Part shown: piece after piece, positions 1 through 64,000 of the stretch | Position numbering within the stretch: the first letter of the stretch is position 1 | Layout of the letters: each line of letters opens with the position of its first letter | Origin: Macrostomum hystrix | Taxonomy: Eukaryota; Animalia; Platyhelminthes | DNA: 64,000 nt | Reading direction: 5' to 3' | NCBI GenBank assembly: GCA_950097015.1 | Contig: CATNEN010000032.1 | Location: forward strand, 620,001-684,000 | Notes under the pieces: generated by a model | The model's database searches: none | Seen by the model: the letters and a program-made list of their open reading frames with translations, nothing else | Told to the model about the DNA's origin: nothing | Position numbers and translations under genes: made by a program

Positions 1-286
1 GCGCGGGAGAAAAATAACTGTTTTCGTTTCGTGTTTTTTTCACAGTCTTTGTGTCTGAAAGTGTGACCGCATGGACAATTGAATGGACTCGCTGTTATTT
101 GCCATGAATGAGCTCAGATCGGGAATGTTCGCTTCAGCAAACAAACCTAAAGCGGACTGGAGCTGTGAAATATTTTTGTTTGGGATCATGGAACAGTTCG
201 TGCCCAATGAGTCAGTCAAGGGGATTAAGGCCTTAGCGATTGAGACAGTTGGCGCCGACCTTGGGGTCCGTTTATTGCCATGGCTT

Positions 287-1457
<1,171 letters not shown>

Positions 1458-1802
1458 GCGGGAAAAGTATAGACTATTTAGTAATTGGAGCCTTGCCTGG
1501 CTAAATAGTTATTATGCCTGGTCGCTGTGGTCAGGCAGTCTGCCATTAAACTGTCCATCAAAGTGTCGATGACGTCACAACACTCTTGACAGACGTTTCC
1601 GCTTGACTAGCTGATCTCGTACCACCCGCTCCATGGTTGCAGATGAATTTCTGTGAGGCTGCAAACTTTGTTTCAAACCAGATCCGAGCCATGAGCTCCC
1701 AGCCAGACACAAAAATCCCTTGCCCTGGGGGAAAAAACGTTTTGGCTTGATTAGCTTTTTTACATCAGAAGTGGCGCTTTGAGTGCGAAATCTGAGTTTT
1801 AT

Positions 1803-1981
1803 AAACAGGAAGTGACCCAGTCTAACAGGGAGTGACCCAGTCTAACAGGGGGTGACCCAGTCTAACAGGGGGTGACCCAGTCTAACAGGGAGTGACCCAG
1901 TCTAACAGGGAGTGACCCAGTCTAACAGGGGGTGACCCAGTCTAACAGGGAGTGACCCAGTCTAACAGGGAGTGACCCAGT
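1803..1981. repeat. 20-bp minisatellite (GTGACCCAGTCTAACAGGGR), ~9 copies
   Basis: Direct tandem copies with period 20. Confidence 0.95.
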
Positions 1982-2924
1982 TTGCTTCATAACTTTTCTA
2001 AGATTTCTCCAGGGTAAGGCGGAATTAGGGAATTAGTTTTATGCACAAATATCGAAGCAACTTTCTTTATCAAAGAAAAATGTCGGACCTTAGCGACTGG
2101 CCCAGCAACACGCCATCGTGTGGCTCAACAAACAGCGGGACGCCCTTGCCGCCGCCTATTGTGGAAGGGCTCTATTCTCACCTTTCCATTGTTATAGCCA
2201 ATCGTTTTGCTAGCCAAGCCCCCCCGGACAACCCGCTTGCAAGGTGGCAAGGCCGCGCGCCCGGTGGGAGCCCCCCTAAGGCGATAATTTTTTTACAGGT
2301 AGACAATTTGTTTTCTCCTTTTTTGGTTCCGATGGCAGTGGGTGGGCTAGGAGGAGGGCTTGGATACAAGAGCTAGCTTTGACGCAGTTAGTTAATGTCT
2401 GTGCTTTAATGGCTGGCATTGAATTGAATGCCAAAATGTTAAACTATGAGCTTTATGGCCAGAAATTTCCATATTTCCCTCTAAAACTCTAAGAGGCTTC
2501 GATCGTGAATCCCGCGGGAGACGTCCGTGGCACATTGTGTGTGTGGGGGTGGGATAGAGTCGGGGAGAGTGTTCACTATAGTGACTTTTCTGTCATTGGA
2601 ACTATTTCTCCTCGTGTGGTTAGTTTCTTTGAGGCCAAAGGCGGCAAGACTAAAGGAAAGGAGCGAAATAAAATGCTGCAGTTTGGATGGGGCAGCGGAA
2701 CACGGCGACAAAGAGCTCTTAAGAATGCCTGCTTCGCTTAAAGCTGTTTCTACAAAAATGCAACATACGCATTACATATACACTGGAAAAACTGACCTAA
2801 TACGCTTGTAAAACTGCTTAAAAAGCAAGAAATTTGAGACTAAATGAAAGAAACAAATAAAAAAGAAAGTATAGCAAAAGTTGAAGAAGGAAGGAAAAAA
2901 AGAATTAATACAAAAGGGAAGAGG

Positions 2925-3125
2925 AAAGGGTGAAGAGGGAAGGGGGGAGAGGGAAGAGGGAAAGGAAAGAGGAAAGGGTGAAGAGGGAAGAGGGAAGAGG
3001 GAAGAGGGAAGAGGGAAGAGGGAAGAGGGAAAGGAAAGAGGGAAGAGGGAAGAGGAAAGGGTGAAGAGGGAAGAGGGAAGGGGGAAGAGGGAAGAGGGAA
3101 GAGGGAAGAGGGAAGAGGGAAGAGA
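2925..3125. repeat. GA-rich low-complexity tract (GGAAGAG-like units)
   Basis: Almost pure purine run; source of the E/G/R/K-rich ORF. Confidence 0.9.
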
Positions 3126-5093
3126 TAATTTAAAGCCAGGGATCAGGAAAGAGGGGAGTGAAAATATTTATTTGCAAGTTCTACTTTCTTCGAAAAGAGT
3201 CAGACAAAGTTTTGTGAAACGCTTTGGGATCTAGCCAATGGTATTTCAAGCAGGCACAAAGATGACTAAAGGCAATAAAAAACTGTAACAATGTCGCAAC
3301 TTTACACTCCGAAGCAAATCGTTGTTGGGAGTTTCTTCTAGAAAAAAAATTATCCCAACTACCAGACAATCAGTCTGTGCCACCAGACATAAGTTAAAAT
3401 ATTTCACACACTTTGCCACCAATACAGGATAACTGAAACTATGGGAATTGGTTCAGCCAACCAGTCGCTATTTGTATCTTATCTTTGGTTGCGTCAGCGC
3501 CCAGTCTTTACCTCGAACGATCGTTGCTAGGAATTTGTCCCCATTTGTTCGATGCAAATAATTTCCCGCGACAACTATTGTACAATAAACTTTTCTTAGC
3601 TATCTGGGCAGGAATTCCGCCCGGACACTGTCGTGACTTCTTGGGTGGGGGTGACTCTGCGAGTCTGCTGTCCAGCACAGATACTAATTGCGGCTGGGAC
3701 TGCACAAATGACTCATGCTGTCACTTGCCCATCTACTCTATTCGGGACTGTGTCAATTGATGCTTTTTCTTGGAAGTCACTTCACCCTGGCTCCGTTCCC
3801 ACCACGGCCCCCATAATAACTCTTAAGGTGAGGAAAATTCCGATGGGAGCGCTCGAACAAATTGGTGCACAATAAACCGCAGCGGAGCCAAAATGAACCG
3901 CTGGTCGCTTGCGGGTAACAAAAAATCCCAATTACTGAGACTGCCGCATGCTCAAAGATTGCCTGCTCTCGTAGAGTAGATTGCTTCCCAATTCTCCCTT
4001 GCCTTGGATTCAGTCACATCACTTACTCAGCATCAGGAGCTGGGATTGTGGGCACGCTCTGCAAATCCGCCAGTCCCACTCTGTCTCTCCCCTCCTCCCA
4101 TCTCCTTTGATCCCTGCACACTTGCGGAGTCCGGCCAGCTTTTGCAAAAAATTCGTGCTGCTGTGTGAGTGGCGCCGGTGCGAGCGGGTTGGGATTTGAT
4201 GGGGATTTAGCCGGCCGGGCCTACAACAGTGTGACGTAATAGCTCAAGCAGTGCCTGCCCCTGTTGTATTTTTCCCTCCTAAAAGTCGGAGCCAAAGTAA
4301 GCAGTGATTGAGTGAATAGTGAGTTTTAGTCAACACTATTTAGTATCCTCTAACCTCCAATTGCACTTTTCCTAGCGATATTGCATTTCACTGCATCTGC
4401 AGTTGAACGGACATGTACTAACTGCATAAGGGGATATTTTCCCCTCTTACCATTATCGATTTTCAACCCACCTGGAGCCGCATAGAGACATCTAGATAAC
4501 TCAATCCCGTCCCCATGCAGCATCGCCTGTGTGGGATTGCAAAGAAATCATTTCAAGGAAATTTGAGTAGCTCTCAGTTGAGATTGCAAAATGGGATAAA
4601 GACTGGGATTGCATACTAGCGTTGTACGATTGCTAGCAACTATACACTGCCTAGGGCTGCAGCGGAATTGGCTTTTACCGGTATTAACTTCTACTTTCAC
4701 TGATCATGTAGTTTTTTTTTATTTCGCTAGTAATGTCGCTAAACAATGGACCCGTTTATAACTGTTTGCGAGAGCTAAACACAATGAGCTGTCAATCAAA
4801 CTTTCCTTGTCAAGCCAGTGGGAGCTTCTGGCGCAAAGTCGAAATCAAGAATTTAATAAAATAATAGCTGATCTCTGCAATCTCTGCATTGTTGACTGTG
4901 AGCGCAATTAACATTGATACGTGAGTGGGGGAGAAGTGGGCCAATAATATCCCAACCAGATGTCAATGCTTGAATAGTCATTGTGGAGTTAAAATCGTGA
5001 TTCTTTTCATTTCAAACCCTTAATTGGTGAATTGATTAATTAAATAAGTTTGGCATTGCTTTGTATATTTCAGCATCTGGCTAGCGTGCTCGT

Positions 5094-5655
<562 letters not shown>

Positions 5656-6036
5656 GGTATGTAATTCTAGGCACACATAAAATAAATAGAAAAGTTTTAT
5701 TCACCATTCTCGAAGCTACGTGAATGCAAAAACGTCAAACAGCTGTCAAGAATTAAGGCCATCATAAGACGACCTGCTCCGGTCAGGCACGCATGAGGAC
5801 CGAAAACATTGTTTTTAAATGTTTGACCCAAACCGATGCACAATAGGCACCGAACTGAACAATATACAGCTACCCAGCAGTGTAAATAAGTCGCATTTTC
5901 TATTTCTACTCATTTGTGACATCTTTTGTGGGCAAGGGTCTTTTCATACTTTTAATGACAGCTCATGGGACAGTTAGATGAGACTTTGAGCCTGTGACAC
6001 TGTGCCTTCTTACATACTAGCCAATCTTAGACTCGG

Positions 6037-6166
<130 letters not shown>

Positions 6167-6606
6167 GTAGCTCTCTTTCAATCCCCCAGTAGTACATTTA
6201 ATGTCCGAGAAAAGGTCAGTTTCCTTGTAGAAAGTTGAAATTCAGTGATAAGTCAGTTGTCCCCCCAACTGCAGTTGGAAAAAAACTGACAGTGGGCCAT
6301 GCCTGTTGCATCCTAATTGTCCGCCGTTTCATAGTCTTTCCCCCATTCTCCCTCTGCATATTTGGACAAGGTTTTTTCGACCTGATAAGGCCGCGGCCCG
6401 CTTGTCTCTCCTGCTGTTCTTCCTGTACAGCGGCAACTTCTTCCAGGGCAGCTGACTGCGCAGATGACAATCTGACCCCGCCATCTCCAGCATGCAGGCA
6501 TTTTCCCATGAGGATCTTGTCCCACAGCCAGGATTTGCTGATCGGTCGCCTAAACTCCACTCTGTTCGAACCAGTGTCCCAAATTTCAGTTCATGATCAG
6601 TTCTGG

Positions 6607-7298
6607 TGAGATGAGACTCGGGTGAGATGAGACAGGGGAGTGATAAGACACGGGAGAGATGAGACTCGGGTGAGATGAGACTCGGGTGAGATGAGACAGG
6701 GGAGTGATAAGACACGGAGAGATTCGACAGGGGGAGAGATGAGACAGGTGAGAGATGAGACAGGGGAGAGATGAGACACGGGTGAGATGAGATAGGGGAG
6801 TGATAAGACACGGGAGAGATGAGACAGGTGAGAGATGAGACAGGGGAGAGATTAGACAGGGGAGAGATGGGACAGGGGAGAGATGAGACACGGGTGAGAT
6901 GAGACAGGGGAGTGATAAGACACGGGTGAGATTAGACAGGGGAGAGATTAGACACGGGTGAGATGAGACAGGGGAGTGATAAAACACGGGAGAGATTAGA
7001 CAGGGGGAGAAATGAGACAGGTGAGAGATGAGACACGGGTGAGATTAGACAGGGGAGAGATTAGACAGGGGATAGATGAGACAGGGGAGAGATGAGACAC
7101 GGGTGAGATGAGACAGGGGAGTGATAAGACACGGAGAGATTCGACAGGGGGAGAGATGAGACAGGTGAGAGATGAGACAGGGGAGAGATGAGACACGGGT
7201 GAGATGAGATAGGGGAGTGATAAGACACGGGAGAGATGAGACAGGTGAGAGATGAGACAGGGGAGAGATTAGACACGGGAGAGATGATACACGGGTGA
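6607..7298. repeat. Composite GAGATGAGACA(G/C)GGG minisatellite, copy 1
   Basis: Irregular 16-20 bp units built on GAGATGAGACA; same family as 33284-34260. Confidence 0.92.
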
Positions 7299-8004
7299 GC
7301 TCCGTGGACCGCAGATCGCAGTGTTCCAGCCATAAACAGGTCCCAAAGGAGTTCTAAAAATAGCATCTATTTGAATTATGTGCGGAGCAGCCCGATTCTT
7401 AATAACCCAGTCTGCATTCTTGCCCGGCTCGTCTCGAATAAATTCCGGGGGCAAACAATTGCTCGCATATTGCCCCCCCACAAGCCTCCTAGCTGTGATC
7501 CCTTATTAAACACCGGGCAGAGAATCCGCTGCCGCTGACACCAGATGAAGCTGAAGATCATCTTGAGCCTCTGCCAGAAAATGGGCTTCCAACACGAACT
7601 AATCATGCGCGATCCCGCCCTAAACCCTGCCACTTAAATAACTGCTACCAATGGTCAGTTCGTTAGATTCCTCGATCCCTTGTTGAGAAGTGGGGAAGCA
7701 ATCTGAGCACACCCGGCTCAAGTCTACTCGAGTCAAGCCAGCCCACAATGTTACATCATTTATAAGAGAGAGGTCGCCCCACTCCAGTCTCTCGGCTTCC
7801 TGTCTGTACTCTCACCTCCTCCTCATCTCTTCCACATCTAGCAGTCTGTTCAAATGAGAGCCCAGAGTGTGATACGGCTGAGGGATTCGAGGGCCAAGTT
7901 GAGATTTCTGCTGAATGCACTGCGTGCAATTTCTCAAACCTCTGTCTGCTTCCTTTATTAGGGTTCGTATTTTTAGCCTGCTCAAACTCCGCCTTCTCAC
8001 CATC

Positions 8005-8825
8005 TATCTATCCCTATCACTCTCCCTCTCATCCTCTGCCTCCCTTCCCATCACTCTCCCTCCCTTTCACTCTCCCTCCCTTTCACTCTCCCTCCCTTTC
8101 ACTCTCCCTCCCTTTCACTCTCCCTCCCTTTCACTCTCCCTCCCTTTCACTCTCCCTCCCTTTCACTCTCCCTCCCTTTCACTCTCCCTCCCTTTCACTC
8201 TCCCTCCCTTTCACTCTCCCTCCCTTTCACTCTCCCTCCCTTTCACTCTCCCTCCTTTCCCCTTTCATTCTCCCTCCCTTCCCCTTCTACTCTCCCTCCC
8301 TTTCACTCTCCCTCCCTTTCACTCTCCCTCCCTTCTCCTTTCACTCTCCCTCCCTTTCACTCTCCCTCCCTTTCACTCTCCCTCCTTTCCCCTTTCATTC
8401 TCCCTCCCTTCCCCTTTCACTCTCCCTCCCTTCCTCTTTCACTCTCCCTCCCTTCCCCTTTCACTCTCCCTCCCTTCCCCTTTCACTCTCCCTCCCTTCC
8501 CCTTTCACTCTCCCTCCCTTCCTCTTTCACTCTCCCTCCCTTCCCCTTCTACTCTCCCTCCCTTCCCCTTTCACTCTCCCTCCCTTCCCCTTTCACTCTC
8601 CCTCCCTTCCCCTTTCACTCTCCCTCCCTTCCTCTTTCACTCTCCCTCCCTTCCCCTTTCACTCTCCCTCCCTTCCCCTTTCACTCTCCCTCCCTTCCCC
8701 TTTCACTCTCCCTGACTCCCCTTCCACTCTCCCTCCCCCTTCCACTCTCCCTCCCCCTTCCACTCTCCCTCCCCCTTCCACTCTCCCTCCCTTTCACCAT
8801 CTCTCCCTCTATTTCACTTTCACTC
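8005..8825. repeat. CT-rich polypyrimidine tandem tract (TTTCACTCTCCCTCCC-like)
   Basis: Nearly all C/T; source of the S/L/P/F-rich ORF 7915-8715. Confidence 0.93.
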
Positions 8826-9584
8826 TACCCTCTGCCATCACAAGCTTACCCTGCACCAAAGCGGTCAATGCTTAATCTATCAAAGAAAGTACACCATTCT
8901 CTAAAAGGCTAGATTTGGCCATATAGCTCGTATCTTTACAATAAATGCAGACAGCAGTGCTATTTCATTAGCATAAATGGAGCATATTTTCATAGAAAAG
9001 GCCTCAGACTCAAGCTCAAGAAGGAAGTGAACGGCCGATTGCAAGTGTGAACTCGGAGAGTCCGCCCTTCATATTGATATCCCAGGTCTCAGCCTTATCC
9101 CCGATGCAGTAAATTTTTTTATTTCCCATCAGTTTATAACTGACTCCTCGGAAGCAGCAATAAATGCTTGGGATTTCTTTTGCAGTCTGAGTCACGGATT
9201 CCACTGGCTGCTGTCACTCAAAACTCAAACTGAGGCCGATGGGACTCTAATAAGCAGACTTGGAGGCTTAAGCTTGGAGAGCGCGATGGAGTGTGAGAAT
9301 GGGAGATATTTTGGCCTGTAAAAGAGCCATTTATTTATATTGCTAGGTGTATTTAGGAAGAATATACGCCAGATGGACCGATTAGGGACCTCTTCCGTCA
9401 GATTTTCGACCATACTAAATCATCATTTTTCAGGGAGGGACGGCAGGTAACGCTCTTCTCATAGCTGTTCTCAATGGGTGAGGGTATCAGGCCGCGATAG
9501 TTATCCCCCCCGGTTTTCACCACCGGCCTTACTCAATGCCTTTTGCATCGCAGAACCTTATTCTGATGATTTCACTCTCTCCCA

Positions 9585-10617
9585 CGCTCTCACTGCCTCT
9601 CACTGTCTCTCCCTGTCTCTCACTGTCTCTCACTGTCTCTCACTGTCTCTCACTGTCTCTCACTGCCTCTCACTGTCTCTCACTGTCTCTCACTGTCTCT
9701 CACTGTCTCTCACTGTCTCTCACTGCCTCTCACTGCCTCTCACTGCCTCTCCCTGTCTCTCACTGCCTCTCCCTGTCTCTCACTGTCTCTCACTGTCTCT
9801 CCCTGTCTCTCACTGCCTCTCCCTGTCTCTCACTGTCTCTCACTGCCTCTCACTGTCTCTCCCTGTCTCTCACTGCCTCTCCCTGTCTCTCACTGTCTCT
9901 CACTGTCTCTCACTGTCTCTCACTGTCTCTCACTGTCTCTCACTGTCTCTCACTGTCTCTCACTGTCTCTCACTGTCTCTCCCTGTCTCTCACTGTCTCT
10001 CACTGCCTCTCACTGTCTCTCCCTGTCTCTCACTGTCTCTCCCTGTCTCTCACTGTCTCTCACTGTCTCTCACTGTCTCTCACTGTCTCTCACTGTCTCT
10101 CACTGTCTCTCACTGTCTCTCACTGCCTCTCACTGTCTCTCACTGTTTCTCACTGTCTCTCACTGTCTCTCACTGTCTCTCACTGCCTCTCACTGTCTCT
10201 CCCTGTCTCTCACTGTCTCTCACTGTTTCTCACTGTCTCTCACTGTCTCTCACTGCCTCTCACTGTCTCTCACTGTCTCTCCCTGTCTCTCCCTGTCTCT
10301 CACTGTCTCTCCCTGTCTCTCCCTGTCTCTCACTGTCTCTCACTGCCTCTCACTGTCTCTCCCTGTCTCTCACTGTCTCTCCCTGTCTCTCACTGTCTCT
10401 CACTGTCTCTCACTGTCTCTCACTGTCTCTCACTGCCTCTCACTGTCTCTCACTGTCTCTCACTGTCTCTCACTGTCTCTCACTGTTTCTCACTGTCTCT
10501 CACTGTCTCTCACTGCCTCTCACTGTTTCTCACTGTCTCTCACTGTCTCTCACTGTCTCTCACTGTCTCTCACTGTCTCTCACTGTCTCTCTCTGTCTCT
10601 CACTGTCTCTCTGTCTC
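9585..10617. repeat. 10-bp minisatellite (CACTGTCTCT)n
   Basis: ~100 copies, period 10. Confidence 0.97.
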
Positions 10618-11056
10618 CATCTCTCCGCCAGATATTTCTCTGTACCTCGTTCATCCATCTCGCTGTCCTACAGTGGGTCAGTCGTTCATAAATTGAGTAT
10701 GAAAATAGGGTGACACTAAGAAGCGGAATTGAATTTGCCTCTTATTTCCCATCAATATACATCCAAATTTAGATATTAAGGCCAGCATGAAACATCACGG
10801 CTTTGAGAGCATCGGAGCTAACCGTACAGAAATGACGTGAGTAAGGGCCTCAGGCTGCGGCACATTTTGACCCAGTAGAGTGACAGCTAATCGAGTTACT
10901 GGTTGGGCTTGGCACATGTCTGCCATGCTAATCTATGTAGTGAGCGATGCATGCGGATGCATGGAAGTACATGTTGGATGAAGGATAAGCATTAGGCGTC
11001 TGGTAGTGAGCGGATATAGGAAATATTTCATTTTGCAGCAATGCATAGCGTTGCTT

Positions 11057-12548
11057 TCGGCGATCCACAAACTCAATAAACCCAGAATTCGGCGATCCAC
11101 AAACTCAATAAACCCAGAATTCGGCGATCCACAAACTCAATGAACCCAGAATTCGTCGATCCACAAACTCAATGAACCCAGAATTCGTCGATCCACAAAC
11201 TCAATGAACCCGGAATTCGTCGATCCACAAACTCAATGAACCCAGAATTCGTCGATCCACAAACTCAATGAACCCAGAATTCGGCGATCCAAAAACTCAA
11301 TAAACCCAGAATTCGGCGATCCACAAACTCAATGAAACCAGAATTCGGCGACCCACAAACTCGATAAACCCAGAATTCAGCAACCCACAAACTCAATGAA
11401 CCCAGAATTCGGCGATCTACAAACTCAATGAACCCAGAATTCGGCGATCCACAAACTCAATGAAACCAGAATTCGGCGATCCACAAACTCAATGAAACCA
11501 GAATTCGGCGACCCACAAACTCGATAAACCCAGAATTCAGCAAACCACAAACTCAATGAACCCAGAATTCAGCAACCCACAAACTCAATGAACCCAGAAT
11601 TCGGCGATCTACAAACTCAATGAACCCAGAATTCGGCGATCCACAAACTCAATGAACCCGGAATTCGGCGATCTAAAACTCGATAAACCTAGACTTCGGC
11701 GACCCACAAATTCAATGAACCCAGAATTCGGTGACCCACAAACTCAATGAAACCAGAATTCGGCGACCCACAAACTCAATGAACCCAGAATTCGGCGACC
11801 CACAAACTCAATGAACCCAGAATTCGGCGACCCACAAACTCAATGAACCCAGAATTCGGCGACCCACAAACTCAATGAACCCAGAATTCGGCGATCCACA
11901 AACTCAATGAACCCGGAATTCGGCGATCTACAAACTCAATGAACCCAGAATTCAGCAACCCACAAACTCGATAAACCCAGAATTCAGCAACCCACAAACT
12001 CAATAAACCCAGAATTCAGCAACCCACAAACTCAATGAACCCAGAATTCGGCGATCTACAAACTCAATGAACCCAGAAATTCGGCGATCTACAAACTCAA
12101 TGAACCCAGAAATTCGGCGATCTACAAACTCAATGAACCCAGAAATTCGGCGATCTACAAACTCAATGAACCCAGAAATTCGGCGATCTACAAACTCAAT
12201 GAACCCAGAAATTCGGCGATCTACAAACTCAATGAACCCAGAATTCGGCGATCCACAAACTCAATGAACCCGGAATTCGGCGATCTAAAACTCGATAAAC
12301 CTAGACTTGGGCGACCCACAAACTCAATGAACCCAGAATTCGGCGACCCACAAACTCAATGAACCCAGAATTCGGCGATCCACAAACTCAATGAACCCGG
12401 AATTCGGCGATCTAAAACTCGATAAACCTAGACTTGGGCGACCCACAAACTCAATGAACCCAGAATTCGGCGACCCACAAACTCAATGAACCCAGAAATT
12501 CGGCGATCTACAAACTCAATGAACCCAGAATTCGGCGATCCACGAATT
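11057..12548. repeat. 32-bp satellite (CCCAGAATTCGGCGATCCACAAACTCAATGAA), left arm
   Basis: Period 32 (e.g. 11081 to 11113); a block of 33-bp variants near 12067-12240; most units contain GAATTC. Confidence 0.96.
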
Positions 12549-12804
12549 CTCTAGCTCTTTAATTTTTGGGTTTCTCTTTAATGGTCTGTTCCTAGAGGAG
12601 GCCCTTGGTTTCTATTGGTAGTCTAGATGTTTAGTGGCAGTCTCGGTGACTCGAAGGCTATAACTATAAGCACAACTATCGATACTCAGTAACACTACTG
12701 GTGGTACTAATATAGCTCAAAGACTAGCTCTCTAAAAATCGCGGCGGTGGCTCGCGCCCAGCTCTGCCTTACATTTTCTTTTCAAACCCCTCTTTTCGGG
12801 GTGG

Positions 12805-13557
12805 TGTAAAATTCTTGCCAACATTACAAAAGATAGTTTGTGAAGATTAGGGTCGCAGCCCGGAGTACTTGGGTGTTAGGCACACCAACCCCTCTCCCCC
12901 TCATCAGGTCCAGGCCTTCTCCAGCTCTCGTCTCCAGGTGTGGTCCAGGCCGGCTCCGCCTCATCTCGTGGTCCTTGGGTTCGACGTCCGCCTCGGATCG
13001 ATTCTCCTCCTGTCGGTCTCCACCGCAGGCCGGTTCGGGCCGGTTCCGATTTTGCTGTCGGTCCAGGCCGACCAAGTTTGCGCTGTAATTGGATGGGTGG
13101 GCCCTAGGCGTGTCTTCATCTCTCTGCTGTCCAGTGCTTGCTGCTGTCCGGTGCTTGCTGCTGTCCGGTGCTTGCTGCTGTCCGGTGCTTGCTGCTGTCC
13201 GGTGCTTGCTGCTGTCCAGTGCTTGCTGCTGTCCGGTGCTTGCTGCTGTCCGGTGCTTGCTGCTGTCCGGTGCTTGCTGCTGTCCAGTGCTTGCTGCTGT
13301 CCGGTGCTTGCTGCTGTCCGGTGCTTGCTGCTGTCCGGTGCTTGCTGCTGTCCGGTGCTTGCTGCTGTCCAGTGCTTGCTGCTGTCCAGTGCTTGCTGCT
13401 GTCCAGTGCTTGCTGCTGTCCAGTGCTTGCTGCTGTCCAGTGCTTGCTGCTGTCCAGTGCTTGCTGCTGTCCAGTGCTTGCTGCTGTCCAGTGCTTGCTG
13501 CTGTCCAGTGCTTGCTGCTGTCCGGTGCTTGCCCTCTCGGCTGTTGCCAAGTTTACA
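12805..13557 (+). mobile_element. LTR-like segment (TGT...ACA) with upstream purine tract, inserted in the 32-bp satellite
   Basis: Starts TGTAAAATTCTTGCCAACA and ends TGTTGCCAAGTTTACA (imperfect terminal inverted repeat); preceded by GGGGTGG (PPT-like). No target-site duplication seen and no coding region. Confidence 0.4.
13123..13532. repeat. 17-bp minisatellite (CTGCTGTCC(G/A)GTGCTTG)n
   Basis: Period 17, ~24 copies, inside the LTR-like segment. Confidence 0.96.
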
Positions 13558-13617
13558 CAAAGTTGATGTAGAGCTCTATTATGCTCCTTTCAGATTTCTA
13601 ACTCTTATAAATTCGAC

Positions 13618-14585
13618 TAACCCAGAATTGAGAAATCCACAAACTCAATAAACCCAGAATTCGTCTATCCACAAACTCAATAAACCCGGAATTCGTCTAT
13701 CCACAAACTCAATAAACCCGGAATTCGTCTATCCACAAACTCAATAAACCCAGAATTCGTCTATCCACAAACTCAATAAACCCAGAATTCGTCTATCCAC
13801 AAACTCAATAAACCCAGAATTCGGCGATCCACAAACTCAATAAACCCAGAATTCGGCGATCCACAAACTCAATAAACCCAGAATTCAGCAACCCACAAAC
13901 TCAATAAACCCAGAATTCAGCAACCCACAAACTCGATAAACCCAGAATTCAGCAACCCACAAACTCAATAAACCCAGAATTCAGCAACCCACAAACTCAA
14001 TAAACCCAGAATTCAGCAACCCACAAACTCGATAAACCCAGAATTCAGCAACCCACAAACTCGATAAACCCAGAATTCAGCAACCCACAAACTCGATAAA
14101 CCCAGAATTCAGCAACCCACAAACTCAATAAACCCAGAATTCAGCAACCCACAAACTCAATAAACCCAGAATTCGTCGATCCACAAACTCAATAAACCCG
14201 GAATTCGTCGATCCACAAACTCAATAAACCCAGAATTCGTCGATCCACAAACTCAATAAACCCGGAATTCGTCGATCCACAAACTCGATAAACCCAGAAT
14301 TCAGCAACCCACAAACTCGATAAACCCAGAATTCAGCAACCAACAAACTCGATAAACCCAGAATTCAGCAACCCACAAACTCGATAAACCCAGAATTCAG
14401 CAACCCACAAACTCAATAAACCCAGAATTCAGCAACCCACAAACTTGATAAACCCAGAATTCAGCAACCCACAAACTTGATAAACCCAGAATTCAGCAAC
14501 CCACAAACTCGATAAACGCAGAATTCAGCAACCGACAAACTCGATAAACCCAGAATTCAGCGATCCACAAATTTGATGAACCCAA
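13618..14585. repeat. 32-bp satellite, right arm
   Basis: Same unit as 11057-12548, dominated by TCAGCAACCCAC and TCGTCTATCCAC variants. Confidence 0.95.
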
Positions 14586-16416
14586 GTTTTTGTGTTGTCG
14601 GATTGGAAAATATAAAATATAGACATCCAACAGAAGCTCAAACTGCAGTTTTTGAGTATGCTCACAGATTTGAAAGCCAGATTACAGACATTGCTAGCAG
14701 TCAGCAAATTGTAAGTATAGATAATAGTTAGCATTGCTATTCCCTAACACTGGGCCATAGGCTACACGACAAGGCCAGATTATTTGGGCGAACACTGAAA
14801 GATAATACTTGCTGTGGAGATGCGGACAGTCTGACACTCGGAAGTCCGTCACAGTCGAAACGCTCATACTTGTGGAGCTGATATCACCCCAGCTGCGTAT
14901 CTGGTTGCGTTAACCAACCCTCCCGCATATGAGAAGTGGGCCTGAAAAAAATTCTACAACTTTGTCTGTCACACCACACTCGTGTCAGCTCATTGCATGC
15001 CACTTATGCATATATTGATGATGTAATAGCTCTTTTTTCTAGTACCGATTTTGTCTGTTCACACGTTAAAGCAAGCTGAGCTGCGGTTTCGCCAATTACT
15101 CGTGGTGGCAAGTAGGGGGCGGGGCTTCCAGTCCAGTCAGTCTAAAAATAGCTCCGGAATTCCCCCGAGAAAGCCTCGCACATGCAAGGCGCCATCCTAT
15201 TGGCTGACGCGGTCTGGGCTAATTGCCGAGTCCTGGAGTTGTCTCGGACCGGGTTGGCCAGTGCTGGGGGGTTGGGAAACTTTGCTGGGCTGTATTAGGA
15301 CCTGCTTTCAGATTCAGAGACCAGACAAGGACCGAAGCGCTCGCTGTAACCCCTGCCATTAACTAGGATATACTCAACTGCTTGATAGCATAGCACATTG
15401 CTTTCTGCTGCAACAGGCAAAACGGCCGACTTCGTGTCATCGAAACACTGAAATTAATCTGCTCAAAATTGAACTGTGAATTAATGAGTAATTTTGCAGG
15501 TGAGGTCTAACTGTCACATTCTTTATAATTTCTGGAATCGCGTATAGAATAATAGAGACGATTAAATTAGGCCTCTATTAGCATAGGTTTTGAGTTGGCA
15601 ACTCTTGTCAGAGAAGGGAGATGAAGGGAGAGACAGAAGGACTGGATTGAGTATTTGCTTCGAGTCAACCGAAAAGTGTTCCCCCCCCCGATTCTCTTTG
15701 GGTTTAGATTGGGGCAGACAGGCAGCCTAATGGAAGTCGGTAGCCACCACTACTACTACCATTTTGCTAGATTGTGTCTACACACGCACACACACGCACA
15801 TCCAATCCCAACTGTGGCTGCTGATGGGGACACAGACGGAAGGGTCGGCGACCCTCTTGACACTCGAGCACACAAACACAGAGACTCAACTGATTGCACT
15901 GAAAGGGGGCGGCATTGGCCTCTCCCCTCTCCATGGCAAACAGTGCAGGGCCGAGTCACTCAATCTATATGTATAATATTTTCTTTCTGTTCAGTCAGAG
16001 TCTGCAGTCAGTTCAATTCGATCGCCAAGAGTCCTTCATCATTCGGATTCAAATTTGCTCTTCCATGCAGTTCTTTATTAGATTAAAGTCTTCAACCAAA
16101 TGGATTCTTGAACCCAGCTATTGCCCATGGGTTGCTACAATAATTTAGTTCTTTCCTGTCTGAGCTGCCTCTCTTGCTACCATGAGCAGCTGATTGTGCG
16201 CCAGTCTGAATCCAGCTTCAATGTTGGAATTTGCAATATTCCGAGGCGCAGGTAGCGCGCAGCTGAGGTGACTCAGCCCTGCCGACTGATTCTTATCGAC
16301 TCAAGGCATCGGTGATGCCAAAAGGAATCTGGTGGCTACCTTTTGGGAGATGTGTCAGTGCGGGGAAAAGAAGTGGCAAAGTCTAAACCAAATCCCTATT
16401 CCATTTGTCCTACAAA

Positions 16417-16494
16417 ACACACACACACACACACACACAAGAGGATGCGCTCATTAGAGATTCTTTTGCAAGCGAAACAAGTCACAGTGGCTGC

Positions 16495-16586
<92 letters not shown>
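16417..16586. repeat. (CA)n (16417-16438) and (AGGC)n (16496-16586) microsatellites
   Basis: Direct inspection. Confidence 0.95.
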
Positions 16587-19500
16587 ACAAGAGTACCGAA
16601 CATTGGGCGAAAATAGCAACGACAGACTGTGAATTGATGCCACACTGACGTTGGAGTCAATTATGTAACAATGGAATGCCTATGAAATTAGAGCTTTATT
16701 CACATCCAAACTCCAGATAGAATATTTTTCAATGGGTGTTTTTAAATCGGATTGTGTTTGGGAGGGTGTTCCCATTTGAATAAAAAACAGACCAGGCTGG
16801 TCACGCAACAGCGGTCATCGCGCAAAAAACACAGCAAAAAAACTGAACAAAAACGCAAATCCTCTTGAAAGTGTCGGATTTTGTCGCACTAAAGGAATGG
16901 GCGCGTTACATTTTTTATAACTCAGAGAGCTGTACATTGTAGTTAAAAAATCCCCATTATCCCTTCATCTACGAGGCACTGGCGAGGTCCCTTACTCAAA
17001 TTCCTCTCAGGCCATCTAATTAGTGACCATTGCATCCTCACCTGCTCCCATCGGCATTCAGTGTACTCACTCATTCTCACTCACTTTGTCTAAAAAAAGT
17101 CCCAGACACCGCGTCGCCAGCAGATCCCCATCCCAAGAATCCCAAAGCCGATGAGTTTTTCTCCCACCTCTGGAAGCGCGATCTGACAGCTCCGAAACTG
17201 CTGTTGCCGCCCGACTTTCTGTTCTTCTGTGTCAGTGAGGCAACTTTTTTTAGTTTTGCTGCGGCAGGCGTGGGGATGGGACAGGCGGACAGACAGGGGA
17301 AAACTGTAGTTTAAGGACCCCCAGTGCTCAGGAAAATGCTGCTGCTGATGCTGCAGCTCTCCCCCCTCACTCTCTTTTTTGTCCAGACAACTTCCGCCAT
17401 TCTCCACTAACCTCTTCCCGTAAAACGCCTGCCCCCAGCCCGCCAGTCTTTCATCTCATCCTCGTGCACCTGTCAGCCAGCAAGGCCCTTCAGAAACCAA
17501 CCCCCCTGGGAGAGAGGCGGTAAGCAGTGAAAGCTGGACTGGAGAGGGGAATTTTGCTGCTGAAAGGAAGCCCAGTTTCCTGAAATATGGCCAAAAATGG
17601 ATCCGGCAAAAGCAGTGTATTGCGGACCCACTTCTGTCCACGATATAAATCCCGGCCCGTTCTTCAATCCTCAAAAAATCTCCCCGATGCGAGAAACGAT
17701 GGGATCGCAATAGGACGAGAAACTACTGGCCCTAGAAACAATCCCTGCTAGCCAATTCGGACAGCTGAAGTGCCAGATTTTTCCTCCATAAAAGATTGCC
17801 CTGCTCACATGATTATTTGGGCTCAACTTTCTCATCTAAGAGCCGAGAATTTGGTTGCCACCTCTCTGCATCAGCTCGAGATGGGAAATTTTCCTAAATT
17901 TTCCCCCGAGAGCCGGAACTCGAGCGCTTGAGTTAATCGAACAGCCGCACCGGACCAGATCCCCAGCGAGCCTCTGTAAGACCCTCGCTCAATCCCTGGG
18001 CCGAAATCCCTGATGTGGACTCCATCAAGCAGATTTTCTCCCAAATTCCTAATCCTGGTTTTTACTCATACCCACCAAGTCGAACTTCAGTTTGCATACT
18101 GGAGGAAGAAAAGCTGTTTTATGAAACTGAGAACTCTCCGAGCTCAAATGAGAAACAATTACTCGGATTCGGGCACTAAGCAACAATATGCTTTTTTTAA
18201 ATTGTCGATTGAAAAAAAAAATAATTCACGACTCGTTTTGTCTCCCTAGCAACCCCTATATCTCCCTAGCAACCCCCTCTTTCCCTAGCAACTGCTGTCT
18301 CCCCAGCCTCCGTCAACGTCTTCCAGGATTTCCCTTTGACTCAATTTCTATGTGTTCCCAGCGAGCCTTGTAATGCTCATATCATTGATAGCAAAGTTTT
18401 TGTTTGCTGCTCTGTAAGGGTTAGAAAAATATGACCTTATATTTATAGAGGCTCAGAATTTGCACGTTAAGTCCAGCCTAAGAGTTTCCGTGAGCGCAGC
18501 CTCTCCTCAGCTCAGCCCAGTCCAGGGTTCTCCCAGGCAGAAAGCTTTCTCCCTTTCCTCTAGCAGCCCCCATTCACAATCCGATGCATCTTTTCACTCC
18601 CGCCGACTTCCCATCACCTCGGCGCTGCCGAAAGCCTCCCAGCGGGGCTCTGGCAGCTCAGGAATCGATGCCAGGGCCTGCCTAGCACCAGCCCGCCATC
18701 GATTTGGGCACACTTCTCCCCTTTAGATCCCATTTTCTTTCTGCTTCCCAATGGGGAAGGCTTTGTCGCTTCGTTTTAGCTGTTCTTTTTTTACTGCCAC
18801 GGCTGAGATAACACAAAATAGGAGATAGGACCACAGGAGAGAATAGATGATAGGCTGCTGCTGCTGCCGCCACCGATGATGCAATCGACATATAGAGAAA
18901 CTGAGGGAAAAGTTGATAAAGACAAAATTCGAAATTCTAATTCCTGGTCACGGCTCATTGTCGCTCTCGTTTTCTATTCAAATTGTTAAGCAAACGTTGC
19001 ATCCTGACTCGACTCAATGCCCATAGCAACCACCAGTCATGGCCCCTGTCAAATGCGGCTCTGTGTAAGCAGCATTGTTTGCAGATTTTCTGTAGTTACC
19101 AGGCCAAAGGTTGACAGTTCTGGTTAGCCAAGGCACTCACCTATGCCGACGTGTCACTGCCCGAGTGCCCACTGACATTGGCCCCAGAAACAATCGGGCA
19201 TGCCTGCTTCCGGATTTCAACAATTGCTTGGCTGACTGCTCCCTGTTCCCCACCTCACCCATCTCAACGGCTAACTATAAGGCCTAATAGAATTACTGAA
19301 TTAGGATAGAGTCTATGGGTAATCAAGCGACTCCAATTTAGGTCTAAACGGTATTTCCAAAGTCAAATTAAAGACATTCTTATTTCTTAAATCATCAATC
19401 AAGAGCCAAACCAGCGCTGCCTGTGCTGTGACTCATTTTATTGCTCAGACAGCTCACGGCTAATTTCGCACCGAGTGGGATCTGGCAAGATCCTTGGGCC

Positions 19501-21224
19501 AAGTCTTGATTAGTCCGATGCCTGATTTTGTTCAGTTTTCAAAGCCGAGCAGAAAGTTTATCAGGTCGCAGCCAATTCAATCAGGCGATTCAACCCAATT
19601 TAACCTCCTAAACTCCTCCTTCAAGCGCCAGTTTTCATCCCTAATGATGAAGCCCGCAGCATCCCCAGGAACATCTGCCCGGGTGATGTTGTGCTTTGGG
19701 CCCAGAGGGCTGTCTGTCTTCGGTTGTTGTTAGTATAGATAAATACAAACACATGGTGCTTAGCATTTTAACTAGCTGTGTTTCCACTCATCCTTTAGAC
19801 AGAGGAGGGGTTTAATCTTCCCAAGGAAAGCCATGTAAATGCAAACTCCCAGTGTGTAGACATGCATCTGCTTAGAAACTTTGCCGATGGGATAAGGATA
19901 AGTCTGCTGCTGGGTTGGCAGGTTGAATAAGTAGTTATCATATATACGAGCTAGAATCAGTATTCGCTATGCGTTGAGTGTATTTGCGAAAAAAGCTTTC
20001 AAGTAATTACTTAGCCGTTGCATGCCGCTCGATTCTCTCTGCTCCGCTGGCTCCGCTTTTCGATACCGTTTGACTCACTCTGGTTTTTCATTCGCACGCG
20101 CGCAGGGATAAATGGGCATTGTGGAACTTCATCGATCTCAAGCAAATTTTGTTACAAATCTCTGGCCAGCGAGATAGGCGAGAGAAAAAATGCGAAGAAT
20201 CTATTTTTTTTCTGTTGGGATCACTTTTCGTGGCTGTAGAGCAAGAAAACTAAATGGACCGAGCTAATGGCTCGCGTCGTGATCTCCGCTTGAGTAATCT
20301 TGAGCTGGGCGGGTTCAGCGTTAGTCAGACCTATAATAGCAGGCAGTTTATAGCAACAATGTGACCGACGCATGCCATTGGATAAATATTAACTAGAACT
20401 ATCTAAACTCGAAATCAATGCCTATATATACGATAATATTATAATAGCGGCTTAATTTGAGGATTTTTCTGTCGTCACAAAAATCTAAAATGCTGTTTGA
20501 TTGCTAAACTGAAGCCGAAAAGGTTAATCACATGGAACTGATTTTCTATAACATCTTATCTCCGCAAAGAGGTTGGTTCATAGTAAGCAGCGATCAGCAG
20601 TTAATTAACGAAATATAGGTTGGGAAAATAATTTTATTAGATCACCTAACCAACTGGGTGTGACGAACTTAACAGTCAACACAACCAATTTTTTGTGCTA
20701 AGAATCATGCGGTCACAAGAAGGTTCTTGCCTTCAATGATTCAGTGCAGAGATAGAAAGTAAATTAGTTAGTTAAAAAAAGAATTAACTCGAATACCACT
20801 GCAAGACCACCCAGGAATCAGAGGTGTACTCAGTTTTTTTTAGAATTTCTTTACTTTTTTGGACTGTTCAACGGAACTGGAAAGCTGCACACAGACAATT
20901 GTTTCCAGTGTTTGCTCAGTTGTCTGAACAAGTGCCGCTGCTCTATTGCGAATCGAATCGTACAATTAAAGCGCCATATAGGATTGCACGTTGGTAATTC
21001 AATACAACTCGCTTTTATATGCAATTCGCACTTGCTGTATATTACTGTAGTTTGGCCTAGCTTTAGACATCATGACCTACACTTCAACTAGGACCTCCTC
21101 TTCTGTTACCTATCCGTGTGTGTGCTGGCGTCAAGCCAATGCAACTCTATATGAGATGGATGAAATGATACTCAAGTAATTATTTGAATAAATAAATTAG
21201 GATAGTGCTTTCTTGATTTCAGAG

Positions 21225-21705
21225 GAAGGAGAGAGATATGAAGGGGAGAGAGAGGAAGGGGAGAGAGAGGAAGGGAGAGGAGAGGAGAGAGGGGAAGGGG
21301 AGAGATGAAGGAGAGAGAGGAAGGAGAGAGAGGAAGGGGAGAGAGAGGAAGGGGAGAGAGAAGAAGGAGAGAGAGGAAGGGGAGAGAAGAGGAGAGAGGG
21401 GAAGGAGAGAGAGGAAGGAGAGAGAGGAAGGAGAGAGAGGAAGGAGAGAGAGGAAGGAGAGAGAGGAAGGAGAGAGAGGAAGGGGAGAGAGAGGAAGGGG
21501 AGAGAGAGAGGAAGGGGAGAGAGAGGAAGGGGGAGAGGAAGGGGAGAGAGAGAAAGGGGACAGAGAGGAAGGGGAGAGAGAGGATGGGGAGAGAGAGGAA
21601 GGGGAGAGAGAAAGGGGAGAGAGAGGAAGGGGAGAGAGAGAGGAAGGGGAGAGAGAAAGGGGAGAGAGAGGAAGGGGAGAGAGAGAGGAAGGGGAGAGAG
21701 AGGAA
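21225..21705. repeat. GA-rich purine tract (GAGAGAGGAAGG-like)
   Basis: Almost pure purine; source of E/R/G-rich ORFs. Confidence 0.92.
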
Positions 21706-22506
21706 TCGGCGAGATTGTCAGTTTTTTATTTCTAGTCTCTACTCTCGTATCTTCCATATGTGTGCACCAGAATTTCTAATTTCTATGGGAACTGTCTCAC
21801 TAGCCACAGAAACAGACTCAACTTGGACGCAGCAGTCACAAGAGTGGTAGCTTCTCCCCCACCGTTGCAACCACCGGCACTAAAACTCAAGGATTAGCAT
21901 GGAGGGAGGTGGGTGGGAGAGGCGGGGCAACGCATGATGAGGATGATGCAACAACAAAATTGCCTTGACTCGGTAAGCGAGTACGCCGCCGCCGCCTTAG
22001 CCGGATAATTGGCCTCCGAGCCGCCAGGGCCTTCAAAATCATCCTCCGAGCCGCTCTATGATTACTAATATTGCTGGCACTCAGGCTCTGACGCAACATT
22101 GGGACTCATCCGAAGTTAAAAACACGCCTTGCCATTTCATCATTAGAGAGCATGACAAGATCTCACGGTTGCTGCACGCCCAGCTCATTCTGGTTATATC
22201 TGGGCGGCCATCTAGCTGCTAACCCGACCAGGATCCCTAGGGACAATTCTCCTCTCTCGGGCAGACCAGGGGACAAGGGGATAACTAGAAGGAGCTGATT
22301 CTCTGAACTGGGGCAACCTAGAGTACAGCAGTATGAGCATCGTAAACGTTTGTTAGGGAATTAAAATCTATCACGAAAGCTACCACTTTTGCTTTCTCGG
22401 TTTCAGACCTTTGTATACAAAACAGGCAGTACAGTTGATAAAGCTTATGAAGAATTATTAAGAAACTTTAGTTCAATATTATGATGAATCAAGAATCGTA
22501 CGGTGA

Positions 22507-22708
22507 AGCTGGAATCGTACCAGGAAAATAGAACCGTATCTGGAACCGGAGCTAGAATCGCAACAGAAACAGCTAGAATCGCAGCAGAAACAGCAAGAAT
22601 CGCAGCAGAAACAGCAAGAATCGCAGCAGAAACAGCTAGAATCGCAGCAGAAACAGCTAGAATCGCAACAGAAACAGGTAGAATCGCAGCAGAAACAGCA
22701 AAAATCGC
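22507..22708. repeat. 21-bp minisatellite (GCTAGAATCGCAGCAGAAACA)
   Basis: ~8 tandem copies. Confidence 0.92.
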
Positions 22709-23214
22709 TGTATCTTTGAACAGCAAGATACAGAAAAAGGAAAAATGTGGGCAATTTGAGATACCCCTGTGGTTTTTCTACTGTTTAAGCCTTTTAAACC
22801 TTCTACTTTGGTTGCTATAAAAACCTGAAGTAAGAGCTCGGATCTCGGTTGTCAAGGGAACAAACGGCGCCCAGCTCTGCGGGGGATTAACTCGGCCACT
22901 TTGACGGTTCCCGGCCCACTTCCAGATCTTGCTGTGTTTCTGCACTGGATCCAAGCCAGCAGGGCAGAATAAATACAGATCTGACCAAGGCCAGCAAAGA
23001 TAAGAAATTGTCGGACCAGGGGCTTCGAGACGCACTTAATCTCTCGTCAGCTTCACCGCCAAAAAATCTATCGATGACGCCATAAGTGTCATCGTTTCTT
23101 TTCTAAACCTCTTTTTCCTTTAACTTGAAAATAAAAAAATCCATTAGCGGCAAAAGTTTCGCTAAGAGTCACACCAACTGACTGGCTTAATCCCCGAAGG
23201 CTGATTTGTTAGCA

Positions 23215-23437
23215 GGTATCGGAGCTAGAATCGCAGCAGGTATCGGAGCTAGAATCGTAGCAGGAACCGAAGCTAGAATCAACCGAAGCTAGAATCGTAG
23301 CAGGTATCGGAGCTAGAATCAACCGAAGCTAGAATCGTAGCAGGAACCGAAGCTAGAATCGTAGCAGGTATCGGAGCTAGAATCTAAGCAGGAACCGAAG
23401 CTAGAATCTAAGCAGGAACCGCAGCTAGAATCGCAGC
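23215..23437. repeat. ~24-bp minisatellite (GCTAGAATCGTAGCAGGAACCGAA)
   Basis: ~9 copies; shares the GCTAGAATCGYAGCAG core with the 22507 array. Confidence 0.9.
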
Positions 23438-23942
23438 AGTTGCTAAACGGACCAACGAAGTACAGAATCTCACAGGGCCAATATAAACAATTTAGTATCG
23501 GGTACAGATAGAATCTAAATGGAAAATCGGTGAGCAATATTCATGACCACGCGGAGGAGCTGATGCAATCGGGTTTCCTGTTTCCATAAGAAATCCCATA
23601 TCCCAAGTTTACCCCTGCGACAATGAACTCTGCCCGGGAGCTCCTGCCGAGAATGTTTTTCCATTTTTTCCTGTCTAAACCGCAAGAGACAAAAGCTCCG
23701 TAATTGCTGAGGCGGTCGACCCGGCAACCAAAGGCAGTTTAGTCTGCCACCAGTGCCACCCGCGGGGGCTAGGGATACGCTTGGGAAAAAACTGATCGGA
23801 GAGAAGGCACAGTCAGTGGAAGATAGAATGGAATCGGATTTCTCGAATGCACATGGGACCGTGTTGTTAGGCTAGTGGGGTAATCTCTGTTGTTGTCTTT
23901 TACCAGTTGCATAAGCAGCCGCGGGGTTCCAGGGAGTATCGA

Positions 23943-23967
23943 ATGGCGCCGCCCGTCCCGAAAGCTA
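23943..23967 (+). CDS. Gfrl: Gfrl coding exon 1 (MAPPVPKA)
   Basis: Acceptor TTTTACCAG at 23906, ATG at 23943, donor GTAACT at 23968, phase 1. Confidence 0.65.
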
Positions 23968-26900
23968 GTAACTGCAGAACAAAATTTGCTTATACAAATC
24001 TGTTTATATTGTACGCCGTTTTCATGTATTTTAACCGTAAGGCCATTTATGCTTATACGCTTTGTACCGTTCGACTTCTCCTAAATAAGTTATAACAAAG
24101 CTTCCGGCTTTATCTCCTTCCAGCAGCAGCCAGTCTGCCAGCCAGTCTGGTCATTGTTGCGGCCTGCCTATGCCTTCTTCCAGCCCCGGCGGTCTCGCTT
24201 CAATCGTCTCTGTCCGGCCAGGCAGGTCGCGAGAATTACTGCCACGTGGCCAACGACACCTGCTACCAAAGCTCCGAGTGCGGCGCCAAGGTCAACCTGG
24301 TGCGCGCCATCTGCCTGGACCGTGAGTGAAGCCCTTCGGCTAATGGCTGAACTGTTTGGGGAATGGGTGAACTGTTTGGGTAATGGGTGAACTGTTTGGG
24401 GAATGGGTGAATTGCTTGTTGAATGGGTGAACTGTTTGGTGAATGGGTGAACAGTTAGGTATATGGGTGAACTGTTTGTTGAATGGGTGAACTGTTTGGT
24501 GAATGGGTGAATTGCTTGTTGAATGGGTGAACTGTTTGGTGAATGGGTGAACAGTTAGGTATATGGGTGAACTGTTTGTTGAATGGGTGAACTGTTTGGT
24601 GAATGGGTGAACTGTTTGGTGAATGGGTGAACTGTTTGTTGAATGGGTGAACTGTTTGGTGAATGGGTGAACTGTTTGGTGAATGGGTGAACTGTTTGGT
24701 GAATGGGTGAACTGTTTGGTGAATGGGTGAACTGTTTGGTGAATGGGTGAACTGTTTGGTGAATGGGTGAACTGTTTGGTGAATGGGTGAACTGTTTGGT
24801 GAATGGGTGAACTGTTTGGTGAATGGGTGAACTGTTTGGTGAATGGGTGAACTGTTTGGTGAATGGGTGAACTGTTTGGTGAATGGGTGAACTGTTTGGT
24901 GAATGGGTGAACTGTTTGGTGAATGGGTGAATTTTTTGGTGAATAAGTGTATTTTTTGGTGAATGGGTGAACAGTCAGGTAAATGGGTGAACTGTTTGGT
25001 GAATGGGTGAACTGTTTGGTGAATGGGTGAACAGTTAGGTATATGGTGAACGGTTAGGTGAATGGGTGAATTTTTTGGTGAATAAGTGTATTTTTTGGTG
25101 AATGGGTGAACAGTCAGGTAAATGGGTGAACTGTTTGGTGAATGGGTGAGATATTTGGTGAATGTGTGAATTGTTTGGTGAATAGGTGAACAGTTAGGTA
25201 TATGGTGAACGGTTAGGTGAATGGGTGAATTTTTGTGGGTAATGGGTGAATGGAAAGGTGAAGGTCTGAATGGCTGAGTGGCTGAATAGAGAATGTTTGA
25301 TTGAGTGGGTGAATCTATGAAGTTGTGTGTGACTTTATGTATGAATATTTGGGTGAATCAAGTTAAGCGACGGTAAACAATGGGATTCGTGCAATTAGTT
25401 AGTTTACTTAGTAAAATTGCCAATTAGTGAGTTAAGCCAAGGCTGGAAGTTTATTAAGTTGCCCACTGTTTAAGCCTTTTAATATTTTAATCATCCGAAG
25501 CCATCTGTTGTCACCCCTGTCTGGTCCCAGCGGTAGAAGCAGCAACAGCAGCCCCTCCTATGGCCATCTGCTTTTGTTTGATTGACAATTTGACAATAAC
25601 GCCTTCTCGCTTGTCAAACTGGGGGCTGTTGTGCAATAGGTTGGATGGAAACGAAAAAGCGGAATTAACGGGAACAAGAACTGGGTGGAGCCATTTGTCA
25701 AGTGGGCTTGACGGGCCGAGGCTCGGTCCCGCCTCCTCTCGGCAGCGGCTGTGACACCCTGTGACGAGTCTAGGCGAGGCGAAAGAGTCTCTCAACATTG
25801 TTAAGAAGGCCCCGACTTCCTAAATTATTCCTGGTCTAGAAGACTTACACTTATCAAAAGCCTTCGCTGGCCTATAGCGACACTTCAAAAACTTGGACGG
25901 TGTCTCGCGATAAAAGAAGACTAGTAGGATAGAGAGCGGCGCGCGGGAAACAGGAGGCGTGCAGCTCCGAGGTGTCAAAAAAGGTAGCAAGAGGCTGCAC
26001 TTCCTGACCCGCCTCCATCATGCTTGCGAAGCACGGCTTCCTCATCCCCATATTCGCATTCCAATGCCGTAATTTCTTTCAGAGACCACCACGAGTAGAA
26101 GGACGGGAAACTGCGTTTCTTAGAAAGCGTTTAGAAACTTCTTTTTCCACCGAAGAAGACGCACACTACGGATATAGAATTTAACTTTCCATTTCCTTCT
26201 ATGCTCCATGCTCTATCACATTCTTACAGGCATTATATATGCTTTTTCAACTAAAAATCCGAGACAGTTGACCCCGGGGAGAAAGCCGATGCCACCATCT
26301 CCCCAATATCCTCATTTTTGTCGCATTGACTCACATGACTGCGGCGGCACACTTTGCTAATAAAGAGGCCTGGCCGGATCCTTAATGACTTTTTATGCAT
26401 TGACATAATCTGGCTTCATGCGTGTCCCTTCTGGGATCGATTGATTGGGACAAAACTGCCAGGTGTACACGCGCACACTCCCCAGCCAGTAACGATTGCA
26501 GGCCCAGAGTCTGACAATGACTTGTCGGCGCTTTGGTTCACAAGGGGATCCGATTGCTTGCGGCACTCCTGCAAGAAACTTTCTCCTCCAAACCGTCCAA
26601 GCCCTGCCTCCGTGTCCTTCATCAGCGGCCTGTCTCTTCAATTTCCTCTAGGGGGGAGCGCAACCCGTGTGTCCCCAGCTCCCCCCAATGTCCCTGCCGA
26701 GTGATTGAGTTACGCACACTTGACCAATTAGCTGTGGCGAGGCCCATTGCTGTTGTTATGTACCCCTCCCTGCGGAGTGAAATGAGAAAAAGACGAAAAG
26801 GAAAAAGAAGAAGACGACGATGATGACGACGGCTCTTCCACTCTCGCGCCTCCGCCGCTTCTTCGAAATCCTCTTTCATCCGTCTCCTGCCTGGCCTGTC

Positions 26901-29900
26901 TTATCCCTTCCTCCTGCTGCCTTCCCTTCTTGAACTCCATTTCCTAGGATATTTCTCATTCCCTCTCTCCCGGCCGAGTGGGCCTCCCGAAGGAGTCCAG
27001 AAGAGAGCAGCAAAGAAGGAGGATGAAAGAAATTGGTGCGCGACCTGAGCTGCAGGGCATGCGGAGGCCCTAACCCACTTGTTATCTGCACTTCCCGTCC
27101 GCCACCGCAGAATGCTCACACCAACGCAGACCCTGCTCAAGCAGCGGACTCGACTTTGCCGCCGTTTCTATTTCACTTTCTTCCCCGCCAAGTTGAATAA
27201 TAATTTAGTCAGTTTTCCATTCCCTGCCAGTTAGTTTATTATCATCGTCTCGGCTAGGGTTCGTTCGAGCGAATGGACAGGAGAAAGGAGGATCGACTTG
27301 AAAGCTAGGCTGGAGGAGGATAAATTTATGCTAGCCACAATCTCCGTCCCGATCTGGGCCTGTCGCACGCTGCGCTGCACCCGGAGGCGCCGCGCGGTTA
27401 TTCCACGAAATCGGATGGGCGCCAGCGGAGCGGAAAAATGATCCGCCAAAATCTCCTACCGCGTTTTGCCCCTGTCACCTCGTATTCGAGCTGTGACTGA
27501 TTGAGTTCGATTTCCCAAAGCGTTTCCTTTCACTCCGAGAGTTATAAACCGCATTCGCCTCGAAGCTTCAAGAGGTTTCGCAAGTTTATTTGTCAATTAA
27601 AAGACGAAATTGCTCAGGAATAAGCAGATTTTTGCAGCTTAGCTCAATCCGAAGCTGTGACCAGCTTTAATCAAAACCCCCATCATATTTGAGCAAGTCT
27701 GACTCTAATGTCCCATGTCCGGTGGTGAGTGGAACAGCGGTCTAAAGTGTTTGCCTCTCGCACCAAGGGCCCTGAGCTCTATCTATTCCACGGCGAGGTC
27801 ACATTTATTTGGGGTGCAGCCGCGGAAAGAAGGCTTGGGTGATTTTCGTGCATTTTAAGCCCATGAGGGCCAACCTCCAAGGCAGTGTGAATGTACACTG
27901 CCTGAAGATGATTATTGTCAGGGCAGATGTACACACCTGTGCTCAGGAGTCAGTGGAATAGGCAGAATTGCCTCCTCGCTGGTTGCGGGTCTAGTGTCAC
28001 CAAATGATGTGCCATCGCCCGCAGCCCTCCTGCAAATATTTCTAGCATAAGTTTTGTGGATAAGGTGGAACTATGCTTGCTTCTTGGTCTAGACAAGCAT
28101 CCTCACTCACTCACACCGAAATTCTAGATCTTGTCGGTCTATTGAATTTATCCCAGCAACAGACCATATCTTTTAATGACACTCGAAAAGACGAACGACT
28201 AGGGTATCAAGCTCGTATTCCTCGCCCAGTAGTCGACTGTTTCCAAGCAGTTTCTAGGGCCTTGGCCTCCTATTATCTTAGTTTTGTCACTTCACAATTG
28301 CTAGAAGAGGAACAGAATGAAAGGGAGAGTTAGTGGTGAGCTTCGTGACAAGAGGTTGAGGGCTGGGCCAAGTAAAGATGATTGACACACACATTCGCTT
28401 TTTGACCTGCGGTTCAAGAACCACCTTCAGCTCAACGAATGACTGATTTTCGATGTCTATGCAATTCATTGTCAAGCTTGTATCCGGCCGGTCGTAGGAT
28501 CGGTTTGTTGTGACTCCTAGTTCATACTGGCTATTGTTCTAGACCACGGACGATTTACAATAGAACAGCGATACCAAGTAACATTGTTCGAGGGTTCAGA
28601 TCATGCTGTTTATCCAATTTTCGACGCAACCCTCCGTCAGCATGTCCCTGAATAGACGCTACCCTCCGTCAGTACGTTCCTGAATGGACGCTACCCTCCG
28701 TCAGCAGGTCCTTGAATCAAATTCCGTCAGTACGTCCCTGAATAGACGCTACCCTCCGTCAGTATGTCCCTGAATAGACGCTACCCTCCGTCAGCAGGTC
28801 CTTGAATCAAATTCCGTCAGTACGTCCCTGAATAGACGCTACCCTCCGTCAGTACGTCCCTGAATAGACGCTACCCTCCGTCAGTACGTCCCTGAATGGA
28901 CGCTACCCTCCGTGAGCACGTCCTTGAATCAACCTCCGTCAGTTCGCCCCTGAATCAGCGCTACCCTCTGTCAGTCCCTGAATGTACCATACCCCCAATA
29001 AGTTCCTCTGTGGTATAGTTTATTGTATGGCTGTTATTCGTGTCAAATAGTTTGGGTGGGAGGCACAGCTCGGGGTGTGACATCATATCATAAGCTGCTG
29101 AATTACAAACCGATAAAAACGAATCGCCGCCCATTTCGCACAGAATTTGACCGCCCATGGATTGTCACAGGGCACCTGAAACCCGCGTGAGCTGGTCAAT
29201 TAGTGTGCTCAGAGGGGGGTCGAGTGCGTTAACAACCCACATCGGGCCGTCTCGCTGTGCCTAACTGGCTCTCCAAGCAGCAAGCAACAGTCGGCCACTA
29301 CAGGCCGTCATTTTGCTGGCATTGTACCAGATCAGAGAGACTCAAAGACTTCAAGAGACTGAAAATAGGTCTGACGCAACAATTGATGCAAAAGATTACA
29401 GGCGACCAATTAAGGACTGCTTCACGCTTGAGAACTAGGGTGTAGCTCACCTCGATTCAAAACAGTTATAGCTCTGTTTAAAAAATTTCATGCTGTGAAC
29501 TCGAATGCTTAAATATTTCATGTTTCTGTCTCCCTCTCACTGTCTCTCATGATCTCTCATCTCCCTCCCTCATCCGCATCTCTCATCTCCATCTCTCGTC
29601 TCTCATCTCCCTCTATCAGAGTCTCGCAGACAATGGGTGTCTTGACACTAAGGCCGCAGACAGTTTACAACACAATTCTTCATTCCATTCCTCACCTCTG
29701 ACCCGGCCTTGCCAGCAGATTTCTAATCGTTCAGCACAGCCAAGAATCCATCGGAAATAGCAGGTGGTGGCACAGGCTAACCGCGCCAGCATTACCAATA
29801 GCAGATGTCAGTCAGCTGGTCATGGGAGTCAGCCATGGAATCCGTGTTCTGTTTTATTGGCCAAATTTAAGAAGCGATTTAGAATCGCAACAGTAATTGT

Positions 29901-32900
29901 GCTTCACTGGTTGACCGAATGCCTTTTAGCTGCTGATGGTGACCCACTGGGGCACTGACCAGCCTAAAAGCAATTAGTGGTACGCAATCACCGAATACTT
30001 GCGAGGGAGACGTGTTTGGATAAACTTGACCTGCAATCCGTTTCCCAAGGCCATTGCTCTTGGATCATGACCCTCTGATTCTCAGTGTCTCTGATTCTCA
30101 GTGCCCCTGATTCTCAGTGCCTCTGATTCTCAGCGTCTCTGATTCTCAGTGTCTCTGATTCTCAGTGCCTCTGATTCTCAGTGTCTCTGATTCTCAGTGT
30201 CTCTGATTCTCAGTGTCTCTGATTCTCAGTGTCTCTGATTCTCAGTGTCTCTGATTCTCAGTGTCTCTGATTCTCAGTGTCCCTGATTCTCAGTGTCTCT
30301 GATTCTCAGTGTCCCTGATTCTCAGTGTCTCTGATTCTCAGTGTCCCTGATTCTCAGTGTCTCTGATTCTCAGTGTCTCTGATTCTCAGTGCCTCTGATT
30401 CTCAGCGTCTCTGATTCTCAGTGTCTCTGATTCTCAGTGTCTCTGATTCTCAGTGTCTCTGATTCTCAGTGTCTCTGATTCTCAGTGTCTCTGATTCTCA
30501 GTGTCTCTGATTCTCAGTGTCTCTGATTCTCAGTGTCTCTGATTCTCAGTGTCTCTGATTCTCAGTGTCTCTGATTCTCAGTGTCTCTGATTCTCAGTGT
30601 CTCTGATTCTCAGTGTCTCTGATTCTCAGTGTCTCTGATTCTCAGTGTCTCTGATTCTCAGTGTCTCTGATTCTCAGTGTCTCTGATTCTCAGTGTCTCC
30701 TAGTCTGTCAAGTTCTCGCATTCTCGTGTAACGAAAAAGAATAAAACCAGAGCTCTTAATTTAATTGAGACAAATATGATTGGCTGGGACAGAGGAGGGG
30801 GTAAACAGAGCGTAGAAAAAAAACAGGGAGGAAGAAAACTACAGGTTTAATTGCGATCGATAATTAATGGGGGAGAGAATTCAGGGTGAGACCAGACTGG
30901 AGAAGGGCCATGGACTAGACATATGTGCTATAGTTAGTAAAAGAAGGGTGCACAGCAATTATAACATTGACTGACCAAATAAATAAATGGACAATAACTA
31001 AATTTCTGCGAAATCTCTTTTCACTAAATATCAAAGATTTATTTAGACCGATCCGATTGAAATCCTGGCTCAGATTTTTTCGTGCACTAATAGGCATTCC
31101 ATGTCCGGCCCAAGCCACACCCTCAACTGGCCCTGGGGACATATGGCTGTTGACAGCCTTCTCAAACCAGACCCGAATTCTCCAGATTTCCCGGGGCTCC
31201 GAGAACTAACTCGTCCCATTCAGAATTCTTCACCAGCTTTTCATCCTAAAGTCCTTTTCCCAAAAATTCCCATGGGGACTATGGGCTCTCGGAGGTCAAA
31301 GTCGAGAATGGGACTTGAAAATACGCGGCCCATTGTCTCCGCCCTGGAGTGGATGAGCCAAGTGCAGACTCCACTGCAGATTAAGAAAATTTTCGGCGCA
31401 AAAAATATTTTCTATTTTTTTCCCTACTATTTTATTTAGTCCCTGCAAAATAATTGGGGGGGAATGCGAACTTGCTAATGGACTCACGAGCCCAGCCACC
31501 AGCCAGCCGTGTGCAAAGATGAGATACGACGGGAGACGCTGGGAGCAGGCAGCGGCGAGAATCCCATGGCTCCGAGCTAAAATGCAAAATTTATTACCCC
31601 CATCTTTCTGGCTGCCCAGTTTGCTGGATTTGCTCCGCTACGTTGTTTTTCTGGCTCGCAGCTGCTTTCCATACTCGGCTAATCTGCAAATTTGACGAAT
31701 GGACTGGGGAGAATTTCCTAGGGCATTGCGGGGAAGTAAGACGTCGGCGGCGGGACTCCCTGAATCCCAAAGTGCCAAATATTGTTATAATGTTCTTTTT
31801 GTGCGAAACGCTAGTGTAGAAACCATCCTAGCACTCGAAGTACCTCGCGATTCACTGAAATCCTCAATCGCTGATATCCCTATTCACTAATATCCCCATT
31901 CACTGAAATCCCAATTCACTAAAATCACGAAGAACTAATGTTTCAGACATCAGGCAATTGAAAGTTGAAACTGATTAGTTTTTCAACCTCCTGCCCCACT
32001 GCAGCCCAATACTGCCAGGTGCATGGCAAGGCCTCGTTAGAAATCTGCCGCGAGCATCTCAAGAATCTGCCAGCGATTGAGAACACCTTCAACTGCTTCT
32101 GCCCGGCAACCATCGACACCAGCAGCAACTACAATCGCTGCATGAGCATCTGGCGGTTCATCTTTGAGCACGCCTGCCTTCACGACCCGCCTAGGAGGGC
32201 GCCGCAGTCGCCGCAGCTGCCGCCGCCGCAGCCGCCGCCGCCACAACCACCACAGCCGCCAAAACAGCCTGACAATCAAGGTCAGTGCCAATTTGATCTT
32301 TCCTGGAATGAGAATTCAGGACAGTCGTCAATTTTTTTAGCAGTAATCAAAGGATTTAAGAAATAGATAGAAGTCGTGATTAGGATTAATCAATGCATGC
32401 CTTCACTCAAAGGCTAATTACTCGCAGCTTTGTGACTTGGCTAACACAACCAACTGGAGTGCTAATCTTATGCAAATGAAATAGTGAAAGCTGGTGAAAA
32501 TGACGCAATCAAAGCCTCGGACTCAGCTTGGGGGGGGGAAGTTGTGCACCTCTGAGCTCTGAGTCTTGAGCAGTTAATGAGCTCGGTGTGAGCTGCGTGA
32601 CCCGCTTAATTGGTTCAGCCTTTCAATCCCAACTCAACTCGAACGGTTGATGATCGATCGATTGCCGAGTAAAAAAACACTATTCTCCTCTCCATTCTGT
32701 CCCAATTTATTCCCTTTGTATTTCCAGATAATGATCTTTCGGCTGAGTAGCAGAGATGACGGAGACTGAAAATCGATCAGCTTTTTCGTCTGCTGCAGGG
32801 TTCCTTTCTATTATAGCTTGCGAAAAGCAACGAGACAGCATGAAAGAGACTGTCTTTAATTTCTTATCGGTTCAGCTAGAATGAAATATTCAGCTTAACA

Positions 32901-35900
32901 ATGAGTGTCTTCTGTACTGCTGTACAGTTTCCCCTGGGGGCGGGATGGAGGTCACTTTGCAAATTGGTGCTGGATGAAGAGAGAGCGCAGCTGACTGACA
33001 GCTCGCTCTGCATGGCCATAGCACGTCTTATTTTCACTTTTTAAGTTTGAACAGGCGCGCACCTCTCCTAGCTGCTGGTTCAGTCTATTTCCATGGCTTC
33101 GAGGCCCGGCCTAGCCTGCCAATTAATTTAATGGGCCTAAGCGATGGGATGACAGGAATAGTGTGCCTTTTTGACGGCCTGAAACTCACGACTGCTTTGA
33201 AAGTTAAGTATTTCCTTCTGTGTTATTTAGACGAGACAGAAACTGAAAGTGACACAGGATAGGGATATTTGGGCAATATAAGACAGGGGAACGATGAGAC
33301 AGCCCGGGAAAGATGTGACATTGGAGAGATGACACAGGGAGAGATGAGACATTTGAGAGATGACACAGGGGAGAGATGAGACATTGGAGAGATGACACAG
33401 GGGAGAGATAAGACATTGGAGAGATGACACAGGGGAGAGATGACACATTGGAGGGATGAGACAGAGGAGAGATGAGACATTGGAGAGATGACACTGGGGA
33501 GAGATGAGACATTTGAGAGATGACACAGGGGAGAGATGAGACAGGGGTGGGATGACACAGGGGAACGATGAGACAGGGGTGGGATGACACAGGGGAAGGA
33601 TGACACATTGGAGGGATGAGACAGAGGAGAGATGAGACATTGGAGAGATGACACAGGGGAGAGATGAGACAGGGGTGGGATGACACAGGGGAAGGATGAC
33701 ACATTGGAGGGGTGAGACAGAGGAGAGATGAGACATTGGAGAGATGACACAGGGGAGAGATGAGACAGGGGTGGGATGACACAGGGGAAGGATGACACAT
33801 TGGAGGGATGAGACAGAGGAGAGATGAGACATTGGAGAGATGACACAGGGGAGAGATGAGACATTGGAGAGATGACACAGGGGAGAGATAAGACAGGGGT
33901 GGGATGACACAGGGGAGGGATGACACAGTGGAGGGATGAGACAGGAGAGAGATGAGACAGGGGAGAGATGAGACACGGGAGAGATTCGACAGGGGAGAGA
34001 TGAGACATTGGAGAGATGACACAGGGGAGAGATGACACAAGGGAGAGATGACACAAGGGAGAGATAACAGAGGAAAGATGAGACAGGGGAGAGATGACAC
34101 AGGGGAGAGATGAAGCAGAGGGGAGATAAGACAGGGGAGAGATGAGGAAGCGGAGAGATGACACTGGGGAGAGATGAGACATTGGAGAGATGACACAGGG
34201 GAGATAAGACAGGGGAGAGATGAGGAAGCGGAGAGATGAGATAGAGGAGAGGTAAGGAGAAAACTAGTGAATCGAGAGTGTGAGAGAGGGAGAGAAGGGA
34301 GAGCGGCTAGCAAGCTAGCTGTGTACTGAAGCGGGCCTAATTGCATGGAAACTACCGCGGCTTGCCTGGCAAATCAAGGCCAATGTAAAAGACCTAAAAG
34401 TGGCATCAGCTTGAAAGCGTCTCGCCCCAGTTTGAGTCGGTCTCCGTGTGAGCAGCTGAAGAGCTGATGAGTGGCAGTGAGGCTGAAGTGGCGGCGCAGG
34501 TGCTGAGCTAGCGAGCGGAATCGCAGCAACCCCGGCTTCGTTCGATGTCGCCTTGGTGCTGCTGTATGCTTGCAGCTTCCTACGATGGTTTTCCCTTTTT
34601 AACAAAAAGGGCTTTCCACTCAGAGTCACCTGAAGCGGTAAAAAAGCAACTTAAAAATGAGCAGAGATGCTTAGAGACTGTTCTGCGCATTAGGCGGCAA
34701 TTTCTTATGCATTAAAGTTTCATTCTGCATTCAATAAGTGAGTAAAAGTGAAATGTGAATTTTATTACTTTTTTATCGCAAGCGCCACGAGCCTTGAGCG
34801 ACTGGTTTTGGAGCTACCTGAGGACTGGGGTGGAGCTACCTGAGGACTGGGTTTGGAGCTACCTGAGGACTGGGGTGGAGCTACCTGAGGACTGGGGTGG
34901 AGCTACCTGAGGACTGGGTTTGGAGCTACCTGAGGACTGGGGTGGAGCTACCTGAGGACTGGGGTGGAGCTACCTGAGGACTGGGGTGGAGCTACCTGAG
35001 GACTGGGGTGGAGCTACCTGAGGACTGGGGTGGAGCTACCTGAGGACTGGGGTGGAGCTACCTGAGGACTGGGGTGGAGCTACCTGAGGACTGGGTTTGG
35101 AGCTACCTGAGGACTGGGGTGGAGCTACCTGAGGACTGGGGTGGAGCTACCTGAGCACTGGGATGGAGCTACCTGAGGACTGGGGTGGAGCTACCTGAGG
35201 ACTGGGATGGAGCTACCTGAGGACTGGGTTTGGAGCTACCTGAGGACTGGGGTGGAGCTACCTGAGGACTGGGGTGGAGCTACCTGAGGACTGGGGTGGA
35301 GCTACCTGAGGACTGGGGTGGAGCTACCTGAGGACTGGGGTGGAGCTACCTGAGCACTGGGATGGAGCTACCTGAGGACTGGGGTGGAGCTACCTGAGGA
35401 CTGGGATGGAGCTACCTGAGGACTGGGTTTGGAGCTACCTGAGGACTGGGGTGGAGCTACCTGAGGACTGGGGTGGAGCTACCTGAGGACTGGGGTGGAG
35501 CTACCTGAGGACTGGGGTGGAGCTACCTGAGGACTGGGGTGGAGCTACCTGAGGACTGGGGTGGAGCTACCTGAGGACTGGGGTGGAGCTACCTGAGGAC
35601 TGGGGTGGAGCTACCTGAGGACTGGGGTGGAGCTACCTGAGCACTGGGATGGAGCTACCTGAGGACTGGGGTGGAGCTACCTGAGGACTGGGATGGAGCT
35701 ACCTGAGGACTGGGTTTGGAGCTACCTGAGGACTGGGGTGGAGCTACCTGAGGACTGGGGTGGAGCTACCTGAGGACTGGGGTGGAGCTACCTGAGGACT
35801 GGGGTGGAGCTACCTGAGGACTGGGGTGGAGCTACCTGAGGACTGGGGTGGAGCTACCTGAGGACTGGGGTGGAGCTACCTGAGGACTAGGGTGGAGCTA

Positions 35901-38900
35901 CCTGAGGACTGGGGTGGAGCTACCTGAGGACTGGGGTGGAGCTACCTGAGGACTGGGATGGAGCTACCTGAGGACTGGGGTGGAGCTACCTGAGGACTGG
36001 GATGGAGCTACCTGAGGACTGGGTTTGGAGCTACCTGAGGACTGGGGTGGAGCTACCTGAGGACTGGGGTGGAGCTACCTGAGGACTGGGGTGGAGCTAC
36101 CTGAGGACTGGGGTGGAGCTACCTGAGGACTGGGGTGGAGCTACCTGAGGACTGGGTTTGGAGCTACCTGAGGACTGGGGTGGAGCTACCTGAGGACTGG
36201 GTTTGGAGCTACCTGAGGACTGGGGTGGAGCTACCTGAGGACTGGGGTGGAGCTACCTGAGGACTGGGGTGGAGCTACCTGAGGTGTTCAATTGAGCAAC
36301 CCTTTCTTGGGTGTGTCAGAAGAGGATAAATGAAGCTGATCGTTAAACCGTTCTGACTAGCACAGCATAGCATTTTTGGACTCGTAAGAGAATCGAAACG
36401 TGCTAATTAAGCCTCATTAATTATAGATCTTAGACTTGAACTGTCAATCAAGTTTGACAGATCGAAGGATTAGAAGGAAGGAAGCTACGTTAATCTTTTT
36501 GAAACCATGAACTCGCTTGAATATGAATAAAGTAACATCACGGCAATAAATTTGCTCTGTTGCCTGCTATAGGTACCTGTTTTACCCACGGACTACTCAA
36601 GTAGACTATCTACTAGTGGTCCTTGATTTTACCTGCAGTGTATTAGCACTACAAGGCAGTTCGTTAAAACTATTAGTACAGTCGCATTGCGGCCGGTAAT
36701 AAATTTGGAAACATCAACACTAGACTAGAAAAGGGAGACAGGGAAAATATCACGGTGGAAGCAGACAAAGGGATGAGGAATGCCTCGGCCTGGCAACCAC
36801 AAATTGCTTTTTTCTGCTGCTTCCCTGGAGACAGCAAAACCTATGACAAACGATGCCTCCCAGTCGAAGGGGGCTCCACGGCAGTCGAATTGCTTTTAGT
36901 TTTCAGTGGCCCGTTGTTTAGGAAAACTGAAATTTTACAACTAGCAGGCCGACTGTTTTTATTCGAAAAGGCTTCAATACAGAATTTCGGACTATTTAGA
37001 GATGGGATCTGAGACTTAGATTGGGGATGAGATTCAGTCAGAAGGGGAGATGGGATCAGAGACTGAGATTGGGGATGAGATTCAGTCAGAAGGGGAGATG
37101 GGATTAGAGACTGAGATTGTGTTGTGCATTAAAAAATCATTTGAAGTGAAATTTGCACGGTTTTTCGACGAAAGTAAAGCGTTCAAAATTAGTTTTCTAC
37201 TGGCTTCGCTTGCCATAAAAAACAAGCATTACGTAATCAGTCCCGATAGGAAATAGCTTGTTATGTTAGTTTCAAAAACACTTTCTACTAATTACAGCTC
37301 TTAAAGTGGTCGCAACCAATTTTACTCTTATCGATTTTTTTACTCGCCAGTAAATTGACTACTTAAGATCCGTTTCTCCCTTCTTTAAAAACTTAAAACT
37401 GGTTAACTTAAAACTAAAAATTTAGAAACTTAGAATTTAAAACTGGTAAATTCGGTAGAAAGATCTTTAGTACTCTACTGTAGCTATAGTATGCTTCAAA
37501 GTCTCACTTTTCATCTGCTTTTAATAAACCTTGGCTTGAGTTTTCGCAGATTTTTAAGTACGAGATAGAAGTAGTCCAAACTAAAAAAAGATTACTAGTC
37601 AGATTCTTACTCGCAATATTTATACGTAAGGTATAATAAAGTGGAGAAAATAAAAATAAAAATAAAAATAAAATAATTTGTTGAAATGAAAAAATTCAAT
37701 TTAAGTCGCAGATTGAATTAAAAAAATCTTTGTTTACAGCAATGCTAATTATACTATATAATAATAATTATTATTATAATAATTGTAATAATTATACTAT
37801 ACTATAATACAATTTTGTTTAAGCTGATTATTTTATCAGAAACCGAATAAATACTTGCTTAAGCTCATAACCTCTAATTTGTTTTTAAAAAGTTCCTGAA
37901 ATTATAATCAATAGTTAAAATATAATTAGAAAGTAGAGATTTACTATAAAAAATTAGGAATTAAATATAAAAAAATTAATTACATCTGTTAATTAATATA
38001 AAAATAAGAGAATAACAATAATATCCTTAATTTGTAACTGCAATTAGCTCTTTTTAATTAAAGAAATAAATTATTACACAGTTCTTGCTTTTTAAAATAA
38101 TTTTTTAAATAACTATTCTTGCAAAAAATCCTTGATTATCTATGCAGAAACCCTGGCAGTTGCTACCACTCAGTCGGCATCATCGTCCTCCGCGGTCGGC
38201 GCTAGCTCCGGCGGCCTTCCGCTACCAATCGCGGGACCTCCGGCCGATGACGGCCGCGGTGGCGACTGTTTGTCCCGTCACACCGCCTGCCTCGACAGAG
38301 GCGTCTGCCGCGGCCATGCGGACAGTTTTCGAAGCAACTGCGTTCCGGTGGGCGATCCGTCCCGCGACTGCCAGCCCAGCCGAGCCGCCTGCTTGGCAGC
38401 CTACGAAGGCCTGCGACACAACGGCCTGATCCCCTGCACCTGCCTGAACCGCAGCGAAGGCACCACTGAGAGGCTCCAGTGCGACACCGTCAGGGCCTTC
38501 TACCAGGGCAACGCTTGCCTCAGTGAGTGCCGGCGGCTGGAAGATTTTTAGGTTTTGTATCACAGTGGCTTCGGAGAGATGGCTTCGGTTAGAAATGGCT
38601 TCGGACTGACTGGGGGTCGTGAGTTCGAATCTTCGAATCCAGGAAAGAATCCAGGGCTTCACTTCATTCAGCTGCAAGATTCGTGACAGCATTTAGCTAG
38701 GGTGGAAATCTATGTCGGTGTGGCGGCCTCCTAAGTCCACGGACTAAACATCTGTACACATTTTATCTAAGATATTTAATTGGACGATTTTTATTTTCAG
38801 GATTCTTTAACGACGCCTACAACAATGGCCTGGTTCCGTTGCGACCAAGAGAGGAGCTTGACCGAGTGGACTTGGAGGAGTCGCTGTCTCCATCGCTGGC

Positions 38901-40610
38901 AAATCCGTCACCAGCAGCACCAGGGGCCACCGCGCCCTTGCCGCCAGTTTATGACCCTATAAAGCGTAAGATTGCGTTGCTAGCCTGGGGTTGGGGCGTG
39001 CTCGGCATAGAAAAGACAAAATCTTAGTATTGGGTGATATTGTATAGGCAGGCTAATTAAAATCCTGCGAAGCGAGGAAAGAAAAGAGCGTAAAAAAATT
39101 GAACAGACCTATCAGAATCGAGGAAAGGGAAGAGAGTGAAAACTAGGAACAGTCCAATCAGAATCCTTGAACAGGAAGATTTTAACCAATATGAATCGAG
39201 GCAACAAAAAGTCGCCTAACTCGAACTGCAGCCGCAAACTGTTTCAACGTCTACCGCGGCTGCGCTCGCCATTACAACTGTCTTCAGCGCTACACAGCGC
39301 TGCGCGAAGCTTGCGAATGGCGCAACGGAGTTTGCGTCAATTACAGCTTCTGCCTGGCCCAACTGGAGGCATTCTACAGCTACGCTGACACCTTCGCCAA
39401 GGATGCCGCCACTTGCCAGTGCCCGGCTGACGACATTGACTGTCGCCAGCAGCTGGAGGCGTTCCAGCCGCGCTGCGCCTACGAAGTGATGAAGCCTGGC
39501 GGCCGGTCCTGCCTTCAACTGTTCGAGGAATGCCAGGAGAGCCACTCCTGCCTGGCCAAGTACACTCACTACAGCCGCATCTGCAGCGCGGACACGTGCA
39601 CAGCCCAGCCAATCGAGTGCCAGCTCGTCCGACGTCTGCTGCTGGGCACAATCCTCACTCAGCGCTGCTCTTGCAGCCACAGCTCCGACGCCCAGCTGAG
39701 CTCGGAGAAGATGCGCGAAGTGTGCAATCGAATGCGCACGGCGCTGTCCAAGCCGAAGTGTCTGCGTGAGTGCTTTTCGATATAAAAAAACAACCAAAGT
39801 AACATTGAACTCGGGGAAAATCACATTGAAATTCGCCTCTCGCATTGCCGGACAGGCTCCGAGACTCACTTGCCTGTAACTGGCGTCTCTGGCGTCAGCG
39901 TATGCGGACGTCAGCGTAGACACGGCCTGCCAGAAGCCCAGCCGCTCCTGCTGGAACGGCTGGCGGGCATCAGCGGAGGCAACACATCGATGATGTGCGA
40001 CCGGTTGTGCCTCTGCACTGAGGACCGCGGCGGCAGCAGCGATGTCACGGACTGCGGGCCCTGCATCCAGACTTTGCCGCCCAGCCAGACGGACGCTCAG
40101 TGCTCGGACAGTCGTCTGCAGCGACAACCTGCCGGCGGGCCAGCCGGCTGCGAGTGCTCGGAGCTCGGCGAGCTAGTCTGCCCGCCTCGACCCGGGCCTG
40201 CTCATCCGCCAGGACTTTACCTGGGCCTCGGAGGCAGCCGCGCCCGACTAGCTGCTCTCCGCGCCGCAGGAGTTCGAACCCCATCAGACTGGGGGCGCGT
40301 CCTCACCGAGGCGCTCCGCCGGATTGTCGGCGTCGATGTCTGCGTTCTGGATGCAGTCAAACAGCCCGGCGACAACGGTGACGTTCTGGCGCGCCTTCGA
40401 GACTCATTTAACGCTGGCGGCGTCGGCGGTGGCGCCGTCGACTTCTGCGTTCGACACCTGCGGCTCCTGGCCTCTCTGGTGGTCGGTCGGGCAACTGCCG
40501 TGTCGCTGGCACCGGAGCTGGCTCACCTTCGAGCCGCTCTTCTCGTTCCCGTCGGCCTGGCCTCTGGCGATGGCAGCTCAACGCAAATGTCACCGTCGCG
40601 TTGGTTTCAG

Positions 40611-40641
<31 letters not shown>

Positions 40642-40838
40642 CCAGCCCAGACGCCACCCGACGGCTAGACCTCGAGCGTGTCAGAGATGGACGGGGTGGT
40701 GGCATAGGCAGTGTCAGGCGGGCGGACGACTCTCCAGCATCGGCAGTTTCACCGGATTCGTCATTGACATTATTGTCTTGCGCGCTGGCTGTTGCAGTTT
40801 TATTGCTGCTTGCCCCCAGTAAACACTGGATGAGTTAG
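23943..40838 (+). CDS. Gfrl: GDNF family receptor-like (GFRalpha/Gas1 family) GPI-anchored protein, 851 aa; join(23943..23967,24124..24321,32005..32280,38148..38522,38801..38965,39232..39765,39856..40838)
   Basis: Seven exons join in frame through six GT-AG phase-1 introns (2556 nt). N-terminal signal peptide ([33 protein letters not shown]); four domains each with 10 Cys starting C-x6-C-x5-C-x10-C and containing CxC, the GFR/GAS1 pattern; C-terminal hydrophobic tail. Family call from recalled pattern; symbol is family-level. Confidence 0.9.
24124..24321 (+). CDS. Gfrl: Gfrl exon 2: signal peptide and first half of GFR domain 1
   Basis: ...[31 protein letters not shown]; acceptor CTCCTTCCAG, donor GTGAGT at 24322. 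This frame is absent from the ORF track. Confidence 0.88.
24350..25260. repeat. 20-bp minisatellite (GAATGGGTGAACTGTTTGGT)n in Gfrl intron 2
   Basis: Period 20, ~45 copies, starting ~30 nt after the exon 2 donor. Confidence 0.96.
27721..28040 (+). mobile_element. tRNA-derived SINE family B, degenerate copy
   Basis: Colinear with 52509-52855 over ~300 bp (TTTGCCTCTCGCACCAAGG...CACATTTATTTGGGG...GGCAGAATTGCCTCCTCGCTGG...GCCCGCAGCCCTCCTGCAA); B box is decayed. Confidence 0.75.
28630..28975. repeat. ~32-bp minisatellite (CTACCCTCCGTCAGTACGTCCCTGAATAGACG)
   Basis: ~10 variable copies. Confidence 0.9.
30073..30697. repeat. 16-bp minisatellite (CTGATTCTCAGTGTCT)n
   Basis: Period 16 (30075 to 30091), ~39 copies. 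Confidence 0.97.
32005..32280 (+). CDS. Gfrl: Gfrl exon 3: second half of GFR domain 1 and Pro-rich linker
   Basis: [17 protein letters not shown]...NCFCP...[15 protein letters not shown]; acceptor CACTGCAG, donor GTCAGT at 32281. Confidence 0.9.
33284..34260. repeat. Composite GAGATGA(G/C)ACA minisatellite, copy 2
   Basis: Same core as 6607-7298, in the same orientation. Confidence 0.92.
34803..36284. repeat. 22/23-bp minisatellite (GGAGCTACCTGAGGACTGGGGT)n
   Basis: Period 22 with GGGTTT 23-bp variants, ~66 copies. Confidence 0.97.
37000..37118. repeat. 48-bp unit x ~2.3 (GAGACTGAGATTGGGGATGAGATTC...)
   Basis: Period 48 (37021 to 37069); shares motifs with the reverse complement of the 45-47.5 kb satellite. 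Confidence 0.7.
38148..38522 (+). CDS. Gfrl: Gfrl exon 4: Ser/Thr/Ala linker and GFR domain 2
   Basis: [26 protein letters not shown]...PCTC...[15 protein letters not shown]; donor GTGAGT at 38523. Confidence 0.92.
38555..38760 (+). mobile_element. tRNA-derived SINE family A, degenerate copy in Gfrl intron 4
   Basis: B box GAGTTCGAATC at 38621; CTTCACTTCATTCAGCTGC and GGTGTGGCGGCCTCCTAAGTCCACGGACTAAACA match the copy at 48060. Confidence 0.65.
38801..38965 (+). CDS. Gfrl: Gfrl exon 5: acidic/Pro linker
   Basis: Acceptor TTATTTTCAG, donor GTAAGA at 38966; 165 nt, keeps phase 1. Confidence 0.85.
39232..39765 (+). CDS. Gfrl: Gfrl exon 6: GFR domains 3 and 4
   Basis: [26 protein letters not shown]...PRCAY and [26 protein letters not shown]...KPKCL; donor GTGAGT at 39766. 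Confidence 0.93.
39856..40838 (+). CDS. Gfrl: Gfrl exon 7: Cys-rich region, RECK-like segment, polyQ, predicted GPI signal, stop
   Basis: Acceptor GGACAG; in frame with ORF 39870-40838; ends [37 protein letters not shown]. Confidence 0.9.
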
Positions 40839-40905
40839 TTGGAAAGTTGATTGACAAACTACAGAAGTGCCATATAAACAAAAAGTGATGCATGACGTGC
40901 GTATT

Positions 40906-41180
40906 TGCAGGGGTAGGAGTTGGCTTATAACGATTGGACGAGGTGGAGTCAGGAGGAGCGTGGCGTGAGGTGGGTACTTGCAGGGTAGGAGATGGCTTAT
41001 AACGATTGGACGAGGTGGAGTCAGGAGGAGCGTGGCGTGAGGTGGGTACTTGCAGGGTAGGAGATGGCTGATAACGATTGGACGAGGTGGAGTCAGGAGG
41101 AGCGTGGCGTGAGGTGGGTACTTGCAGGGTAGGAGATGGCTGATAACGATTGGACCAGGTGGAGTCAGGAGGAGAGGGTG
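40906..41180. repeat. 72-bp tandem repeat x ~3.8 just downstream of the Gfrl stop
   Basis: TGGCTTATAA/TGGCTGATAA recurs at 40921, 40993 and 41065. Confidence 0.93.
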
Positions 41181-42282
41181 TAGGTGGGTATTAAGACAAA
41201 TTTGAGTTCGTAGTTTGTAAAATATTGGTACTACTCTTCGTCCATGGTCAAAAACTTCCAAAAGTCTTGCGTCTATCTCTTCCTGCCATCGAAACGCGAG
41301 AGTTTTCTATTTCTCTACTCACGTGCTTTCAGCCTACTAACAGTAGACGCAGTGAAAAATCACACTTAACAAATTCGCTATTCTTTTCGGTGTAGGCGCT
41401 GCTCGACTCCGGCGCTCTTCTCTAAGTGTTCTATTTTGTCGAGCAGCCTGAGTCAATGCTTGTCATAAATTTTAATTGTTATTCATTCGAGCCAGAATTC
41501 GATACAGAATTTTACATTTTATAATTTATCATTCATCAAAACATGAAGCCATCCCTTGTTTGTCAACCGCGCACTATCTCCACAATCACCAGCTGACAAT
41601 TAGTGATTGTTTATATTGTTTTCGATCCCGTCTAAGTTGAAAAGTATTTTTTCTAATGTCCTCATTATAATTTATGAATTCTGTCTTGAGAAAAATGTAA
41701 ATACGAATTGCGCACTACTGACTACTTAGCAGTAGCTGATATGGCAAACTTGTTAAAAAAGTCTTGTTGCACAATCACGTCAATAGATTTTATATTTCAC
41801 TTTTCTTGCATAATCGTTTTAATTTACACACCCGTTCTCATGCCTGTAAATTTTATAAGCTACTATTGGCACACAGTAACGTCTATAATTAGATGCTTAT
41901 AAGCACAATGCGGCTTGAAAATTTTAAACAACACTAAATAAACTGTGCCCTGTGAGCAATTAGAGGCTTTAACTGCTTAATTGTGATTCTGTATTCCAGA
42001 ATTTACATTTTTGTTTTTTCTGTTCAACTATTACTTCCGTTGATAGTTATAATTATCATAATTATATAATAATTGATATCATAATACTACTACTGGTTCA
42101 TGGAATCACAGTACTAATTGCTATGCAGATAAAAATTCAAAGAAAATTTAATAAACATATTCACAGGTTCATAAAGTCTCACATTTTAAGCCTTGCAGAT
42201 AACCAAATTTACAAATTCACAGATTCACCTGTTCACAGATTCAATGTTCACATATTTGCAGATTTTTACTTGTTCACAGATC

Positions 42283-42896
42283 TACAGAATCAAGGATTTA
42301 CAGGTTTACATATCTACAGAATCAAGGATTTACAGGTTTACATATCTGCAGAATCAAGGATTTACAGGTTTACATATCTACAGAATCAATGATTTACAGG
42401 TTTACAGATCTACAGAATCAAGGATTTACAGGTTTACAGATCTACAGAATCAAGGATTTACAGGTTTACATATCTACAGAATCAAGGATTTACAGGTTTA
42501 CAGATCTACAGAATCAAGGATTTACAGGTTTACAGATCTACAGAATCAATGATTTACAGGTTTACAGATCTACAGAATAAATGATTTACAGGTTTACAGA
42601 TCTACAGAATCAAGGATTTACAGGTTTACAGATCTACAGAATCAAGGATTTACAGGTTTACAGATCAACAGAATCAAGGATTTACAGGTTTACAGATCTA
42701 CAGAATCAAGGATTTACAGGTTTACAGATCTACAGAATCAAGGATTTACAGGTTTACAGATCTACAGAATCAAGGATTTACAGGTTTACAGATCTACAGA
42801 ATCAAGGATTTACAGGTTCACAGATCTACAGAATCAAGGATTTACAGGTTTACAGATCTACAGAATCAAGGATTTACAGGTTTACAGATCTACAGT
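42283..42896. repeat. 32-bp satellite (GATCTACAGAATCAAGGATTTACAGGTTTACA)n
   Basis: ~19 near-identical copies. Confidence 0.96.
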
Positions 42897-43649
42897 TTCG
42901 AAATGCAACAAAAAAGAAAAGTGATTTTCTATTAAAATTGCAGGCAACGCCAAATACATAAATCATTTAACATAATCCATGACCTGTTGCAGTCATCATT
43001 CTCATTCCTTGCACTGGCAATTTAAAATCTGCACTAGTCGATATGTAACCAGGCTAATAGGTATTCAGCAGGTGGCCGCATCTCAGCTGGCTCTCGGAAT
43101 AATTCAGTAGCTCTAAGAGCTTTAAAGCGAACTCGAAGCAATTTCATATTCACTTTTTGTCTCTCTGATTAGATATCTTTAACAAAGAAGATTTATTCAC
43201 CCAGATCTACATTTCTTGTTGTCAGTCTCAGGAAATTCATCGGCATGCATTTCTTATTAAGACTAAAGCGAGATTAAGCAATTGAATCCAAATCTGAATT
43301 TCAAATTGATTTGATTTGCATTCCACTCTGACCCTTTAAGGTCTCTTTAATGATAAATTCCAAGTGATAAATTCACTTTACTATGTTCACAGATTCACAG
43401 ATTCACAAGTTCACATATTTGCAAACTCACACATTACCATATTGACGTATTCACAGATTTACATACTCACAAATGCACATCATTTCACATGTTAATATAT
43501 TAAAAAGTAAAAAATATCATTTTTTATATTCACATATTTTCATTTATTTCGAGATTGACACACTCAATCATTCACACATTCAGACTTTCACCTATTCGTT
43601 AGTTCATTCATTCACACGTACATACATTCGCAAATTAACAGACTGACGG

Positions 43650-44586
43650 ATTTATAGATTCACAGATTCACAGATTCACAGATTCACAGATTCACAGATT
43701 CACAGATTCACAGATTCACAGATTAACAATTTCACAGATTCACAGATTCACAGATTCACAGATTCACAGATTCACAGATTCACAGATTCACAGATTCACA
43801 GATTCACAGATTCACAGATTCACAGATTAACAATTTCACAGATTCACAGATTCACAGATTCACAGATTCACAGATTCACAGATTAACAATTTCACAGATT
43901 CACACATTCACAGATTAACAACTTCACAGATTCACAGATTCACAGATTCACAGATTCACAGATTCACAGATTCACAGATTCACAGATTAACAATTTCGCA
44001 GATTCACAAATTCACAGATTCACAGATTCACGCCAGATTCACAGATTCACAAATTCGCAGATTCACAAATTCACAGATTCACAGATTCACAGATTCACAC
44101 CAGATTCACAGATTCACAGATTCACAGATTCACAGATTCACAGATTCACACAAGATTCACAGATTCACAGATTCACACCAGATTCACAGATTCACAGATT
44201 CACAGATTCACACCAGATTCACAGATTCACAGATTCACAGATTCGCAGATTCACAGATTCACAGATTCACAGATTCACAGATTAACAATTTCACAGATTC
44301 ACAGATTCACAGATTCACACCAGATTCACAGATTCACACCAGATTCACAGATTCACAAATTCGCAGATTCACAGATTCACAGATTAACAATTTCACAGAT
44401 TCACAGATTCACAGATTCACACCAGATTCACAGATTCACACCAGATTCACAGATTCACAAATTCGCAGATTCACAGATTCACAGATTCACACCAGATTCA
44501 CAGATTCACACCAGATTCACAGATTCACAAATTCACAGATTCACAGATTCACAGATTCACACCAGATTCACAGATTCACAAATTCA
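43650..44586. repeat. 8-bp repeat (GATTCACA)n with 10-bp and AAATT variants
   Basis: Period 8. Confidence 0.96.
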
Positions 44587-45011
44587 ATGGTTCGTTGATT
44601 CCTAAACGGATAGATTTACAAGTTTTCTTAATTTGCAGTTTCTCAAATTTTAGGACTCGGATTTTGAGTCTGTTCGCTGCGAAGAATCCGTACTGATAGA
44701 CTCAGTCATTCAGCGAGTGGGGGATGCCGGTCCCATCTGAGTAGCAAAGCTGTCTCGCATTTATTAAAACACCTACTAGCATGAAGAACCGAGGCAAGGA
44801 GTCTGTAATCATTAAAGCTAGAATCGGGAACCCCGAGTTTTAGTTGTATTGACCGAAATTGCCGCTTTCAAACCCTTGTTAAGCTTATTCAACTCGTCCA
44901 TGCTCATTAACTGTTGTCAGGCACTTTCTTTCTTCTCAAAACTTTTAACTTTCTATACTTTCCTCACCTTCCATTCAAGCCCTCTTCATTTCATTTCACT
45001 CCATACCCTAG

Positions 45012-47563
45012 TCTCTGATCTCAGTCTAGCTTAGTCTCTAATCTCAGTCTCCAATCTCACCCCACCGAGTCTTTGATCTCAGTCTCCAATCTCACCCTCA
45101 CCGAGAATATGATCTCAGTCTAGCTTAGTCTCTAATCTCAGTCTCCAATCTCACCCCACCGAGTCTTTGATCTCAGTCTCCAATCTCACCCTCACCGAGA
45201 ATCTGATCTCAGTCTCCAATCTCACCCTCACCGAGAATCTGATCTCAGTCTCCAATCACACCCTCACCGAGAATCTGATCTCAGTCTAGCTTAGTCTCTA
45301 ATCTCAGCTCCAATCTCGCCCTCACCGAGAATCTAATCTCAGTCTCCAATCTCACCCTCACCGAGAATCTGATCTCAGTCTAGCTTAGTCTCTAATCTCA
45401 GTCTCCAATCTCACCCCACCGAGTCTCTGATCTCAGTCTCCAATCTCACCCTCACCGAGAATCTGATCTCAGTCTAGCTTAGTCTCTAATCTCAGTCTCC
45501 AATCTCGCCCTCACCGAGAATCTGATCTCAGTCTCCAATCTCACCCTCACCGAGAATCTGATCTCAGTCTCCAATCTCACCCTCACCGAGAATCTGATCT
45601 CAGTCTCCAATCTCACCCTCACCGAGAATCTGATCTCAGTCTAGCTTAGTCTCTAATCTCAGTCTCCAATCTCACCCTCACCGAGAATCTGATCTCAGTC
45701 TCCAATCTCACCCTCACCGAGAATCTGATCTCAGTCTAGCTTAGTCTCTAATCTCAGTCTCCAATCTCACCCTCACCGAGAATCTGATCTCAGTCTAGCT
45801 TAGTCTCTAATCTCAGTCTCCAATCTCACCCCACCGAGTCTTTGATCTCAGTCTCCAATCTCACCCTCACCGAGAATCTGATCTCAGTCTAGCTTAGTCT
45901 CTAATCTCAGTCTCCAATCTCACCCCACCGAGTCTTTGATCTCAGTCTCCAATCTCACCCTCACCGAGAATCTGATCTCAGTCTAGCTTAGTCTCTAATC
46001 TCAGTCTCCAATCTCGCCCTCACCGAGAATCTAATCTCAGTCTCCAATCTCACCCTCACCGAGTCTCTGATCTCAGTCTCCAATCTCACCCTCACCGAGA
46101 ATCTGATCTCAGTCTAGCTTAGTCTCTAATCTCAGTCTCCAATCTCACCCCACCAAGTCTCTGAACTCAGTCTCCAATCTCACCCTCACCGGGAATCTGA
46201 TCTCAGTCTCCAATCTCACCCTCACCGAGAATCTGATCTCAGTCTAGCTTAGTCTCTAATCTCAGTCTCCAATCTCACCCTCACCGAGAATCTAATCTCA
46301 GTCTCTAATCTCACCCTCACCGAGAATCTTATCTCAGTCTCTAATCTCACCCTCACCGAGAATCTGATCTCAGTCTAGCTTAGTCTCTAATCTCAGTCTC
46401 CAATCTCACCCCACCGAGTCTCTGATCTCAGTCTCCAATCTCGCCCTCACCGAGAATCTGATCTCAGTCTCCAATCTCGCCCTCACCGAGAATCTGATCT
46501 CAGTCTCCAATCTCACCCTCACCGAGAATCTGATCTCAGTCTAGCTTAGTCTCTAATCTCAGTCTCCAATCTCGCCCTCACCGAGAATCTGATCTCAGTC
46601 TCCAATCTCACCCACATCGAGAATCTGATCTCAGTCTCCAATCTCACCCTCACCGAGAATCTGATCTCAGTCTAGCTTAGTCTCTAATCTCAGTCTCCAA
46701 TCTCACCCTCACCGAGAATCTGATCTCAGTCTAGCTTAGTCTCTAATCTTAGTCTACAATCTCGCCCTCACCGAGAATCTGATCTCAGTCTCTAATCGCA
46801 CCCTCACCGAGAATCTGATCTCAGTCTAGCTTAGTCTCTAATCTCAGTCTCCAATCTCACCCTCACCGAGAATCTGATCTCAGTCTAGCTTAGTCTCTAA
46901 TCTCAGTCTCCAATCTCGCCCTCACCGAGAATCTGATCTCAGTCTCCAATCTCACCCTCACCGAGAATCTGATCTCAGTCTCTAATCTCACCGTCACCGA
47001 GAATCTGATCTCAGTCTCTAATCGCACCCTCACCGAGAATCTGATCTCAGTCTCTAATCGCACCCTCACCGAGAATCTGATCTCAGTCTAGCTTAGTCTC
47101 TAATCTCAGTCTCCAATCTCGCCCTCAACGAGAATCTGATCTCAGTCTAGCTTAGTCTCTAATCTCAGTCTCCAATCTCGCCCTCAACGAGAATCTGATC
47201 TCAGTCTAGCTTAGTCTCTAATCTCAGTCTCCAATCTCGCCCTCAACGAGAATCTGATCTCAGTCTAGCTTAGTCTCTAATCTCAGTCTCCAATCTCGCC
47301 CTCAACGAGAATCTGATCTCAGTCTAGCTTAGTCTCTAATCTCAGTCTCTAATCTCACCCTCACCGAGAATCTGATCTCAGTCTCCAATCTCACCCTCAC
47401 CGAGAATCTGATCTCAGTCTCTAATCTCACCCTCAGCGAGAATCTGATCTCAGTCTCTAATCTCACCCTCACCGAGAATCTGATCTCAGTCTCCAATCTC
47501 ACCCTCACCGAGAATCTGATCTCAGTCTCTAATCTCACCCTCAGCGAGAATCTGATCTCAGTC
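45012..47563. repeat. Composite satellite of 36-bp and 23-bp units
   Basis: 36-mer CTCAGTCTCCAATCTCACCCTCACCGAGAATCTGAT interspersed with 23-mer CTCAGTCTAGCTTAGTCTCTAAT. Confidence 0.96.
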
Positions 47564-47864
47564 CCCGAATGCAGTCTATTTCCCAATATTCAATTTGTTT
47601 TTTTCTCAATCAAATCTACCTGTGAATGCCCAAATTCGGTGACTTGTCCTGAATAGCAGACTTATTAGTTATTCATCTTTTTTCGGCGCTAATTGGCCTT
47701 GACCCCGGAAACCCCGGCACAGCGGCTGACATCAAAGATACTAGCAAATATAACTCTTCACTCCCTCTAACGAATTTCATATTTATTAGAAACTGGTCAA
47801 CTTAGGCCGGAAAATTGCTTCGGGAAAAACAGGATCTGCTAATTGCTATTTGTCCTGGCATCTG

Positions 47865-47983
47865 ATTGGTCGATGAATCTGATGCTGACTTGCTGCATAA
47901 AAAGTCGCCATTCATTATTCAAGCTGGCAAGTGTGAATTAAAAAATCACAAATTACAATTGCTAACAAGCTACACAGGTAAGC
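47865..47983 (+). promoter_or_regulatory. Candidate promoter and non-coding first exon of neuropeptide gene 1
   Basis: Reverse CCAAT (ATTGG 47865-69), TATA-like CATAAAAAG (47896-904), strong donor CAG|GTAAGC at 47978 that could splice to the acceptor at 48494. Confidence 0.45.
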
Positions 47984-48059
47984 TGTTGCTTTTAGTGAAA
48001 ATTAATTGATATTCCTACAGTTAGTGTTTATGCTAGTCTTAGCAGTTTAAGTATTTCTA

Positions 48060-48336
48060 GGCAGTTGTAGCCTTGTGGTTAGAGCTCGGACTCACGACTG
48101 GAAGGTTGGGGGTTCGATACCAGACTCCACTGGAACAATTTGTGTCACTCAGCAGACACTTAAACTCTGCATTGCTTCAGTTCACCCAGCTGCTAGATGG
48201 GTGCCAGCATCGGCTGGGGTAATTGAAATTGGTGTGGCGTCCTCCCAGTCCATGGACTGAACACCCGTACGCATAGCTGCGACTGTGCTGTTGGCTGCAC
48301 ATATGACCCGATAGGAACAGGTGCAATCAATCATTA
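48060..48336 (+). mobile_element. tRNA-derived SINE family A with a Nin/Deu-like central domain
   Basis: A-box-like TAGCCTTGTGGTTAG, B box GGTTCGATACC (48111-21), body GACACTTAAACTC...CATTGCTTCAGTTCACCCAGCTG...ATGGGT, short (CAAT) tail. Confidence 0.75.
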
Positions 48337-48515
48337 CTCACAAAATGATCATTCTATTCCACGAAGGGCCAAGCACCCTGTGAGAGTGTGACGCCTGTGA
48401 TTGCTCAGGGGTCAGCAGAATGTGCAGAATTGTCTCGTAACTTTAAAGCAAATCAATTGAGCTTGCTCATTTTCTCAAAAGTTTATTCAAACAGCCAGAC
48501 AAGCTCGCGAGAACA

Positions 48516-49726
48516 ATGCCAACAAAGCGAACTCTGCTGGCTGAGCTGCCGCTGCTGCTCCTGTGCTGCGCCCAGCTGTCCTTGGCAGCTCCGCTTGAGC
48601 AGCCGGTCAACCGCGAGTCCGCCAACGACGTGGAACTGACGGCGCCGTTCAACTCAAACCAACCGTTAGAGCCGACCCGGGAGAAGTTCGTGTTCTAGTA
48701 ATTCTAACAGTTCTAGGTGTTCTAATAGTTCTAGGTGTTCTAATAGTTTTAGGTGTTCTAATAGTTCTAGGTGTTCTAATAGTTCTAGGTGTTCTAACAG
48801 TTCTAGGTGTTCTAATAGTTCTAGGTGTTCTAATAGTTCCAGGTGTTCTAATAGTTCCAGGTGTTCTAATAGTTCTAGGTGTTCCAGGTGTTTCATAACT
48901 TGAATCGAACAGTTTTATAACAATAGTATGCTGAGATTTAAACCTTCGTATTTCATTCTACGCCCGGCTGGACATGGTCTAAAGGTAGCAATTAAATATG
49001 ATTACGGGAGAGAATTAAAATGTCATTTTAAATGGGTGTTTACTGCTGTTTACTTAAGTGTGGATGTTTTCTTAAGTGTGGCTTACTTACATTACTACTG
49101 AATAAGCAGCAGTAGCGTGAGTTGCACATTACCATTTTTTTCATTCCGTCCCTCAAAACAATTTGACAGCTTCGGCGAGGTTAAGCGATCGGCGAAGGAT
49201 TTCAACGCGGCCAGACTGCTGGCCAGGCTGGCGGATTTTAAGGCCAAGAACGACTTCCTGACACAGCGGATTCGGTGAGGCTAGCGGGGTGTATACACTG
49301 CCTAGAGTAGGGTGTTTACACTGCCTAGAGTAGGGTGTTTACACTGCCTAGAGTAGGGTGTTTACAGAGTCTAGAGTAGGGTGTTTACACTGCCTAGAGT
49401 AGGGTGTTTACACTGCCTAGAGTAGGGTGTTTACACTGCCTAGAGTAGGGTGTTTACACTGCCTAGAGTAGGGTGTATACACTGCCTAGAGTAGGGTGTT
49501 TACACTGCCTAGAGTAGGGTGTTTACACTGCCTAGAGTAGGGTGTTTACACTGCCTAGAGTAGGGTGTTTACAGAGTGTAGAGTAGTGTGTTTACAGAGT
49601 GTAGAGTAGGGTGTTTACAGAGTCTAGAGTAGGGTGTTTACAGAGTCTAGAGTAGGGTGTTTACACTGTCTAGAGTAGTGTGTTTAATTTAACAGCCTCA
49701 TTAAAATGCATTTCAGCATGGGCTGA
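48516..49726 (+). CDS. Neuropeptide precursor 1 (NPY/NPF-like, RIRM-amide), 87 aa; join(48516..48664,49170..49274,49717..49726)
   Basis: Signal peptide MPTKRTLLAELPLLLLCCAQLSLA; KR site followed by SAKDFNAARLLARLADFKAKNDFLTQRIRM-G-stop; last intron is phase 2 inside the Arg codon (CG|GTGAGG...TTTCAG|C). The exon 1 donor could be the alternative phase-2 GT ~21 nt downstream. Confidence 0.82.
48698..48893. repeat. 18-bp minisatellite (GTTCTAATAGTTCTAGGT) in precursor 1 intron 1
   Basis: ~11 copies. Confidence 0.93.
49287..49682. repeat. 23-bp minisatellite (GGGTGTTTACACTGCCTAGAGTA) in precursor 1 intron 2
   Basis: Period 23 (49321 to 49344), ~17 copies. Confidence 0.95.
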
Positions 49727-50083
49727 GCACAGCTGCTCAAAGGCCAGAATGATTCAAGCATCATCGGCTGAGTCGACTTTGACTAAAAAACAATCAAAAA
49801 GATCGCATAGCTGATGCTTATGCTACTGCCGTGGAACAATGCTGCTGATGAAAACAAAATACAAAATTCTGAAACTGCTGAATAATTTGCACGCCTACGC
49901 GATGGCTTTTCTTGTTGGAGTTTATTCTCTTCTCTGATTTAACAGTTTCTTAGTAGGCAATTTTTTTTGCTAAAGTTTGTAGAACAAAGTAGAAAACTTC
50001 ACGAAACACTTATTACAATTTACCCAGAAATTCTCATGGACACATTTGCCATTCTGATTCGAAATAGAATCAATAATTTCAGA

Positions 50084-51434
50084 ATGGCTCAGTCAACAAG
50101 CGGACGTCGATTGGTAGCTTTTATCCTGATCATACAAATGCTTCTCACCTGGACCACTGGACTGGGATTCAAGGTGGACTATGCTGCTCGCCCCTCGGCA
50201 ACGTGCCAAATTACTTCACCGTCTTTTGACGATTGGGATTCTGAGTGAGCTGGGAAAACTGCATTTGTTTTTTAAAGTTAACTGTAGTTCACTCTCACAA
50301 AGCTGCAACAGTTCACTCTCACACTGATCTAGCAGTTCAGTCCCACACTGATCTAGCAGTTCACTCTCACAAAGCTGCAACAGTTCACTCTCACACTGAT
50401 CTAGCAGTTCAGTCCCACACTGATCTAGCAGTTCAGTCCCACACTGATCTAGCAGTTCAGTCCCACACTGATCTAGCAGTTCACTCTCACACTGATCTAG
50501 CAGTTCAGTCTCACACTGATCTAGCAGTTCACTCTCACACTGATCTAGCAGTTCACTCTCACACTGATCTAGCAGTTCAGTCCCACACTGATCTAGCAGT
50601 TCAGTCCCACACTGATCTAGCAGTTCAGTCCCACACTGATCTAGCAGTTCAGTCCCACACTGATCTAGCAGTTCACTCTCACACTGATCTAGCAGTTCAC
50701 TCTCACACTGATCTAGCAGTTCACTCTCACACTGATCTAGCAGTTCAGTCCCACACTGATCTAGCAGTTCAGTCCCACACTGATCTAGCAGTTCACTCTC
50801 ACACTGATCTAGCAGTTCACTCTCACAGTGATCTAGCAGTTCACTCTCACACTGATCTAGCAGTTCACTCTCACAGTGATCTAGCAGTTCACTCTCACAC
50901 TGATCTAGCAGTTCAGTCCCACACTGATCTAGCAGTTCAGTCCCACACTGATCTAGCAGTTCAGTCCCACACTGATCTAGCAGTTCAGTCCCACACTGAT
51001 CTAGCAGTTCACTCTCTCTGGTCCAGCAGTTCACTCTCTCTGGTCCAGCAGTTCACTCTCTCTGGTCCAGCAGTTCACTCTCTCTGGTCCAGCAGTTCAC
51101 TCTCTCTGGTCCAGCAGTTCACTCTCTCTGGTCCAGCAGTTCACTCTCTCTGGTCCAGCAGTTCACTCTCTCTGGTCCAGCAGTTCACTCGGCTCCGCAT
51201 TGCAGTGAGCTGTTCAGCCGGCCCCAGCGGGAAGAGCCAGACGAAGCCATGCGGCAGCAGCTGATGGAGAAGCTGATGGATATGTACGCCAGGCAAAAGT
51301 TTTTGCGCAATCGCATCAGGCCAGTGAAGTTTCTAAATTTTGCTTGCATGAACTGCTCTATCCTCGGCATCCTACTCACAAGCCAAAATGAACGCTAATT
51401 TCGATATACTTTCAAAAATTTCAGAATGGGCTGA
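50084..51434 (+). CDS. Neuropeptide precursor 2 (NPY/NPF-like, RIRM-amide), 94 aa; join(50084..50244,51206..51319,51425..51434)
   Basis: Signal peptide MAQSTSGRRLVAFILIIQMLLTWTTG; RPQR then EEPDEAMRQQLMEKLMDMYARQKFLRNRIRM-G-stop; same 3-exon, phase-2/phase-2 layout as precursor 1; last intron is GC-AG (AG|GCCAGT...TTTCAG|A); AATAAA at 51481. Confidence 0.8.
50286..51190. repeat. 24-bp (GCAGTTCACTCTCACACTGATCTA) grading into 22-bp (GCAGTTCACTCTCTCTGGTCCA) minisatellite in precursor 2 intron 1
   Basis: Direct inspection; the unit switches near 51005. Confidence 0.96.
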
Positions 51435-51480
51435 GGCGCCGAGCAGGGTCTGAGGTTCTCGCTAGTGTCATCGGTGCTCT

Positions 51481-51486
51481 AATAAA
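51481..51486 (+). terminator. AATAAA polyadenylation signal of precursor 2
   Basis: Canonical hexamer 47 nt after the stop. Confidence 0.6.
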
Positions 51487-51759
51487 ACAGGCGCGCTGTG
51501 CGGTGGGCATCAGTTTACAGCAACGTCACGTGACTGAAGTCCTGTCAATAATCTGTTACAACTATCGACTAAACAAACTGATATGAAGTTACAAAAGCAT
51601 CCTCTTTCTTTTAAATAAAGTCAATTCGCTTAAAGCAACACAGGAAATCAGTTTAGCTAATTTATTAATGATCTGCATCTTTAAAATCAATCGATCAATG
51701 CGGCATTAACAGGAAATAAAATTTGGAGATCGAATTTGAAGATCGTTAGTCATCGAGTA

Positions 51760-51882
51760 TGTTAGACATTCAGGCTGTCAGGCATTCAGGCTGTTAGACA
51801 TCGAGGCTGTTAGGCATTAAGGCTGTTAGTCATCGAGGCTGTTAGGCATTCAGGCTGTTAGACATCGAGGCTGTTAGGCATT
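51760..51882. repeat. 16-bp minisatellite (AGGCTGTTAGRCAT..) with alternating variants
   Basis: ~7 copies. Confidence 0.88.
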
Positions 51883-52350
51883 AAGACACGCATTAGCAGC
51901 GCATTTGCTGATTAATTCAGTTATGCGGGCAGCGCAGTTTTTAACAAGAGGGTCATTGTCACCTGCTGGCAGACGGCCTTGTGTAATTTCTAGCAAAGAT
52001 TGTCTAAAATAAGCGCACTGCCTGCATTGTGTGAACCCCCTTCTGAAGCAGCAGCAGTCAGGCCGACCACGAAGAACAATTAAAAAAGCCAAGAGGTTGC
52101 CCGCATCGGCATTCTACCTGAGGATTCACACCAGAATTCACCCCGCCGTCTTCCCGATGGTTTAAAAAGCTGCTCCTCTGATTTCTGAGCTCCCTAGAAA
52201 AATGTTTCAACTCCACTTGCTGAATAAGACTCACTTTATTATTGCAGCGACAGTTGTTTTAACCCACTGCTCAGCAATGCATGCGGGTACACTAGGCAAC
52301 GCAGCAGATTGGCTGAATACGATTGCTATTGACGAAAAATTGATCACCTA

Positions 52351-52855
52351 AGGTGGAACTAAACAACCAACCAACCAACCAACCAACCAACCAACCAACC
52401 AACCAACCAACCAACCAACCAACCAACCAACCAACCAACCAACCAACCAACCAACCAACCAACCAACCAACCAACCAACCAACCAACCAACCAACCAACC
52501 AACCAACCGAGCGGTTAACGCGTTTGCCTCTCGCACCAAGGTCCCTGAGTTCGATTCCACGGTGAGGCCACATTTATTTGGGGAGCAGCATCGGAGAGAA
52601 GGCATCGGGGTTTGTCGTGAAATTTACGCCCTTGAGGGCCAACCCCCAAGGCACAGTGAGAGTGTACACTGCCTGACGATGAGAGAGTCAGCGCAGATGT
52701 ACACACCTGTGTGAGCATATGTCTGAGTACGGTATTTGTGTGCGTGTGTGCTCAGGAGTCAGCGAAATGGGCAGAATTGCCTCCTCGCTGGCTGCGGGTC
52801 TCGTTCACTAAATGATGTGCCATTGCCCGCAGCCCTCCTGCAATTATTATTATTA
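52351..52855 (+). mobile_element. tRNA-derived SINE family B, copy with an (AACC)n array in its 5' head
   Basis: GTGGAAC...(AACC)n...GAGCGGTTAACGCG (A-box halves), B box GAGTTCGATTCC (52547-58), (ATT)n tail; colinear with 27721-28040. Confidence 0.8.
52362..52508. repeat. (AACC)n microsatellite
   Basis: ~36 perfect copies. Confidence 0.97.
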
Positions 52856-53783
52856 AGCCTTATTCACACACCCTGCGATGCGTCAAGTCCTGAACTGTGC
52901 ACTGCATAGAGCCTCATTCACACACCTCGCAGTGATTAACGAAGCGCCAATAATCATATGAAGCTAGTCATATTGAATTTTGGAAAGTTTGACAAAGTCA
53001 TTCTACAGGCAGATAAAATATATAGGCGGAAATGGTGGTTCAGAGAGCCGGGACACCCCAGGCCTTCAATCAAGGCCTCCGGTCTTAAGTTGGGCCTAAT
53101 TGAAATCGCAGGCAGCGGAGGTGCCAAAAACGGCAGCGGACAAGACGATCCCGACAAAGGCAGCGGTGCTCTAAAAATAGGCACTGATAAAAATGTAATA
53201 ATGCCGCTGCCAGGGGCTCAGATGGCCATAATGCGGAGGCGGCATTCTCAAATTCTCGGCCAGAGGGGAGAGTGAGTGATGATCTTCCGCTCAAAGTTAG
53301 CTCAATAAAACCTTGGCGCGCCCGACAAGCCATGCCCGATGATGCGCGGAGTCTGTGCAAGCCCGATTGAGCTCAGAAGAAAATGCTGGCTTTAAAAATA
53401 AACTATGAAAAGCTGGCATGGCATCAAGCAGTGTCCCCCCAGCTCACCTCCTAAGGCGAGGGAGGGCCAATCGCTGACCGGTCGGACGCTCTCGATCCAG
53501 AGCATCAATTCAAGTGGCAACGGCTTAAAAGGTGGGACCGGGTCTTCGATTGCCAGCAGTTTTCACAGGTGCAGTGGCAAGATCAGTCAGGTGAAATAAC
53601 TTTGAAATTAGATTATAATTATAATTAGATTATAATATTTAGATACGATCGCTACTCTAGTGCGGAATACTGAACTTACTGTGAGTGCAGCAGTGTTGAA
53701 TACTATCTTTGTAGATTGTTATCGAAATGTTGGTGCTCAACTGCAGCCCAAACTATTTCAGGATTCTCAAAATGCAGACCACA

Positions 53784-54164
53784 ATGAGGCCAGTCTCGCG
53801 TCTGGCGACTGTTCTCCTCCTGCTGCTGGGCTGCCTGCTGCAGATCAGCTGTCGGCCAGTTCAGAGCCGGAGCCTGGACTTATCGTCTCCGCTGGCTGGC
53901 GCCGACATCGGCCAGTCTGACATCGCGAAGGAGGCGTCGCCAGTGGATGAGGGCGGTGCAGTCGCAGATGTCAAGCCCTGGTGGCTGCCTCGGGGCGGGC
54001 CGCACAGCGCCAAGAAGAGCTCCATGAAGGAGCTGCTGAAGCACTGGGTTCTGTATCAGAGACCGAGGTAACAGTTCGGTGGCGCTATTTGAGCAGATCC
54101 TTCATCGAATCGAAATCAAACTCATGCCTCAAGCGCCGATTCAATTTGCAGATTTGGAAAATAA
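53784..54164 (+). CDS. npf: Neuropeptide F (NPF/NPY family) precursor 3, RPRF-amide, 98 aa; join(53784..54067,54152..54164)
   Basis: Signal peptide MRPVSRLATVLLLLLGCLLQISC; ...KKSSMKELLKHWVLYQRPRF-G-K-stop; 84-nt phase-2 intron in the Arg codon (AG|GTAACA...TTTGCAG|A). An alternative in-frame ATG lies at 53772. Confidence 0.88.
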
Positions 54165-54792
54165 ATGGCCCAGCTCGGCTGAACGTTGTCGCCAGCCAGA
54201 TGCCCTGCAGTGCCAGATGTCACTGACAAGCCGACTGTTAGGTTAGGCGGCGGAGATGAAATACTAGCTAAATATGCAGATGCCCACATTTTACTAACAT
54301 TTCTGAGTCTTTTTGAAACAATAAAATCTTTTTGAAACATAAATGGATTCAGTGAGAGTAAAATATTAAGCGTGTTCTTATCGTTCCATCAAGAAGCCAT
54401 TTTGATCCGTGAGACGGTAGGCAACATGCAGTGGTACACAGCGTCTCATCAACTAATTTGTTATCAGCTGGACCGGTCTACAACACTAGCTTTCAACATT
54501 TATGTAAAAAATGACACCAATAAATCTCTGTTACAGAGATATTTATAAAAGAAGCTATGAAAATTGGCTCATCGTAGGTATATTCTTTTACGAATACTTA
54601 CATTAATATATCTACAAATATCAGCATGGGCTCTTTTCCTTAGTTAGATGAGCACACATGCACAGATGCGTACAGAGACACCCCCGTGATGTCAGTGTTT
54701 GAAGTCAGAAGTTCATACGCTTTGGCGAACAATGCCAGATTTCTTCATGGATCTGCGCATCATCGATGGCCTGTGTGTGCGGACTCTTGATG

Positions 54793-55200
54793 CCTGGATG
54801 TTTTCCATGTTGTGGTGCCTGTTTTTCGCGTTGTGATGCATGTTTTCCATGTTGTGATGGCTGTTTTCCATGTTGTGATGGCTGTTTTCCATGTTGTGAT
54901 GGCTGTTTTTCATGTTGTGATGGCTGTTTTCCATGTTGTGACGGCTGTTTTCCATGTTGTGATGCCTGTTTTCCATGTTGTGACGGCTGTTTTCCATGTT
55001 GTGATGGCTGTTTTCCATGTTGTGATGCCTGTTTTCCATGTTGTGACGGCTGTTTTCCATGTTGTGATGCCTGTTTTCCGCGTTGTGATGGCTGTTTTCC
55101 GCGTTGTGATGGCTGTTTTCCGCGTTGTGATGGCTGTTTTCCGCGTTGTGATGGCTGTTTTTCATGTTGTGATGCCTGTTTTCCGCGTTGTGACGGCTGT
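54793..55200. repeat. 21-bp minisatellite (TTTTCCATGTTGTGATGGCTG)n between the convergent NPF genes
   Basis: ~19 copies; stop-free unit gives ORFs in several frames. Confidence 0.95.
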
Positions 55201-56251
55201 TCTGCAGTCCGAGGCCTTGGCCAGAGAGCGACGTCGTTTGAGGCGATGGTTAAGACCGTAGGTGACATGCACTCTCAGGTGCACGGAGAACAGCCTGTTA
55301 GATGGAACAATAGGCCAGTGGCCAGTTCGCAATACGTACTACTTTAACAGCACTAATGTACTCCGTCAGCGTCCTTGTGAATGATAAACTCTCTACTCAA
55401 TCACGAAATCTCGGCGCTCGATCATCGTATTGCGCTAGTAGAAACCAGAGCTCAGGTGTTAAACACTCAAGAAAACTATTAGCAAAAAAACAGTTCATAA
55501 GCCTTTCATCTGAATCTCACTGGGAAACAATTTCTATACTGCTCCGATTCGCTCCAAATAACAATGAATAAGGCAAGATACTCGTAGTAAATTTTAAAAG
55601 AATTTACGATGAAAAATGCTTTTAACCGTGCATGCCATTTTTCTACGGTCGAGGCATTCCGTTAGCTTTCTCCTCCCTCTGGATTTCAAGCTAAAATGTT
55701 CTGCTCAGAGACACTTATCACGCCTCATTGCGTGAGCTAGTACGCAGTCGGGGGGGGTAGAGTCACAGAGCGGGAGGCCAAGCAGCACCTACAGCTGCAA
55801 TTCGAAGCTGGGAAAACAAAAGGAGTTCTCGGAGAAATCGAACGCAGCTTTGATCCCAGGATGGGATCACTACGACGAGAGGTTTTGGAGTATTATCCGT
55901 ATTGAAGTGGGGAATACAAAAAAATTAGAAAAAAATAATTTTTCAAAACCATTTCTGCGGAGGTGGTGAAATTTGTTGCCTCTCGCCGTTGGATTTCAGC
56001 ACACGACAAATTATTTAATTTTGCGCGCGTTTCAGCTTATTAAACATGCTCGCATTGAAAGCTTTATTTTTAACAAAAACGCTAAAAAAGCGACCCTTAG
56101 GACGGTTCGACCCTCATGTACATGCCGAACATTCAACATCTCATCGGCAGAGCTGAAAATTAATCAATTTAATGAGGTCCTCTTCAGAACTGGTCCTTCT
56201 TTCTTCGATGACAAGATGCTCGAGTCTCAACCAATATCTGTCGTTATTTCA

Positions 56252-56786
56252 CTATCCAAATCTGAAAATATTACGCGCATGGTAAAGATGGCATTATTAC
56301 TAGCGTTCATGGCGGTGAAATGTGATTGATCAAGCCTACAGCTGCCAACACAGCTGCCTGTTACCTGATAGCTTGCATTTGATATTTGCATACAGTAGCT
56401 GATGCTTTTGAAAGATTCGAGTCTTGTACATATCGAAGTGCACCAGTTTTGCTTAGCAGATTAGGTGTCTTGCCTTTTCGAGTAAAAAGTAATTTAATTG
56501 GGCCTCACCTGGGCCGCTGGTAGAGGACCCAAAACTTCAGGATATCGTCAACGCTGCTCTTCCTCTTGCTCCCAGCTGTCGCGCCTTGCGGCTGCCACCA
56601 GCGGTTACGCCGGACGACTACCTGACCATCGACCGCGTCGCCTGACTCACGTGGCAGCTCAGGATTAGCGGCTTCGGCGGCGTGGCGTGCGCTATTGTGT
56701 GCGTTGGTGTCGTATAGACTTCGGGCGCAGACCAGAGTGCAGACGCACTGCAGCAGGACCAGCAGAAATAGTTGCTTGACAGTCAT
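56252..56786 (-). CDS. npf: Neuropeptide F (NPF/NPY family) precursor 4, RPRF-amide, 95 aa; complement(join(56252..56261,56509..56786))
   Basis: GCCGCC-ATG; signal peptide MTVKQLFLLVLLQCVCTLVCA; ...KRKSSVDDILKFWVLYQRPRF-G-stop; 247-nt phase-2 intron in the Arg codon (AG|GTGAGG...ATTTTCAG|A); minus-strand AATAAA at 56063-68. Confidence 0.88.
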
Positions 56787-57923
56787 GGCGGCTTCAACGT
56801 AATACCTTTTCCCGCTACGGAAAAAACAATCTGGAAGTCTCTTATTGACGAAATCCAGCCCAGATTTTCTGGATGGCTTGGGCTTACAACTGATGCGGAG
56901 CCTCGCCCCCAGTTACTGGTGGCAGTTGCGCGCGCTTTGTTTGATTGGTCGGATGCGCAGTTGGCAGCCTTCGCCCACGCAGCGGATCAGCGAATCTGTG
57001 AGACTCACTCACTCTGTGGTTGAGTGAAGCACTGACACCATTGACGCAGTGCAATAACTAATTCAATCGCGATTTCAAGTGATTGTCACGTTTAGTGCGT
57101 CACAAATGACTAAAATGGGGCTAAATCGTTCGTCAATAAACACAGTCTACAAGCCGCATTTTTTTTGAGGTGCATTAGAAATCTTAGAATGTACTCGTAT
57201 TATTTTATTTCTAAGGCAGCTTTTTTAAAACAGGTGCTTTACTATTTTAGAGTCGTTCTTAATCCCTGAAAAGCATGGAAATTGATCTCAATGTTTATTT
57301 CGCGCGAAAATAAAGAGCGTGTGTACGAAAGTAGAGCCTGACAGTCGTGTAGGTAGGAATAGCCGCAGTTGAAACAGTTTTAGAACGAGTGTAGGTGTAA
57401 GCCTCATATTTGGTTAACAAAATTAATTACAGTAGCCACATCGGCAGTCTACAAGCACTCGAGTTGGCCTAGCTGTGAACACGAGTTAGAGAACCCATAT
57501 TCGAGTCGAAATTTGCCCATACCTCAAGCGTCACCAAAGCAGCAAAAAACTAGACAAAACACGGGCAATTATTCAATCTCAAATTTTCACTCGCATCGCC
57601 GGGGCTGGGTGCATGGCTGCTACAGAAGAACTTGCACCCAGCGGGTGGGCCGCCCCGCGCCCCGGGTTCCAGTTAATAGCTGGGTGGCCTGGCTTGTCAA
57701 GGTACAAGCAGCTGTTGCATCTCTGCCTGCTAAACTGCCCTGCGTTACCGGCGCCAAGTCTGAAATTATTTTTAGAAGCGCACCAGAAACCACCGCATCG
57801 AACAGCCCACCACGGCATCGCGTGGGCCTCCAGGTGACAGCTGAGGGGGCAAGCCGGAAATAAAATATTATAAAACCTGTCGCCAAACGTACCTGGCCAA
57901 ACAGTTGACACCAGCGCTTACCA

Positions 57924-58627
57924 ATGCCGAACAGCAGCAAGTCTTATAGAGCTACGGCCATTGCACCGAAGACGACGCGACCTGCGCCACAGGCATCGGT
58001 CAGAAGACGCGGCGGTGGAGGCAGCGATGGCAGCAGCAGCAGCGGCCGCTCGTCCAGCGATCGGCTCGAGGCGATCAGCGAGTTGGGCCAACCGACGCTG
58101 CGCCTGGCAGCCTGGGCTAGCGAGGACTTCCTTGCCGCCATGAGGCTCGCGACCAACTGGAATGTCCAGCTGCCGCTGGGGGCGCAGCCACCCACCAGGT
58201 AATTTCTGTGACAAATTATGTCTTAGAGTTTAGATTTTGCCTTTCAGAGGTCAGACTGCCAATTATATTGGCTGTCTCCATACATAGAATTGGCATGTCT
58301 AGACCATTGGCTTCGTCATACTTGCAAGAATTGAAAGGCTCATTGTTGGCAGAATTTTTTTAAGAATTGAAAATTAAATAAGAATAAAACTTGCCACAAA
58401 TCTTTAGAGAAAAGCTGGTTTTCCATATGTAGAGCAATTAATAGAGCAGAGATGCTGTGATAAACCCAAGCAAAGTCTGTCACAGTTCAGGCTTTTAATA
58501 TGGTTGCCAAAGTTTTGCGTCGTGTTCCGTTGTCCGCAGACAAACTGCAACCGAGCCGGAGTCCAGCAGCTCACAGCAGCAATATCGGCCTCAGCAAGTG
58601 CAGCAGCAACAGCAGCAAAGGCAATGA
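57924..58627 (+). CDS. Possible orphan protein, 120 aa, Ser/Gly-rich N-terminus and Gln-rich tail; join(57924..58198,58540..58627)
   Basis: Acceptor CCAAACAG just before the ATG; GC-rich exon-like composition; donor AG|GTAATT and acceptor GTCCGCAG join in frame. No recognisable domain. Confidence 0.38.
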
Positions 58628-60289
58628 AATCGACAACAAATGGTGGTCAACACACTCGGATGTATCGAGAAGTTTTGATTGAAGGACCCGTGTATAGTAC
58701 TGAAGCAGTTATCTGCTAGTAGTATGGCTACTTGCTACAACTACCATTTAGTAGTCCATAATTTTACAGCTCTTGAAATGTCGAGTCCACCTCTTGTTAA
58801 GCTGCTTGTTGATAATTTATTGACCTGTCTCTCAAGGCTTTTAAATATTCTCTAAGGTGTCAATATAATGCTCATACTTAGAGTCTAACTTGGAATTACA
58901 TGTGTACATACTACTAGTATGTAATAAACCGTATTTATTTGTTGTTTTGTATTGATTTAATTTACCGATTTATTATGAAACGTACCCGATGAAAAAAGTG
59001 AGCCGCCGTTGTGGGTCAAAAGTGTCTGAACTCCGCTAAGTGCAGCACTCAGTTAGCTATTTTAAGAGGGGCAAGAGTTGAAACGCTTTAGCAACTTTTA
59101 ACCCCAAATGTCAAACGCGGACCGCGATTTCGGGTCAAAAACGTCTTAAAAACGGATCATATGAGCCGCTTGAGCCGCCAGTTGGGGGGTGGTGTACGTG
59201 GGGCGGGGGTTGGCGCATGGTTGTGCGTACATTACTGGGGTTGGGGTGGCAAGGAAACCCCAGCTGGTCATGTGGCTTATAGATGGCTTAAAAACTGGTC
59301 AATTATGATTGTGGCGTCTCAAATGTTGTTTAAAAGTTGTCAACACGGCTAAAGTGTTGGTTAAATGATGGTTAAGCGGCTCAACTCAACTGGTGGATTC
59401 CCCAAAAAAGTCACGTGACCGGATGGATGGTGTACAAATAAGTGGGCCATGATGCTCAATTACTGGTTAAAAGTTGGTCATGCGGCTCAAATACTGCGTA
59501 AAAGTTGCTCATGCGGCTCATTACGTAATCTCCTAGTAAAAATTCTAATTCATTTCGTCACTTACTTCATACTCCATACTACCATCGCTACTGACGGACA
59601 AAGTAGAATGATAATTACGAATTCGTTGTGGATAGTTTTTAGGTTGATTATCAGCTCCCTCAAGTCTCAACTCACAAAGAGAAGCGATAAAATCCACTAT
59701 ACTAAAAATGAAATGGTTGGTTGCTTGGTTGCTTGTAATTGATTTTCTCCCGAACGGCTCAACCGATTTTCACCATTTCTTCACCAAAAGATGCCAAATA
59801 TGGGGACAATTATACACGTATTTTTATTAAGCTTAACTTTATTGCTAAGGGGATTAAATATTCGAAAAACATGATTTTTTAAAGGTCAAATAATCTTGGC
59901 CTATTGAGAATTTTACTCACTGCCACTGAATTAGAATTGCATCGTCAAATTGCGCAACAACCCCTAGCTGATTGAATTTGAAGCCTGCACTCTGGAGACA
60001 AATTGGAAATAAATGTACACAACCAACCGCGAGACTAAGTGTACTCTATTTTCTCACTTCATTGTACAAAGCCAGAACTTTGAAAATTCATTTTATAAGG
60101 CTGATTTTTCACCCACTAACCAACAGTCGGAATAGCCGATGTGTAGGCACTGCATGGGAATAAGTTAGGCTAGGCTAGGGTTCGATTCTGCACTGCGTCA
60201 AATCATTTAGACGAATTTTTAGCCAGTAGTGATTGAAGATTATTTTAGTTTATTTTTTTCATTTCGTAAATAAAATATCATAAATCATA

Positions 60290-62425
60290 GCAAACCAGAG
60301 TTTGAATCAGTGCAACAATACAGTTTGAATCATGGCTAAACCAGAGTCTGAATCATGGCTAAACCAGAGTTTAAATCAAGGCTAAACCAGAGTTTGAATC
60401 ATGGCTAAACCAGAGTTTGAATCATGGCTAAACCAGCGTCTGAATCATGGCTAAACCAGAGTTTGAATCATGGCTAAACCAGAGCTTGAATCATGGCAAA
60501 ACCAGAGTTTGAATCATTAGCCAACCAGAGTTTGAATCATAGCCAACCAGAGTTTGAATCATGGCTAAACCAGAGACTAAATCATGGCTACACCAGGCTT
60601 TGAATCATGGCTAAACCATCATCATCAGCATGGCTAAACTAGAGTTTGAATCATGGCTAAACCAGAGTTTGAATAATGGCTACACCAGAGTTTGAATCAT
60701 GGCTAAACCAGAGTCTGAATCATGGCTAAACCATCATCATCAGCATGGCTAAACCAGCGTCTGAATCATGGCTAAACCAGCGTCTGAATCATGGCTAAAC
60801 CAGAGTTTGAATCATGGCTAAACCAGAGTTTGAATCATAGCCAACCAGAGTTTGAATCTTGGCTAAACCAGAGTTTCAATCATGGCTAACCCAGCGTTTG
60901 AATCATGGCTAAACCAGAGTTTGAATCATGGCAAAAGCCGAGTTTTAATCATGGCTAAACAAGCGTCTGAATCATGGCTAAACCAGAGTTTCAATCATGG
61001 CTAAACCAGAGTTTCAGTCATGGCTAAACCAGCGTCTGAATCATGGCTAAACCAGAGTTTGAACCATGGCTAAACCAGAGTTTGAATCATGGCTAAACCA
61101 GAGTCTGAATCATGGCAAAACCAGAGTTTGAATCATGGCTAAACCAGAGTTTAAATCATGGCTAAACCAGCGTCTGAATCATGGCTAAACCAGAGTTTCA
61201 ATCATGGCTAAACCAGAGTTTCAATCATGGCTAAACCAGCGTCTGAATCATGGCTAAACCAGAGTTTGAATCATGGCTAAACCAGAGTTTAATCATGGCT
61301 AAACCAGCGTCTGAATCATGGCTAAACCAGAGTTTCAATCATGGCTAAACCAGAGTTTGAATCATGGCTAAACCAGAGTTTCAATCATGGCTAAACCAGC
61401 GTCTGAATCATGGCTAAACCAGCGTCTGAATCATGGCTAAACCAGAGTTTGAATCATGGCTAAACCAGAGTTTGAATCATGGCTAAACCAGAGTTTGAAT
61501 CATGGCTAAACCAGATCTTGAATCATGGCTAAACCAGAGTTTGAATCATGGCTAAACCAGCGTCTGAATCATGGCTAAACCAGAGTTTCAGTCATGGCTA
61601 AACCAGCGTCTGAATCATGGCTAAACCAGAGTTTGAACCATGGCTAAACCAGAGTTTGAATCATGGCTAAACCAGAGTCTGAATCATGGCAAAACCAGAG
61701 TTTGAATCATGGCTAAACCAGAGTTTAAATCATGGCTAAACCAGCGTCTGAATCATGGCTAAACCAGAGTTTCAATCATGGCTAAACCAGAGTTTCAATC
61801 ATGGCTAAACCAGCGTCTGAATCATGGCTAAACCAGAGTTTCAATCATGGCTAAACCAGAGTCTGAATCATGGCTAAACCAGCGTCTGAATCATGGCTAA
61901 ACCAGAGTTTGAATATTGGCTACACCAGAGTTTGAATCATGGCTAAACCAGAGACTAAATCATGGCTAAACCAGAGACTAAATCGTGGCTAAACCATCAT
62001 CATCAGCATGGCTAAACTAGAGTTTGAATAATGGCTACACCAGAGTTTGAATCAAGGCTAAACCAGAGTCTGAATCATGGCTAAACCAGAGTTTGAATCA
62101 TGGCTAAACCAGACTTTGAATCATAGCCAACCAGAGTTTGAATCTTGGCTAAACCAGAGTTTCAATCATGGCTAACCCAGCGTTTGAATCATGGCTAAAC
62201 CAGAGTTTGAATCATGGCAAAAACCGAGTTTCAATCATGGCTAACCCAGCGTTTGAATCATGGCTAAACCAGAGTTTGAATCTTGGCTAAACCAGAGTTT
62301 GAATCATAGCCAACCAGAGTCTGAATCATGGCAAAACGAGAGTTTGAATCATAGCCCACCAGGGTTTAAAACATGGCGAAACCTGAGTTTGAATCTTGGC
62401 TAACCCAGCGTTTGAAAAATCAACG
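60290..62425. repeat. 23-bp satellite (AAACCAGAGTTTGAATCATGGCT)n
   Basis: Period 23 (60361 to 60384), ~90 copies. Confidence 0.97.
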
Positions 62426-62427
62426 TC

Positions 62428-62588
62428 AACTGGGGAGTCATCATCAAAATGGGGATCATGGTGAACTGGGGGATCTTTGTCAACTGGGGGATCATTGTCA
62501 ACTGGGGGTTCATTGTCAACTGGGGGTTCATTGTCAACTGGGGGATCATTGTCAACTGGGGGATCATTGTCAACTGGGGGTTCATAGT
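62428..62588. repeat. 18-bp minisatellite (CATTGTCAACTGGGGGAT)
   Basis: ~8 copies. Confidence 0.9.
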
Positions 62589-63171
62589 AGCTTTAAAAAG
62601 CTGTAAATTCAGCTTCTAAAAAGTCTATACTAGACGAATTAAAAGTATTTCTGCTCCCCGAAGGGGGGCAAATCTTGCTAGTCTTTACTAATTATTAACC
62701 AAGTGTATAACTTTACGCATATGCATTTATCTAAGATAACTTTTTTGTCAGAGGCCAAAGGGAAAAATTCTAAATAATAAGGTTGGTTGTCTAACGATTT
62801 AAAAATAAATAAGCTTTGACGAATATATACTTTTCGATACATGTCGGATTGTGGAGTTTTATATGATTTGTCAGGCAATTTGATATGCCTGGGCAAGCAT
62901 TTTAGAACTTATGACAATTGAAAATTGCGGATTAATCTACAAAACATTTAGTTTCAGTAATGCAGATTTACATATTAAAGTTGTGATTAATAAGCCTATC
63001 TAAAGTGTTTTAATCAAACCGAGGCAGAGGGCAATAAGGCGCGTAAATACATTGATCATAATTTCTGTAGCTTACTAGTAGCGATGCCAGCTTAAAATTT
63101 TTAGGCCTGACCAAAAGGATGTATTTTCTAACCAAAAAATAGATTATAAGTCCATTTAGGATTTTGGGCAC

Positions 63172-63177
63172 AAAAAA
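63172..63177 (-). terminator. Pol III terminator (T6) of tRNA-Lys
   Basis: TTTTTT on the minus strand 3 nt after the tRNA 3' end. Confidence 0.85.
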
Positions 63178-63180
63178 GTT

Positions 63181-63253
63181 CGCCCGATGTGGGGCTCGAA
63201 CCCACGACCCTGGGATTAAGAGTCCCATGCTCTACCGACTGAGCTAACCGGGC
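63181..63253 (-). tRNA. trnK-CUU: tRNA-Lys (anticodon CTT)
   Basis: GCCCGGTTAGCTCAGTCGGTAGAGCATGGGACTCTTAATCCCAGGGTCGTGGGTTCGAGCCCCACATCGGGCG: 73 nt, intact cloverleaf, A and B boxes, anticodon at 63218-63220. Confidence 0.97.
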
Positions 63254-64000
63254 TTCAACATTTACAATGATTTTGCTACAATTTATTCAAATAACTGTGC
63301 AAGAAGTTTAAAAATTTAGCTTACCCTTACATGCTGGCTGCTGCCATCGCCAAGCTCCAAGCTCAAGTAATAGCCAGGACTTATAAATATAGGTAGAGGC
63401 GAGCTAAAAGAAAGTTCTAGTTGAGACTTGAGTACATCCCTTGTAAAGCAAGGCAGCGCGGAAAGAAAGCGGGGGTTGTTGAATGTATTTCATTCTCTCC
63501 TTCATCGAATGCACGCAAAAAATTACAGTATTGCACTTGATACATAAATATGGCCTCTCCAATCTCAAAGCACACTGTCAGTGCTTAAATTGCGCTGCGA
63601 CAGGTTAAATATAAGTAGGCACATGCGCAATCTAGTATATAGAATTCCCTCTCTATGGAAACCCTAGCTAGCTCGTTGCACACACTGTACAATACAAAAG
63701 CCTGCTTGCATTTTCACAATACAACACAATTATTAGCTTCGTCATTGCCTAAAGACGGAATGTTAGAAAAGCCTTGGGTTTTATGGGTTATGAATGAAAA
63801 TAATTATATAATGTATAATTCGGTCGCAGCATTCAGAGCTAAAACGCACTGATTTGATATCAAGTTTGATACAGAGCAAAAACATTCAAAGCACGTCTAG
63901 TTTATATCGCAAAAGGTAATAAAACTCAAACTTCAGCATGCGGTAACGCATTTACCACACAGATCACAAGATCCATTTTGATTACAGCGAGTCACAAAAA

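Follow-up and report, generated by a model that had tools for sequence, protein, structure and literature searches.

The NPY superfamily of the planarian Schmidtea mediterranea comprises 11 genes, npy-1 to npy-11 (Collins et al. 2010, PMC2953531), in agreement with the expansion of NPF/NPY families in flatworms that the preliminary description of the locus studied here had noted. An intron between the second and third bases of the Arg codon of the C-terminal R-F or R-Y is a hallmark of NPY/NPF genes across phyla (PMC7314547; PMC2953531), so the earlier statement that such an intron characterises these genes is well founded; in planarians 10 npy genes have it, the non-aromatic npy-11 among them (PMC2953531). 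The C-terminus of the family is R-x-R-F/Y, followed by Gly as the amide donor (PMC6389622). Canonical peptides (vertebrate NPY/PYY/PP, Moniezia expansa NPF, and the NPFs of molluscs, annelids, and arthropods) comprise 36-40 residues, among them N-terminal prolines and conserved Y, L, Y, and I; in the precursor they stand directly after the signal peptide, with GKR and a flanking peptide behind them. Among the planarian members, NPY-7 and NPY-10 end at Gly or GKR without a C-terminal flanking peptide, and NPY-1 is cut at an internal KK, giving a short amidated end seen by mass spectrometry (PMC2953531). Two other groups of peptides have similar ends: sNPF peptides have 8-10 residues, terminate in M/T/L/F-R-F(W)-amide, and usually occur in several copies (PMC6389622), and in PrRP-type genes a phase-1 intron interrupts the N-terminal or central part of the peptide rather than the last Arg codon (PMC7314547, PMC6389622).

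Here we describe four gene models at positions 48516-56786 (8.3 kb) of the window, the 64-kb stretch of Macrostomum hystrix contig CATNEN010000032.1 that was analysed. In order of position the genes, g1 to g4, lie on strands +, +, +, and -. Joined at exactly 49274/49717, 51319/51425, 54067/54152, and 56509/56261, respectively, the models translate without internal stops, each into a precursor in which a signal peptide and a spacer are followed by a single C-terminal peptide that ends in R-x-R-[F/M]-Gly-stop (Gly-Lys-stop in g3), and the four small spliced genes of the preliminary description are thus recovered. Each N-terminus, read by eye, has a predicted basic n-region, a hydrophobic core, and a small-residue cleavage site. 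The phase-2 intron that had been claimed to split the penultimate Arg codon is present in all four models, between the second and third bases of the Arg codon that precedes F or M; it is confirmed by RNA in g1 and predicted from sequence in g2 (with a GC donor), g3, and g4. A plain ORF reading stops at R-x-R-stop because the splice donor itself provides the stop codon; only with the last exon of 10-13 nt does the amidated end come into view. The expectation that annotation would miss these genes fits the results in a collection of 15 billion proteins, where an exact look-up of the four precursors found none and a homology search with g3 returned nothing at E<=10. When the window was searched for terminal mini-exon motifs that have a compatible donor and ORF within 500 nt, four hits resulted, exactly g1-g4, as compared with a mean of 0.36 and a maximum of 3 in 200 block shuffles of the window. 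Broader scans of the 64 kb found no fifth member, and ARAGORN and Rfam gave no matches within 44-60 kb of the window.

The structure of g1 (+ strand, coding parts 48516-48685, 49170-49274, and 49717-49726; 94 aa, ending KR-SAKDFNAARLLARLADFKAKNDFLTQRIRM-G-stop) is observed in RNA. A non-coding 5' exon at 47935..47977, its start approximate, was identified from the 41-letter loose end of the RNA contig X4 before 48480, which matches window positions 47946-47975 exactly; the intron behind this exon (47978-48481) is GT..AG, with donor ACACAG|gtaagc and acceptor aaaag|TTTATT. The first coding exon (48482..48685, ATG at 48516) encodes the signal peptide and spacer, and contigs X4, X8, and X12 end a piece at 48685. 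The second (49170..49274) holds the KR site followed by the peptide and breaks off after two bases of the last Arg codon, and the last exon (49717..49878) supplies the third Arg base, Met-Gly-stop, and the 3' UTR, the X8 contig reaching 49878. Both joints, 48685/49170 and the previously predicted 49274/49717, are GT..AG and occur in RNA contigs of three runs from two studies. In addition, g1 is expressed with the same first intron in a related species (organism B), where all three differences are third-position synonymous.

The second gene, g2 (+ strand, coding 50084-50244, 51206-51319, and 51425-51434; 94 aa, ending FLRNRIRM-G-stop), begins 204 nt downstream of g1, and it is expressed and trans-spliced. 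Its first exon (50083..50244, ATG at 50084) is preceded by a spliced-leader acceptor (ttcag|) and covered by the X12 contig from about 50082 to 50244, where the 22 letters ahead of the gene correspond to the 3' portion of the Macrostomum spliced leader. The joint 50244/51206 is also seen in RNA, the loose end behind 50244 being the first 30 bases of exon 2. Besides the RPQR site, this exon (51206..51319) encodes the peptide as far as the second base of its last Arg codon. The donor of the last intron is GC (CAG|gccagt), not GT, and the predicted junction 51319/51425 leads to a terminal mini-exon (51425..51434) with the third Arg base and Met-Gly-stop, followed by AATAAA at 51481-51486. A weak GT donor at 51323/51324, 4 nt downstream of the GC donor, would give a different, non-amidated end. 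In the mature mRNA a spliced-leader AUG lies out of frame, 3 nt ahead of the AUG of g2 itself. Intron 1 of this gene contains a 24-mer array.

The remaining two genes have two coding exons each and canonical GT..AG last introns. In g3 (+ strand, 53772-54067 and 54152-54164; 102 aa, ending KK-SSMKELLKHWVLYQRPRF-G-K-stop), the first coding exon (53772..54067) encodes the signal peptide, the spacer, a WWxPxG motif, the KK site, and the peptide to the first two Arg bases, and the predicted mini-exon (54152..54164) adds the third base and Phe-Gly-Lys-stop, with AATAAA at 54320-54325. The share of sampled g3 words was 0.64-0.72 in RNA-like runs versus 1.00 in a DNA run, which fits an mRNA lacking the 84-nt intron. 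The g4 model (- strand, 56786-56509 and 56261-56252; 95 aa, ending KRK-SSVDDILKFWVLYQRPRF-G-stop) has a first coding exon (56509..56786) paralogous to that of g3 and a predicted mini-exon (56252..56261) with the third Arg base and Phe-Gly-stop. A luqin-like reading of WWxPxG, conserved in both genes, was rejected, since the motif is not followed by a site for amidation or cleavage and C-terminal cysteines are absent. In a protein language-model comparison, with the g3 exon 1 encoded in the window rather than the spliced precursor as the query, the neighbours were peptide-hormone precursors, including 12 pancreatic-polypeptide clusters, which we take only as a lead.

The genes form two pairs of paralogs. 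The relationship of g3 and g4 is clear (0 of 2000 shuffles as good), and g1 and g2, which have an identical three-exon structure and equal length, are paralogs even with the last five residues excluded (1 of 2000 shuffles). The peptide ends are conserved within both pairs: F-L-x-x-R-I-R-M-G is kept between g1 and g2 despite five synonymous codon differences, and W-V-L-Y-Q-R-P-R-F-G between g3 and g4 with five further ones. The shuffle comparison found no reliable sequence likeness between the RPRF pair (g3, g4) and the RIRM pair (g1, g2). Of the earlier proposal of one local duplication cluster of two paralog pairs, the pairs hold, whereas the case for a single cluster of all four genes is weaker, its basis being shared gene structure and linkage; we infer the descent of both pairs from one stock, and of both from NPY/NPF.

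How far, then, do these genes belong to the NPY/NPF family? The genes share with the canonical members the phase-2 Arg intron and a single peptide per precursor, and g3 and g4 share in addition the R-x-R-F-amide, ending in RPRF-G(K)-stop; g1 and g2 end in RIRM-G-stop, without the family-defining aromatic amide. NPY/NPF peptides are generally longer than 28 residues, typically 36-40; the lengths predicted here are 30 and 31 for g1 and g2 and, for g3 and g4, 18 or, if uncut, about 32-35. The four genes resemble the Schmidtea npy genes in forming a multigene family of a flatworm whose small precursors would each yield a single R-x-R-X-amide, and in having the Arg-codon intron; like NPY-7 and NPY-10, they lack a flanking peptide. 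L-Y-x-R-P-R-F-G is common to g3, g4, and Schmidtea npy-4 and npy-6. A profile was built from nine planarian NPYs, and each gene was compared with 500 shuffles that kept its last six residues. Against it g3 and g4 scored weakly above the shuffles (11.6 and 9.7 bits; 0/500 and 1/500 as good), aligning ungapped to its last 15 positions, whereas g1 and g2 did no better than the shuffles (63/500 and 65/500). In none of the four can the N-terminal prolines or the Y-L-Y-I pattern be recognised. Pfam PF00159 (Hormone_3) matched none of them, even at E<=10, in contrast to the positive controls, planarian NPY-1 (8e-13), NPY-8 (6.5e-7), and the atypical NPY-11 (2.2e-6); the Schmidtea members also keep a Y-L-x-x-L-N-x-Y core and G-R-P-R. 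The NPY/NPF assignment of the preliminary description is thus supported in part, by the intron hallmark and the weak likeness of g3 and g4, and not by PF00159 or, for g1 and g2, by the profile.

Taken together, these data lead us to favour, with a probability of roughly two in three, the reading that the four genes are functional, encode neuropeptide precursors, and form a tandem cluster, all on the NPY/NPF gene plan. On this reading the RPRF pair are short NPF-type peptides that have diverged. The RIRM pair most likely branched off early from the same stock, keeping the split-Arg structure and losing the aromatic end, and this loss would have a precedent in the non-aromatic planarian npy-11, which ends in RPRL-amide; the RIRM-amide end itself distinguishes g1 and g2 from the Schmidtea npy genes. 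No report of tandem clustering of the latter was found in the accessible part of PMC2953531.

A more tentative reading makes the RIRM-amide pair a distinct, undescribed family that arose from an NPF-type gene, has its own receptor, and is transcribed as a two-gene operon. The pair would then have retained only the split-Arg gene structure, with a Met-amide end, and g1 would have its own promoter and 5' exon, g2, so close downstream, being resolved by spliced-leader trans-splicing.

It is rather unlikely that the RIRM pair, or all four genes, form a lineage-specific family of amidated peptides not derived from NPY/NPF, with the Arg intron and R-x-R end convergent or taken from another RFamide-type family. 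The negative PF00159 result, the failure to separate g1 and g2 from shuffles, the lack of significant likeness between the pairs, and the precursor layout, with a spacer (35-55 residues, unlike Schmidtea npy) before the peptide and no flanking peptide after it, speak for such an origin; however, intron position and phase are the same in 4/4 genes and coincide with the NPY/NPF hallmark, the genes are linked within 8.3 kb, and g3 and g4 have the canonical RPRF-Gly end. PrRP-type genes differ in having a phase-1 intron elsewhere in the peptide, and sNPF precursors in their several copies of 8-10 residues. The R-F-amide-like end and the short 18-residue form of g3 and g4 do recall sNPF and PrRP-type peptides, and both memberships were considered and rejected: the single peptides of 18-31 residues end in P-R-F and I-R-M, and the peptide-coding region is interrupted only once, by the phase-2 intron of the last Arg codon.

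A role as small secreted proteins other than neuronal signals (e.g., antimicrobial or glandular) is quite improbable: the basic 30-residue peptides of g1 and g2 could in principle be membrane-active, yet their hydrophobic moment is not raised, and the genes follow the pattern of amidated neuropeptides. They have basic cleavage sites and, behind R-x-R-X, a single C-terminal Gly-stop or Gly-Lys-stop, and strict conservation between old paralogs is confined to their last 9-13 residues. Finally, there is hardly any chance that some members (g2, g4) are decaying duplicates whose predicted peptide is no longer made, as might be suggested by the GC donor and the upstream out-of-frame AUG of g2 and by a g4 model read from the DNA alone, since both reading frames are intact, synonymous changes preserve the peptide ends, g2 is expressed with its first intron correctly spliced, and agreement of the GC-donor product with the R-M-G-stop of g1 would arise by chance in an estimated 2 or so of 100,000 cases.

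For a cluster of NPY/NPF-type genes, the following processing may be envisaged. The signal peptide would take each precursor into the secretory pathway, where a prohormone convertase would cut at the basic site, KR in g1, RPQR in g2, KK in g3, and KRK in g4. After removal of the terminal Lys in the case of g3, each peptide would have its exposed Gly converted to a C-terminal amide. The predicted products of g1 and g2 are peptides of 30 and 31 residues ending in RIRM-amide, and those of g3 and g4 are two 18-residue peptides ending in LYQRPRF-amide, or of about 32-35 residues if KK/KRK remain uncut; such short C-terminal peptides would parallel the internal dibasic cut of Schmidtea NPY-1. The receptors would be NPY/NPF-type or related RFamide-type GPCRs. 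An amphipathic helix was also considered for the peptides and rejected, the hydrophobic moment at 100 degrees being not above that of shuffles for any of them.

Full-text literature searches did not find the peptide ends LYQRPRF, NRIRMG, or RIRMamide, and the searched literature yielded no description of the Macrostomum neuropeptide complement or of these four genes, although an earlier description may exist. The advance is incremental, as large and partly atypical NPY families of flatworms are already known, and the evidence in part supports the view that the four genes add members, not a new kind, to a family known to be large there. Macrostomum serves as a laboratory model in studies of regeneration and reproduction; one planarian peptide of the NPY family, NPY-8, controls gonad maintenance. 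The RIRM pair offers a case for how far an NPF-type gene can drift while the intron stays. The exact models and predicted masses open the peptides to mass spectrometry, in situ hybridisation, RNAi, and receptor assays; the calculated [M+H]+ values of the amidated peptides are 3479.92 for g1, 3955.97 for g2, 2268.23 for g4, whose long form would give 3850.05, and 2317.28 for g3.

The four small spliced genes g1-g4, clustered within 8.3 kb at positions 48516-56786 of the window, are real neuropeptide-precursor genes that follow the NPY/NPF gene plan, g3 and g4 as divergent short genes of NPF type and g1 and g2 as an atypical RIRM-amide pair. Assembly of the junctions proposed in the preliminary description on positions 48300-57000 gave complete reading frames for g1 (plus strand, exons 48516-48685, 49170-49274, and 49717-49726; 94 aa), g2 (plus strand, 50084-50244, 51206-51319, and 51425-51434; 94 aa), g3 (plus strand, 53772-54067 and 54152-54164; 102 aa), and g4 (minus strand, 56786-56509 and 56261-56252; 95 aa). 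As had been described, each encodes a typical predicted N-terminal signal sequence (judged by eye), a spacer, and one peptide with a C-terminal R-x-R-[F/M]-G, the Gly being followed by a stop in g1, g2, and g4 and by Lys-stop in g3; the spacer is non-conserved, and each precursor also has a basic site. The peptides end in ...FLTQRIRM (g1), ...FLRNRIRM (g2), ...HWVLYQRPRF (g3), and ...FWVLYQRPRF (g4). In all four models the last intron, of phase 2, falls between the second and third bases of the codon for the penultimate peptide residue, Arg, and therefore the final coding exon is just 10-13 nt long, again as proposed; an additional phase-2 intron lies upstream of the peptide in g1 and g2. The last intron is of the GT..AG type in three genes, the exception being g2 with a GC donor (CAG/gccagt), which is absent from the preliminary description. 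The donor G/GTGA or G/GTAA of g1, g3, and g4 sets a stop codon directly after Arg, and thus the unspliced reading closes at ...R-x-R-stop without Gly.

The terminal mini-exon motif occurs seven times on the two strands of the 64-kb window, against a shuffle mean of 3.3. Only four of the seven cases, exactly g1-g4, combine it with a donor that fits R-x-(Arg, two bases) and with an ORF lying within 500 nt upstream; this combination had a mean of 0.36 and a maximum of 3 in 200 block shuffles. No fifth member was detected in scans of the window with any last residue allowed.

NPY/NPF genes across phyla share a conserved intron that splits the Arg codon in the C-terminal RF/RY after its second base; in PrRP-type genes the intron within the peptide is of phase 1 and lies at a different place (PMC7314547). 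The split-Arg architecture was also reported for ten planarian npy genes, including npy-11 with its non-aromatic RPRL-Gly end (PMC2953531). The earlier statement that this intron characterises NPY/NPF genes is thus found in the literature, and the hallmark is present in all four models. Membership at the sequence level, as judged by the family profile, failed for all four: Pfam PF00159 had no match at E<=10 for any of them, the positive controls being planarian NPY-1 (8.4e-13), NPY-8 (6.5e-7), and NPY-11 (2.2e-6). Against a profile of nine planarian NPY peptides from the supplement of the planarian paper, g3 and g4 scored 11.6 and 9.7 bits, compared with 4.8-5.0 +/- 1.6 for shuffles keeping the last six residues; the real score was reached by 0/500 and 1/500 shuffles, respectively. 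The ungapped alignment of g3 with the last 15 profile positions sets ELLKHWVLYQRPRFG against kLNeyfaIyGRPRfG. The scores of g1 and g2 were no better than those of shuffles (63/500 and 65/500). Hence the NPY/NPF identity assigned to the whole cluster is partly supported, by the intron in all four models and weakly by the profile scores of g3 and g4, but not by PF00159, nor by the profile in the case of g1 and g2. The tie of g1 and g2 to NPY/NPF draws on their split-Arg intron, on the R-x-R-X-Gly end, on peptide length, and on the linkage to g3/g4. We infer the processing, amidation, and receptor class of the products.

The description of sNPF (8-10 residues, several copies, M/T/L/F-R-F end) misfits g1-g4. 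The precursor layout of canonical NPY is unlike the signal-spacer-peptide-Gly-stop arrangement of g1-g4, whereas that of planarian NPY-7 and NPY-10 resembles it. The g1 and g2 peptides, of 30 and 31 residues, are comparable with planarian NPY-8 and NPY-3 (28-30 residues), and an internal KK cut in NPY-1 yields a short amidated end detected by mass spectrometry (PMC2953531). As a lead only, the neighbours of g3 exon 1 in a protein atlas are precursors of peptide hormones from several families; a test of the simple amphipathic-helix expectation for the peptides came out against it. Our literature search found no paper describing g1-g4. The flatworm NPY/NPF family was already known as expanded, and g1-g4 add members to it, one pair being atypical.

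The proposed duplication cluster of two paralog pairs is sustained within the pairs, but not, at the sequence level, between them. The paralogy of g3 and g4 is clear: their alignment is matched by 0/2000 shuffles, with ~59% identity over the last 34 residues against about a quarter elsewhere. BLASTP of g1 against g2 gave no match; the alignment of their peptides without the last five residues beats 1999/2000 shuffles, and length and exon structure are common to both. The conserved ends differ by synonymous codons within both pairs (F, L, R, I, R in g1/g2; V, L, Y, R, P in g3/g4), and therefore conservation acts at the protein level. Between the pairs there is no reliable likeness to the long form of g3 (57/2000 shuffles for g1, 84/2000 for g2), and neither g1 nor g2 shows likeness to g4. 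A W-W-x-P-x-G motif upstream of the KK/KRK site is common to g3 (53973-53990) and g4 (56585-56602, minus strand), and may point to either a second product or a longer mature peptide of 32-35 residues. Luqin has W-R-P-Q-G, which this motif recalls, although in g3/g4 it has no amidation site.

RNA contigs were compared with positions 48450-50285. The g1 joints 48685/49170 and 49274/49717, the second read as 49273/49716 owing to a one-base ambiguity, are present in contigs of sequencing runs X8 and X12 from one study and X4 from another; both are GT..AG. Thus, the g1 model, including the predicted last junction, is confirmed whole. The X4 contig opens with 41 letters matching 47946-47975, and therefore g1 has a non-coding 5' exon at ~47935-47977 spliced to 48482. 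A TATA-like CATAAAAAG is located at 47897-47905, ~30 nt upstream of the first base of this exon covered by X4 (~47935). In a contig of a related species (run X9) the first g1 intron is removed, and all three differences from the window (48557, 48587, and 48632) are by codon count third-position synonymous (Leu14, Ala24, and Val39). For g2, a contig of X12 spans 50082-50244 and continues in a 252-letter loose end, whose first 30 letters, the part compared, are identical to the beginning of exon 2 (51206), thus confirming the first intron. At 50181 the window has A and this contig G, changing by codon count Tyr33 to Cys in the spacer; this is probably a strain polymorphism. Indirect data fit spliced g3 mRNA: in runs of organism A the word share of the g3 stretch was 1.00 in a DNA run and 0.64-0.72 in several RNA-like runs, the values expected by arithmetic being ~0.69-0.72 if spliced, starting at one of two acceptors (53745 or 53761) and lacking the 84-nt intron, and ~0.92 if unspliced.

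In X12, the 22 letters preceding 50082 together with G-50082 form the 3'-terminal 23 bases of the spliced leader of Macrostomum lignano, which is 35 nt long (PMC8629364) and of which M. cliftonense and M. hystrix have highly conserved versions (PMC10468722); this identifies the genome as that of a Macrostomum. The g2 start is thus a spliced-leader acceptor (50082/50083); the contigs show g1 with a 5' exon of its own and without trans-splicing. The genes lie on the same strand, 204 nt apart (49879-50083) as counted from the last g1 base seen (49878). This arrangement agrees with the M. lignano operon criterion (a distance of <1 kb, with trans-splicing of the second gene but not of the first; PMC8629364), and the paralogous neuropeptide genes g1 and g2 may be co-transcribed. 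The leader ends in AUG, 3 nt before the AUG of g2 and out of frame with it, opening an ORF of ~50 codons that ends within exon 1 (50083-50244); therefore translation of the precursor needs leaky scanning.

Two tRNA-like stretches, at 48075-48140 (within the g1 5'-UTR intron) and 52510-52570, were called by neither ARAGORN nor Rfam and are probably SINE-derived. Mutually unrelated minisatellites fill most of the g1/g2 introns: an 18-mer x10 (48702-48884), a 23-mer x17 (49287-49686), and, in the first g2 intron, a 24-mer x38 (50286-51190). Between the genes lie a (CAAC)x36 array (52364-52508) and a 21-mer x19 array (54795-55201).
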